The notes under the pieces: generated by a model | What the model was told of the DNA's origin: nothing | What the model saw: the letters and a program-made list of their open reading frames with translations, nothing else | The model's database searches: none | In this document: positions 1 through 64,000 of the stretch, piece by piece | Layout: every line of letters begins with the position of its first letter | Position numbering within the stretch: position 1 is the stretch's first letter | Translations under genes and position numbers: made by a program | From: Heteronotia binoei | Taxonomy: Eukaryota | DNA: 64,000 bases | Direction of reading: 5' to 3' | NCBI RefSeq assembly: GCF_032191835.1 | Contig: NC_083234.1 | Coordinates: forward strand, 37,448,001 to 37,512,000

Positions 1-240
1 CCTGCCCTCTCCTGCAGCCACAGTCGCAGCTCGGCCACTTCACCTGGGCCTGAGGGCAGGCCCGTTGGTTCCCTGTTCTGGCTGGGGCCTCGAGGGGTGC
101 GAAGGGGGGCTCCTGGCGGCATCTTATCTCAGCCGCGGGGTGTGGGGGGGGCCCCGACGGTGTCCTGTTGCATCCGGGATGGAACAGCTAGTGTGCCGCA
201 ACCACGGACCTAGTGCAGAACGTTTTTTGGGGTTTTTTAA
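1..240. promoter_or_regulatory. CpG-island edge (probable promoter/first exon just upstream of the window)
   Basis: GC-rich with many intact CpGs (tcgcagctcggcc, gccgcgggg, ccgacgg), unlike the CpG-depleted remainder; G-runs at about 95-151. The promoter role is inference. Confidence 0.6.
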
Positions 241-977
241 AAGTCTGCCAGTGTGTGCAATCAAGCAGAGAGTTGCACAAGTGCTCCTTGGAAGGGGGTT
301 AGGAAAAAAACAAACCTGGAATGTGCTGGAAATGGCTTGGAGCAATCACGTTGCTCTTCTGCTTATGAGTTGTGCAAGCGCAATCAGACAGCCAGTGAAT
401 ATGCGACCTGAATGCGATTCAGGAGGAAGCTACCAGGAAGATCTAGGTGGCTTCTAAATCCATATAGGAGGTGTCTGGAGATCGGATGAGAATGGGTGAG
501 GCTCTGAGGGCAGATTTGCTTAGGTGATTGTGCAGATTTCATTTGAATGGGAGGCATGGCTAGGTCGGGCCAAATCTCTTGTCTGAAAGCACCCTAATTA
601 CCTAGGATGGGTGCAGATGCTGAGTGTATCCCTGCAACAATGGTGCCAAAGATAGAGAGTGAAGTTCTCTTTCTTTGTGTGTGTGTGAGAGCGAGAGAGA
701 GAGAATGGAAGGAAGGAGGGCAATTTCTCTGTGAGTTATCAGTTGACACATTAAAGGGACAGGGAGAAGAGTAAACAGGAAGGAAACCCACGGTTTGCCT
801 GTCTGTCTATCTAACTGTCTTGTAGCCCCCCTCTGGAGGCTGAGGCTAAGAGACAATGCCTGGTCCTTCTCTTCCAACAGACATCACCAATGTGATTGCT
901 AATATACAACCAGGATAGTTGTTTCACAGTGCCATGCTAAGCAAGTCTACTCAGAAACCCTTCAGGTCTGTTCAAGG

Positions 978-1252
978 TAGGGCTGCCAAGCTCCCGCTGG
1001 GGGCAGGGGATCCCCTAGTTTGGGGGTGGCAACCTGCTGGCACAGAGGAGGCTGCTGGGGGATCCCCACCCACGAACAGCCCCATTGCCATGTGATGTGC
1101 CCTGTGTGATGTCACCGGAAAGTGACACCATCACTCTGGGCACATCATGCATGGACACTCTAGAATTCACAGTGAAACTCTATGGTACCATTGAGTTTTT
1201 ACCTTGAATCTTAAGTGTCACCCCAAAGAGATGGAGGGGCTTAGCAACCCTA
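978..1252. mobile_element. Non-autonomous hAT element (TAGGG(T/C)TGCCA termini, Blackjack-like)
   Basis: Ends TAGGGCTGCCA...TAGCAACCCTA; perfect 8-bp TSD GTTCAAGG at 970-977 and 1253-1260. Confidence 0.85.
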
Positions 1253-2390
1253 GTTCAAGGGGGCTTGCTCCTAGGAAGTGGGTTTTGTTTTTGTTTTTTT
1301 GCTTATTTAGTTGGGTTAATCTGATATTTGGTTTGCATTTGGCCTGCTATGGGCAGGCATCTTCCAGCATTTGCTGATCAGACGGCAATGAGTGCCTCAT
1401 CCCTTCAGCGTCTCTGAATGCTGACATTAATATGCAGGCATTAAGATAACTTGTGTTGCCAAAAATTCTATTTGTGTCAGAAGAAGTAAAAATTAGTAAT
1501 GCTGTACATTAAAGTTGATAATAATAATAATAATCAGCATTGATTTGTGGCTCACCCACAACATCAGTTACATAAATTCTGCAACAAGCAGCTATATAAG
1601 CAGCTTGCTTTAAATTTAGCCCCCTTAGTCATTTTTTGCCACACCTCCTTTTTTGTCTTTTGTGTTCCTTTAATCTCTACAGCATATATTTATTTTTAGA
1701 ACTTGCTGCATTTGAGATCCAATCCATGCACAGCAGCACGACCTAATATACTGCTTTCATACAATTAGTTCATGGCTCTATTTTACCCTCTCTACATTAA
1801 AACAGTTACCAAAAAAATTATAGTTCTTGTCATCTCTGGATCTCACTCTACCTATTGATATTTAGGTTTGCCCTTAGGGATGCTAGAGACCCTTGGACTA
1901 GTCTATGTCTAGTGTCTTTTTTTTTCCCTCCGAGAGGCCCTAAACTGTAATAAGAGTGTGACTGGTGGAAATTCAGTAAGTATAGCATTATGCTCTTTGC
2001 TTAGGGTCCATCTTAGTTATTTTGGTGGCTGAAAGAATACCTTCCAATTTTTCAGTGGGTTATAAACAAAGATTTGGATCTAGCCATCTTTTCCACTTGT
2101 CAAAGAATAGTGACATCTTTGCCTAAGGTGGCCAGGTCCTCCCTGGCCACTGGCAGGGGGTGAGGTAGGTGGGTAGGGAAATTCCTCAGGTTGGGAAATT
2201 CCTAGAGCAGGGGTGTCAAATGTCTGACCCATGGCCAGAACCAGCCAACCAAGGCTTTAATTAGGCACATGGATCTTTTCTCCCCCCCCCTCCTCCCTCT
2301 CCTGTTCTCACCCTTTGAAGCTTTGAGGCTGCTGAAATTCCCAGCTCTTTCTGCCTTGTCTTTGCCAGCAGGAAGCTCTTCTGGGCTTGC

Positions 2391-2490
2391 AAAGCTGCAC
2401 AGAAAAATGCGGAATGGATTTTCCATTAAGGTCTCTGCACGCAGATAGGACCTTAATGGAAAATCCATTCCATGTTTTCTTTGCAGCTTT
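2391..2490. repeat. 100-nt inverted repeat (hairpin), probably inside a hAT-type element starting near 2208
   Basis: Arms aaagctgcacagaaaaatgcggaatggattttccattaaggtc / gaccttaatggaaaatccattccatgttttctttgcagcttt; CAGGGGTGTCAAA terminus at about 2208. Confidence 0.8.
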
Positions 2491-3076
2491 GTCTGTGCTA
2501 CAATATGTTTCAATGGAGTGGAGATCAGTTTCACTTTCCAGCATTGCTATGGCCAGCTGAAGCTGTTGCTTCCTGGAGTTGTGTCCTTGCAAATAAAGGA
2601 TTGATGTTTTGAGCCAGCTTGTATCTGCTGAATGAACCTGAGAACTGGTGCCTAGTGAGTACTCTAATCTGGGAATCCAAAGCCAAAGAAGGATATTATA
2701 CTGGAGAGCCATTGTCAATCTGAGTAGACCCAGGGGAGAATCTTGCAATGCCCAGCCATTTCATGTTTTCCTAGACTTAGGGCATTTTATATTTTTAGTT
2801 TCTGCTGTGATCCTTGTGCTTTTTCTTGATGTTTTGTTTTTAAAACTGAAATTGCCAAATCCCACTATTCCCTCACCTTTCCATTTTAAACAAAATATTT
2901 CAAGATTTTTAAACATGCTTGTATTTTAAGTTAAAACATACTATCTTTAATTGTTTATCTGTGTCCTTTATAAAATGTATATCTCTGCTATCTGGCATTA
3001 CATTTTATGACATGCATGACATGGCCCCGCAAAATCCCATTTATGTCAGATTCTTCCCTTGTAACAAATTAGTCCT

Positions 3077-3238
3077 AGAGACTTGGGGGTGGAGTCTGGG
3101 GAGGAAAGTGAATCAGTGGTATACAAGGCCATGAAGTCCACTCTCCAAAGCATCAATTTTCTCCAGGCAAATTGTAGTTTGGAGATGGGCTGTAATTCTG
3201 GGAAACCCCCAAGCCCCACCTGGAGGCTGGCATCCCTA
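3077..3238 (+). mobile_element. Short TAGGGTTGCCA-family hAT MITE (partial)
   Basis: Shares the family core (ttgggggtggag...tccaaagca..attttctccagg...ggaggctggcatcccta) with many copies in the window. Confidence 0.7.
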
Positions 3239-4284
3239 TCTTTGACCTCAATGCTATGCTGAGAGCCAGGAGATTTGCAGGAATAAAAGCCACATGGGAT
3301 GGAAGCTATGGTATGGAAAGGACTTGGGTGAAAAAGTTGGTAGGATCCAGACTATCTGTGCTTATGCCAAAGATCACTTTGTGAGCCCTACTTTGAGCAT
3401 AATTGCACATTGCTGGAAGGTTTCTGGTGACTCCAATAGCCTGTTCCACACTGTTTTTACAGCCAAGAAAGCGACCTTTAGATCAAAGATATATCAGAAA
3501 ATCATATTTGGGCATTTGATGCTTCCTTTTACTGAGCTAGATCATTGTTCCATCTAGTTTGTACTATCCACTTTAAATGGCAGGGGCTCAGATGCATATT
3601 TGAGATCCTTTAACTAGCAATAGGAGGGCTTGAACTCACCAGTCATGAGTATAGCTGTTGTCCTTGGCTGAGAGACTAAAATGAATTTTTGGTTTCCATT
3701 CAGGATAAGTAAACAGGATTTAATCCGGGGTTGAACACAATATTGGAGTAGAACACAATACTGAAGACAGTAGGTGGAGTAGAGCTTTCAATAATGGGAA
3801 GTGATGGCAGAAAGGGTGGTAGTGATAACCACAGTGTTTAAAGTGTCAAAATAGAATCTGTGAGACCTGAGTTCAAATCCCTGTTAGAAGACTTTAATAA
3901 GCTGCTACTTCTTAGCCATATGTGCCTCACAAAAGTGACATGGGGATAAAATGCGGAATGGAAAACCATGTGCACCCCTTGGAGAAAGGGCAGGATTGAA
4001 ATATACTGGACAGAGCCTTTGTTGTGTAAACTGGGCTGTTACAATCATGGTTTGAAATAAAATGTTTGGTTTCTACCTATCAATCCAAAGCAGAAGGCCT
4101 TCCAAAAATGTAATACAGTTAAGAATGCTTCGATGCCCTCAGATGCATAGCCCTCTGCTCCTTTACTCCCTTTTTGGAGAACTTTCTTGCTGTCACAAGA
4201 CAGATAATTGTAGGTTTTATTTATTGGGTCATTTAAAAATCTTTTTCTATAAATATTTTGGTAACTTTTGTATTCACCTCTGTA

Positions 4285-6567
4285 AGTACCACGGCGCCCT
4301 CTGCGCCCCCGTTCTAAGCTAGCACCGTGGTATACCCCAGAATTGCGGCTGATGAAACGAGGGCTCAGATGGCTAGAGAGGCAGTGGCGATGAACTCGAG
4401 ATGAAGTGACTAGAACATCTTATAGAGAGTTTATGAGGTCCTATGAGATGGCAGTCAAAGCCACAAAGAAAGCTTACTTTGCAGCCAAGATTGTGTCTGT
4501 GACTTCGCGCCTGGCACGATTGTTTAGTATAATTCGGATGCTTACAACACTGCCGCAAGGCAGGCCAAATCTTAGGGAATTGGATGTTAGCTGTGAGGCT
4601 TGTGTGAATTTTTTCACAAACAAGATCTTGTCACTTTGCTATGACCTGTCCGCCACAGTTGAAACAGTATGCGAACTCAAGGCCCCATGCCTGTCTTCTG
4701 ACCAGCTTTGGATCATTTTAAATCACTCAATCTGGAGGAAGTTAACAGAATCCTCTCTACTGTGCGCTCAACAACATGTGATCTGGACCCTTGCCCATCC
4801 TGGCTGATTAAAGCTTGCCAGGGAGAGCTCCGATATTCTATACAGGATATTGTAAATAGATTGCTCTCAGAAGGGCTTTTTCCACTCCTCTCTTGAAAAA
4901 GTCCACCCTAGACCTGGCTGAATTGGCACATTATCAGCCGGTCTCAAATTTACCCTTTTTGAGAGGGCAGTGGCGCTCCAGTTACAGAGCTTTCTGGAGG
5001 ATGCTTCCATCCTAGATTCCCACCAGTCCGGCTTCCATCTAGGCCATGAGACAGAGACAGTTTTGGTCGCCCTGGTGAATGATCTCCAGCAGCATCTGGA
5101 TCAAGGCAGCTCGGTGGTACTGATGTTGTTAGACCTATCGGCTGTGTTTGATACTGTCAACCATCAGCTACTGATCCACCATCTCACCAACGCAGGGATC
5201 CAGGGGTTACCCTTACAGTGGCTCTCCTCTTTCCTTTGTGGCCAGGGACAAAGGGTATTAATTGAGGGAGAATCTTCTCGGAGACCCACCCTTAATTGTG
5301 GTGTGCATCAGGGGGTGGTTCTATCCCCAATGCTGTTTAACATCTATATGTGATCCCTTGCCCAGATTGCCCGGATGTATGGGCTGGTTGCCACCAATAT
5401 GCTGATGACATCCAGCTCTATCTACTAATGGATGGCCGACCTGACGACGTCCCAGTAAACCTGGACCGAGCGCTGCAAGCTGTGGCTAGATGGCTTAAAC
5501 TGAGCCGACTGAAGCTGAATCCAATGAAGACAGAGGTCCTTTGCCTGAGTTGCAGTGGTCTGGGTTGGGGAACTCCCCTACCAACTTTTGACGGTGCACC
5601 ACTGACAATGGCGCACAAGGTCAGAAGCTTGGGGGTACTACTCGAGTCCCCCTTGACAATGGAGGCCCAGATAGCAGCAACTGCGAAATCTGCCTTTTTT
5701 TCATTTTAGGTGGGCGAAACAGTTGGCTGCTTTCCTTGACTGAAGCAACCTGGCAACGGTAATCCATGCAACAGTCACCTCAAGGTTGGACTACTGTAGT
5801 GCCCTCTACATGGGGCTGCCCTTGTCACAAACCCGGAAAAAACAGCTAGTGCAGAATGCAGTGGCTAGGCTGTTATTGGAGCTGCCCAGGTGGGAGCACA
5901 TACAGCTGGCGCTGCAAGAACTGCACTGGCTGCCTATAGTATACCGGATTCACTACAAGGTGCTGGTCATTACTTTTAAGGCCCTTTGTGGCCAAGGACC
6001 TGTCTACCTGAGGGACTGCCTGTCCCCACATGTTCCCCAGAGGGTACTAAGATCGGGAACTCAACATCTCTTAGTGGTCCCCAGACTGAGAGAGGCGAGA
6101 CTGACGACTTCTTGGGATTGCGCCTTCTAAGTAGCAGCCCTCTACTGGTGGAATCAACTGCCGGAAGAGGTTAGGGCCTTGCGGGACCTCACTCAGTTCC
6201 GCAAGGCCTGTAAGACCATACTCTTCCAGCTTGCTTTCAGCTGACCCTTGAGACCTATAACAGCAGGAGGAATCCAGGAAATAGTGACGCCAGGCTAACT
6301 GGATAATACCAAAATATTATTAGCACCAGCTGTTTTAAATTGTTTTATTAACTGACTGATTTTATTACTAATGTGAGATTAGATTTTATTACTATTGTTA
6401 TTATGATCAATGTTTATTTTATTTATTTATATTTAGACTTATATCCCGCCCTTCTCACCAAAGTGTCTCAGGGTGGCTTACAACATAATAATTTACAATG
6501 TTGTAAGCTGCCCTGAGCCTGCCTCGGTGGGGAGGGTGGGGTATAATTTTAATAAACTAAACTAAAG
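4285..6567 (+). mobile_element. L2-clade LINE, 5'-truncated, decayed ORF2 (RT)
   Basis: Broken ORFs 4406-6130 encode CDLDPCPSWLIK, LLDLSAVFDTVNH, QGVVLSPMLFNIY, HQYADDIQLY, LDYCSALYMGLP; 3' end gtaagctgccctgagcc...gagggtggggtataa...aataaa; several frameshifts and stops. Confidence 0.92.
6415..6495 (-). mobile_element. Antisense L2-type 3' tail fragment inserted in the L2 3'UTR
   Basis: Reverse complement reads gttgtaagccaccctgagacactttggtgagaagggcgggatataagtc(taaa)n; 7-bp TSD CAATGTT at 6408-6414 and 6496-6502. Confidence 0.7.
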
Positions 6568-6894
6568 TAACTGCATTGAGGTAGTTGTTGTCAGTCCTTC
6601 ACTTTTCTCCAGATGTGGAAGGGAGAGCTAGTGTGATATAAGGAATGTAACACTGGATTTGAACTGTGGAAAACCAGCACTCAAAACTTTATCTGTTTGC
6701 TGCATGTATGCCTTTTGTACTTCATGGAATTCAAGAGTTTATTCATGGGTCCCAGATCTCTCTGTGCTGAAACTTACAGTGGAATCATAGATGGAGCTAC
6801 TCCAGTCTATCACTGTAATCAGTAGGTTTAGGCTGGAATGGCTTGCATAAAATTGCAGTCTTAATGACTCAACTGTTACCATTCACCCTCTAAT

Positions 6895-7077
6895 CAGGGC
6901 TTTTTTGTAGCAGAAACTCCTTTGCATATTAGGCCACACTTCCCTGGTTGTAGCCAATTCTTCAAGAGCTTACAGCAGGTTCTGTAAGAAGAGACTTATA
7001 AGCTCTTGGAGGATTGGCTACATCAGGGGTGTGTGGCTTAATATGCAAAGGAGTTCCTGCTACAAAAAAAAGCCCTG
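6895..7077. mobile_element. hAT MITE, CAGGGCTTTTT family
   Basis: TIR CAGGGCTTTTT/AAAAAGCCCTG, internally palindromic; TSD CCTCTAA(T/C). Confidence 0.88.
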
Positions 7078-10000
7078 CCTCTAACGATACACAGGATGAT
7101 CCTAGGCTAGTCACTCTCAGCCCATCCTAACTCATAGGGTTAAAATGAGTTAAAATGAGTTAAAATGAAGGAAGGCAGAACCATAGACATTACCCTAAAC
7201 TTGTTGGACAATAACGATGGGATACAATTGTGGCTGATTGATCAATATGAGTATGGCAGCTTTGTAAGAAATCAGGTGTAGAGCAAAATTTGGACATTCA
7301 CTTTTTTTGTTTTCCACTCTGAGTTCTTCAAGGTGCTTCTCTTGGTGCTTAACATCAGGTTATGCAGTAGTAGTCTCCAAGAAGACACTCTGCAGAATTG
7401 AAGAGATGGCCTTGGTATACTTAAGACTTAGCCCAAGGAAAAATGAGTGCCTTGCTAAAGCACTCATACTGTTGATGAGTGCCTTCCTTCTCTTCCACGT
7501 ATGTCACTCATGTCACGGCCAGTGTGTTAATTCCACCCCCCCGCCCATTATAGATAGTGCAGGTAGCAATTTTCACCTGGAATTTTCTCCAAATGGGCAC
7601 TTAGCTAATAGAGTAAACCACCCTGCCTCCCCATAAAGGAACTTTGAACCTGACAGAATAAACTAGACAGAATGAGAAGATTGGGCCTGTTAATTATTGG
7701 GGTCAGGGTTTGTAAAGTGCAGTAGTGGTTTTGAAAAAAAGCTAATAATTTCAGGTTTTTCAGTATGTGACAGCCATGGAAAAAGTACTCTTGAATTTCA
7801 TTAAATGAGTAAGCGAATGGCTAATAGCTTATGCAAGAATCAGAAGCCTACCTGAGTGTGGGAGAATGACGCTACGCTCAGGCACTCAAACTTTGAGTAG
7901 TGTTCAATAGAAATATTGAGAAATGTGCATCAAGGATTCTACTTAACTTTTTAGCTACAGGTTCAAAATGTACTGTAAATCTTTATATGGATCCTCATGG
8001 TTTGTTTTCTCCTGACTCTGTCCTGTATATTTTCAAGAGTCAGAACCAAGGTTTATTGTCTGTGAAAATTGAATAGGAAAAGTTGCTAAAAAGACACATG
8101 CAGAAGCAGTTTATCAAAATGTCATGAAGAAAACTGAAATGTGTTATTTTCAATACACTGAATTTCATTTTTACTATGTTTTAAATGAACTCCCCCCCTC
8201 CCAATATTACATCCTTTAAATTCTTCAGTCAATCTCAAATGCAAATTCAAGTGATTGAGGCTCATTTTTAATTGTAAAATTCAATTTACTTGTCTACAGT
8301 ATCTGCTTAAACCTGGTTGCAGATTAAGTTCAAGGTAACTAGAATATCCAACCAATATTAAGACTGCTGTTTTTAAAAACGGCATTGTCTAACTTCCTTT
8401 TATTCTCTTCTCAGCCTCATGGGTTGCATTTGTTAAGAAACATCATCTGGCCACCATGCAGGTTTTGGCTTTGCCTTGTTCTCCCCTCATGACTGCTAGC
8501 ATGGGGGTAGGGGGTGTGGCTAGGCAAATCTCTCTCAGGTTCCCAGAAGTCCACTAAAGGATTTATTCTCCTTCTGGTTTTAAGTGAGAAACAGGAATGC
8601 CACTACATTTTATGAACTCTAATATTCAGATTTGAAAATCTGTTTCTGGCAGCAATTCTTCAATGGATTTAGAGGAGTGGAACTCTTCTTAGGACTGAAT
8701 TGCAAGAAACTTGGCTTATGGAGTGCATGGATGGGGGAGAAAAGAAAGCAAACTTTTAGGACTTTGCTGTGTCAAAATAAAGCAGGTGCATGCAGGCAAT
8801 TAGCAGCAGGTGCTTTGGTTAGAAAATCAGGGCACTCTTGGAGAGGAAAGGTAAAAAGATAAATGCCATGTATAGAGGAGAAAAAAGAGTGCAATTAAAC
8901 ACATCATACTGAATGCTTCCATTTAAACATAGCATGCACTGTTAAGAATCCAAATGCAAAGCCAGTAGGCTATCACAAGTGTGCCTGTATGTGTAGATGT
9001 GTGTGTGTATTTTCCCCCTTTGCAGTTCTGCTGCTTGGAAACTGCAGTATTTTTGGGACAGAATCTTGTGTTTAATTGCTCTCCAGAAATAGAACTGGAA
9101 TTGTTTGGCAGCACTTTGGGAGGAGGACGAAGGATTTGGAAAGAGATATAGATTTAGTTGTTTGTTTTGTTTTTTATTAGTGCATTTTAGAATTGTGTGT
9201 GTGAGGGAATTGTGTGTGTGAGGGAGAATATCCTATTTCCTTCCTTACTGAGACTTTATTATCAAGGCATATACAGGAAGAGTTTGCTTAGATTATAGAA
9301 TTATATATTCCCCCCCACCAAAGATGCTTATTTGGCCATATTTACATCCAGTGTATTGCTTGAGCTTCTTTAACAGGTGCCTTGATTCAGCAAAAGAACA
9401 TTAGTCATGGATTGGCTTGCCCACCTGTTCCTTGTTTAAAACAAAAAGAAAAGCCCTTCCTCCTTCTTGTAGTAACCAATATTCATGAAAAAGGAAGGAT
9501 AACTGCAAAACTGCAAAAAAAAGATATTGAAATGAATACATTGGAAGAATAAGCTGTCCTTATAATAAGTAAGTTTTGATAATGTTCTGACTTATAATAG
9601 GTGTCTCACAAAGTGTTCTGAGCTTTTTTAGTAACTGTCGTAGATGGGGCCAATTCTTATTGGAACCAGTGGAACATACTTTTTTCTATGGGACTTTCAG
9701 CCCAACCCAATGAATGTTTCCTGGAAATAAGTCATAATAAATTACCTCTCTTGCTGTTGATACACACAACTGAAAATGAGAAAGATATTTTCAAATGTGA
9801 ATGGAATATAAAAGGTTTCTGAAGTGGGTGGCGGTGCGGGGGAGGGGGGAGTTTTGACTAAACTGGTATCAGGTTGCTAAATCCATAAATGCCCATTGTC
9901 TTGTCTCTCCCTCCCTAGAATGGAAATGCAAGATTCATGGTATTGGTTGAACTAGAGTGCATTGTCATTTGCCACTGTGCACAATTGGTTAAATCCTATA

Positions 10001-10496
10001 CTAGCACATTATGTAATCCCACGCCATCTCAAAATTCAGCATGTTAGTGCTGTTTCACCTCAGTTTTCTTTTCCTACATGCTACCTATGCTGGCAGGTAC
10101 TATTGCTCATCACCATTCTCACATGCTGGCTGTCATTAAAGTTCAAATCATGTTGTTGATTATAATGGCCCTCATAGAGGTCTTGTTCCTGCAGAACTTT
10201 ACTTGCTCTGAAAACAAAAGCAAAAGAAAGAGAGGGGCTGTTCTCCAACGAAACTGTTACTGACCCTTTCCCATGAATCCCTTCTTGTTTCCTGTTACCT
10301 TCTCAGCCTTAAAGGCACACATTTTAAAAAAGACCTGTTTGCAGGTTTCTAAACCTGCAGGAGCTCTAAAACTACATGATGACTGTGGGGGCGGGGCTTT
10401 CCCCACTTGCCAGCTGGCTGGGGGCAGAGGAAGCCTGTAAAAACGGGGGATCCGCCGCTGGGACCTGGGGATTAGGAAGCCTATCCAAAACCGACT

Positions 10497-10665
10497 GAGA
10501 GTGAGTGTGGTGTAGTGGTTAAGTGTGTGGACTCTTATCTGGGAGAACTGGGTTTGATTCCCCACTCCTCCACTTGCACCTGCTGATGTGACCTTCAGTC
10601 AGCCACAAGTTCTCTCAGCCAAATGCATACCCCTAAGGGGATTGTTATTATTATTTTAATAAACA
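10497..10665 (+). mobile_element. Squam3-type tRNA-derived SINE (truncated)
   Basis: Head ggtgtagtggttaagtgtgtggactcttatctgggagaactgggtttgattccccactcc nearly identical to the 28637 copy. Confidence 0.72.
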
Positions 10666-11365
10666 GCTATGATGATGTTCAATATGCCACCAGAGGAGAA
10701 AGAGAGAGCTGGTAACTTTCACACCTTGCTAAGAGACAGAATAGCAAGGGGAAAGAAAAATTGGCTTTGAGGCAAGAGCAGTTCCAGGCAGCATAAACAC
10801 AACTGTTAGTTCTCAGGCAGTTGAAATCTGTTAGCAGTTTGCTTATTGCAATCCTATAGAGACATTCACTTTGCACATCCGGATGTCCAAATTACTTTAC
10901 CCATAAATTAATTCGCTCTTCCTACATATATAGTCCAAGGAAATACCACCTAGAAGCAGAGAAAGGTATGGGGCTGTTTCCAAAAGGATGCAAAAATATG
11001 GAGGGTAGATGGGGAGGGAGGACTCTGGGAAGGGTGGGATAGAAATGTGAAGTAATAAATAAATAATAGCCTAGGTAGAAGCTTGGAGGAAGGTTGTGGG
11101 GAGCTGGTGAACAACAGCCAGCTGGACAAGAACTGGGAAGGAAATTGGTTAAGTTGAAGCTAAGGAGCAGATGGGGAGGGAGGATATGAAAGGAAGGTTA
11201 AGAGATAGAAAATAAAAAAGGGAGAAAGTACTTTGCCTCTCTGTCTTTGTAGTAGTAGTGATACCTGTTGCATGTCAGTAGTGGAAGAGGTTTCAGTGAT
11301 GGAATTTAATTCAAAATAGCGGGCCTCAGGAAATCCTTTTCTTTTTTTTCCTACCTGGTTATAGG

Positions 11366-11818
11366 CAGGCCTCAGATTCAGCAGGAGCTCACAGGAGTAC
11401 AACTCCTGAACCTTTCTGAGGGTTCCCCCTCTTCCTCCCCATCTACCTTGTCCATTGAATACTAGGTGTAGCTGTTTAACAATCCCTGGATTAGGAGAGT
11501 GGGCAGCCAGCCAGCCACACCCCCAGCAGCCCTCATTAACCCCTGGAGAAGCCCACGCCACCCTTTCTCCGCTTCTTATGTGATTTTGGGTGGCGGGTGG
11601 CTTGCTGGCCTTTTGACTGGGGGAAGGGTAGCTCAGGAAAGCCCCAGGCGAGCGAGACCTGCTTGGGCTGGGTGGATCTCTAGCCAGCTCAAGCAGGCCT
11701 CGCTTGCCCAGGGCTCTCCTTTTTTACATCGGGTTGCTTTTGGCTGGGGTGGTGGTGGCATATGCTAATGAGTTATTCTAATGAGCTCCACCACCTATTT
11801 TTCTATAAAATGACCCTG
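11366..11818. mobile_element. Non-autonomous hAT element (CAGGCC...GACCCTG)
   Basis: 8-bp TSD GTTATAGG at 11358-11365 and 11819-11826; a deleted relative lies at 37931-38087. Confidence 0.8.
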
Positions 11819-12050
11819 GTTATAGGCAAGTAGCAATGGGTACCTACATGCCTACTGTCATTGGCTGGGACTCCTTTTGGGGTAGCCCAGGTGTCTAGAG
11901 ATTGTGGATGATGGGCAATGATGATGCTTTTGTGGAACAATTGGGATGACTAATCTCTGGTCAGAAGAATCCTGATAGGGAAGGAGGTGAGGCAGTTCTG
12001 CCTGCCTGGATGTTTCATTCATGCTTCAGAGAAAATTACACTGTAAGGGA

Positions 12051-12252
12051 CAGGGCTTTTTTTTTTTCCTAATCAGGAATGCACAGGAACCAAGTTCCGG
12101 CTGGCTTGGTTTAGGGGGTTGTGGCCTAATATGCAAATTAGTCCCTGCTAGGCTTTTTCTACAAAAAAGCCTTATGTTAAACAATGGTGGTAGGGGTGTG
12201 GCCTAATATGCAAATGAGTTCATGCTGGGCTTGATCTAGAAACAAAGCCCTG
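12051..12252. mobile_element. hAT MITE, CAGGGCTTTTT family with octamer motifs
   Basis: TIRs; degenerate TSD gtaaggga/ataaggaa; ATGCAAAT at 12131 and 12208. Confidence 0.85.
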
Positions 12253-13571
12253 ATAAGGAATATTTTTGAGTTGTCCAGAAGCCCAGGTTATTATCCTGCA
12301 AACAGTGGTTATTAATTGTGACTTTGGATGCAAGGAGGCTTGGAGAGTCAGAAAGGAGACCTAATTAGGGCAGAAAGGAGACTTAATTAGGGCATGCCAG
12401 AGTTCTCCAAGGAATCGGGCATCTTCCTCTTGCAATCATAGTTTGTTGTATGAAGCCAGATCATGATTCTCTAGTTTCATATTAAAGGTTGTCTGAGAAT
12501 CTAGAGGAGTTCCAACCTTTTTTTGTTTGTTTTTAAATCATAGTGGAGGTCTTTAAGGTAACACTTGTACTCTTATGAGAGCAGTTTGTTACCTTATTGC
12601 AGTTAAATCCAGGGATATGTTTTGGCACAGCTGATGTGCAGAAATAATGGTTTACCAAACTTTCCTGAGGCTGTCACAGAGCAGGTATAGCATTTGTTAA
12701 TTCGTACTGAATGGCAATAAAATGCAGAACCGTTTTGATTTTGTGTGAGTCACAGCTGCCTTTTTTTCTGTTGATGAGAGCCTCAGGAAAAAAAAAATAT
12801 CCACAATGAGATAGGAAGCTGGAAATGAAACTACATCTGCTGAAAATGTCAATTTTAAATTAAGGGAGAGATGAAATAGACAGACATGAGTCTTAACAAA
12901 AGATTCTCTACTACACTCAGAAAACTAAGGTACAGATTTTTATCAATACTATGTGTTTGTATAAAATGTATGCAATATCACATGACATAAAATAGCTACA
13001 AAACATGATATCAAAAAAATCTGCTCAATAAAGTGCTGTGAAATGAATTACTCATATATGACTTCAATCCTGGGCCCTGTTTAGATCTACAAACCATAGC
13101 TTTTTTTTTTTTGCACATAAATAATAAAGCGTGCTTGTCAATTCCAAGTGAATACAGATGAAATTGCCACTGTACTGCTCCCTCTGGATCAAATTTGAAT
13201 TTACAGATCACAGATAAGCTCCTATCCACAGTTGTCAGATGCTTTTTCAGCATGTTGATCTTTTCAACTGTATTAAGTTCCCAGTGTAAACTGAAATGAA
13301 TCTGGAACCCAAATCCAATGTGGCAGTTCAAGCAGCTGTCACTGGACTCCTGCTTGGAGGATCTCCTAGTTAATCTGTTTTTTGTTTTTCAGCTGGGCTA
13401 TAGACTATCCTGTTTTCCACTTGGTGTGCAGTCCCTTTTACTGATGCTTGCAACGTTCAAAGTGATGGAAGCTGAAATGTAACTTTCCCCACCTAGAAGT
13501 TCCCAATTAAAAATATCATTTTGTGCAGAGTTTGGCAGCACATTCTGTCCTGAGATTAGTTCCCCTAACTC

Positions 13572-13751
13572 ATGGGGAGAAATTGCAAAGAGAAAATTAA
13601 CCAGCTCACATTTGGAAATGGTACTGAACCAAAAGGTACCTTTGGAATTCTGACACAAGGTGATAGGCAGAATGACAAAATGGCTCCCACAGGAGACAGT
13701 GCCAATCACAAACTGGCTGCTACAGGTGGCAAAGCCAAACATGGAAAAAGT
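13572..13751 (+). CDS. Candidate first coding exon (exon 13393-13751): MGRNCKEKINQLTFGNG...MAPTGDSANHKLAATGGKAKHGKS; gene unidentified
   Basis: Strong acceptor ctgttttttgtttttcag ending 13392, consensus donor AGT|gtaagt at 13752, 60 open codons, second ATG in strong Kozak context (aaaATGG). No homology recognised. Confidence 0.3.
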
Positions 13752-13989
13752 GTAAGTACAGAAGAGAAAACAAATAATTTTTAAAAAAATACACTTCCCA
13801 ACCAGTTTGAGTTTGCAATGGGGGAGTTCAAACTTCTGGAATTGCAGGGTGAAAGCACTGACATCTGTAAAAACCAGACTTTCCCCAGTGTCTAAGAACT
13901 CCAATTTGAAGGCAGATCAGAATGTGATGCCAACAACTGGGGAAACTGGAGGAGGCAGATGTCACTATTTGTGCATTTTAAATCTGGAA

Positions 13990-14350
13990 TAGGGTTGCCA
14001 GGTCCAGCTCAGAAATATCTGAGGACTTTGGGGTAGAGCCAGGAGATTTTCCCATTCCCTAAAATAAAATACAGCAGTGCAGTTCCTCAGAATATAGTCT
14101 TCATTTCCTCATCCCCTGCAGCAGCTGCACTTCCACTAAATGAAAGTGAACACACACACACAAACTCACGTAGCAAAAATAAAGATTTTGCAAGCACACA
14201 CTTTTGTTATCTCGCTGGGGCAATTTACTCGCTGGATTTGCTGAATGTAACCATCTGATGTATTTCAACTAACTTCTTCAAACTACCAGGAAAACAAAAG
14301 GAGAGCAGCCTCCATCCCATAATCGGGTTCTAATTAATTCAATTTTACTA
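13990..14350 (+). mobile_element. Fragment of a longer TAGGGTTGCCAGG hAT element
   Basis: Aligns by eye with 28093-29050 (cattccctaaaa...cagcagtg...aaatgaaagtga...ctccatcccataat.gggttctaattaa). Confidence 0.7.
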
Positions 14351-14734
14351 AAAGTTCTCCAGGCTAGATGTTAAAACAACAAGAAAATAAATGTATAATA
14401 TGAGGTTTGAGGTGGGGTAAGCCTTGGAACATGGTATTCAACTCTTCTTCAAATTTGCCCAGGGTGTTGGAGGCAAAGCAGATTCATATGGTTCTAGTTT
14501 CAAGTTACAGTGTATGGACCAATCCCTGTATATCCTGTAGAAACTCATCATAACAAACAGAGAGAAAAAGGAAATTTACCAGTGCCCAAACAGAATTTTT
14601 CCCCACAGGTCACAGACTTGTGGTGACCCCATTGGATTTTCAAGGCAAGAGTAATTCAAAAGTGGTTTGCCATTTCCTGTCTCTGTGTAGTGACCCTGGA
14701 CTTCTTTAGTAGTCTCCTATCTAAGTACTAGGAG

Positions 14735-14933
14735 CAGGGCTTTTTTTTTAGCAGGAATGCACAGGAACACAGTTCCGGCTGGCTTGGTGTCAGGAGGTGT
14801 GACCTAATAGGCAAATGAGCTCCTGCTGGGCTTTTTCTACAAAAAGCCCAATGTGAAACAATGGTGATGTGAGGGAGTGTAGCCTAATATGCAAATGAGC
14901 CTCTGCTGGGCTTTTTCTACTAAAAAGGCCCTG
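14735..14933. mobile_element. hAT MITE, CAGGGCTTTTT family
   Basis: Perfect TSD ACTAGGAG at 14727-14734 and 14934-14941; ATGCAAAT at 14889. Confidence 0.88.
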
Positions 14934-14941
14934 ACTAGGAG

Positions 14942-15235
14942 CCCACTGGTGCATAGTGGTAAGCTGCAGTATTGCAGTCCAAACTCTGCTCATGACCTCA
15001 GTTTGATCCCTGCAGAAGCTGGGTTCAGGTAGCCAGCTCAAGGTTGACTCAGCCTTCCATTCTTCTGAGGTCAGTAAAATGAGTACCCAGCTTGCTGGGA
15101 GTAAAGTGTAGATGACTGGAGAAGGCAATGGCAAACCAGCCCATAAAAGTCTGCCAAGAAAACACCCTAATGCAACGTCACCCCATGGGTCGGTAACGAC
15201 CTGGTGCTTGCACAGGGGACTACTTTTACCTTTAT
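14942..15235 (-). mobile_element. Sauria SINE
   Basis: Reverse complement starts aaaggtaaaagtagtcccctgtgcaagcaccag, as in the four + strand copies. Confidence 0.85.
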
Positions 15236-16349
15236 ATTCAAATACTAACCAGGACTGACATTGTTTAGCAGTCAAGGTTTGATGAGAATGGGCTAGCCTG
15301 CTGTATTTCTGGTTAAAATGGACAGCAGAGTATTGTTGACATTCATTTTTCCATGATGCTCTCAATATTCATCCTTTTCTGGCATTGAAAAGAAGCAAAA
15401 AAAAAAAAAAAGCTGCATATCATAGATCCAAATGTAACAAGCCCCTCATGAGACTTGGTTTTAGTTTGTGAAGGAAGGTTCCACATTATGTTTAGTTAAA
15501 ATTCTAGACCATTCAGCCCTAATGCCTTGTTGAATGGTAGGGGGTAAATTCCTGTACAGCAGGCTCAGTTGCTGCTGAGGACAGTGGAGAAGGAATGCAA
15601 TTGTTTATGGTAAATTTGCCCTCTTAAATGAGGACACAGTGTTAATGAGAGCTTGTTTTGGAGGAGAGCTTCATTAGTCATCTGCTCGTCTTGTAAGAGC
15701 TCAAGGCTAAACTGGATTTGCCGGACGAGTATTAAGCATTCCATTATGCTTCGATGTTGTAAGGTGTTGAGGGGCATGTGGTGAAAAAAGGTATAATTAT
15801 TTCCAAATGTGTTACATGCCCACAGTGGGCTGCATCTGCTGGAGATGTCTCCTGAGCAAGTTCCATTGGAAATAAACAGGCGATGTACAATTGGGATGAT
15901 TCTGAATATCTCTTTGCTGTTGAAAAAAAATCTTTCAGTTTTGCTTTACATGTGTTCAATTGACCCATGACACTTTTTCTGCGCTGTTTTCTATTGCCTT
16001 ATGCTAAATTTTTCATGTAAAATGCATGCATTTGTCAGCATTACTCATGCATCAATAAATCAGCATTATATATGCATAATATTTAGCATACTTATAAAGA
16101 TAGCCACTCTATGGATAAGTACCATATAAATCCTGGATGAAAATTGTACCACAATGCACAGTCTCTACAAAATGAACAGCAACAAAAGCAGAAATCTGAA
16201 ACAGCTGACAGCAATAAACAAAAGTTAAAAGAAGTTAATAAAACATGCACTGACTGCTACCATACAAGATCAGGATATGGTCTGGTCTGCTTCTGATCTT
16301 CAAACTTGGATCCACCCTTCTGCTGCTGACCTTAGAAAGAATTAGATTG

Positions 16350-16465
16350 ATTTCTCACTAGCATTGCTCCACCCCCAGGCTTCTGTTTTCCCCCAGTGCA
16401 AGCAATCGATTTTTCACCAGTTGCTCCGCAGGCACATTTTGAGGCATGGCTCCCTCCAGTTCCCC
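16350..16465. repeat. Half copy of the palindromic MITE at 58534-58776
   Basis: tttctcactagcattgctccacccccaggcttctgttttcc...ctccagttcccc matches its left arm. Confidence 0.75.
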
Positions 16466-16499
16466 TTGTGGTTACTTACTCTTAAAAGATAGCATCACA

Positions 16500-16900
16500 A
16501 AGCCACAAGAGGAACTGCTGAAATGAATGCAAAACAAACAGAAGGACTGCGCTTGCTTCACTTCCTTTCTCATATGCTTTACATACTCATCAGGAAGAGC
16601 CACATGACTCTGCCCACTCGACCCACCCATGCAGCATTTCTCCCGCTGAGATTTAAAAGCATACACACAGTCCCAAACACAAGCAGTTTGCAAGCTTCTT
16701 TTAAGTCTGAGCACATTAAAAGGAACATTGTGGCTTTTGGGAATGGGGAGATTGGTGATTGGAGGGGGGGGAATACCTGTGTTGCTTTTTATTTAAAACA
16801 TGCATATTCTGCCTTTCAACCCTATAATTTATACCTGTACATTTTCACATTGAAATGTATAGGTATAGTTTGTTATAGGTATAAATTGTTTAAAAGTATT
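16500..16900 (+). mobile_element. Internal fragment of the long hAT element (matches 29070-29260)
   Basis: Shared aatgcaaaacaaaca...gaagagcca...ctgagatttaaa.gca..cacaca...cacaagcagtttgcaagc. Confidence 0.6.
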
Positions 16901-17594
16901 TTGCATTTCTTTTTGTGATTAAAAAAAATAAAATAAAATGCTGTTTAACTTTGCAAAACAAATTTATTAAGCCTTTTAAAGTTCTTTGCCATCCACACTG
17001 AAAGTTGTTTGTATTTATTTTGAAAGATTTTAAAGGGATGGAAGATGATCAGCTATCATTTTGGTTTGCTTGGGAAAACAAAACTTTAATTATTGAAGGT
17101 TAAAATGTATTTGTATACAGGCAAATACTGTTAGAAGCTTTTGATAATAAGCTGATCAAAGATATCTAAAGGAAAACTTCAGGGGATCTTTGCATTTTTA
17201 TACTCATCGCGGCAATACTTGCTACTTTGTTAACAAGATACTCATTATGAGCATTCTTGGCTCCTTGTTAATTGCTCCTTTTGAATTGCAGATGCTGGTT
17301 TAGATTAGCTTTTAAAACATTTCCTAGATACAAAAGCCACTGGGGGGGGCAGGGGGCTTTCAAAATTACAGAATTGCTCTAATAATATTTGTTTTGATAT
17401 TTTTTAAAAACTACATCTGGCTTCCTTTTAATCAATGTCTCTGTGCTTTAACATTGAGAGAAGATGATGAACTCCATTTGATCACCAGCTTTTATATGAG
17501 AACAGTGAAAGGTTCACAACCTTGAAATGCATGGCATCCTATCTGCTATAGGCACTCCTTGATACCACCTGTGTACCTTGTCAAATTGATCCAT

Positions 17595-17732
17595 NNNNNN
17601 NNNNNNNNNNNNNNNNNNNNNNNNNNNNNNNNNNNNNNNNNNNNNNNNNNNNNNNNNNNNNNNNNNNNNNNNNNNNNNNNNNNNNNNNNNNNNNNNNNNN
17701 NNNNNNNNNNNNNNNNNNNNNNNNNNNNNNNN
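17595..17732. other. Assembly gap
   Basis: Run of N. Confidence 1.
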
Positions 17733-18004
17733 TAGGTGGAATTAACCCTCTGCTCTGCACTGTTTTCTGAGCTGGAGTAGCCCCATAGAACTGATATTTA
17801 ATTTGCCTTGTTGGTTCTGATAAGGATTAGAATGGTTGGTTGCCCCAAATGGGGCAAATATCAGCAACATAAAAACATTTCAGGACTGGCATAACCCAGT
17901 CGAAACTGGACCCCTATTCCCTATATATCCCTTCAAGAATAAGTAGTTTCATAAAAGTCATGTAAACTCGGGCACTTTTTTGTCATATATAATATAGTGA
18001 GTGC

Positions 18005-18207
18005 TAGGGTTGCCATCCTCTAGGCGAGGACTAGCGTTTTGGAATTACAGTTGATGTCCTGACAGCAGAGATGGGTTCCCCTGGATGAGATGGCAGTGTC
18101 GGAAGGCCAGCTTTATGGCATCACAATCCTGCTGAGTGCCCTCCTTTTCCCAAACTCCACCCTCCCCAAATATCCAAAGATTTCCCAAGCCAGAGTTGGC
18201 AGCCTTA
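18005..18207 (-). mobile_element. Short TAGGGTTGCCA-family hAT MITE
   Basis: Ends TAGGGTTGCCA...TTGGCAGCCTTA with the family core in reverse. Confidence 0.75.
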
Positions 18208-18324
18208 ACATAGATGTTCTGAATAACTTCTTATGAATGAAAAAAGTGTGAAAGGCTAGTTTTTAAAAGAAATAAAATGCTTGGAAGCTGATTCACAGAA
18301 ATTCTTGTGTTGTTTGACACTTAG

Positions 18325-18386
18325 AGCCTTCGCCCTACCCAGACATGTGCAAAATGCAAACTTCTGTCTTCTCCATTGGCCACATG
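18325..18386 (+). other. Candidate 62-nt exon
   Basis: Acceptor ttcttgtgttgtttgacacttag, donor ATG|gtaagt; all three frames open; unverified. Confidence 0.25.
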
Positions 18387-19199
18387 GTAAGTTTTTTATG
18401 TTTGTTTCCAGCTTTCCATCCTCTCTATGTGTTCTAGTAGGGACATTCCCAATTTCCCTGTCCTGGTTAATCACTGTTCTTGTTTTGTCCATATTGGTGC
18501 CATTGGGAATGTCTTGGCACAATTTTATTACTGAGTAGATAGAGTTGCTGTTATTTAGGATCTAACTCCCTCTTAAGGGTTTCTGGAAGTAAAATTAAAC
18601 CTTGTACTCTCCCACAGCATCGTGTCTCTAATGTGCAGACATGTAAACACACAAGGATGAATGCACTTTGAAGAAAACAGCCTCCATTTCCAAATGTGGC
18701 ACAGGCTTATTTTAAACAAATATCAGCAAATTATAGGCCAATTATGTTTTTTAAGATACCATTAACCCAAAGAACAAACACCTTGGCTTTTTAAAAAATA
18801 ATACTAAAAGACTGGGTATTGTAGGATAAATGAATACAGCATAGAGAGAAACTTCTTGGAAGTTTATTGGGAGTAACACGGGGACTAATTGTTGGTGTGA
18901 AAATAAGAGTATTTTAAACAGGCCCCAATTTCCTGTAAAATATCTGGGTGTTCTTCTCAGCTAGGAGGTGGTTTTGAAATTGTCATCCCTGCTGTTTTAA
19001 CCAGAATATCCTCATGCTAATTTCACTTCTTTGTGTGCATCACACCTCATACTGCTGGTTTCCAGTAAAATCTACCAATTTTCCAAAATTCTGTATTAAT
19101 AAATTAGCATTATGCAAGCACGGGAGCTTCGGGGACTTGTACAGGAAGAAAGTTCCCATTCCTCCCCTATTGCTTTCCCTAAATGCGTTAGATTAGACT

Positions 19200-19376
19200 C
19201 AGGGCTTTTTTGTAGTAGGAATTATTTTGCATATTAGGCCACACACCCTGATGTAGCCAAGCTCCAAAACCTTGCAGGGCTCTTAGTACAGGGCCTACCG
19301 TAAACTCCAGGAGGATTGGCTACATCACGGGGTGTGGCCTAATATACAAAGGAGTTCCTGCTACAAAAAAGCCCTG
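19200..19376. mobile_element. hAT MITE, CAGGGCTTTTT family
   Basis: TIRs CAGGGCTTTTT/AAAAAGCCCTG and internal palindrome; TSD not clear. Confidence 0.82.
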
Positions 19377-20830
19377 CTTTTATTGCAGCACTAAGTCGGT
19401 ACAACCCTAAATGTCTAGCTTCCCCTTTGCCCTCATAACTGGTTCGTTCTGTCTTCCCTTCAGCTATTCCATACTCTCCACTCATTGCACAGTTGTTTAT
19501 GTTGCAGGCTACCTTTTAGATATTTTAATCCTATTTTTGTAAGCTTTTTAGACTTTTCTTCAAACTCAGCAATTACCCCCGAGTTATGAAAACAAGTTAG
19601 TCCTGTATGGCACCCCCTTGCAGATTTTTTTTCTACATATCAGTATTAGATAACTATAAATGTAATTGTATTCTACAGTCCCCCATATAATTATATGGTT
19701 CTTACTTCATATGGGGAAGAGGCACATTGTAGGAGTGTCTCTGTTACTAGGTAATGTATAGAAAGTAGCATTCCTTCCCCCTCTCCCCCTCGGATACTTT
19801 GTGATGAACATCAACAGGAGTTTGGGGAGGGGGGGACTTAAGTAGGGTGTGATGCCACTGAATTCACCTTCCAAAGTGGCCATTTTCTCCAGGTGAACGG
19901 ACGTCTGATACCTGGGATCAGTTATAATCCCAAGAGATCTCCAGCCCCACCTGGAGATTGGCAGCCCTAAAGCAGTCCCTATTCTACACTTTTGTTGAAT
20001 GATTCTCAGTATAGCCTTTATGAGTAGTCAAAGAGGATGCCTCCTTCCTTTCTCATCAGGAAAAAAAAGCTGGCTGGATCCAAAGTAAGAACCAAGGAAG
20101 GTCTGAGATTGATCATATATGTTGGTTTTACTTTTTTTTAAAGCATAGATACTTAATTATATTTATCCCCTGCAACCTAGCAAATATCCAAATTGTTCCC
20201 TCAAAGGGGCTCTGGCCCTTAGCAGGGGATGGCAGGATGTATTAATAGCACCAGGGAAGAGTTGAAAATGTCATCTGCTATCTTGCCAAGAGGTCACTAA
20301 AATGCAGAGAGAGAACTGCTGACACAGCAGCCCTTAAATATGTGGTGGGGGGAGGATAATGGAAGTATTCCCAGGAACACTTCTTCCTAATAAATGAATG
20401 GCTTTAAAATGTTTAATTAAAAGGTTATATGTTGTTTTTTTTATTGCTTTGGGATATTTTGTTGTCATTGGGTCAGTTGTACAGCACAGAATGTACACTT
20501 TGAGAGCTAAAATTAGGCCATCTTTCCGTTCCAAAGGCATTAAATACCGTATGCACATTAAGTGAAATCAAGAGGAGGAGGCCTACTAAATAATTCTTAT
20601 TAGCCATTTGCAAAGAGCTTGACCAAGCACTCCTATACAGGTTTACTCCAGTCTAATCCCAGTTTCTTTACACTAGCCGAACTTTGCATAGGAGTGCACT
20701 GTCACAACCATGAGGTTATGGCTGGTATGATTGGCATAGAGAAGTTGTTTGATCAAGGACAAGCCAGGCAGCAGAGTGGCTGAGTGGACCACACAAAGTG
20801 TGTTATCACAGCAGACCTATTTTGTTGTTT

Positions 20831-21121
20831 AAAATACATCTTGGCTGGATCCAGGCTGGGATTTTGAGCCAGTAGACAGATGGGATGTGGGCAGACCAAA
20901 AAAGTGCAACCAAATGCCCATGTCTGCCTCCTCTCCCGCTTCTGCCCCTGGGCTGTCCCACTCATGCTGCAAAAAGCTACCACTTCAGAAGTGGTATGGC
21001 CCTTGAACGGGACAGGAATGGGACAGGAGGAGGACATGAGCATTTAGTCACACTTTTTTGGTCCATCTGTGTCCCGTCCATCTACCAGCTCAAAATGCTG
21101 GTCTGGACCCTTATGTATTTT
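20831..21121. mobile_element. Degenerate palindromic MITE
   Basis: Arms attttgagccagtaga...gaccaaaaaagtg..ccaaatgcccatgtc / gacatgagcatttagtcacacttttttggtcc...tctaccagctcaaaat. Confidence 0.75.
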
Positions 21122-21458
21122 GTAAAATAAAATAATAATTAAAAAACTGATTGTTACCTTAGCGGCCTAGATTGGGTTGGAGTGGCAACATAAGCAAATT
21201 TTGCTCATAAATAAACATTTTCAGAATTCTAACCTCCTGAATTCTCCCTGGAGTTTGGAGATCCATGTCATCTTGTCTGATTTCTAACCTGGCATTGATG
21301 CATCAAGAAACCTCAATTGTTCTTCATAAGAACACACACACATACAGACACCCCTCCAAATCTGTACAGAGCAATGTATGTGTGCAGGCTGGTGCTGCTT
21401 TTTGTTTCTTTACATCATTCAATAGCAATTGGTACAATGTACAGCAGCTTTTTTATAG

Positions 21459-21491
21459 ATCAGCAAAACAGATGATGCCATTGCACATATG
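21459..21491 (+). other. Candidate 33-nt frame-preserving exon (ISKTDDAIAHM in phase 0)
   Basis: Acceptor cagcttttttatag, donor ATG|gtaatg; unverified. Confidence 0.2.
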
Positions 21492-22570
21492 GTAATGTCT
21501 TCTTTTTGTGGTGTGTTTTTATTGAATGTAATAGCAATTGTGCTGGAACAGATTCACAGTCCCATGTAGCCCACCATCCTGTTTTACATGTTGGCTCACT
21601 TGATGCTCCTGAAGATCTATAAGCATGGCAGAAAACCTCAACCTTTGCCATTCTTTTACCCTCCCTATCAGTAGACTTCAGAGGGTTTTTGCCTCTGAAC
21701 ATGAAGGTTCCATTTAATCATAGTTGTTAATAGCCATTAATTTGTGCTTCAGTAACTCAAGGAGAGAAGTAAACATAAATCTAGTGACACACTGAAATAT
21801 ACTCCAGCCACAATTTTCTTGACTCAGAGAGCATCAGATGGAAAATCTGCATGTTCCAATTCTGGAACAAAACATTTGCACAGATCAGCAGAGGAACAGA
21901 AGTGTTTGTGAGAGGGGGGATGAATGTGGGAAATGCCCTCAGCAGTAACTGGAGTTGAAAGATGGACTCCTCCTCCTCTTCTTCTTCTGCCATAAACCAA
22001 GACTGAAAGATCAATATACTAACCTAGTACATACTGACACACAAATATAGCTTGACTACATTCTTGTTTGGTTTGACACCAGACTGCCAAACAGGTTCAC
22101 GCTGAGTTTTTTGCTAAGCTGCATACATATGAAAATGCTGCCCATCCAAACAGATTGACTGCCATTAATATCATACACTGAATTGTAAGATTTTTGTGGG
22201 ACTGTAGGATTTTTTTTAAACAGCATTTATTTATGAATGACTGATTTATACAATTTGTGGCTGATTTTAACAACTGCCTGCCGAGTGGAGCAGAGGTACA
22301 GTAATGGGGGGGGGGGGATTCATAGGCTGTGTGAGAATTTGCATGCTTGGAAAGCTGTTTGTTCTGTGCTATGAAGAAGGAACAGTAGAAGCAGCCTGCG
22401 AATAGCCACAGACAGGTTGATGAACAGATACTGAACATTCGGCTCACTGTTCACAGGTGGTAATCAGTACCTTAGCCAAACCAGTAGATGCTGGAGCATC
22501 CTTTAAATACTACAGTTATGATCCAGGCAGGAATATCACTCGATATTGTAGCCACATATGCTGCCCTGTC

Positions 22571-22781
22571 ATGGTTGCCAAATTTGGGTTAGGGAATTCC
22601 TGGAATCTGAGGGTGGACCCTGGAGAAGGCAGGGTTTGGGAAGGAGAGGGAACTCAGTGGGATATGTCATACAGTCCACCCTTCAAAGCAGCCTTTTTCT
22701 TAATGAAAATTGACCTCTGAAATCAGGAGAGCAGTTGTAATTCCAGGAGATACCCAAGCCCTAGCTAGAGGTTGGCAACTG
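22571..22781 (+). mobile_element. Short TAGGGTTGCCA-family hAT MITE
   Basis: Family core ggttgcca...ttggaatctgagggtgga...ccttcaaagcagcc...gttggcaac. Confidence 0.75.
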
Positions 22782-24061
22782 CTCTGAGTTCTTGGGAGGA
22801 AAGGTGGATGAAAATGTACTACTTGTTGCTGCACATTCTTTCTTATTTCTCAAATGTAAGCAAAATCTTCTGAAAGAACAGCCCTCCCCTGTCACTGTGG
22901 CACCAAATAATTTAAGAAAATAATGCCCACTGTAAATATGGTGATTCATGCAGAAAATTAATTGCTGTTCCGATGATTTGTGAAGTCTTCTAGCATAATC
23001 AGGATGCATTCAGCAGAGCGATCACACTCTTCCCAAGTTAGATCACTGAGGGAAATCTTAAATTTACTCTTCATTACAGTTAAATGTTGGAATTTCCCTG
23101 AAATAACCCCCATGGTCCATCTGGTGTGCAGTAAATCAAGCTGATAATATGGCTTCCCTCCCCAAACTCTAATTATTGCTCAGCTATCCATGAGAAAGAG
23201 TACACAAATAGCCCTTCCCCAAAGAAAAGGTCTATCGTAACTGTCAAGGGTATATCAGGAACTTATTTTCCTGAAAGATAATCAGAAATAAAAAACACAC
23301 ACACACACAAAAAGAAAACCCTGTTGTTAATTTAATCTGCCTTGATTACTGATTGGCATTTGAAGAATGCTGCTGAAAAGTATGGCACATTTGTGGTTCC
23401 TTGTCCCCTCATCAGTCATTTTAATTTATACCCTCATATATTTCCATTGCTTTCTGAAGGTGACTCACTGATTTCTGCACTCAACTCTGAAATGGAAGTA
23501 CACAGGGGAGGCCCATGACTATTTTGCAAGTATCAAACTTTAGACTGGGATAAAGTTTTCTTCCCCCTTAATCACTGAACTGCCTTTTAAGAAAAAGTGA
23601 ATAAATCATTACAGGATATTAATTGCAGTCTTTGCTTATGTTGCCTCTTTGTTACAAAGAGGTTGTGATGATAGTCCTTCCCCACCTCCCTTTGATCAGG
23701 TATTTCAAAGTGCTGTTCCAACTCAATTGTGCTGTGAATCATAATTAAGCTGGGAATTACCTCCATGTGCACTGAAAGAAGCTGTAGGATTCCGGTTGAT
23801 TTCTATGGGCCTTTGAGCCAAACCACACGTTTGTTTAAAACAGCAATAACATTGGCAGCTGTGAAGTTTGGGGGGTTGTTTTAGCATAAGGAAACAGGGT
23901 GGTAGAACATTTAACCTTTCACATCTGACAGTTCTTTCTAGTTCCACACCAAGTGCCAATTCACACATTACAACATTCATGTGCCAGACACATGGCCATC
24001 AAAAGAACATTGAATCAGACATGCACCAGGAATTCCATGCTGGGAACACAATTACCAGGCA

Positions 24062-24261
24062 CAGGACTTTTTTTTTGTAGAAAACACCCAGCAGGAACTA
24101 ATTTGCATATTAGGTCACACCCCCTGATGTCACCATTGTTTCATGTAGGATTTTTGGTAGAAAAAGCCGAGCAGGGATTAATTTCCATATTAGGCCACAC
24201 CCCTTGATGCCAAGCCAGCCAGAACTGGGTTCCTGTGCATTCCTGCTCAAAAAAAGCCCTG
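24062..24261. mobile_element. hAT MITE, CAGGGCTTTTT family, inserted in an older inverted-repeat element (about 24010-24530)
   Basis: TSD acc(a/g)ggca; ATTTGCAT at 24101; host arms ctgggaacacaattaccaggcac / gtgtaccagggagttgagttcccag. Confidence 0.82.
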
Positions 24262-24534
24262 ACCGGGCATATGTTTGAATTTCCCTCTCCCCATAAAAAT
24301 GATTTCTGACTTGAAGTGGTCCTGGGGAATTTGACCTTTGGGGAAAATATGTGTGTTGTTTTTCTCACAACAGGGCAAACAGTGGCTTCTGTAGCCATTT
24401 CATGTTGGGAAGCTAGTGTGTGCGGGAAGGCTTAAGCCTCCTCTTCTCCATCTATCACAGTTCCTCCCATTCCACATTAGGTCGCTGTGTACCAGGGAGT
24501 TGAGTTCCCAGGACATAACTCCTAGACAATGTCA

Positions 24535-25918
24535 GCTTTGGGTTGGGAAATTTCTGGAAAATTAGGGGATGGATCCTTATGATGGTGGGGTTTGGAGAAA
24601 GGAAGGACTTCAATGGGTATAAAGCCATTAGGATTTCCAATCCCCAGTTGGGGGCAGGGGATGCTTTGGTTTGGAGGCCCTCCCCCAACTTCAGGGTTTT
24701 CAGAAAATGGGGGTGGGGAAAAATGTCCACTGGGCACTCCATTATACCCTATGGGAGACCAGTCCCCATAGAGTAGGGGTGGCCAAACTTGCTTAACTTA
24801 AGAGCCACATAGAATAAACATCAGATGTTTGAGAGCCACAAGACATGAACAAATATCACACACACATCTTTATTAAAGATAAAATACATATGTATGCACC
24901 TTACAATACAACCATACTAGAAGGAGTCTTTAAAATAAAGGCTGAGAATAACTGTCCCCCATAAGAGCAGCATAGGGAACGGTTAGGAAATTATGTTTTG
25001 ACACTAGTGGGAGAAGGGAACACACATGTACCATACAACCACTAACCACTGTTTGCATCATGATGCATCTTTCTTTGCTTTGACATCAAGGTTAGTAAAT
25101 ATAGCTCCTACATGAGCTATGAAACCAAGGGGAAACCCTGCACCGCCCTCTTTAATTCTGTCCCTTCTTCTGGTAACTCGGCTCTTGCACTCTCTTTCTC
25201 CACTCTAGGTCTCTGGGCAACCTCTGTGGAGAACAGCTTGCAAGGCTGCCTATTTCTCCCTCCTTTCCCACTTCACACATGGCCAAAATAGTTGCCTACC
25301 TATGGGTCAGCACTCATAGGCTGACTGAGGTCCCAATGCTAAGCAGGCTTACTTGAGAGTAAGCCTGCACTGAGTTCTTCTTTGACCTCTGGGAGCCACA
25401 CAAAATGTATGAAAGAGCTGTATGTGGCTCCCGAGCTGCAGTTTGGCCACCCTGCCATGTGGTATAATGGAGAATTGATCCATTGGTATCTGGGGCTAAC
25501 TGTTTTCTGAGCTAGAGACACCAAAATTCACTATAGCATCTGGTGCCTCTCCTCATATCCCCCCCCCCCCCGGTTCTAAAAGACTGGACTGGGGTCCAAT
25601 TCTGTAAGCCCCAAAAGAAGGTGCCCCCCATCCTCCATTATTTTCAATGGAAGGAAGGCATTAAAAGGAATGTGGTCCCTTTAAATGTGATGGCTGGAAC
25701 TTCCTTCAGAGTTCAATCATGTTTGTTACAACCTTGCTCCTGGCTCCACCCTCAAAGTCTTCTGGCTCAAAGTCCCCAGATATTTCCTGAGCTGCACCTG
25801 GCAATCCTAGTCCACCTTCCAAAGCAGATATTTTCTCCAGGTGAACTAAACTCTATTGACTGGAGATCAGATGTAATCTCTGGAGATCTCTAGCCATCAC
25901 CTAGAAGGTGGCAACCCT
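24535..25918 (+). mobile_element. Nest: short TAGGGTTGCCA MITE containing the long family member (about 24629-25810), which contains a Charlie-type element
   Basis: Short-family sequence resumes (gtccaccttccaaagcag) after the long member ends (ctggcaatccta). Confidence 0.7.
24774..25454. mobile_element. hAT-Charlie-type non-autonomous element
   Basis: TIR (T/C)AGGGGTGGCCAAAC / GTTTGGCCACCCTG; degenerate TSD ccatagag/ccatgtgg. Confidence 0.75.
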
Positions 25919-25957
25919 TTGCCTGTTGCCAGTCCGTGAGTTCCCTATGTAGATTAT

Positions 25958-26740
25958 GGGTGCAGTCAGACGTACCATTAAAAGCGGGTATGTAGCGTTC
26001 AAATTTGAACCACTGAATATTGATTTGATGCAGGGACATTCAGACAAGCATCCAAGAATGTGACTCATTCTATTGTTGAGCGATCAGACATCCAATACTA
26101 TCATGCTCTTTTCTTGGAGCATGCATAATCAGATACTGATTTCTGGGAGGGGGGGTCCATTGGACATGCACCCAACTGTTTGGAGGTGGGAAATCAAACA
26201 TTGCTTCAGAGGCGGGGGGGAAGGAGGGAAAGTTTCTGGAATTAATGTTGCCGATTCAAACCAAGGAACTGCCAGGAATTACTTTCCTAGAAATTGGCAG
26301 TGACAATGATATCTGGAAATCCTCCACATTGAAAAAAAAGATTCCCCCCCCCCTGTTCTGAATAGTGGGATAAGTCCCCCCCCCCCCGATCCTGTGTTGA
26401 TTGGAGAAGCAGAAGTATCACCTCAGATTTCCGGATGATCTGGCAATGGGCATGTCTGCTGGGGCTTTTTTTTTAAAAAAAAGGTGGGAGGGGCGGTAAA
26501 CATTCCGAGGGGCAGTATCGCGCGTGAGCTGTCCAAACAGGAAAAAAGCCAATCTTGTGCCGCTTTTTTGAAAAAGGGCCAGACTTTCTGCACTGTCAAA
26601 TTAATGCGGCATTGAGGCGCAGCAAAGTGGGATGACCCTGGATGACGCTTAATTGCCAGATGTGGATGTCTGAATGAACACATTTAATCCGTCAGCGAGA
26701 TGGAGCTGTGTCACCACTAATGGTACGTCTGAACGCACCC
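25958..26740. mobile_element. PIF/Harbinger-type non-autonomous element (783 bp)
   Basis: 23-bp TIR GGGTGC(AG/GT)TCAGACGTACCATTA; 3-bp TSD TAT on both sides. Confidence 0.8.
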
Positions 26741-26973
26741 TATGTAACATAAAAATGGCCCCAAGTCACACACGCACATCCCCCAAGAAACTTTTCTCCA
26801 TGGGGTTTTAAAATTTGTTTGGGTAAACACATATTTGAACAGCTGAAAAGGGAAACCAGTTAGTGTAAGGGAAATGATGGGTGGGGAATCCATTCTCTGC
26901 TTTCTAGTGCCCCTTTCTGCACAGAGTTTAACAGCAATTTTAGTTAAAAATAGGTTTGGATGTTGTGCTTTCA

Positions 26974-27023
26974 CACACACACACACATACATATATATAT
27001 ATATTATATATATATATATATAT
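26974..27023. repeat. (CA)n/(TA)n microsatellite
   Basis: Seen directly. Confidence 0.95.
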
Positions 27024-28185
27024 AAAAACCCAGTATTTGGTCACACTTTTTAAGATCTTTCAGGTAGGTCTTCTAACTCTATTTAATATCATTTATGGTT
27101 GGGGCCATCTTATGTTTCATTACAGTATTATTGGTTTGTATTTGCTGTCCAAGATAAAAAATAAAACTTTGAAGGGGGGAAGTTGTATAATGGGTAGTAC
27201 TAGCCTTTTGTGCTTGGTTTTTCAAAGAGATGATAAAACATTCTGTTGATCCTGGATTAGAAGTACCCCATGAAGAGTTAGCAAAGGCTTTGTGAAGACC
27301 AGAGGCATGATGGAACTGAGAGATTAGTCTGCACTTCTGCATGATATAGACATGCAAAACCTATCAACATATCCTAGATGTAGTAATGATGAAAGTGATC
27401 CCTGACCTTTCCATGTAGACCATTCTTTGTATACAGAGTTTATATACATCCATTGAGTATAAAACAACCTGTAGCTGACTTTTGGTTATACAGAGCCAAC
27501 TGCTTGGTATGAATCTGGGAATCTTGAATTTAGGGATTTGAAGTTATTTGGCATGTATTGGCAAAGTTTTTGCAATTAACCTCTTTGTAGCTCACAGATT
27601 ATAGGACTCTACATGGGATTGCTTCTGGGTATTAAAAAATCCAGTTTGCACAAACTGTCATGTTAAGACTTTTGTCTGCCCCAAGTGGGGTGTGTATGTG
27701 TCTCTCTGTGTGTGGCTTCCCATCTCCCAACAGCTGCATTGGCTACCTATATGTTTTCAGTCAATGCTGAAGGTGCTAGCATTAGCCTATAAAATCCATA
27801 GTAGTGGGAGCCTAGGATATTTCAGAAAGTGCTTCTTTTTCTCTTGTAGTGAAATTAACAAAGAGTTCTGAATTCCTTTTTCATTGTGTAAGAAAGGCAG
27901 ATTGGCCTCTGTACTCTGCAGGGATTTGGGGAGGAAGGCACCCTGTAATTTTGAAATGTCCTTCTCCAGCAAACCTCTGCATTCTTAAAACAGAATTATT
28001 CTGCCTTTTAGAATATAATATCTTTTGACATTTAAAATTTCAGTAAGTTCTTGTTTTAACCTATTTGTTTTTGTTTAGTCTTACATTGTATGGTGAGTTT
28101 GCCAGGTACAACTCAGGAAATATCTGGAGAATTTGGGGGTGGAGCCAGGAGACTTTCACATTCCCTAAAAATAAATAAATAAATA

Positions 28186-28382
28186 TAGGGCTTTCTGGTA
28201 GAAAACGCCCAACATGAACTCATTTGCATATTAGGCCACACCCCCTGATATCACCATTGTTTTGCGCATGGCTTTTTTGTGGAAAAGCCCAGCAGGAACT
28301 CATTTGCATATTAGGCCACACCCCCTGACACCAAGCCAGATTGAACTGTGTTCCTGTACGTTCCTGCTAAAAAAAAGCCCTG
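28186..28382. mobile_element. hAT MITE, CAGGGCTTTTT family
   Basis: Perfect TSD AATAAATA; CTCATTTGCATATTAGGCCACACCCC twice (octamers at 28222 and 28302). Confidence 0.88.
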
Positions 28383-28636
28383 AATAAATATACAGCAGTG
28401 CCATTCCCCTGAATACTGTCTTCATTTTCTCCTCATTTTTGCTTTCCCACAGCAGCTGCATTTTCATTAAATGAAAGTGAAAAACACACACACATATACA
28501 CACAAAGCAGCCCAAATGAACAGTTTGCAAGCCCACACTTTTGTGATCTCCCTGGGGCAATGGTCCAGATCACTTTACTCATGGAGTTGCTGAATGTAAC
28601 AATCTGCAAAGTTTCAACCAACTTCTTCAGACTTCA

Positions 28637-28945
28637 GAGAGCCAGTTTGGTGTAGTGGTTAAGTGTGCTGACTCTTATCTGGGAGAACCGGGTTTGATTC
28701 CGCACTCCTCCACTTGCACCTGCTGGCATGGCCTTGGGTCAGCCATAGCTCTGGCAGAGGTTGTCCTTGAAAGGGCAGCTGCTGTGAGAACTCTCTCCAG
28801 CCCCACCCACCTCACAGGGTGTCTGTTGTGGGGGAGGAAGGTAAAGGTGATTGTGAGCCGCTCTGAGACTCTTCAGAGTGGAGGGCGGGATATAAATCCA
28901 ATATCATCATCATCATCATCATCTTCTTCTTCTTCTTCTTCTTCT
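28637..28945 (+). mobile_element. Full-length Squam3-type SINE with L2-like tail
   Basis: tRNA-like head with A-box (tggtgtagtggtt) and B-box-like (ggtttgattcc); tail gtgagccgctctgag...gagggcgggatataaat followed by (ATC)n(TTC)n. Confidence 0.8.
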
Positions 28946-29774
28946 AAAGGGAAATGAAAATAAAGAAAGAGAGGCCCAGGGGGTGTAGTTTTCCTCCATC
29001 CCATAATTGGGTTCTAATTAACTCATCACTATCCAATTTACTATCCATGATTATACTATACCACTTTTGAAACAAATGCAAAACAAACATAGGAAGTACG
29101 TTCTCTCCCTCTCTCACACACTCACTGGGAAGAGCCATGGCATGTGGATCTGCCTGCTCTCCTCCCACCATAGCTTTAGTCTCACTGAGATTTAAAGGCA
29201 CACACACACATTCCAAAACACAAGCAGTTTGCAAGCCTCTAAAGATCAAAAAGCATATAACGGCTGCTGGGGTGGGACTTCCTCAGCTGGCCAGCTGGCT
29301 GGCAGCAGAGAGGAGCCTGCAAATCCAGGGGATCCTCTGCCTGAACATGGGGGCTGACAAGCCTATTGTATGGCAATAGTTCAGAATTGTAAAATAGTTC
29401 AAAAGTGTCTTATACGTTTTAATAAGCAAATAAAGGACCTTCAAAGAAAATGTCTGTGGAACATGAAAAAACAGACTTGTGAAGTATTATGATATTATGG
29501 GAGATTTAATATAATCTGTGTGAACCATGTAGAAGTCATGATATACTTTTTATTGGGTCTAACTTGCGTGTAAACTGTTGAGTTCTTCAACACAAGTGTT
29601 GAAGAACTCAAAAGCTTGCACACCATCTGGATGCTTAAAGTTGGAAGGGGTGTGTGTTTCAGTCCTTGCTCTTAAGTCCACATATCTGAATCTTGTGGTA
29701 AATACTGAGCATTCCATCCATCTCCTGTTCCCTTGGTTTTTTTGCTTGATTTTTGCCATCAAATTGAGCTGACT

Positions 29775-29940
29775 TCTGGGCTTTCAAGGCAAGAGATGTT
29801 CAGAGGTGCTTTGCTATTGCCTATCTCTGCATAGAAATCCTAGACTTCATTGATGATCTATTCAAATATTGACCGGAGCCAACCATGCTTAGCTTCCAAG
29901 ATCTGATGAAATTGGGATAGCCTGGATCATCCAGGTCAGG
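29775..29940 (-). mobile_element. 5S-rRNA-headed SINE (degenerate)
   Basis: cttagcttccaagatctgatgaaattggg is antisense 5S-like; ttcaaggcaaga...tttgctattgcc tail. Confidence 0.7.
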
Positions 29941-30214
29941 GAATTCTCTTGATAAAGGCTATTTAAAAACCCAGCTCAGATTTATTTACTCCATTACATG
30001 CTTTTGTATTGAGATTGGTCTGCCTGATGACTGTACATAAGTAACAAATCTGGTGTTGTTGCCACCAGACGGCTTTAGTTTAGTCCATTATTAACCATGA
30101 GCTGCTTTTGTTCCTTAGTGTCTTGGTCTCTCAACAGCTATTAGTCATGAGATCTCAGTGGAAGCTACACATCTAGAGACACTATATATCTCAAAATACC
30201 AGATTCTAGAAACA

Positions 30215-30365
30215 AACAGAATGATAGAGCTGGAAGGGGCCATACAGGCCAAGCCCCTGCTCAATGCAGAATCAGCCAAGAGCATCTCTGAGAAGTGTTT
30301 GTCCAGCCAGTACTTTAAAAGGCTGCCAGTGGCACCTCCCTCGGTAGCTGATTTCACTGTTGGAA
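30215..30365 (-). mobile_element. CR1 LINE 3' fragment
   Basis: agaatgatagagctggaaggggccatacaggcc...cccctgctcaatgcag is the typical antisense CR1 3' end. Confidence 0.75.
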
Positions 30366-31279
30366 TTGGAGAGGATTGGTGCCTTCGTGTATCACATATA
30401 AGTTCTTGGATGTATCTGGTTTGCCACTGGCCTCTTTGGATCTTAAATCGTATCCATCAAGGCTCTTTTTAAAAATTAGCTTATGGGCCAGATCTTCAGC
30501 TGTTGTTGTCTGTCGACAGCATGGCCCGGAATTTAAAGTGTTGTCTGAAATCCAAATATCCTTCGGTCTGTTTTCCAATGCATCTTTTCTATTTCAATAT
30601 TTCCCCCTACATTACATTTTAATAAAGCATGGCAAATATGGTATGCCAAGGGCATTTTTGGAAATGGGAGATGCTTATAAACTATTTCCTTATTCATGAG
30701 CAGTTGTAATATTGGAGCAGCGAGCCAGTTACCTTTCTTGTCGGTACAGTCACTTTGTTGATTGGCAGACTGGCAGGTTTTTGTACATATTCATGATCCC
30801 TGAGGTTGAATGTTGATTAAAGTGATTCTGGGATCAGATTAAAAGGGAGCTCTGCCAAGGTTTTACATCGCAGAACTTAATGTGCAAGCTTCCTCTGCAA
30901 AATGTCTTGTGATGCTTCTAAAGACTTGAATAATCTGTTGCCGAGTACAGTTTGGGCACAAAGATTTTGCCACCCCACCTGTGCTGCTTTAGAGAATGAT
31001 GACTTTGAGACTCTGTGTTGACAAGACTATGTACATCCATCCTTTGGATGCTTTGAGTTGGATGCTTTGGATGCTTTGAGTTGGTTGTACCAACAATTCC
31101 ATCTCACAAAATCACTATGGCTGAATTCAGATGGCCAATTTGAGCTGACAAAGGCATGGCCCCCAGGCAGATTAAAAAAGCAAGGTCAGACAGGCGCAGC
31201 TGCCACTCATCCCACCCGCATACTCACCCTGTCCTCTGCTGTCTCCAAGATGGATCAAAGAGTTACCATTTGGGAAGGA

Positions 31280-31551
31280 AAAGGAAAGGTGCCTGTGCAA
31301 GCACCAGTCATTTCCGACTCTAGGGGTGACGTTGCTCTCACAACGTTTTCACGGCAGACTTTTTACGGGGTGGTTTGCCATTGCCTCCCCCAGTCATCTA
31401 CACTTTCCCCCCAGCAAGCTGGGTACTCATTTTACTGACCTCAGAAGGATGGAAGGCTTGGGCCAGCTACCTGAAAACCCAGCTTCCACCGGGGATCAAA
31501 CTCAGGTCATGAGCAGAGTTTAGGACTGCAGTATACTCTGCACCACGGGGC
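31280..31551 (+). mobile_element. Sauria SINE
   Basis: aaaggtgcctgtgcaagcaccagtcatttccgactctaggggtgacg...gcaagctgggtactcattttac. Confidence 0.88.
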
Positions 31552-33453
31552 AATTTGGGAAGTGATAGCAAATTCTTCTGCTGCGCTCCTCCCACCTTTC
31601 CCACCTCCCACCAATCCTCTCTAGGCACTTACTGGTATTTTTAAAATAAACACCTGCCTGAGCACATGACCACTAAAAACATAAGGGGGAAAAAAGAAAC
31701 CCAAACTGCTCTAAGGAGACGGCTTCTCAACAACCATGTGAATGCACCAAAGTGCCCCCTGCATGATATACGGGCACATCGCATGGGAGCATCTGACTGG
31801 GATTTGGCCATTCCATAGCTTCTGAAGGACATCAGGGTTCTACAAGCACACAATTCAAAATCTCTTATCATAGCCATCAGTAGTCTTTCTCTCAGCCCAT
31901 GCTCTCAACTACATCATGTACCAGGATGCCAAGGGAAGGAGAAACAAAAGGGTAAAATTCCATGAGCCTTGGTCATTCTGGGGAACATGGAACTAATTCA
32001 TTTTAGGTTTAGGAGTTTTAGGTTAAGTTCAGGGTAGAGACAAAGAAAAGCTTCCATCCCTCAATCACACATGCTCTAAAACACCACGGTTGATATCCTT
32101 TTTTATCCTATCCAGGCTGTCAACATCTCACCATGTCAAATAACAAACTGTGCACCATGAACATACTACCAGTAGAAAGAGTCCCACATTATATCTTTGG
32201 AAATATAAGCAAGTCTCAAAATCACCTGTTTTTGTGCAGTTGCAATGGCCCAGTGTTTCCAGATTTTTAATTTTCTTTTTCATTGCTAGAAATAAAACTC
32301 CAGGTAGAGGTTCTGGAAAATTCTACACATCAATCTCTACCCAAGGGTTTCCAAAGGTCAAGGAGAGTGGCAGAGTTACTTGGCTAAGCTGCTTTGGCAG
32401 AGAAACAGGTATACAGTGTCACTATCGGCGGTAAGCACTTTCTGCCGCCATAGGATAATTTATTAGCAAGGGGCTGCATGCCTGCCTACACTGCCTGAAG
32501 AAAAATATATGGATGGTGGGGTGGAATGCTGAAAGGTTAAAAGGGGGGGCGGGAATTGAGAAAGATTGAGAGGAAAGCGTTTTAGAAAGAAAGAAAAAAA
32601 ATAACTTTCTGCTTCCTGTTTTGTGGCTATTGTAATACTCTTACAAATTGGCATTTAGGAAACTGCAAAATTCCCCTCCTCCCCTTTTTTTTGCTTGTCT
32701 TATCTTGATTCTTTTGGCCTCATTTGGAAGTGCCTCAGATAGGCTTCCCAAACCTCCCGCTCTGGCGGGGGGCCCCAGGTTTAGCCCCCTTCTCTCCCGC
32801 TTTCCAAAAATCTGAAGCGGGGTGGGGGGTATGGTGTCTGGGAGCGATTCCATTGTGAGCAGTTGCTTAAGGTGGAGAGCTCAGTTCCTCTGCACGAGAA
32901 GAGCCAAGCCGAGTCCAGGAACACCTTAAGAGACCACCAAGATTTTTAGGGTTATAAACAGCTTTCAAGATTCAAAGCCCCCTTCGTCTGATCTTCTGAA
33001 GGGAACTTTGGTTGCAGTCACGCACACAAAGGTAAAAGGGCCTCCTGGAGCGGGGCAGGGGGGGGAGTGGTAAGTTAACTGCATACTGCCTAGCCCTTGT
33101 AGGATTGCCGCGCCCCCCCCCCCCGGCTTTCTGGCTCCTTTCACTTCCCAATCCCGGCATTTACACAAAGAACCTGCTGAGATCAATTTGCAGCTGCTTT
33201 GCATTCTACAGGCTTCCGTCATCCCACTTCATAATCTTCTTCTTTTTGCACATTTACTTGGAAGCAAATCCCAGTGTTTCAGCTTAGTTTACTCCCTACT
33301 AGGTGCAAGAAAGATCGCAGTGCCTCTGTTTCCTGCTGAAGAGAGCTGCCCCAACCTTGTGCACGCTGATTTGGGAGTGCTCTTTGAAGTAGGCATGCTG
33401 AATTAAGGCTGCTGTTGTAAGCAGTGTTACTGGGTGAACTTGCCTTCTGAGCT

Positions 33454-33959
33454 TAGGGTTGCCAATCCCCAGGTAGGGACAGGGGATCCCTGATTTGGAG
33501 GCCCTTCCCCCACTTCAGGGTCATCAGAAAGCAGAAGGGGGGGGGGAATGTCTGCTGGCCACTCTATTATTCCCTATGAAGATCGATTCCCATAGAATAA
33601 TGGATAATTGATCTCTGGGGGGCTGTTTTTTGAGATAGAGGCACCAAATTTGTATCATAGCATCCAGTACCTCTTCCCAAAATACCCTCCAAGTTTCAAA
33701 ATGATTGGACCAGGGGGTCCAATTCTACGACCCCAAAAGAAGGTGCCCCTATCTTTCATTATTTCCAAAGGAGGGAAGGCATTTAAAAGGTATGCAGTTC
33801 CTTTAAATATGATGGCAAGAACTTCCTTTGGAGTTCAAATATGCTTATCACGCCCTTGCTGCTGGCTCCACCCCAATGTCTCCTGGCTCCACCCCCAAAG
33901 TCTCCTGGCTCCACCCCCAAAGTCCCCAGATATTTCTTGAATTGGACTTGGCAACCCTA
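33454..33959. mobile_element. Long TAGGGTTGCCAATCCCC hAT MITE (about 0.5 kb)
   Basis: TIR TAGGGTTGCCAA/TTGGCAACCCTA; matches 51633 and 54268 copies. Confidence 0.85.
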
Positions 33960-34039
33960 GCCTCAGATGTTTTGCCTGAGGAAGAACCCTGAATTCATTT
34001 TCTAACTATTGCTTTAGGCAAAATCCAGTGACAACCAAG

Positions 34040-34560
34040 GAACACATAGAACCACTCTAGCTCATCATATATGGCTTTAAAAGGGATTTAGAAAGATTTA
34101 TAGAGGATAAGTCTATCAGTTGTAGGGTTACCAGGCTGAACTTGGCAACTGGTGGGAGGATTCGGAGAGAGGACACAAGAGGGTGTGATGTCCATCCCTA
34201 TGTCACACCTGGAAAAAAAAATAGAGTAGCTTCAGGAATAACAAGAAACTCTATAGTAAAACTACACAGTTTCCTTCTCTCACTTCCTTCCCCCTGCAGA
34301 AGAAACATGACAATGCAGCCAATATTACCTTTTAAAAAATCCTCCACAGCTTGAAGCACTGATGGGCAGTGGAAACTGGGGGTGGGGACTGGTAGCCCTA
34401 AACAGGGGTCTGGTAAGTTAATCAGGAGGCAACATCAGGAGGCGATCTATGCCCTGTTGTTGGCCCTCCTGAGAAACTGATTGGCCAATATGTCAGAGAG
34501 GATGCTGGACTAGATGGACTACTGGCTGGATATACCCTTTTCCATTTCTTGTGTTTCCTT
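34040..34560 (+). mobile_element. CR1 3' fragment interrupted by a hAT MITE (about 34123-34400)
   Basis: ggctttaaaagggatttagaaagatttatagaggataag and atgccctgttgttggccctcc...gatgctggactagatggac are CR1 3'-end motifs. Confidence 0.7.
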
Positions 34561-34734
34561 ATGTTGCCACTATGAGCCTTTTGGTCTTATTCAGACAATT
34601 GTGTTGCTGGTATTCCTGAACTGTTTTTCTTTCATCTCACGTATATGCAGTTTGCTCACCAATTATGTAAAAACATATATATTTTACTTTGGAGGTGGGG
34701 GGATATCAGCCTAAGGAAACAAAAGTCCCCCCCC

Positions 34735-36890
34735 TCAATAAAGAGCAGCTTATAGGGCATTTATAAGAACCTATGAGATGGTGGTCAAGGCCGCTAAGAA
34801 AGTACTGTATACTTTACAGCCATGATTGCGTCTGGGAACTCGCACCCAGCACAATTATTTAGAACAATTCGGTCTCTAACTACCCTACCGATGGGTATAC
34901 CAAATGCTAGGGAATTGGATATCGGCTGTGAGGCCTTTGCAAACTTCTTTGCAGATAAAGTCCTGTCACTCCGCTGCGACCTCCCAGTCACTTTAGAAAC
35001 AGTAACAGAACTCAAGGCTCCGAGCACGTCTTCTAGTCCAGTTTTGGATTCTTTCACTCCACTCAGCCTGGAGGAAGTTGATAGAATACTCTCTACTGTA
35101 TGCCCAACTATCTGTAGGCTGGACCCCTGCCCCTCTTGGCTAATAAAAGCTGGCCGTGAGGGGCTACAGGCTCCCCTAAGAGAAATTGTCAACCAGTCCC
35201 TTCTTGAGGGAACCTTTCCCCGAACTCTTAAGGAGGCTGTGGTTCATCCCCTTCTAAAAAAGCCATCTTTGGACCCAGCTGAATTGGCAAACTATCAGCC
35301 GGTGTCCAACTTGCCGTTTTTAGGCAAGATTATTGAAAGGGCTGTGGCAGTGCAGCTCCAGAGTTTTCTGGATGACACTTCGGTGCTAAACCTACATCAA
35401 TCTAGTTTTCATCCGGGTTATGGGACGGAGACAATACTGGTCACCCTCACAGATGACCTCCAGAGACACCTGGAAAGAGGTGGCTCAGCAGTGCTGATGT
35501 TATTAGACCTGTCAGCAGCGTTCAACATGGTTGATCATCAGTTACTGACCTGTCGCCTCGCCGGTGCTGGAATCCAGGGGTTAGCCTTGCAGTGGCTTTC
35601 CTCTTTTCTCCAAAGTCAGGGACAGAGGGTGGCACTAGGGAAGAACTATCCTGGTGACACCCACTTATTTGTGGAGTGCTGCAGGGAGCAGTTATTTCTC
35701 CAATGTTATTTAACATCTACATGCGCCCCCTTGCCCAGGTTGCCCAGAGGCATCGGCTGGGTTGTCACCAGTATGCTGATGACACCCAGCTCTATCTGTT
35801 GATGGGTGGCCAGTCCAATCCCACCCTAGAAGATCTGTCTGCAGCATTACAAGCTGTGGCGGGGTGGCTCAGGCTGAGTGGACTGACATTAAATCCAACA
35901 AAGATGGAGGTCCTGTACCTAAGTCACCACGGTCTGGAAACGGAGGTCCTTTTACCGACCTTCGATGGGGCACAATTTATGCCGGTGCCCAAGGTTAAAA
36001 GCTTAGGAGTGCTCTTGGATGCCTCCTTAACGATGGAGGCCCAAGTAGCTGCCACTGCCAGGTCAGCTTTTTACCATCTGCGGATGGTAAGGCAGTTGGT
36101 TACCTTTCTTGATTGGGACGACTTAGCTATTGTGATCCATGCTACAGTCACCTTGAGATTAGATTACTGCAATGCCCTCTACATGGGGCTGCCCTTGTAC
36201 CAAATCCGGCGACTCCAACTAGTGCAGAATGCTGCAGTCAGGTGGTTAATGGGAGTTCCTTTACAGGAGCACATTCGGCCTGTGCTGAAATCACTGCACT
36301 GGCTACTGATAGTGTACTGGATTCGCTTCAAGGTGCTGGTTATCACCTTTAAAGCCCTATATGGCCAGGGTCCTGCATACCGTAGGGACTGCCTTTCCCC
36401 ATATATGCCCCAGCGAGCACTTCGGTCCGGAACCCAAAACCGGTTGATGGTCCCCAGCATCAAAGAAGCTAGGCTTGCGTCAACAAGAGGCAGGGCCTTT
36501 TCCATCGCTGCTCCTAGCTGGTGGAATGAGTTGCCGGAGGAGGTGAGGACCCTGCGAGAGCTCACACAGTTCTGCAGAGCCTGCAAAATGGTAATCTTCC
36601 ACCACGCTTTTTCATAACCCATACAGCGATGGATTGGGCCCAGAAATACCACCAGTGGCTTGTCTGGGACCTCCAGAAGTTTAAAAATCGACCAGTCTGA
36701 TTACCACCACTAATATCTTGTTGTTCAGATACATCAAATTAGCACCAGATGTTTTAAATGTTTTAATGTTTTTATATTTAATATTATATTTAGTGTTAAA
36801 TGGTTGGGCATGCTATTGCTGACCCTCATATTGTTAGCCGCCCTGAGCCTGCCTTGGCAGGGAGGGCGGGATATAAATAAAATAAATAAA
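34735..36890 (+). mobile_element. L2-clade LINE, 5'-truncated, ORF2 RT region broken mainly by one frameshift
   Basis: ORF 34822-35802 (LDPCPSWLIK, NYQPVSNLPFLGK, LLDLSAAFNMVDH) plus ORF 35676-36617 (QGAVISPMLFNIY, YADDTQLY, RLDYCNALYMGLP); frameshift near 35640; L2 3' stem-loop and (TAAA)n tail. Confidence 0.93.
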
Positions 36891-37344
36891 GAGTCACATG
36901 TTCAGTTTGCACAAACAAAACAGAAATTAAAATGTTCTTGAACTTCCACTCAGATGTACTTTTTCTGCACAGGGCCTTCTTTCAGCTCTTGTTATGAGTG
37001 AAAGGGCATAGGAACTCTCAGTTTACCTGCTTTGAGTGTTGTGTGAACTTTGATGTGTGTCCCCAGTGTAAAATAATAATTCTATTCTATGTTACTACTT
37101 AAAAAATGAATGATTCTTCAAGGCGATTCAGTGGCCTGTAGTGATATGCCTTTGATCTGCAGACAACTCCACTGAAATAATAATGGACTGTTGATTACTG
37201 TTGAGCCAATGGCTGTACATTTATTCCCTGTAAAGGTAAAAAAGAAGGAAGCTGGAGATTGAAGGTTAAGGTATACTGAGGCTGTGAATATGGGCTAAGT
37301 GCAACTAGAACGTGGTATGGGGTGTTAGGGGAGGAAAGGTGTCA

Positions 37345-37520
37345 AGGTATGGTCTGAACTCGTCAGATCTCTGAAGCTGAGTAAGGTCAGTAATACTTAA
37401 ATGGGAAACCACCAAGGAAGACTCTGTCAAAGAGGCAATGGCAAACCACCTCTGCTTCTCACTTGCCTTGAAATCCCCATACTGGGATAGCCATAAGTCA
37501 ATTGCAACGTAAAAGCACGT
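37345..37520 (+). mobile_element. 5S-rRNA-headed SINE
   Basis: gaactcgtcagatctctgaagctgagtaagg...tacttaaatgggaaaccacc resembles 5S rRNA; tail gcaatggcaaaccacctctgcttctcacttgccttgaaa. Confidence 0.78.
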
Positions 37521-37930
37521 ACATATATATAGTATATCTGGCAGGATCCTTGGGCTTTTACTTAGTTAGTTAGTGGCTGCATATCTAAAGGGGGCATACA
37601 GAATCAGAGTCACTAGGCTGTACCTAGCAACTGGCAGGAGGGTTGGGGGCAGGGACATGGGTTGTTTTTTGTTTTAAATCCATTCTTCCACCTAATGCCC
37701 CAGTGCAGATCCAAAACCATATAGTAGATCCTACCATGTTTAGGGTTCTGCAGAAAAAGATCTGCAGAAAAATCCAATTTGCTTTAAAAACAAAACCTTT
37801 GTGTGTGTAATGTCCCCTTTGGCTGTGGGTTCCCAAGTTAGAGTACTCACTCAGGCACCAGTTTTCAGGTCCACTCAGCAGAGACAAGTGGGTTCAAAAC
37901 ATCAGTCATTTATTTGCAAGAGACAACAAC

Positions 37931-38087
37931 CAGGCCTCAGATTCAGCAGGAGCCCACAGGAGTGCAGCTCCTGAACCTTTCCGAGAGTTCCACCTCCTCC
38001 TTCCCACTCGTCCACTGAATAGTAGGTACAGCTGCATAACAATCCTGGATGAGCTCCACCACCTATTTTTCTACAAAACGACCCCTG
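37931..38087. mobile_element. Internally deleted copy of the 11366 hAT element
   Basis: Same ends; TSD (a/c)caacaac. Confidence 0.78.
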
Positions 38088-38837
38088 CCAACAACCAACA
38101 ACTTCAACTAACATACAAAACTGGAAACTGAAACAAGAGCTCCACCCAATAGGACCAAACTAAATCACACAGATATTCAGGGAGGAGTGGACTGTTTTGA
38201 TACATACATACATATATACAATAAATATACCACAGTGTTCAAACATGGAGGGAGGCACAGGCTTTGGACAACATTTGGGTCACTCTGGCAAACCAAAATG
38301 ATAGCCAACATTGAAGACATGGTTCTGGCTCTGAGCATCATGAGGTGAAGATTGGTAGGGAAGAACATAGGCAGGAGGGGGGTGTGGATAAAGGTAGCAG
38401 AGGGAGGGAGGAAATGAAATTACTAGCCATGTGAAAGGGGAAAAGGAGGCAATCTCCACTGATCTTTAATGGCAGCAGGTGGCAGGGGATCAAACAGTCT
38501 AAGAATAAGAGTGAAACAAATAATGAAGGGTAAATTTTGTGATGTGTGTGTGGGGGGGGAAGAATCAGCATTGAAGCATGATGGCCACAAAGTGTTGTTC
38601 AGAAAGAGCAGTATCTGATTGGGTTTTAAGATCCTTCCCTATTTTCTGCTTTTTCTACCTTACAGGGCTGCTCTCTTTCAAAGACTCTTTCTTTGAAAAA
38701 GAAAGTTATCAGAGAAGCAAGCTGTCAAATCAGGGGTGCAGGTAGAGATGCCTCCCTCTGCAAGCTGTGCTTCCCCCTCAAAAGTGTCCCATAAATGTCT
38801 TAATTAGCTCCAGTAACAGAGTTCAGAAACACTTCCT

Positions 38838-39040
38838 ATGGAGTTGCAAGGTCCAGGTTCAGGAACTCCTGGAGATTTGGGGATTGAGCTGGGGGAGGAC
38901 AGGGACCTCAGTGGGGTACAATGCCAGATAGTCCACTCTCAAAAGCATCCATTTTCTCCAAGGGAACTGAACTCTGTTATCTGGGGATGAATTGAAATTC
39001 CAGGGGATCCCCAGGTCCCACTTGGAGGCTGGTATCCCTT
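38838..39040 (+). mobile_element. Short TAGGGTTGCCA-family hAT MITE
   Basis: Family core sequence. Confidence 0.72.
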
Positions 39041-40010
39041 CCTAATAATGAAAGTGGCTCAAGATTGGAACCCGTTATCTTGGCAGGGGAAACTTTCAGT
39101 TGTTGGAGGTCTTCAAGTAGAGGCTAGAAAGCCCTCCACTGGAAATATTATAGCTTTAGCTTAGAGGGGTGTATGTGCACTAGATGGCCCTCAGGTTCCC
39201 TTCTAACTCCAGGAGGTCAGTTCTCTGGACTTGATAGTCTTATAACATACAGCCTTCTCCTTGGTTCTTGTCTCATGCACACAATCTCTTGTGTAGTATG
39301 AAAAGGGGAAAGCAAAAACCTGTTTCATTTCTGAAATGCCATCAATATAACAGATAACAATAATGAACTTTCAGCTTGGGTGCTCGCCCAGTTTGGGGCA
39401 AGGAGGTAGTCAGAGGACTGACACCTGTCATGCTTGACTTGCATGCCCTTGCCGCATTAATGTAAACAATGAATAAAGTGGCCCTTGGTTGTTCCCAGCT
39501 CTTGTGTCTGCCTCTTTATTCTGACTGGGGGGGGGGGGTCAAAAACCTGTTTCATTTCTGAAATGCCATCGGTAGAACAGATAACAATGATGAACTTTCA
39601 GCTTGGGCTGGGACTCCCAGAACTCTCAGGCTCCACTAATGTGTTCCTTCTCTCCCCCCATCTCCAAATCTCTCTGCAAGAACAGGATTCCTGCCTACTC
39701 AGCATAGTTAAAGCTGATTATGGTCTTAGATTTCTGCAGCGAGGAAACTCAAATGGATGTTGAAACAGTCAGTGGCATATTATATAAAGAAGTACAAGTA
39801 TCACATGAAGCCATTATGCTTACTCATTTCTGTATATTTTAAATCACAGCTTTGCCAAGAGAACAATTGTAACTTACTGGTTTTTGAGCTTCTGTGGAGT
39901 TTACAGGAAATAGGACCTCTACAGATTACTTATAGAATTTTCTTGCCATCAAAGCTCTTTGGTAGACCTGTTTAATCTATTCTCTTTTCCTCCAAATCCA
40001 GTAGAAAGGC

Positions 40011-40412
40011 AGGTTTGCAAATCAATTGCCTGCCCATAATAATAATAATTAAAAAACTCTTCCTTTGATCTGCGGCTCTTGGCCGTATATAGTCAGCTGA
40101 TGTGTGTACATGGGCTCACAGAAAATTTGTTCTTGTTGATTTATAGACTGCAAACAAGATGATTCTTTTTTTATAGATAGCATCACAGCAAACCAGTACA
40201 ATATACCCAGCACACATCAAAAGCAGCAGAAACCTTGGAACACCAAATAAACCCAGGTGTGTGATACAGCGTACCAGTGTGTTGACAGAAAGATTGGCAG
40301 TGCTTTCTGATTTTAATCTTTGCCAAACAGGAGTAAATAGTGCTGTTTAAAATAGTTATCAAGGCTTTATGCAATGAACATCCTGATCTGAAACATGAGT
40401 GCTTGGAGTTAA
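40011..40412 (+). repeat. Source copy of a 402-bp inverted duplication
   Basis: Reverse complement matches 42061-42462 with no difference I could find; both encode the same peptide in the ORF track (40183..40419 - and 42099..42290 +). Confidence 0.95.
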
Positions 40413-40950
40413 GCCCCACATCATTCAGTGGGTCTTAATTCTTGCCATCTCCCTTTTGGATTCTACCCCAGGGGAAAACTACACAATACACACAAATGAA
40501 AAACAATATTGAACAGCTACAAATTTTAATCCAGCATTGAGTTAGCCATTTCTCTGCTGCCTATTTTCCCACTCAGTGACCCCTAAGCTGCTTCTCTTGT
40601 CAGTGATTCCAGATATGGGGCTGGATCTGATACAAAATTCCACTTGCACAAGAGCTCTTGCGCAAGTGGAAACACAAATTCCTTCAGTTCTTCTCTGTTG
40701 CCATAAAGATCTGGTTTTCACCCTGCTTATCCTTTGACAACAAAAGAAAATTTAGGAGGCAGTTCCCACCCCCAGAAGCTGTTCATTAGGGCTAGTTGTA
40801 GAGCTTGCAGTCTCACAAACGGTTTGATTCCAAGCGTGCCTTTGGAATAGAAGTGGATCATGACTGTCAATGATTGATTTCAGACACAGAGTACAAGCAA
40901 CTCATTTAGAAAGCTGTTGTATAGCCAATGATTGTTCGCTTTATTTGCAG

Positions 40951-41004
40951 AGATCATTGGTTTAGCTCCTTGGCATTTGGCCATGATAAAGCATACTGTC
41001 TTTG
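40951..41004 (+). other. Candidate 54-nt frame-preserving exon
   Basis: Acceptor ttcgctttatttgcag, donor TTG|gtaaaa; open in phases 1 and 2; unverified. Confidence 0.25.
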
Positions 41005-41767
41005 GTAAAAGAATAACATGTTTTGAGAGTTTATACATCTCAATAGTATATGGTTATTTCTGTTGAATTTAAACCCACCTTCTCCTTAGCATAGCCAAGG
41101 ATGTATCACATCCATCTGCCCAGCTAATCAAACTTGTACAAACCAAGATGATCTTTGACACTTTGTACACATATAGATATATTTCTTGTTTCCATTTTGC
41201 AGACTTTTAGAAAAAAAATCTAGAAATGAACAAAAAAAATATCCTCTTTACTCTCTCTTGGTCTTCTGCCTTGAACTTCAGAGTCTGTTCATCTTCCTAT
41301 TCATCCAGTAACTACAAGTGGTATGGCGAGTGACAGGATACTATTCATTTGCAGTTCTATTAGTGGAAGCTACAGTTACCAATTCAAATCAGTGGAAGAA
41401 AGATAATTACAAGAGCTGATTGCCAGGCATCCTCCCATATTGACTCATAGGGCAAAGAGGGAACGAGAAAGAGAAGCTAAAATTATAGCACAACTCTTGG
41501 CGGAATATTAATGTAATAGTTTTAACATGATCCTACTCTCTTTTTATCAAGTAAAGTTAATAAAAAGGTACGGCTCTGGTAATTTTTTGCAATATTACAT
41601 TTTTCTTTGCAATAATTACAACTCTGTGTTCACTTGGTGGACTAATGAAACTTTTACACCTTTTATATATGTATATATGTATGTATCGGAATGATCTTCC
41701 TTTGGGCTGTGAAAGCCCGCAGCAGAAGTTAATTTTTTTTTTTTAACTTTCATGTGCAATATTCTAG

Positions 41768-41779
41768 GGTATGTCTTTG
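41768..41779 (+). other. Candidate 12-nt microexon GGTATGTCTTTG
   Basis: T-rich tract, TGC at 41755-41757, ctag acceptor, gtaaaa donor; unverified. Confidence 0.2.
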
Positions 41780-42060
41780 GTAAAAGAATACCATGTTTTG
41801 AAAGTTTATACATCTCAAAGGTGTATGATTATTTTTGTTGCTTTTAAACCTACCTTCTCTTTAGTATCTGTCCAACAACCATTCAAGGTTTGAAGTATTC
41901 ACTTCATTCTTGGCCAAGAGACAAATTACAAGATAGCTGACCCAAAGCTATCCTGATCTGAGATTGTAATAAGCCTCCAAGCTTAAAGTCCAACATGTGT
42001 ATCATAGTGAAGGCCAATACACAGAACTCTTTTGGCAGATTAGGAAATAGACTGAGGGTC

Positions 42061-42462
42061 TTAACTCCAAGCACTCATGTTTCAGATCAGGATGTTCATT
42101 GCATAAAGCCTTGATAACTATTTTAAACAGCACTATTTACTCCTGTTTGGCAAAGATTAAAATCAGAAAGCACTGCCAATCTTTCTGTCAACACACTGGT
42201 ACGCTGTATCACACACCTGGGTTTATTTGGTGTTCCAAGGTTTCTGCTGCTTTTGATGTGTGCTGGGTATATTGTACTGGTTTGCTGTGATGCTATCTAT
42301 AAAAAAAGAATCATCTTGTTTGCAGTCTATAAATCAACAAGAACAAATTTTCTGTGAGCCCATGTACACACATCAGCTGACTATATACGGCCAAGAGCCG
42401 CAGATCAAAGGAAGAGTTTTTTAATTATTATTATTATGGGCAGGCAATTGATTTGCAAACCT
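42061..42462 (-). repeat. Inserted inverted copy of 40011-40412 flanked by an 11-bp TSD
   Basis: GACTGAGGGTC at 42050-42060 and 42463-42473. Confidence 0.92.
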
Positions 42463-42956
42463 GACTGAGGGTCAAAATTAGACTGTCATTGGAGTTTCAC
42501 AGGTATTTTTAAAATGGATTTGGGATGCACAGCTGTATGGGAAGTGAGGTTTTAACCCTCTTAATACAGAGTTTCTTGACTGAAACCATCCTTCACTGGA
42601 ACATCTTTTGCCTTTTTTTTTCTCTGTGAAGTGTTGCAATCAGGGCTGGCCCACTAGGTATTCCTAGGCAATTACCCAGGTGTCAGGAAGGGCACCAAAC
42701 AGACCAGGTTTCTACCTAGCCAAGACATTGGAGAAGTGCTCATGGACCTAGTAGACAGCTGGCTGATGGACTTTGCTTCCTCTCTCCCTTTGTCCATCAA
42801 GAATGGGCTCTGCTACCTGCCCACACTGTGAGGGATGAAGACTAACTGAATGTACCAACTGCCAGGGAAGAGGAAGATGGGTGGCATCTTCCTGCTTCCT
42901 CATGGGATTAGAGGAAGCAAAGAGGACTTATCCCTCTGCTTTCCTTTCATCACAAG

Positions 42957-43243
42957 GGTCGTTTTCGCACTCACCTCCAGCCGGCGCGACCCCCCTCTTC
43001 ACCGCGCAGGATCTGCGTGGATTTCGCACTAAATGCCGCGGAGCAGCCCTTTGCGCCGGAAACTCCCGTCGCAAAAGCCGTGCAAACGCCAAACTGCTTT
43101 TTGGCGATTTATGTTTGAGCGGCTTTTGCGCCGGGAGTTTCCGGCGCAAAAGGCTGCTCCGCAGCATTTAGTGCGAAATCCACGCAGATCCTGCGCGGTG
43201 AAGAGGGGGGTCGCGCCGGCTGGAGGTGAGTGCGAAAACGACC
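42957..43243. mobile_element. Young CpG-rich palindromic MITE (PIF/Harbinger-like)
   Basis: About 125-bp near-perfect TIRs starting GGTCGTTTTCGCACTCACC; 3-bp TSD AAG; about 30 intact CpGs. Confidence 0.88.
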
Positions 43244-43316
43244 AAGGAGCCAGTCAATCTGCTCCCTGTGCTTGGTTGTTAGATCATCCCGACCCCATGT
43301 CCAATCACATTCCATC

Positions 43317-43803
43317 TAGAGTTGCCAGTTCTGAGTTGGTAAATTCTTGGAGATTTTGGGAGTGGAGCCTTGGCAGGATGGGGTTTGAGGAGGGAAGAGA
43401 CCTCAATGGAGTATAATACCATAGAATCTACCTTCCAAAGCAGCCATTTTCTCCAGGGAAACTGATTTCTGTAGACTGGGGATTAGTTGTAATTCTAGGA
43501 TACCTAGACACTAGTAACCCTACTTACATCCCACATCAGTGAGCTTATTGGTTTATCCCTCAACATTTAAAAAATACATCTAACATTCTCTCATATTAGG
43601 GTTGCCAGTTCTGGGTTGGGGAATGCCTGGAAATTTTGGTGGTGGAGCCTGGAGAGGGGAGGGTATGGAGAGGTGAGGGACTTCAGCCATAGAACCTACC
43701 CTCCAAAGCAGCCATTTGCTCCAGGGGAACTGATATTGGTCATCTGGAGATCACCTGTATTAGTGAGAGATCTCCAGCTGCCACCTAGAGGCTGGTAACC
43801 CTA
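43317..43803 (+). mobile_element. Two adjacent short TAGGGTTGCCA-family MITEs (43317-43522 and 43597-43803)
   Basis: Both begin tag(a/g)gttgccagttctg and end taacccta. Confidence 0.78.
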
Positions 43804-45071
43804 CCTCAGACTGGCTGTCTCCAAATACTATCTTCATAAACTCTCCCTCTGTCCTAGATGAACCATCTGGACATTTAGTGAAGTGAGCCACATGCTGTCA
43901 TTTACAACAGAGGGAAGCCTTAGCGTACTTCTTGGATTATTTTAAGATATGCAGATCCCACTTCTTAACAAAGTTTTGATCAACAGTAATATACCAGCTA
44001 CCAGGGGAATAAATACAGTGAGGGAATTTGACACATGAAGTGCCATAAGAGAAAAGTCCCTGTCTGTGGTAGCCCCTCCACTGACAAAGAAGTGTGAGAG
44101 GCATGCAGAGCTGGGCCATTAATTAAAAAATAAAACCAGTGGACTATCTGTCATACAGTTCAGTCCTAAACAGAGTTATGCACTGTGACTCCAATTAGGA
44201 TTGCACTGTTATAGTCATAAACAGAGATTATGTAGGCAACCTGAGTTCAAATCCTCAAACCCTGCCTCCAAAGCCCAATAGCTCACGTAGCCCTTGGAGC
44301 ACACTGGCTCGGCAAGAATCCCTTTACTGGTAGGACCATGTTCAACTAAATATTTTGACTCCTTTAGCTGCTTTCTTTGTTGGACCCTTCTAGGTACATC
44401 TCTAAACTTGGTTTCTTATTGAATGCCATTTCCCAGGGCTCCCCCCACACCCAGTACCTCACCAATGCATTATGCACATAGTAGAATTTAATCATTCCTA
44501 TTAGGATTTTCTTCCTCTCAACCCCTCCCCCATCTCTCTACCAGGATGCTTAATGAGCCCAGTCAAGGATATAAAATATTAGTACTCTCTCTATGCCTCT
44601 ATATAGAAAACTAAAGCAATGTATTCAGGGTAAGCTTATGTATTCTGACAAAAGAAAGTACCTCCTGGGTGTTCATTCCAGCAAATGAGATATAAAATAG
44701 TTTCATATTTCCCTGAGGTATTCATAGCATCCATTCTATAAGACTGCAGTGGACTGGGATCCATTAAAATGTTTAAAACTAATCATCTGCTTGGCTAGAA
44801 TATCCTTTAGCCTGCATGGCAAGGTATTGTCAGGATTCTATCACTCTGTCAACATTGCTAATTTGAAATGGTTTAAGGTATTGCAGTTTTTGAGCTAATA
44901 GCAATCTAATTCCACCAGATTCACTTCCTTCCTGTTACCTGCCAGCATGTGTTAGATCAGGATTGGCAGCACATGCATTTCCTAGAAGAAGGGAAAAGAT
45001 ACATATAATATTATCAGCTAAGCAAACATACCTTGTTTTAAAAGATGGCATGGGAAAGCTTCTTCTTCTTT

Positions 45072-45340
45072 AAAGTAAAGGGTAGTCCCCTGTGCAAGCA
45101 CCAGCTGTTTCCGACTCTGGGGTGACGTCGCATCACAGTGTTTTCACGGCAGACTTTTTACAGGGTGGTTTGCCATTGCCTTCCCCAGTCATCTACACTT
45201 TACCCACAGCAAGCTGGGTACTCATTTTACCGACTTAGGAAGGAAGGAAGTCAACCTCAAGCTTCCACTGGAATTGAACTCAGGTCGTGAGCAGAGCTAA
45301 GATTGCAATACTGAAGCTTTACCACTCTGTATCACAGGGC
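45072..45340 (+). mobile_element. Sauria SINE
   Basis: Consensus head; TSD TCTTCTTCTTT(AA) at 45061 and 45341. Confidence 0.9.
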
Positions 45341-46401
45341 TCTTCTTCTTTAATTACATTCACATTGGACCACTCCATTTTTTTGAGCTTCTTTTTACTC
45401 TGCACTACAGCAGATGCATGGTTTATTGATACATGATCCCAACTGCTTTAGGTTCCCTTTGTAACATTTTTTTTTTAATTGCAGGTCTGACAAAATGTTT
45501 CTCTTGCAGACCCTACAAAAAAAAAAAGAAGAAGAAGAACATTATTGGGTTGCTTATTAGAAATCCCACAGATTTGATCTGATGAGTAAGTGAAGTGTGT
45601 GTGGAGCTGATTCAATCATAAAATCCAATCTAACAATATATCCCTATCGTCCCTACTGTAAAAGTCAGAAATAGCATTAAATTGTTCCTCTAAGCAAACT
45701 GGGAGCCAGGGTAATGCAGAAGTAATCTATGTTAGAAATAGAAGAGTTGGTTTTTATACTCAACTTTTCTCTACCTTGAGTCTCAAAACAGCTTACAAGC
45801 CATCCCTTCCCCTCCCCACAATAGTCACCTTGTGCGGTAGGTGTAGGGTTGCCAAGTTCTCCAGATCAGAGAGAACTGCTGTTCACTTACCATACCATAA
45901 GAACTGCTGTTCTTAATCACTTACCATACCATGCTGGTATATTCCTTGCTGAAGCATGTTGGAAAAGTTACAGAGGCAGCCCCACATAGGACATAAGTAG
46001 TCAAGGCTTAATTTGTTACTGAGAACATGATTCAACTGCAGTAGACCCAATGCACTAGTTAGAAGTAAGCCATTTGGATCCCCTTAGGTAAAAAAGCCTT
46101 GACTGCCAAAACACACACACCTTTGTGTATCATTAACATATATGAAGGGATTCATACCTTCTGAAAGCTCCCCTCCCAAAAAAGAAAGAAAGAAACCTTC
46201 TTAAGGCCAGGGAACCATAATTTCTATTTGACTCAACTTGACCAATGCATTATGCACATAGTAGAATTTAATAATTCCTATTAGGGTTTTCTTCCTTTCA
46301 ATCCCCTATCCCATCTCTCTACCAAGATTCTTAATAAGCCCAGTCCAGGATATGAAATATTAGTACTCACTCTATGCCTCTATGCCTTGTTCACACAAAA
46401 A

Positions 46402-46406
<5 letters not shown>

Positions 46407-46445
<39 letters not shown>
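46407..46445. repeat. (TC)n microsatellite
   Basis: Seen directly. Confidence 0.95.
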
Positions 46446-46450
<5 letters not shown>

Positions 46451-47252
46451 ATATTATATATATAATGCATTGCTCATGCTGCTGTCTGCACATCAGCAAC
46501 CAAAGTGATTGTGCTGTGATTCTGATGAGAATAGCACAACATTTTTAGAAGATGAGCAGAGCTATTTTAAGATCTGATATTTATAATCCCTAGGGAAATG
46601 ATTAAGGGTGTTTTCTTCCCCCATCCCAGTATTAGGGGTTGAGAAGAAAGGCCTGTAAAGAGCATTTCCTTGAATGTTCTTTGTAATGCCATAACTTCAC
46701 ATGCAAAGTTTCCAGGTGATCAGAATGTTCTTAGAATATAATACATTTGCTAATGGGACAGAAAGGGTTGCCAGTGGGGGACTTCTCCGTGGGGGACTTT
46801 GGGAGGCATTCCTGGAAGTGACATCATCACTTTGGGAATGCGCCTGAAACCCAAGCAGCAAATTCACCATTTGGAATTCACCCCCCCCCCAAAAAAAAGG
46901 AAAAAAAAGATTTTCAAGAGCAGTGGCTGCACATGCTTGAATCGTCACTTGCAGTTTAGGTACCCATGGCTCTGACTCCAGAAGCATTTAAAAGGACTCT
47001 TTAAATACTTTTTGAGGAGCTGGGGCTTGCATGCCTGAATCCCAAGTGGTGAATTTCCTGCCTAGAGTTCAGGTGTATAGCCTGAGGCTTCCCCTCTCCC
47101 GCCATATTTAAAGGACCCTGAAATTTGGCAGGAAGGGAGAAAGATGAGTGGCCACATGTGGTCACTGTTGGGGGTGGGGCTTTTCCCTCCAGCCAGCTGG
47201 AGCCCCCCAAAATTGGGGGATCCCCCACCCCCACCTGGGGACTGCATCCTTA

Positions 47253-47553
47253 AAGGTAGTCCCCTGTGCAAGCACCAGTCATTTCTGACTCTAGGGTGAT
47301 GTTGTATCACGGCATTTTCACTGCAGACTTTTTTACGGGGTGGTTTGCCTTTGCCTTTGCCTTACCCAGTCATCTACACTTTCCCCCCAGCAAGCTGAGT
47401 ACTCATTTTACCAACCTCAGAAGGATAGAAGGCTGAATCAACCTTGAGCCAGCTGCCTGAACCCAGCTTCCACCAGGATCGAACTCAGGTCATGAGCAGA
47501 GAGCTTGGACTGCAGTACCGCAGCTTTATCATTCTGTGCCATGGGGCTCCTCA
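47253..47553 (+). mobile_element. Sauria SINE at the end of a hAT-type element (about 46764-47252)
   Basis: Consensus head; TSD tgcat(c/t)ctta. Confidence 0.87.
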
Positions 47554-47645
47554 TGCATTCTTAGATATTCATAAATTCTGAACATGGTGACAGATTTCCT
47601 TCCTATGAAATGTTATTTCCAATAACAATGACATAGGGAGAAAAG

Positions 47646-47865
47646 CTAGGGTTGCCAGCTCCAGGTTGAGAAATACTTGGAGATTTTGGAGGTGGAGCCT
47701 GAGGAGAGCAGGGTTTGGGGAGGGGAGAGATTTCAATGGAGTACAAGGCCATAGAGTCCACTTTCCAAAGTGGCCATTTTATCAAGGTGAACTGATCCCT
47801 GTCACCTGGAGAGCAGTTATAATCTCAGGAGATCTCCAGCCATCACCTGGAGGTTGGTAGCACTA
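47646..47865 (+). mobile_element. Short TAGGGTTGCCA-family hAT MITE
   Basis: TAGGGTTGCCAGCTCC start and family core. Confidence 0.8.
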
Positions 47866-49856
47866 AGAAAAGCAGAGGGCCAACTGACAGGGAACATGGC
47901 TGGGTAGGATTCACTATGATATTAGACAGAACAAGGCAAATACATCTTAAGTACACACACACTGGATTGAGGCCCAGTCAACATCTGTTGACTATCTTTT
48001 CAGCAGTCTCTTCCTGTTTCCTTTTATAAGGGTCACCAGGAGGATGGCACCAAAGATTTGGCAAGTGAAAGTTGCCTGAAGCAAAGCCCAATGTTGAACA
48101 TCACCATTAAAAAAAAAGTTAATGACAGCACAATGAAGTTCGTGCAGTTGACTCAGTGCTAATCACACACCCTATTGATATCTGTTGTTTTGTGGAGGAC
48201 ATATTGACATCCACGTATGTTCCTTTGTATCATCAGATCTATTAAAAGCACTAGAGAGCAGCTTCTCCCTTGATGCCCCCCCTCATTCTAAATTGAAAGC
48301 ATTTCAAGTGGAAGACATATTGATATCCACATATGTTCCTTTGTATTGTCAGATCTACTAAAATCACTAGAGAGCACCTTCCTTTACACCCCCCCTCCCA
48401 AACTGAAAGCAGACAGATTTCATAACCAATATTCTCTCTAAGCTTTGGAGTCTTATGAACAAAAATCCTACTTTGTGGGCTACTGGCATTAAAGCTGTGA
48501 GCTACTGCCTAAATTAATGTGCTCTGGGGTCATCCTTCCTGAGCTAAGACAAAAATGTGTAAGCCAGAGGCTAAAGAACTGTGAGCTAGCTCACACTAAC
48601 TCAGCTTAGAGGGAACACTGTTCATAATTGCTCCATAACTACAAAACTTCCTATAGTGGTCCATCAACGTCTGAGCTTGTGTGATAAGCTGTAAAATGGG
48701 TTTGGCTGGGGCATGTTGTTTGTATGCTGTACATATAATGTGTCTATACCTGCTAACTGATATTCCTCTCCTTGCTCTAAACATTCTGGAAGGACCAGTT
48801 TTAGGGAGACCTCCCACCCCTTACCAGCTCAGCCCACTGTCATTCAGCTGACCAATGGGGGGTGAAATGCTGGGGAAAAGGGGGGGATTAGCATTGTGCT
48901 GATGCCATGAGGTCACTTCCAGTATGACCCAGAAGCGACATCATCATATTGAGTATCACCCCAGCATGATGACCTACATCACTCTGGAAGTGATGTCACA
49001 ATGTCATCAGCAAGGGGCCCCTCCAATGATAAGTCTCCCTTTCTGGGGTGATACTCAACATGATGCCACCCAACATGAACAGCACAGATCTAAATGGTGT
49101 ATTCTGGATGGTGTTGTTAAGACAACATCTCTTGATTCCTCTTTAACCAAATTTCTACTTGAAATCTAGTAATCCACTCCTTTCCATCTTTTTAGCAACT
49201 TTGAGACATTTTCTAATCAGTACTGTTTTCTCCAAGGGGAAATTAGAAGAGAGGAGGGGCAGGAAGGAAAGTGTTACAAGATTTCACAATTTTACTCTGT
49301 AGATGCTCCTGTCTTCTGGATTGAGCACTACCCTGTGCTCAATTGCAAGGGTGGAAGTTACAAAAAAGTTGCATTGATTTCTCTGCAAAAAGAAATCAAA
49401 GATAAATCACTATTTTTCAGAAAGAAAAACAGAGAGGAATCAATGACTATATCTTTAAAAAATTAATTTCGGAAATAAGAAGTTCCCATAACATCCCCAA
49501 TTCCAGAGAGAACTGCTGTTGGAGGGGAATCTGGAAATGTTTCTAAAAAGCACTGACCAGATCAGATCTTCAGCAGGAACATATCTTACAGTTCATTTGA
49601 ATATTTATTTCAGTGAACTTGCTTCACTCACACTCCCTTTACTTTCATATTTCTTTTCTTTTCCTTTAAATTTTGTTTTCTTTCTGGGCTTGGCATGGCG
49701 CGAATGTTGATTTTTTTAAAATTAATTTTCTATCTAGTCAGTAAAGACAGTAACTTTTGTTGTTCCACTTTTCTGCTGATTATATATAGGGGTTTTTTTT
49801 AATGGAAATAATACCATTATAAAATTTCTGATCATTTAGACCATTGACTTCTCTCT

Positions 49857-50078
49857 ACGGTTGCTAGCCTCCCTGTGGAGCCTGGAGAATCTTTCACTTT
49901 TACAGTTGTTCTCCAGCTGGTGGAGATCAGCTTCCCTGGAGAAAATGTCTGCTTTGAAGGGTGGACTCTATGGCATTGTGCCATGCTGAGTGAGCCCCCC
50001 CCCCTCCCCAAACCATGCCCTCTTTTGGCTCCAACCCAAAGTCTCCAGGCATTTTCCAATCCAGACCTGGCAACCCTA
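49857..50078 (-). mobile_element. Short TAGGGTTGCCA-family hAT MITE
   Basis: Ends CCTGGCAACCCTA; family core in reverse. Confidence 0.8.
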
Positions 50079-51357
50079 CTTCTCACCATGCAATGTATCA
50101 TTTTTGCATGAGTTTCACAGGCCCTGTATGTTGTTTAAAACTTTTATTATTTAATAAAATCTTTGAAATATGAAAAAGTGTGAATGCTCAGTATTCAACA
50201 TTTAGTAACAGTAACAATTTTTTAAAACTGTTAAAGCATGTGTCGTTAGTAGCTTTGCTTTCTGCTGTGCTATTTTCTGTGTTGTTAGAAAAGCAAATCT
50301 AAGAAAGACCCCCTGGTTTTTTTGGGAGAGGACAGGTTGGGTGTGTGAATGTTTGAAAACTATCCTTTGAAAAATGAGTACAGTGCAAGAAAGCGGCACC
50401 AGGGGGGCACCTTCAGAGAAAGTTGATTTATGTGTGGATCCCTCCCCCCTCCCAAGAAAACAAGGGCTCTCAAGCCTGTGAAACACTTAATCAAATTCAA
50501 TGGCAGATTTTAATGCAAGAAGAAATTATGATAAACAGTTGATGTTGAAAGTGGTCCAAATAAGGGCCTAGTGTCTGGAGTAATTGATTTCAGGGCTTGT
50601 ATCGGGAATGTTTCATTATTGCTGAGACACCAGTTGTGTTCTGTTTTCTTTGTAATTTAAGCTTGCTGTACCATTGGTAATGATGTTCTTGGCAGCTGCA
50701 AATACAGTGTTCTGGGTAAACACTGGGCAAAGTCAAATTTAAATACTACAGATCTGTTTTTGTTAAGAAGCATCCTCATTTCACTTCTACCATGTCAGAG
50801 AATTAATAAGGAAAAACATGCATGCCAGGTTCTGTATTGTTTATTTTGATAATTTCCAATGGAAGGAGGTTCACACAGCTTTTTACAGTCCGTTCTTAGT
50901 TGACAAGCAAATCTCACTAGGGATTTCAAATTACTCTCTGTACAGTTTTCAGAGGGGAAAAATAGATTTTTCAAGGAGTTCACACAATTGTCAAAGCTAA
51001 TCCATTTTTACTTAACCCGTTGTTTTTTTATTCCTATTATAGTGAAATAAAAATTTTGAAAGATCCACTTAAGGGGAAAAAGGTAATATGTATTCTCAAG
51101 CAGTACTAAACATTGTCCCTACAAATCACTGATGTTTATTATTAAAATGCCTTGCTGCAGAAATCTTTAGGGCTTTTTATTTTTTTTTTTTATTTTAAAG
51201 ATATCCAATGAGCTTTGTGCAGAACAATCAGCTGTTCTGAACTGCTCTGTACAAATCCTTATCTAATTTCTGTTTAGCACTATTAACTTTATTAGCACTT
51301 GCCACCTTTTTCTGGTGGGGCTAGAATCTCTTGTCTTATACTACATGTACACCCACC

Positions 51358-51543
51358 CAGGGCTTTTTTTTTTGTAGCAGGAACTCCTTTGCATGTTAGG
51401 CCACACATCCCGATGTAGCCAGTCCTCCAAGAGCTTACAGGGCTCTTCGTACAGGGCCTACTGTAACCTCCAGGAGGATTGGCTACATCAGGGAAGTGTG
51501 GCCTAATCAGGGGAGTTCCTGCTACAAAAAAAAAAAAGTCCTG
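51358..51543. mobile_element. hAT MITE, CAGGGCTTTTT family
   Basis: Perfect TSD CACCCACC. Confidence 0.88.
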
Positions 51544-51632
51544 CACCCACCCATATCATGCTCCCTGGCAATCCACTTGTGGCACTAATGTGAGTTTCAA
51601 AAGCATCTTGTGATTACAAGATCCCTTATACA

Positions 51633-52150
51633 TAGGCTTCCCAATCCCCAGGTCCCAGAGGGGGATCCCCCGGTTTTACAGGCTTCCCCCCTCCCCCAGC
51701 CAGCTGGCCGGCGGGGAAGCCCCGCCCCCAGAGCCATCATGCACCTCTATGAACGATTCCCATAGGGAATGATGGGGAATTGATCTGCGGGTATTGGGGG
51801 CTCTGGGGGGCCTGTTTTTTGAGATAGAGGCACCAAATTTTCAGTATAGCATCTAGTGCCTCTCCCCAAAATACCTCCCAAGTTTCAAAAAGATTGGACC
51901 AAGGGGTCCAATTCTATGAGCCCCAAAAGAAGGTGCCCCTATCCTTCATTATTTCCTATGGAAGGAAGGCATTTAAAAATTTGTGCAGTCCCTTTAAATG
52001 TGATGGCCAGAACTCCCTTGAAGTTCAGTGATGCTTGTCACACCCTTGCACTTGGCTCTGCCCCCAATGTCTCCTGGCTGCACCCCCAAAGACTCCTGGC
52101 TCCACCCCCAAAGTCCCCAGATATTTCTTAAATTGGACTTGGCAACCCTA
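51633..52150. mobile_element. Long TAGGGTTGCCA hAT MITE
   Basis: Perfect TSD CTTATACA at 51625-51632 and 52151-52158. Confidence 0.88.
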
Positions 52151-52389
52151 CTTATACAGCATGTACAAGGCCTTTAGTATATCTGTAGCTCTTTGGATTC
52201 TGGACACAATGATTTAGAGTAGGTTCCTCCCACCCCTTAAGATTTCATTGGTCAAGGATTGCAGAATTCTTTGGTCTGCTTTGATCACACCTCGGTCACA
52301 CATGGATAGGGCTGCCAGGTTCCCTCATCAATAGCGGGGGGAGGGTTGGGGGACATTCTAGGGGTGATAAAATTGGATTTAAACCATAG

Positions 52390-52694
52390 GAAAAGGAAAG
52401 GTCCCCTGTGCAAGCACCAGTCATTTCTGACTCTGGGGTGACGTTGCTTTTACAACATTTTCATGACAGACTTTTTACGGGGTGGTTTGCCATTGCCTTC
52501 CCCGGTCATCTACAATTTCCCCCCAGCATGCTGGGTACTCATTTTACCAACCTCGGAAGGATGGAAGGCTAAGTCAACCTTGGGCTGACTACCTGAATCC
52601 AGCTTCCACCGGAATCGAACTCAGGTCGTGAACAGAGAGTTCAGACCACAGTACTGCAGTACTGCTGCTTTACCACTCTGCGCCACAGGGCCTC
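52390..52694 (+). mobile_element. Sauria SINE
   Basis: Consensus head; 12-bp TSD TTTAAACCATAG. Confidence 0.9.
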
Positions 52695-53367
52695 TTTAAA
52701 CCATAGAGTTTTGCCAAAAAACCACAAGCTCCCCCACATGAACCCTGACACAATGAGATCACTTCCAGGTGATGTCACTGTGTTTATTTAGGAATTGTAC
52801 TTGATAGGTTCCTAACTATATCTCTAGCTGAGAGAGAGAGTAAGTACCACACTCTAACTGAGAGAGTGTGGTACTTCCAAGAAGAAAGGTGAGATTGGCC
52901 TGAGAGCAGCAATCTGGAGACAGATAAAGAATTATGCTTAAAAGGAGAGAAGGTGCTGACCTCACTATCCTATCTGTCTTCTTGCTACTCCCTGAAGGGT
53001 CTTCTACTCTTCTTCTTTGTATACCAGACATTGTCTTTTCCAACACATATTATGATTGCCAAAACAAGAAAATAACTTGGCCTCTTCTTGTGCCTCTAAA
53101 AGCCACTTGGTATGCTGAGAACACATCAAACTTTTCATGGCATGGAGATAAACATTATTCCATCCTTATGTCTGCACATCAAAATTGTAGTTAAAGGTTC
53201 AGGATGGAAGATGACATAAAAACAGAAACGTTGAAACTGAATTTGCACTAGGATAAAGACACCAAACATGCAAGTGGAAAAAACAGAGACAGTACTTTAG
53301 AAGAGAATATCCATTGCTGTCTGCATCCACCTCAATCTGAGGTCCTGCTCACCTTATTTATTTTATC

Positions 53368-53537
53368 CAGGGGTTTTTTTGTAGCAAGAACTCCTTTGCA
53401 CATTAGGCCACACACCCCTAATGTAGCCAATCCTCCAAGAGCTTACAGAAGGCCCTGTAATAAGAACCCTGTAAGCTCTTGAGGATTGGCTACATAAGAG
53501 GGGTGTGGCCTAGGAGTACCTGCTACAAAAAGACTTG
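53368..53537. mobile_element. hAT MITE, CAGGGCTTTTT family
   Basis: Perfect TSD ATTTTATC. Confidence 0.86.
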
Positions 53538-54242
53538 ATTTTATCCCATTTTGAGTCCCAAAAGCTAATACATGCAAAAATCTAATAGAAATTACAACTA
53601 AAGTTCAGTATAATATATTCTCCATGAAAGTGATTCACAGGGACAGACTACATGATTCAGTTTATATTGAGTCAGGTAACGCAGCTTGCTTTCCCCTCCT
53701 CACAGCTTCATAACAACTATGGAGAACTTTCTTTCTCAGGTGCCATAGAGCTCAATTCAGGAAGATGAGGGCTTCCACTTTCCCCCTTTGTTGTATTCCT
53801 GAGTCGCAATGGGCTGGAGAGGCTTTTGTTCCATTGCAGGGCTACACATACAATATTCAGTGCATGTGGGCCCCCTCAGTGGGGCAAGTAACCCAGGACA
53901 GCTTTGGGTCAGGGATATGGCATGGGGGTGGAGAAGGCACAGGGTCCTGCTATGCCACTGAGGGGAAACTTAGTTGGGGCTAAGAAATTCCATCCTGACT
54001 TGTTATTAAAATAGTATCAGGCACTTTGGCCCTAAGCTTGATCTCAATGCAGGCTAAGATTGCCAGTATGTGGCTGGCAACCTGTCAGGAGTCTCACTAA
54101 CTGTGTGGCGGGCCCTTAACAGCAATGCACCAACATCACTGGTGATGTGGTAATACCACTTCCAGTGCAACTGAAAGTGGCCAGTGGAGGGCAGGTGGTC
54201 TCCTGCTGAAGTGGGAGACCTAGCACCCATAATGCAGGTATA

Positions 54243-55064
54243 TAGGGCTTTTTTTGTAGCAGGAACTTAGGGTTGCCAATCCCCAGGTGGGGGCAGGGGA
54301 TCCCCCACTTCAGGGTCATCAGAAAGCGGGGGGGGGGGGTACCTGCTGGGCATTCCATTATTCCCTGTGGCAGGGGTGGCCAATGGTAGCTCTCCAGATG
54401 TTTTTTGTGTACAACTCCCATCAGCCCCAGCCAGCATGGCCAATGGTGGAGGCTGATGGGAGTTGTAGGCAAAAAACATTTGGAGAGCTACTGTTGGCCA
54501 CCCCTGCCCTATGGAGACTGATTCCCATAAGATATAATGAAAAATTGATCTGCGAGTATCTGTAACTCTGGGGTTTTTTTTTGTTATTTTAGGTAGAAGC
54601 ACCAAATTTTCAGCATAGCATCCAGTGCCTCCCCTCAAAACACCCTCCAAGATTCAAAAGGATTGGACCAGGGGGTCCAATTCTGTGAGCCCCCAAACAA
54701 GGTGCCCCTATCCTTCATTATTTCCAGTGGAGGGAAAGCATTTAAAAGGTATGCAGTTCCTATAAATTTGATGGCCAAAAACTCACTTTGGAGCTCAATT
54801 ATGCTTGTCACAACCTTGCTCCTTGCTCCACCCCCAATGTCTCCTGACTCCACCCCCAAAGTCCCCAGATATTTCTTAAATTGGACTTGGCAACCCTACA
54901 GGAACTCCTTTACATATTAGACTACAGTCCCCTGATGTAGCCAATCCTCCAAGAGCTTACAGTAGGCCCTGTAAGAAAAGCCCTGTAAGCTTTTGGAGGA
55001 TTGGCTACATCAGAGGGGTATAACCTAATATGCAAAGGAGTTCTGGCTACAAAAAAAAGTCCTG
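54243..55064. mobile_element. Three-level hAT nest: CAGGGCTTTTT MITE > long TAGGGTTGCCA element (54268-54898) > Charlie-type MITE (54371-54506)
   Basis: TSDs caggtata/cagctaca, CAGGAACT/CAGGAACT and ccctgtgg/ccctatgg respectively. Confidence 0.88.
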
Positions 55065-55482
55065 CAGCTACAACATAGGAAGTGCCTGGTTGCTTCCTAC
55101 ATTCTTTCCCCCCTTCTCCACCTTAAGAAGGCAGCTGCCAGCTGGGAGGAGTGAGACTCTCTCAGCTGCAATTGGGTCCAAGCCCAATGGAGGGCTTGGC
55201 AACATGGCAGCCTCTTGCCCTCCTTCTGGCAGCCACACTGATACAGAGCACTGGACTCAAAGGGACTTATTCCTGCAAGAATGCATACGATTTGCTGGAT
55301 TTTGCAAACTTTCATTCAGCGACTTCTTTCCCAGTATATGAAGTGTCAGTTCTAAATATCCACCTGACTCTTGACTTTCTTAAAAGTCTCCACTATGCAG
55401 ACTCTTCCAAGGTTGTTTATACTTAAAATAAGGTTGACAATTAAAACTTAAAGTTTAAAATAAAATAAAATAAAATAAAAAC

Positions 55483-55555
55483 TTTTCCGGGAGAGAGGAA
55501 CATCTGGTGAACCAATCGGAAACCGGAAGTCCAGTGATGTGCTCTTAAATTGGCC
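55483..55555. promoter_or_regulatory. Cluster of ETS (TTCCGG, ACCGGAAGT) and NF-Y (CCAAT/ATTGG) motifs, possibly TE-borne
   Basis: ttttccgg 55483, ccaat 55512, aaccggaagt 55521, attgg 55549; mariner-like end GGGACGCCCTG|TA at 55615-55627. Confidence 0.3.
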
Positions 55556-56454
55556 TGATTTTTACCAACTCAGATTCTAGCAACAGTGAAGTGTGTGCAT
55601 GTGAAGGGGGGAATGGGACGCCCTGTATATTATTCCAAACATCCTAGTTTTGTAGTAGATCCCCTGTTGCCATACTGGCAGCTAGGGAAATGAATTTTTC
55701 GAAAAGATTCATCAACAGTGATTGCAATTTTTTTTTAGCTCTTTGTGGCTAGACACAATATCTAGAGTCCCCAAACAGAATATAAATTCAAATACCAGGG
55801 AACAATTCAGATCACATTTGAGTCTTGTTATATGTAGAACAACAATAGTATCTCACTGGTGTCCATTAATGCACTTTAACCTGCACAGTCACAAGACAAA
55901 TTTCATGTAGATATATACTGCACACACAGAAAGGGAAACAAATACTGAAGTTCTCATTGCCAGCCACTTTTCACAGCACTTGTTGAGATCCAGTTGCCTT
56001 CTTCTTTCTCCCCCCTACACACAGCCCTTCTTCTGGGCTCTGTGCTTTCTATGATATTGGACTTAAAAGACCTACTATGCCCAGTAACAACATCAGAAGA
56101 GCATGGGGGCTCTTTTTCATTAACACCTCTAAAATGCCTGATCCACTGTGGGAAGGATACCATAACTATATTTTATTGTTATTTTGTTTTGCTGACTTTG
56201 TGCTACCATATCAGGGTGTGGGACACATAGAAAGGTAAGGTTACTACTTCAGACAGACTGTGGTAAATAACAGTGGCAAAGAGAGGTGGCAGGGTCTGCA
56301 GAACTGGTACCTTAACTAAGTCCTTTGCATGTTTCAGTGCAGTGAAGATGCGGCCAATTTATGGTGACCCCAGCAAGGGGTTTTAAGATAGATATGGTTT
56401 GCCGTTATCTTCATTTACAGAGTGTTTCTTGGCTGTGTACTGACCATGTTCAGG

Positions 56455-56702
56455 AAGAAGAAGAAGAGATGGTTTTTATACCCTGCTTTTCACAACCTTA
56501 AGGAGTCTCAGTGACTTATTATTGCCTTCCCTTCCTCTTCCCACAACAGGCATCCTGTGAGGTGGGTGGGGCTGAGAGAGCTCTGAGAGAACTGTGACTG
56601 ATCCAAGTTCACCCAACTGACTGCATATGGAGGTCTGGGGAATCAAACCTGATTCCCACATTTAGAATCCACCACTCTTAACCACTATACCATGTTGGCT
56701 CT
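56455..56702 (-). mobile_element. Squam3-type SINE
   Basis: Reverse complement begins agagccaacatggtatagtggttaagagtggtgg; (TTC)n tail. Confidence 0.75.
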
Positions 56703-57085
56703 GAACATCTTATGAGATCAGGAAACACTGAGCTGCTTCCCTTCCATTAAATCCTTTTAGCACATTGATGTATGAAGCTTCTTTGTACTGAGCATTCATC
56801 TATTGAAAATAAATCTCACGCAAGTGGCTCTTTTCTACATTTATGTTATATTATTTTCCATGGTTAACAATGAAGAGTACATAGTGTTTTGAAGAGGTCT
56901 CTCATCCAGCTGCTGACTAGATCCAGGAATGCTTACCATAAGCAACTTTTCTACTGTAGTGTGCAGTCAAACCATTTAAGGAATGTGCTGTTCGTTTTAT
57001 TCACTTATTAAACACATTTCTATGCCTCTTCTTCACATTCACACCTGAGATGTAATAAAACAAACACAAATCCATATGATTAAAC

Positions 57086-57546
57086 CAGTGGCCCCCAACC
57101 TTTTTGGCCCCAGGGCCTGGTCCCAGGACCACAGTCCCAAGGCCAGCAGGGTGGGGGCACCCAATTCGGCCTCCCCCCATTGTGCCTCCCCCTCCACCAG
57201 TTTCCTCCTTCCCCCCCCCCGCACAACCTCGCAGCCTCCCCCTCCCTGTTTTCACCATTTTAAGGCTGGGGAAGGAGCCGTTAAGCTCCTCCCAGGCTGA
57301 CCCCCACCTGGGAAGGAGGCAAGCATGGCATCCCTTGCCACTGCTGCAGTGGTTTTCCTAGCCAATCAACTGATTGGCGGGGGGGGGAGGGGTTGGCCTG
57401 GGAGGCACTTCACCACCCCTTCCCTGGCCTTAAAATGGTGAAAACGGGGGGGTGGGGGTGCTGTGGGGGGCAGCGAGGCTGTGCGGCCCATTGCAAACAG
57501 GCTGCAGCCCAGTACCGGTCCCCAGCCCAGGGGTTGGGGACCTCTG
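57086..57546. mobile_element. hAT-Charlie-type non-autonomous element (461 bp)
   Basis: TIR CAGTGGCCCCCAACC/GGTTGGGGACCTCTG; perfect TSD GATTAAAC. Confidence 0.88.
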
Positions 57547-58533
57547 GATTAAACAACTAATGTCAAACCTAAAATCATCCCCACAAAATTTAAGAACCAG
57601 AGCACTAGCAGGAAAATCCAAGAGAGTAAAATATCAACATTAAGGGATGACATTATCAACGCTTCTTTGAAAGGTAATTGAAATAAAGATGGTCTGAGAT
57701 AGAAGCAGGCAAAGGGTATCCCCAAGATTCCCCCAAAGGTGCCATCACCAAGCAAGCCCTCTTTGTTGTCACTACCCACCTGTTCTTTGAACTTGAAGGA
57801 CACTATTCAAAGATTGCAAAGAACCTATGGCCCAGACAACATTATAGGGGGGAAGTATAACAGTTTAGGTTTGAAGCCTAAACAAACAATGTTTGAATGG
57901 GGGGGGGGAGTAAAAGACTGCTTACATTTACCATCTCCATCGTTGACCGAGACGACATCAGCCTGCCTGTAGTATAGGGAGAAGCTAAAGATCAGGAACA
58001 AAGAAACAAAGTCTTCCATGACTAATAACAATGGAATGGCATTGGTGGAATCCATGTTACAATTTTATAGCTGGCTTAGTTATAAGATTACCTGCTTGGG
58101 TAATCCTAGCTGTTGCAATTTGATTCATAAGTTTTGACTAGTACTCAGTTTTCTGCCCATTTAGTGAGGTGTAGTGGTTGGACTAGGTTGGACCACATTT
58201 GAATCCCTTCTCTGTCATGGAAGTCTGCTGGGTGACCTTGGGTCACTCACACATTTTCAGCCTAATCTGCCTCCCAGCATTTTATAAGGATAAAATAGAG
58301 AGGAGAATGACGTAGCTACTTTGGGTCCCCAATTGGGGAGAAATGAGGAGTTATAAATGAAAATAAATAAATTTTGTTAGCTACCTCTTAACACATTAAT
58401 GAGATGGTGGAAAACAAATTCAATAAATAAAATGCCCCTATTTGTTCTTCCATCCCTGTACTGCTGAGCTGGTACCAACTGGAAATGCAATTATTATGTT
58501 CTGTTTTCACGTCTGGAATCAAACATTTCTATT

Positions 58534-58776
58534 AATTTCTCTCTAGTATTGCTCCAGCCCCAGGCTTCTGTTTCCCCCTGGCGCAAGTGATCAATTTCCC
58601 ACCAGTTGATCCACGGGTACATTTTGATGCAGGGCTCTCTCCAGTTCCCCAAGCTGTGAGAAGAACTGGAGGGAGCCCCACATCAAAATGTTGCCCATGG
58701 AGCAACTGGTGAGAAATTGATTACTTGTGCCATGGAAAACAGAAGCCTGGGGGCGGAGCAACGCTAGTGAGAAATT
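58534..58776. mobile_element. Palindromic MITE (about 110-bp arms)
   Basis: Left arm ctagtattgctccagccccaggcttctgtt...ctccagttc pairs with gaactggag...aacagaagcctgggggcggagcaacgctag. Confidence 0.82.
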
Positions 58777-60244
58777 GGTCTTCATCTTGGCAGGTAAGTC
58801 TCGGTATGGCAGCAGATCTCCAAGCAGTTAATGTGAGGGCTTGAAGCAAAAGCAAATGAAGGTGGGGCAGTGATTTGTGCAATGAAAGCAACTGTTGAGA
58901 ATTGTGGGAATGGATGCAAAATAGTCCAATCATTTCTGTAACAAACTGTCCCATTCACAATAACAAGCAGAACAGCACATTTGTTAGAAGCATGCATATG
59001 GGTTAGAAGGCAAACATGCCTGTTCACCAGACTAAGTGATGTTCACTTGCCCATTTCCCTACTCTAAATTCCATCCTTCCCCCTGGCTGCAGCTAGTCCA
59101 GTAAGCAAGCGTATTTGCCTTATAACCATATGCATTATTTTATTTATTTATTTACATTATATTTATAACCCGCCCATTCTGTACAGACTCAAGGCAGCTA
59201 ACAGCATAGAATAGACAGTAAACAAAAACAATATTAAAAGAATAAAATAATAAAACAATCAGATAAATGACAATGGTGCTACTTCACGCGGATCATGTAA
59301 TATTTTCTTTCTTACGCATACAGATCCTAGGCAGTTAGTAATAAAAGCGCTATGGATCCAGATGTGGTGGCAGCCCTCTCCCATTAGATGTTATATGCCA
59401 TCTGAAACAGTTCAGTCTTGCAGGCCCTGTGGAACCTTCATTATTCATTATTCCATGAAGGAAGCATATGGGTTCTTGCTTGAAGAGGGCATGTAGGTCA
59501 GGAAAGCAGCATGGAGAAAGGTATAAACACATCCTGCTTCTTCCCTCATCTCTCTTTCCTTGCCACACCCACATGTGTTTTTAAGCCATTAAAAAAACAG
59601 AAGTTCCATTTGTGAATCTTGCACAATTCCATCTATTTTGCTAACTTTGTGAAAATCACAGCTCAATAAATGTTCCAAACTTCTTGTGAGGTGGTAGCTA
59701 CAGCGGTCTCTGCTGAAACATTATATATTGTGCAGCTCCGATCATAAAGAGAAAGTGTTGATGTGACATTTTTCCCAACATGAAAGAATAAGTGGAGAAT
59801 GGGAAGGCTACAGCATGGCATTGGAATCCATGCACGTTCATTTTGCGAGAAAGATCTGCAAGTAGTCAAGATTTCATTTGCTGGGTAGCATTCTTTCACA
59901 GAAGGGGGAAAATATATGTACACCAGAATCAGCCCTAATGTAGACAGGATCTCCAAACCTAGCATAGAACAGCACAAAATAAGAATATCAGGAACTATAT
60001 CAGCAGCAAACTCCCAGTTGTAATACTTATATGATATTTGAGAGCATTCCTTCAATCTCAAGGAGTCTCAAGAGTAACCCAAAGTGTTTTATTCTTCTGA
60101 AAATTAGCTCCTGAGAGCCCACTTATTATTCCCTTCCTTTGAATAAAACAATTTGTTCTCCACTTATTGAAAATGTAGCATAAGGCAGAGGAGCAATGTT
60201 ATTCAATGGGCTATTTCATTTGTTTATAGTTTGCATAATGTTTT

Positions 60245-60395
60245 NNNNNNNNNNNNNNNNNNNNNNNNNNNNNNNNNNNNNNNNNNNNNNNNNNNNNNNN
60301 NNNNNNNNNNNNNNNNNNNNNNNNNNNNNNNNNNNNNNNNNNNNNNNNNNNNNNNNNNNNNNNNNNNNNNNNNNNNNNNNNNNNNNNNNNNNNNN
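60245..60395. other. Assembly gap
   Basis: Run of N. Confidence 1.
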
Positions 60396-60523
60396 TAGCT
60401 ATAGCCCATCTATTTTAGCTTTTAATTCTAGTTACACATGAACATTTCTAAAATTAATTCCAGATTAGAGGCATAGATCTTCCCACAGTTTTTAGTAGCA
60501 GATTTTGGATTGGATCCAAAGTT

Positions 60524-60741
60524 TTAATGCCAGCCTCCAGGTGGAGCCTGGAGATCTCCTGATTTTACAACTGCTCTCCAGCTGGCAAAGATCAGCTCCC
60601 CTGGAGAAAATGGCTGCTTTGAAGGGTGGACTCTATGGCATTGTACCATGCTGAGGCCCCTCCCTTCCCTGAATTCCACCCTATCCTGGCTCCACCCCCA
60701 AAAGTCTCCAGGTATTTTCAAATACAGACCTGGCAACCCTA
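60524..60741 (-). mobile_element. Short TAGGGTTGCCA-family hAT MITE
   Basis: Ends CCTGGCAACCCTA; family core. Confidence 0.8.
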
Positions 60742-61794
60742 GGGGGAACTGGGCAAGCTTGAATGAAAAACCTGGTTGGATCCTACCCATTTAGTTGCAG
60801 CTTTTTAATTGGATCTTCTTGGCTCTTTATTATAACTGTGTGTGTGAGTGTGTGTGGTGCTTGCAGTGCTTTATCAATGCACATTACTAATGTGGGGGAG
60901 GCAAAGCCATGAAAGAACTGAAAACATGTGGCAAACTGTGAACGTGCAGTGCTTGCATTGTGTGTGTATACACACACACACACATACAGCCCAAGCATTG
61001 TGTATTCACAGTATAACATAATACTGGGGGGAGAGAGAGAGAGAGTTTCCTAATCTATCAGTTCAGCTTCATAAATTGAAATAAATGTGGAGAGCATGAT
61101 GGAAGCATTAGCTCGCACCCTGCATAAACACACTCAGTCTGACTATCATATCCAGGATTCTAGGCCTGTGTCCCTTGACATCTCCTGAAAGAAAATATTA
61201 AACAGTCAAATCCATTGTTTGCAAAAAAGGCTATTTATACTCCCACACAACTTTGTGTTTCTCAGCATTTCCCTCTTCTTTCCTTCCTTTCCCCCTCCCT
61301 CAGATTTAACGAACCATAAGGAATTCTGCATTAGAATGAGTTGTTTACCATTTGGGTTATTGGTTTGAGAGAAGCAGGGAGAACAGTATGGCATCCAATG
61401 TGAAAGGATCTCTTTTGTTGTGACGTATCGTAAAAATCTCTTTTCAGAGGCTACCGTTTGTATCCCTTCGGATAGATTTATTAATGGGTTGTACCTTTTT
61501 CTCTCCTGTAAATCATATTAACAATGGCTTGATTTATGTGTGTTCTGAGTGAGCAAATTTACACAATGTTGTTTGTCACTTTATTTCTGGGAAACTAAAA
61601 TTGTGTTGGAGGGGAGAAAGACAACAACAATAACAAGAAGGAACTGCTTTTATCCCCCTTCCTAGGAAGCAGAAGTTACTTGTTTAACAAACTGTATTTC
61701 TAAGAGTCAGTTACTCTTATTATGAAGATTAAATAAAAAGTGATTTGAGGCTCATGCAAATGTAAGGAGGTATTTAGGTACTCAAAAGATGGTG

Positions 61795-61980
61795 ACATAG
61801 TATCACCCGATCTTGTCATATCAAAGAACTAAGCAGGGTTGGTACTTGGAAGGGAGGCCACCAAAGAAGACACTACAGAGGAAAGCAATGGCAAACCATC
61901 TCTGCTTCTCACTTGCCTTGAAAGCCCCTTGCTGCAGTCACTATAAGTCATCTGTGACTTGAGGGCACTTTACACTCACA
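61795..61980 (+). mobile_element. 5S-rRNA-headed SINE
   Basis: cacccgatcttgtcatatc...ctaagcagggttggtacttggaagggaggccacc aligns with 5S rRNA; same tail as the 37345 copy. Confidence 0.8.
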
Positions 61981-62408
61981 TTTAGGTACTCAAAGTTACT
62001 GTAGGAGTAGTCTGGTCTAATGGAATAAAACAATAAGGATGTACAACTGGAATATAACTGAGCAAACTACATCCTAACTACAACACTAACGATAGAATGT
62101 AACTCACCCAAATGAAATTAATTCTGGCCTTTGGATCCAAACCATCTATGTAAGACTGGGTTATTTTGGTAAAACCAACATGAAATCTGTGGCTGTAATC
62201 TGATTTCATTTTCCCCATGCTGCCTCAAACTCCCCTTGTGGAAAAGGAAGGACAAGAAGGAAAATGAAAGACTCAAAACTATATACCTGACAGGCACACT
62301 GTCCAACCAAGAATAGCTAGCTCAGTTTTGCACCATACAGGAGCAGTATTCATGAACCATCTGCTCCCTCACTGGAACCCACTCTACACAGGGCACTCCT
62401 CTTTTCAG

Positions 62409-62530
62409 GTGTATATGACAAGCTGCATGTACCCTTTGAACGCATCTGTCATCTTGAGAGTAACACAAACTACATTTGAAAACTATAAAACAAACCTTTC
62501 AGGACTCCTCAGAGAAATCTTGACAAACCA
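62409..62530 (+). other. Candidate 122-nt exon (VYMTSCMYPLNASVILRVTQTTFENYKTNLSGLLREILTN in phase 0)
   Basis: Acceptor cactcctcttttcag, donor CA|gtgagt; unverified. Confidence 0.3.
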
Positions 62531-63175
62531 GTGAGTTCCCAGAGTTCAATCTGCTATAGGCTATTATTGTCTGTGGACCCAAATTTTGTAAGCAACTTTG
62601 TGGTCTCCATTGGGAAATAAATGAAGTAATAACAACAACAAAAAGTGTCACTCAACCAGTTAGTATTCCTGGTCTGAGCAAGTGGTTGCTAATGATCAAT
62701 CAAGGCATGCTCTAACTGGTGATATGGAAGATAGTTGACTACAGCCTGTGAACTCCCTCCATTCTGAAAGAGTGAAAAGCTGAATCTGTCTTCTTCTCTT
62801 GAACAGAGTATTCCTGGCCGCATTCCTAACAAATTGAATTGACTCAATTTATGCATTAGCTGGATGGGAGTGAGAAAGACTCACCTTAAAAACAAAACAA
62901 AACAAAAAAACCTTACAGGCCCCCTCAACCCCATGGACCAGATGTCTGCAGACCTAGACTGAAAAATGTTGCCATACAACATCATCCCTGTTTGGTGTTT
63001 TTGCATACAATCTTCCTCTGTTGACATTGCTGGCTCAATGTCCTAGATGCAACTCAGGCAGGGATTCTCCTTGTGGGAGTTATGCCAGCTATCACGCATA
63101 GTGCCACCAGCGAGGAATCATTCAGTGTATCAAGCCAGTGCTACATTTAGAGCTATTTTGATCTTCATTTTTAAG

Positions 63176-63272
63176 GAAAACTGGTTGCCATCAGTCCTGA
63201 GAAGCAAAACTCATCAACTGAGCTTTTACTAAATGCCACTTCCCTAATTCCAGACTGTCCATGGACTCCAAG
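63176..63272 (+). other. Candidate 97-nt exon (KLVAISPEKQNSSTELLLNATSLIPDCPWTP in phase 1)
   Basis: Acceptor ttttgatcttcatttttaag, donor AAG|gtatgc; unverified. Confidence 0.28.
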
Positions 63273-64000
63273 GTATGCTCGGAATACTCAGAAGTGCAGG
63301 CTCTTTGTAATTCACCTCAGGTTTTAAAAAGATAGTTCTGGGCAAACATCTGTTTCATGCCTGCCTTTCAGATGCTAAATGGCCCTTGAAACCCTTGCTG
63401 AAGGGATTGTGTGTGTATGTGCATTTCTTTATTTTTATAGGGGAATTGACAACAGAACAATTCAGTTAGGATATTGATTTTAAAGCCATCTATGTCTGAC
63501 TCCCAGGGCTAAACTTGACAAAATGCTGTGAGTTCCATATCTGGAGCTCCCAGCGCATCCCTCCCCTTTTAAATGACTATCATCTTGGCCACAAGTGGGA
63601 TTGAGTAAGAGGGTGTTTAAGCCTTCCACCCTGTGCCACTTTCATGATGCAGAACAATTCCACAGAAGTGACATTTGCTCTGCTAGAACAAACCTACAAG
63701 TCTTAGATCCTCTTTATTGGGGGGTAGATTGCCATCCTATAGGGTTAAGGGCAAAACCATGTTATTGGGGGCTTAACCCATTCCCTTCCCTGTACCATCC
63801 TCTTGACTCAAATCAGGACCCCAGTGGTCAGTTATTTAAAAAGAAAACAATGCTAGCCGCTCCATACCCAGAACTCCCAGTATCTCATCCGGTTTGGCTC
63901 TTATGGGGGGGGGGGGAGGATCAGTCCACATACAGCCTGTTGCCAGGTCAGGAACAGGCCACACACATCCTGGAGGAGCAGTCAGATGTCTCAAGCACTT

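What the first reader, a model, noticed from the sequence alone, without database searches (positions are those of the whole stretch)
40011..42473. 402-bp unique segment re-inserted 1.65 kb away, inverted, with an 11-bp target-site duplication
Seen: 42061-42462 is the apparently identical reverse complement of 40011-40412. Only the downstream copy is flanked by a direct repeat (GACTGAGGGTC); there is no polyA tail, no TE termini, and 1-nt microhomology at both junctions. It is not a TIR transposon because no TSD flanks the outer ends. Known: TSD-flanked templated sequence insertions arise when a staggered break (for example from a LINE endonuclease) is repaired from a nearby template. Inference: a very recent local templated insertion. 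If transcribed it gives a 400-bp perfect dsRNA stem, a substrate for ADAR editing, endo-siRNA and back-splicing of anything in the loop.
Basis: partly seen in the sequence, partly recalled or inferred. Interest (0 to 1): 0.75.

Follow-up and report, generated by a model that had tools for sequence, protein, structure and literature searches.

The report
Inverted 402-bp local templated insertion
A 402-base stretch of this gecko's DNA was copied backwards into a spot 1.65 kb away, with an 11-base duplication of the target on both sides; this looks like break-repair or replication template switching, a known kind of mutation and not a new mechanism.

Summary
Positions 42061-42462 are the perfect reverse complement of 40011-40412 (402/402). 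GACTGAGGGTC flanks only the downstream copy, and one base of microhomology sits at each junction. There is no poly(A), no inverted termini and no duplication around the pair as a whole. Contigs of a related species (about 8% diverged) run through both ends of the left copy, so that copy is the ancestral source. They also show the unit is low-copy, not a mobile family.

My best reading is a DNA-templated insertion. A break whose two ends overlapped by 11 nt left the end ...GAGGGTC-3'. That end folded back or switched onto the + strand beside 40412 (6 of 8 bases pair there) and copied 402 nt. It then rejoined through 1 nt, and fill-in produced the 11-bp duplication.

LINE-endonuclease involvement is not supported. 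There is no poly(A) tail or signal, and the only TTTT/G site lies in the wrong geometry. Assembly error could not be excluded, because no reads of this individual were available. Transcription, editing and back-splicing remain untested.

The scan's first readers noted about ten similar templated insertions elsewhere in this genome. A census of that class is worth more than this single locus.

The parts
40011..40412 (+). Source (template) copy of the 402-bp unit, ancestral and in place
   Evidence: Identical to the reverse complement of 42061-42462. It has no flanking duplication. Contigs of a relative lie across both its ends, at 39527-40070 and 40067-40497.
40413..40420 (+). Flank of the source (GCCCCACA) that can pair with the 3' end of the target duplication at 6 of 8 positions; proposed priming site
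   Evidence: GCCCCACA against the reverse complement of the duplication, GACCCTCA. Random position pairs in this window reach 6/8 in about 0.4-0.6% of trials.
40413..42049 (.). Spacer between the two arms (1,637 bp; 1,648 bp counting the inner duplication copy), in ancestral orientation
   Evidence: The relative's contigs continue from the left arm into 40413-40497 and cover 41233-41982.
42050..42060 (+). Inner copy of the 11-bp target duplication, GACTGAGGGTC
42061..42462 (-). Inserted, inverted copy of the 402-bp unit
   Evidence: 402/402.
42463..42473 (+). Outer copy of the 11-bp target duplication, GACTGAGGGTC
42474..42479 (-). AAAATT next to the duplication; on the minus strand this reads AATTTT/G, an L1-endonuclease-like site in non-canonical geometry relative to the duplication
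   Evidence: Read directly from the sequence. Geometry is argued against the description of ORF2p cuts in PMC11702581.

Best explanation
This is a genuine, evolutionarily young, DNA-templated insertion made during repair of a chromosome break or collapsed replication fork. The break's two 3' ends overlapped by 11 nt (42050-42060). The left end, ...GACTGAGGGTC-3', lost its partner strand. It folded back, or switched, onto the single-stranded + strand 1.64 kb behind it and paired with GCCCCACA at 40413-40420. A polymerase then copied 402 nt, from 40412 down to 40011. The extended end let go and joined the right-hand end through a single G:C pair. Gap filling completed both strands, so the 11-nt overlap now appears once on each side of the insert. 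In effect it is an aborted fold-back (snap-back) synthesis finished by end joining. Shown: the copy, its orientation, the junction sequences, the duplication, the ancestral status of the left copy and its low copy number. Inferred: the break, its staggered shape, which end primed, the polymerase, and that the template was DNA and not RNA.
For: The inverted copy is exact and the 11-bp duplication flanks only the new copy. Each junction has 1 nt of microhomology, and the inner junction has 6/8 homeology, which is rare by chance at about 0.005. The template lies on the same side as the end that would prime on it and is inverted, as snap-back or lagging-template switching requires. The source is intact and orthologous in a relative, and the unit's depth is about 83 against 36-49 in its flanks, while SINE bins reach 1e5-1e6. 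There is no poly(A), TIR or RNA-family signature. Literature: staggered breaks are filled in to give duplications of the overhang, sometimes with extra inserted bases (PMC8355091). Breaks can be patched with templated sequence whose donor stays intact (PMC5110952). Simple replicative switch-and-return events in which the return point lies behind the departure point were never seen in human data (PMC5453318); this favours two separate ends over a single wandering nascent strand.
Against: No reads from the assembled individual were available, so the structure rests on the assembly alone. The state of the target site in the relative is unknown, because nothing was laid on 41983-42781. The 6/8 homeology was noticed after the fact. 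Polymerase-theta snap-back insertions are usually tens of bases long, not 402, so a more processive polymerase has to be assumed. Sequence alone cannot separate a two-ended staggered break from a collapsed fork.
Confidence: 0.55

Rival explanations
1. Replication template switch without a break (FoSTeS-type switch-and-return). The nascent leading strand stalled at 42060, switched to the lagging-strand template 1.64 kb behind, copied 402 nt, and returned to its own template 11 nt behind the point it left.
For: The geometry and microhomologies are the same as in the best explanation. A 287-bp palindrome lies 484 bp ahead of the site (42957-43243) and a 34-bp one at 40638-40671; either could stall a fork. 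Short inverted template switches are well documented (PMC5453318).
Against: In the four-point notation this is type 3-2-4-1, with point 4 before point 1. The authors of that model never observed this class, because the return needs the new duplex to reopen. The return here would rest on 1 nt against 11 nt of competing self-pairing. The copied length (402 nt) and distance (1.65 kb) are far beyond the short-range events described.
Confidence: 0.17
2. The break was made by a LINE endonuclease, possibly with the LINE reverse transcriptase copying a local transcript or jumping between templates.
For: An 11-bp duplication is within the LINE range, close to the 12-18 bp modal range reported for L1 ORF2p in PMC11702581. 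The same paper reports templated genomic insertions and inverted duplications at ORF2p-cut sites. AATTTT/G on the minus strand abuts the duplication. LINE RT genes are present in the window. First readers noted other insertions in this genome with 11-27-bp duplications (unchecked).
Against: There is no poly(A) tail, no polyadenylation signal near either end of the unit and no LINE sequence in the insert. The 3' ends predicted by the canonical 3'-overhang geometry are ...GGGTC and ...CAGTC, which are not T-rich. The TTTT/G site would give 5' overhangs. The unit's ends are not splice sites and not an Rfam RNA.
Confidence: 0.1
3. Assembly or library artefact: the inverted copy is not in the animal's genome.
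For: The arms are 100% identical, and no read-level evidence could be obtained. The only public run holding the region is a different species, kept as contigs. Junction ORFs are not on record in any public assembly.
Against: This is a clean 413-bp insertion with an exact 11-bp duplication inside otherwise continuous unique sequence, far from gaps. That is not the shape of known long-read artefacts, which from general knowledge are whole-read palindromes or contig-end fold-backs. Older, diverged examples of related events are reported in the same genome (unchecked).
Confidence: 0.08
4. An older inverted duplication whose arms are kept identical by gene conversion. The mechanism of origin is the same, but the event is not recent.
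For: Inverted repeats a few hundred bp long and 1.6 kb apart can convert each other (general knowledge). The relative's contig over 40067-40497 has about twice the depth of its neighbours.
Against: That contig runs straight through the unit's right end at 40412/40413 without a branch, so the relative does not carry a duplicate with the same boundary. Its depth may be inflated by its 168-nt non-matching tail.
Confidence: 0.07
5. The 402-bp unit is a mobile element, either a non-autonomous DNA transposon or a retroposon.
For: A flanking duplication is the hallmark of transposition; 9-11 bp would suit Mutator-type elements (general knowledge).
Against: It has no terminal inverted repeats, no tail and no duplication at the source. 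There are only two copies in the window. The unit is low copy in the relative, where the source is continuous with both flanks.
Confidence: 0.03

Closest known systems
Templated sequence insertions / TSIPs of human cells (Onozawa and Aplan; PMC5110952)
   Same: A unique genomic segment is copied, not cut, into a break, and the donor stays intact. The size is within the experimental range (73-414 bp). The junctions show microhomology.
   Different: Class 1 TSIPs have a duplication plus a poly(A) tail, a poly(A) signal and a TTTT/A site. Class 2 TSIPs have none of these and often small deletions. This event has the duplication alone, so it fits neither class. TSIP donors are distant and apparently RNA-derived; here the donor is 1.65 kb away on the same molecule.
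Fill-in of staggered double-strand breaks giving tandem duplications, with or without extra inserted bases (PMC8355091; 'patch-mediated' repair in plants as cited there)
   Same: The duplication equals the overlap of the two ends and flanks whatever is inserted between them.
   Different: The experimental overhangs were made by paired nickases (43 nt in the cited experiments). Here the cause of an 11-nt stagger is unknown and the filler is unusually long.
Snap-back / fold-back priming at a resected end (polymerase theta templated insertions; yeast palindrome formation; from general knowledge)
   Same: The 3' end pairs by microhomology with its own strand upstream and copies it, which gives an inverted copy of nearby sequence on the same side of the break.
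   Different: Polymerase-theta insertions are usually under about 30 nt. Fold-back priming normally runs on to make a hairpin-capped or dicentric chromosome. Here synthesis stopped after 402 nt and the end rejoined its partner.
Short-range template switching, four-point model (PMC5453318), and hairpin or miRNA birth by template switching (PMC8794818; bioRxiv 10.1101/2023.04.19.537475)
   Same: One event creates a perfect inverted repeat from nearby sequence, and with it a potential RNA hairpin.
   Different: This event is ten- to a hundred-fold larger in copy length and distance. Its switch-point order (3-2-4-1) is the kind not observed in the human data.
L1 ORF2p-associated local rearrangements (PMC11702581)
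   Same: Staggered cuts with duplications above ten bp; templated genomic insertions and inverted duplications are reported at cut sites.
   Different: There is no reverse-transcribed sequence, no poly(A), and no endonuclease motif in the canonical position.

Membership tests
Class 1 TSIP (LINE-1 ORF2p-mediated templated insertion) | Target-site duplication of at least 5 bp | tested here: met
   11-bp GACTGAGGGTC on both sides.
Class 1 TSIP (LINE-1 ORF2p-mediated templated insertion) | Non-templated poly(A) tract of 10-40 A at one end | tested here: not met
   Both ends of the insert match the source to the last base. There is no A or T run at either junction.
Class 1 TSIP (LINE-1 ORF2p-mediated templated insertion) | Polyadenylation signal 10-30 nt upstream of the 3' end | tested here: not met
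   No AATAAA or ATTAAA within 30 nt of either end on either strand (read).
Class 1 TSIP (LINE-1 ORF2p-mediated templated insertion) | Insertion at a 5'-TTTT/A-3' endonuclease site in the canonical position, with the T-rich 3' end priming | tested here: not met
   The priming 3' ends implied by the duplication are ...GGGTC and ...CAGTC. The minus-strand AATTTT/G lies on the far side of the duplication.
Class 2 TSIP (break patched by end joining) | No target-site duplication; microdeletion, microhomology or non-templated bases at the junctions | tested here: not met
   1-nt microhomology is present, but an 11-bp duplication is also present, and there is no deletion or untemplated base.
Staggered-break fill-in with filler (tandem duplication plus insert) | A direct duplication of the target immediately flanks the filler, and the filler is templated from elsewhere with the donor intact | tested here: met
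   donor intact and ancestral.
Staggered-break fill-in with filler (tandem duplication plus insert) | The event began with a staggered double-strand break | not testable with these tools
   Only the product is visible.
Short-range replication template switch (four-point model) | [quoted passage not shown] | tested here: met
Short-range replication template switch (four-point model) | Switch-point order among the observed types (point 1 before point 4) | tested here: not met
   The order is 3 (40011), 2 (40412), 4 (42050), 1 (42060); point 4 precedes point 1 (against PMC5453318).
FoSTeS / MMBIR | Microhomology at every junction and templated segments from nearby, often inverted | tested here: met
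   1 nt at both junctions and 6/8 homeology at one.
FoSTeS / MMBIR | Origin at a stalled or collapsed replication fork | not testable with these tools
   Palindromes nearby are only circumstantial.
TIR DNA transposon / MITE | Terminal inverted repeats, a duplication at every copy, and a multi-copy family | tested here: not met
   No TIRs and no duplication at the source. There are two copies in the window, and the unit is low copy in the relative.

The most novel reading that the evidence does not exclude
This locus may be one member of a numerous class in this gecko: non-poly(A), locally templated insertions flanked by 11-27-bp target duplications. About ten were flagged by first readers in other windows. 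If the class is real, a nickase that makes staggered cuts of characteristic spacing, for example a resident LINE endonuclease acting without completing retrotransposition, would routinely seed breaks that are patched by fold-back or nearby-template synthesis. That would be a steady source of new perfect inverted repeats, and so of potential dsRNA, siRNA or miRNA loci, in squamate genomes.
Probability: 0.15. Interest if true: 0.55.

Novelty: new member of a known kind. Interest (0 to 1): 0.3.

Why it matters
By itself this is a clean, base-resolved example of how one repair event can create a long perfect inverted repeat from unique sequence. Both junctions, the overlap of the two ends and the likely priming site are all readable. 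Such repeats can become hairpin-RNA loci. They can also promote inversion of the 1.6-kb spacer or local fragility. The greater value is at genome scale. The combination here, a duplication above ten bp, no poly(A) and a nearby template, falls between the two published classes of templated sequence insertions. It seems to recur in this genome. A census could therefore show whether the breaks come from a nickase with a fixed stagger or from replication accidents.

Tried and rejected
- Rfam scan of the whole window: no family, so the unit is not a known small-RNA retrocopy.
- Tandem Repeats Finder on 36-46 kb: nothing.
- Public reads: one run only, a relative kept as contigs. It settled the ancestry and copy number of the source but not the state of the target site.
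- Exact-protein look-ups of three ORFs across the junctions and the source end in public assemblies: none on record.
- Longer homology between source flanks and target flanks, such as a shared old repeat serving as a foothold: none above shuffled controls.
- Other TSD-flanked low-copy local duplicates in this window: none.
- Pfam on 20 long ORFs to find a host gene: only LINE RT fragments, so the intron or intergenic context remains unknown.
- Transposon reading: rejected (no TIRs, no duplication at the source, low copy).
- Exon or retrocopy reading: rejected (no splice-site dinucleotides at the unit's ends, no tail).
- Scans of metagenome, viral and prokaryote collections were not run, because they cannot hold this vertebrate locus.

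Full report
**Observation**

Window 40011-40412 is identical to the reverse complement of 42061-42462, 402 of 402 positions. Beyond that the match breaks down. The repeat finder gives 414 nt at 99% only because it runs into partly matching flanks.

GACTGAGGGTC occurs exactly twice in the 64-kb window, at 42050-42060 and 42463-42473, directly against the two ends of the downstream copy. The upstream copy has no flanking repeat, and neither does the composite 40011-42462. Neither end of the unit carries an A or T run, the ends are not inverted repeats of each other, and no third copy exists in the window. The nearest N runs are more than 17 kb away. Chance is not an issue for a 402-nt exact match with an 11-nt exact flank repeat.

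**Which copy is the source, and is the unit mobile?**

Only one public run holds any of this region. It is a DNA run of another species, kept as contigs. Laid on 38800-44200, its contigs differ from the window by about 8.4% (82 mismatches over 975 aligned bases in the two relevant contigs).

- One contig lies on 39527-40070 and another on 40067-40497. In the relative, therefore, the unit is continuous with both flanks of the left copy. The left copy is ancestral and in place.
- Word depth over the unit is about 83, against 36-49 on neighbouring single-copy contigs. The SINE-like repeats in the same stretch reach 1e5 to 2e6. The unit is not a repeat family.
- The twofold depth is unexplained. 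The contig passes 40412/40413 without a branch, so it is not a duplicate with the same boundary, and 168 nt of its tail do not fit the window.
- Nothing from the relative was laid on 41983-42781, so I cannot say whether its target site is empty.
- The relative also covers 41233-41982, and the spacer starts in ancestral orientation. The two arms have therefore not flipped the spacer in this haplotype.

**Age**

Zero differences in 402 bp puts a 95% upper bound of about 0.75% on divergence between the arms. The two species differ by about 8.4%. The insertion, or the last homogenisation of the arms, therefore falls within roughly the last tenth of the time since the two species split. Gene conversion between the arms could mimic youth, and I could not exclude it.

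**Junction anatomy**

Take the duplication as the overlap of two ends. The left end then finishes ...GACTGAGGGTC-3' on the + strand, and the right end finishes ...GACCCTCAGTC-3' on the minus strand.

- The new DNA attached to the left end is the complement of the + strand, read from 40412 down to 40011.
- The bases just beyond the template, 40413-40420 (GCCCCACA), can pair with the last eight bases of the left end at six positions, including the terminal one. Random position pairs in this window reach that level in 0.4-0.6% of trials. I noticed this after the fact, so I treat it as suggestive only.
- The other junction has 1 nt of microhomology and nothing more.
- The source flanks and target flanks share no longer homology, so no old repeat served as a foothold.

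**Mechanism**

The template lies on the same side of the break as the end that pairs with it. It is on the strand that ends at that break, and it is copied in inverted orientation. That is the geometry of snap-back (fold-back) synthesis on a resected end. It is equally the geometry of a switch from a nascent leading strand to the lagging-strand template behind a fork.

I favour two separate ends over a single strand that switches and returns. In the four-point description of template switching this event has the order 3-2-4-1, with the return point 11 nt behind the departure point. The authors of that model found no such type in human-chimp or human-human comparisons, and explained this by the need to reopen the new duplex (PMC5453318).

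Staggered breaks, in contrast, are known to be filled in to give a duplication of the overlap, sometimes with additional changes (PMC8355091). Breaks are also known to be patched with copied sequence whose donor stays intact, in the same size range of 73-414 bp (PMC5110952).

My committed reading is therefore a break with an 11-nt overlap, microhomology-primed copying of 402 nt from the exposed + strand 1.64 kb away, release, end joining through 1 nt, and fill-in. The steps from 'break' onward are inference.

**LINE endonuclease**

Class 1 templated insertions are defined by a duplication, a poly(A) tract, a poly(A) signal and a TTTT/A site (PMC5110952). Only the duplication is present here.

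L1 ORF2p is described as making staggered nicks that leave 3' overhangs, with the T-rich end priming (PMC11702581). The two 3' ends implied here are not T-rich. A minus-strand AATTTT/G does abut the duplication at 42474-42479. A nick there, together with the observed duplication, would mean 5' overhangs, and the insert is not attached to the T run.

LINE reverse-transcriptase fragments exist in the window (34822-36617 and 4970-5709), so LINEs are available in this genome. Nothing at this locus ties them to the event. I give this reading about 10%.

**Artefact**

No reads of the assembled animal are served, and three junction ORFs are not on record in public assemblies. A clean 413-bp insertion with an exact flank repeat, in unique sequence far from gaps, is not the usual shape of long-read artefacts. 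I leave about 8%.

**Consequences**

A transcript through 40011-42462 would carry a perfect 402-bp stem by construction. I found no evidence for or against transcription:

- no RNA run holds the region;
- no Rfam family matches;
- Pfam scans of twenty long ORFs found only LINE pieces, so even the intron or intergenic status is unknown.

Editing, siRNA and back-splicing remain speculation. At the DNA level, 402-bp perfect arms could mediate inversion of the spacer, which is testable with long reads.

**Context in this genome**

The scan's index holds about ten first-reader notes of templated insertions in other windows of the same gecko genome. Several have flanking duplications:

- a 115-bp insert with an 11-bp duplication;
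- one with a perfect 13-bp duplication;
- a fold-back with about 315-bp arms and a 14-bp duplication;
- a 40-bp inverted copy with a 27-bp duplication;
- a 3.39-kb inverted copy with a 15-17-bp duplication, which a follow-up judged a tidy example of a known kind.

These are unchecked leads, and I could not read those windows. In this window I found no second case. If the class is real, its duplication lengths and edge motifs would decide between a nickase and replication accidents.

**Verdict**

It is a new member of a known kind of mutation, of modest interest as a single locus and of more interest as a possible class.

Noticed in passing
window 42957-43243: A CpG-rich palindromic element of about 285 bp: 131-nt arms at 96%, a 25-nt loop, and CAAGG on both sides. 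It has no second copy in the window and no Rfam match, and it lies 484 bp to the right of the insertion. It is either MITE-like or another fold-back product, and it could act as a fork barrier.
   Followed up: partly
window 40997-41092 / 41772-41867 and 44461-44602 / 46241-46383: Two low-copy local direct duplicates (96 bp at 87.5%, 143 bp at 91.6%) with sharp ends and no flanking duplication. They may be older local templated copies in the same 7-kb neighbourhood.
   Followed up: partly
window 40638-40671: A 34-bp near-perfect palindrome (TTCCACTTGCACAAGAGCTC / GAGCTCTTGCGCAAGTGGAA), 225 bp to the right of the source copy.
   Followed up: no
window 34822-36617 (+) and 4406-5709 (+): Two copies of one LINE family with reverse-transcriptase ORF pieces of up to 326 aa (Pfam RVT_1). 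The family was not typed.
   Followed up: partly
window 40067-40497 (contig of run X1): The relative's contig over most of the source has about twice the word depth of its neighbours (82.8 against 36 and 43.6). It ends in 168 nt that do not fit the window. This is unexplained.
   Followed up: no
window 38867-39043, 43316-43505, 43597-43806, 47646-47865 and others: A SINE-like family at 70-80% identity between copies. Its word depth in the relative is 1e5-2e6.
   Followed up: no
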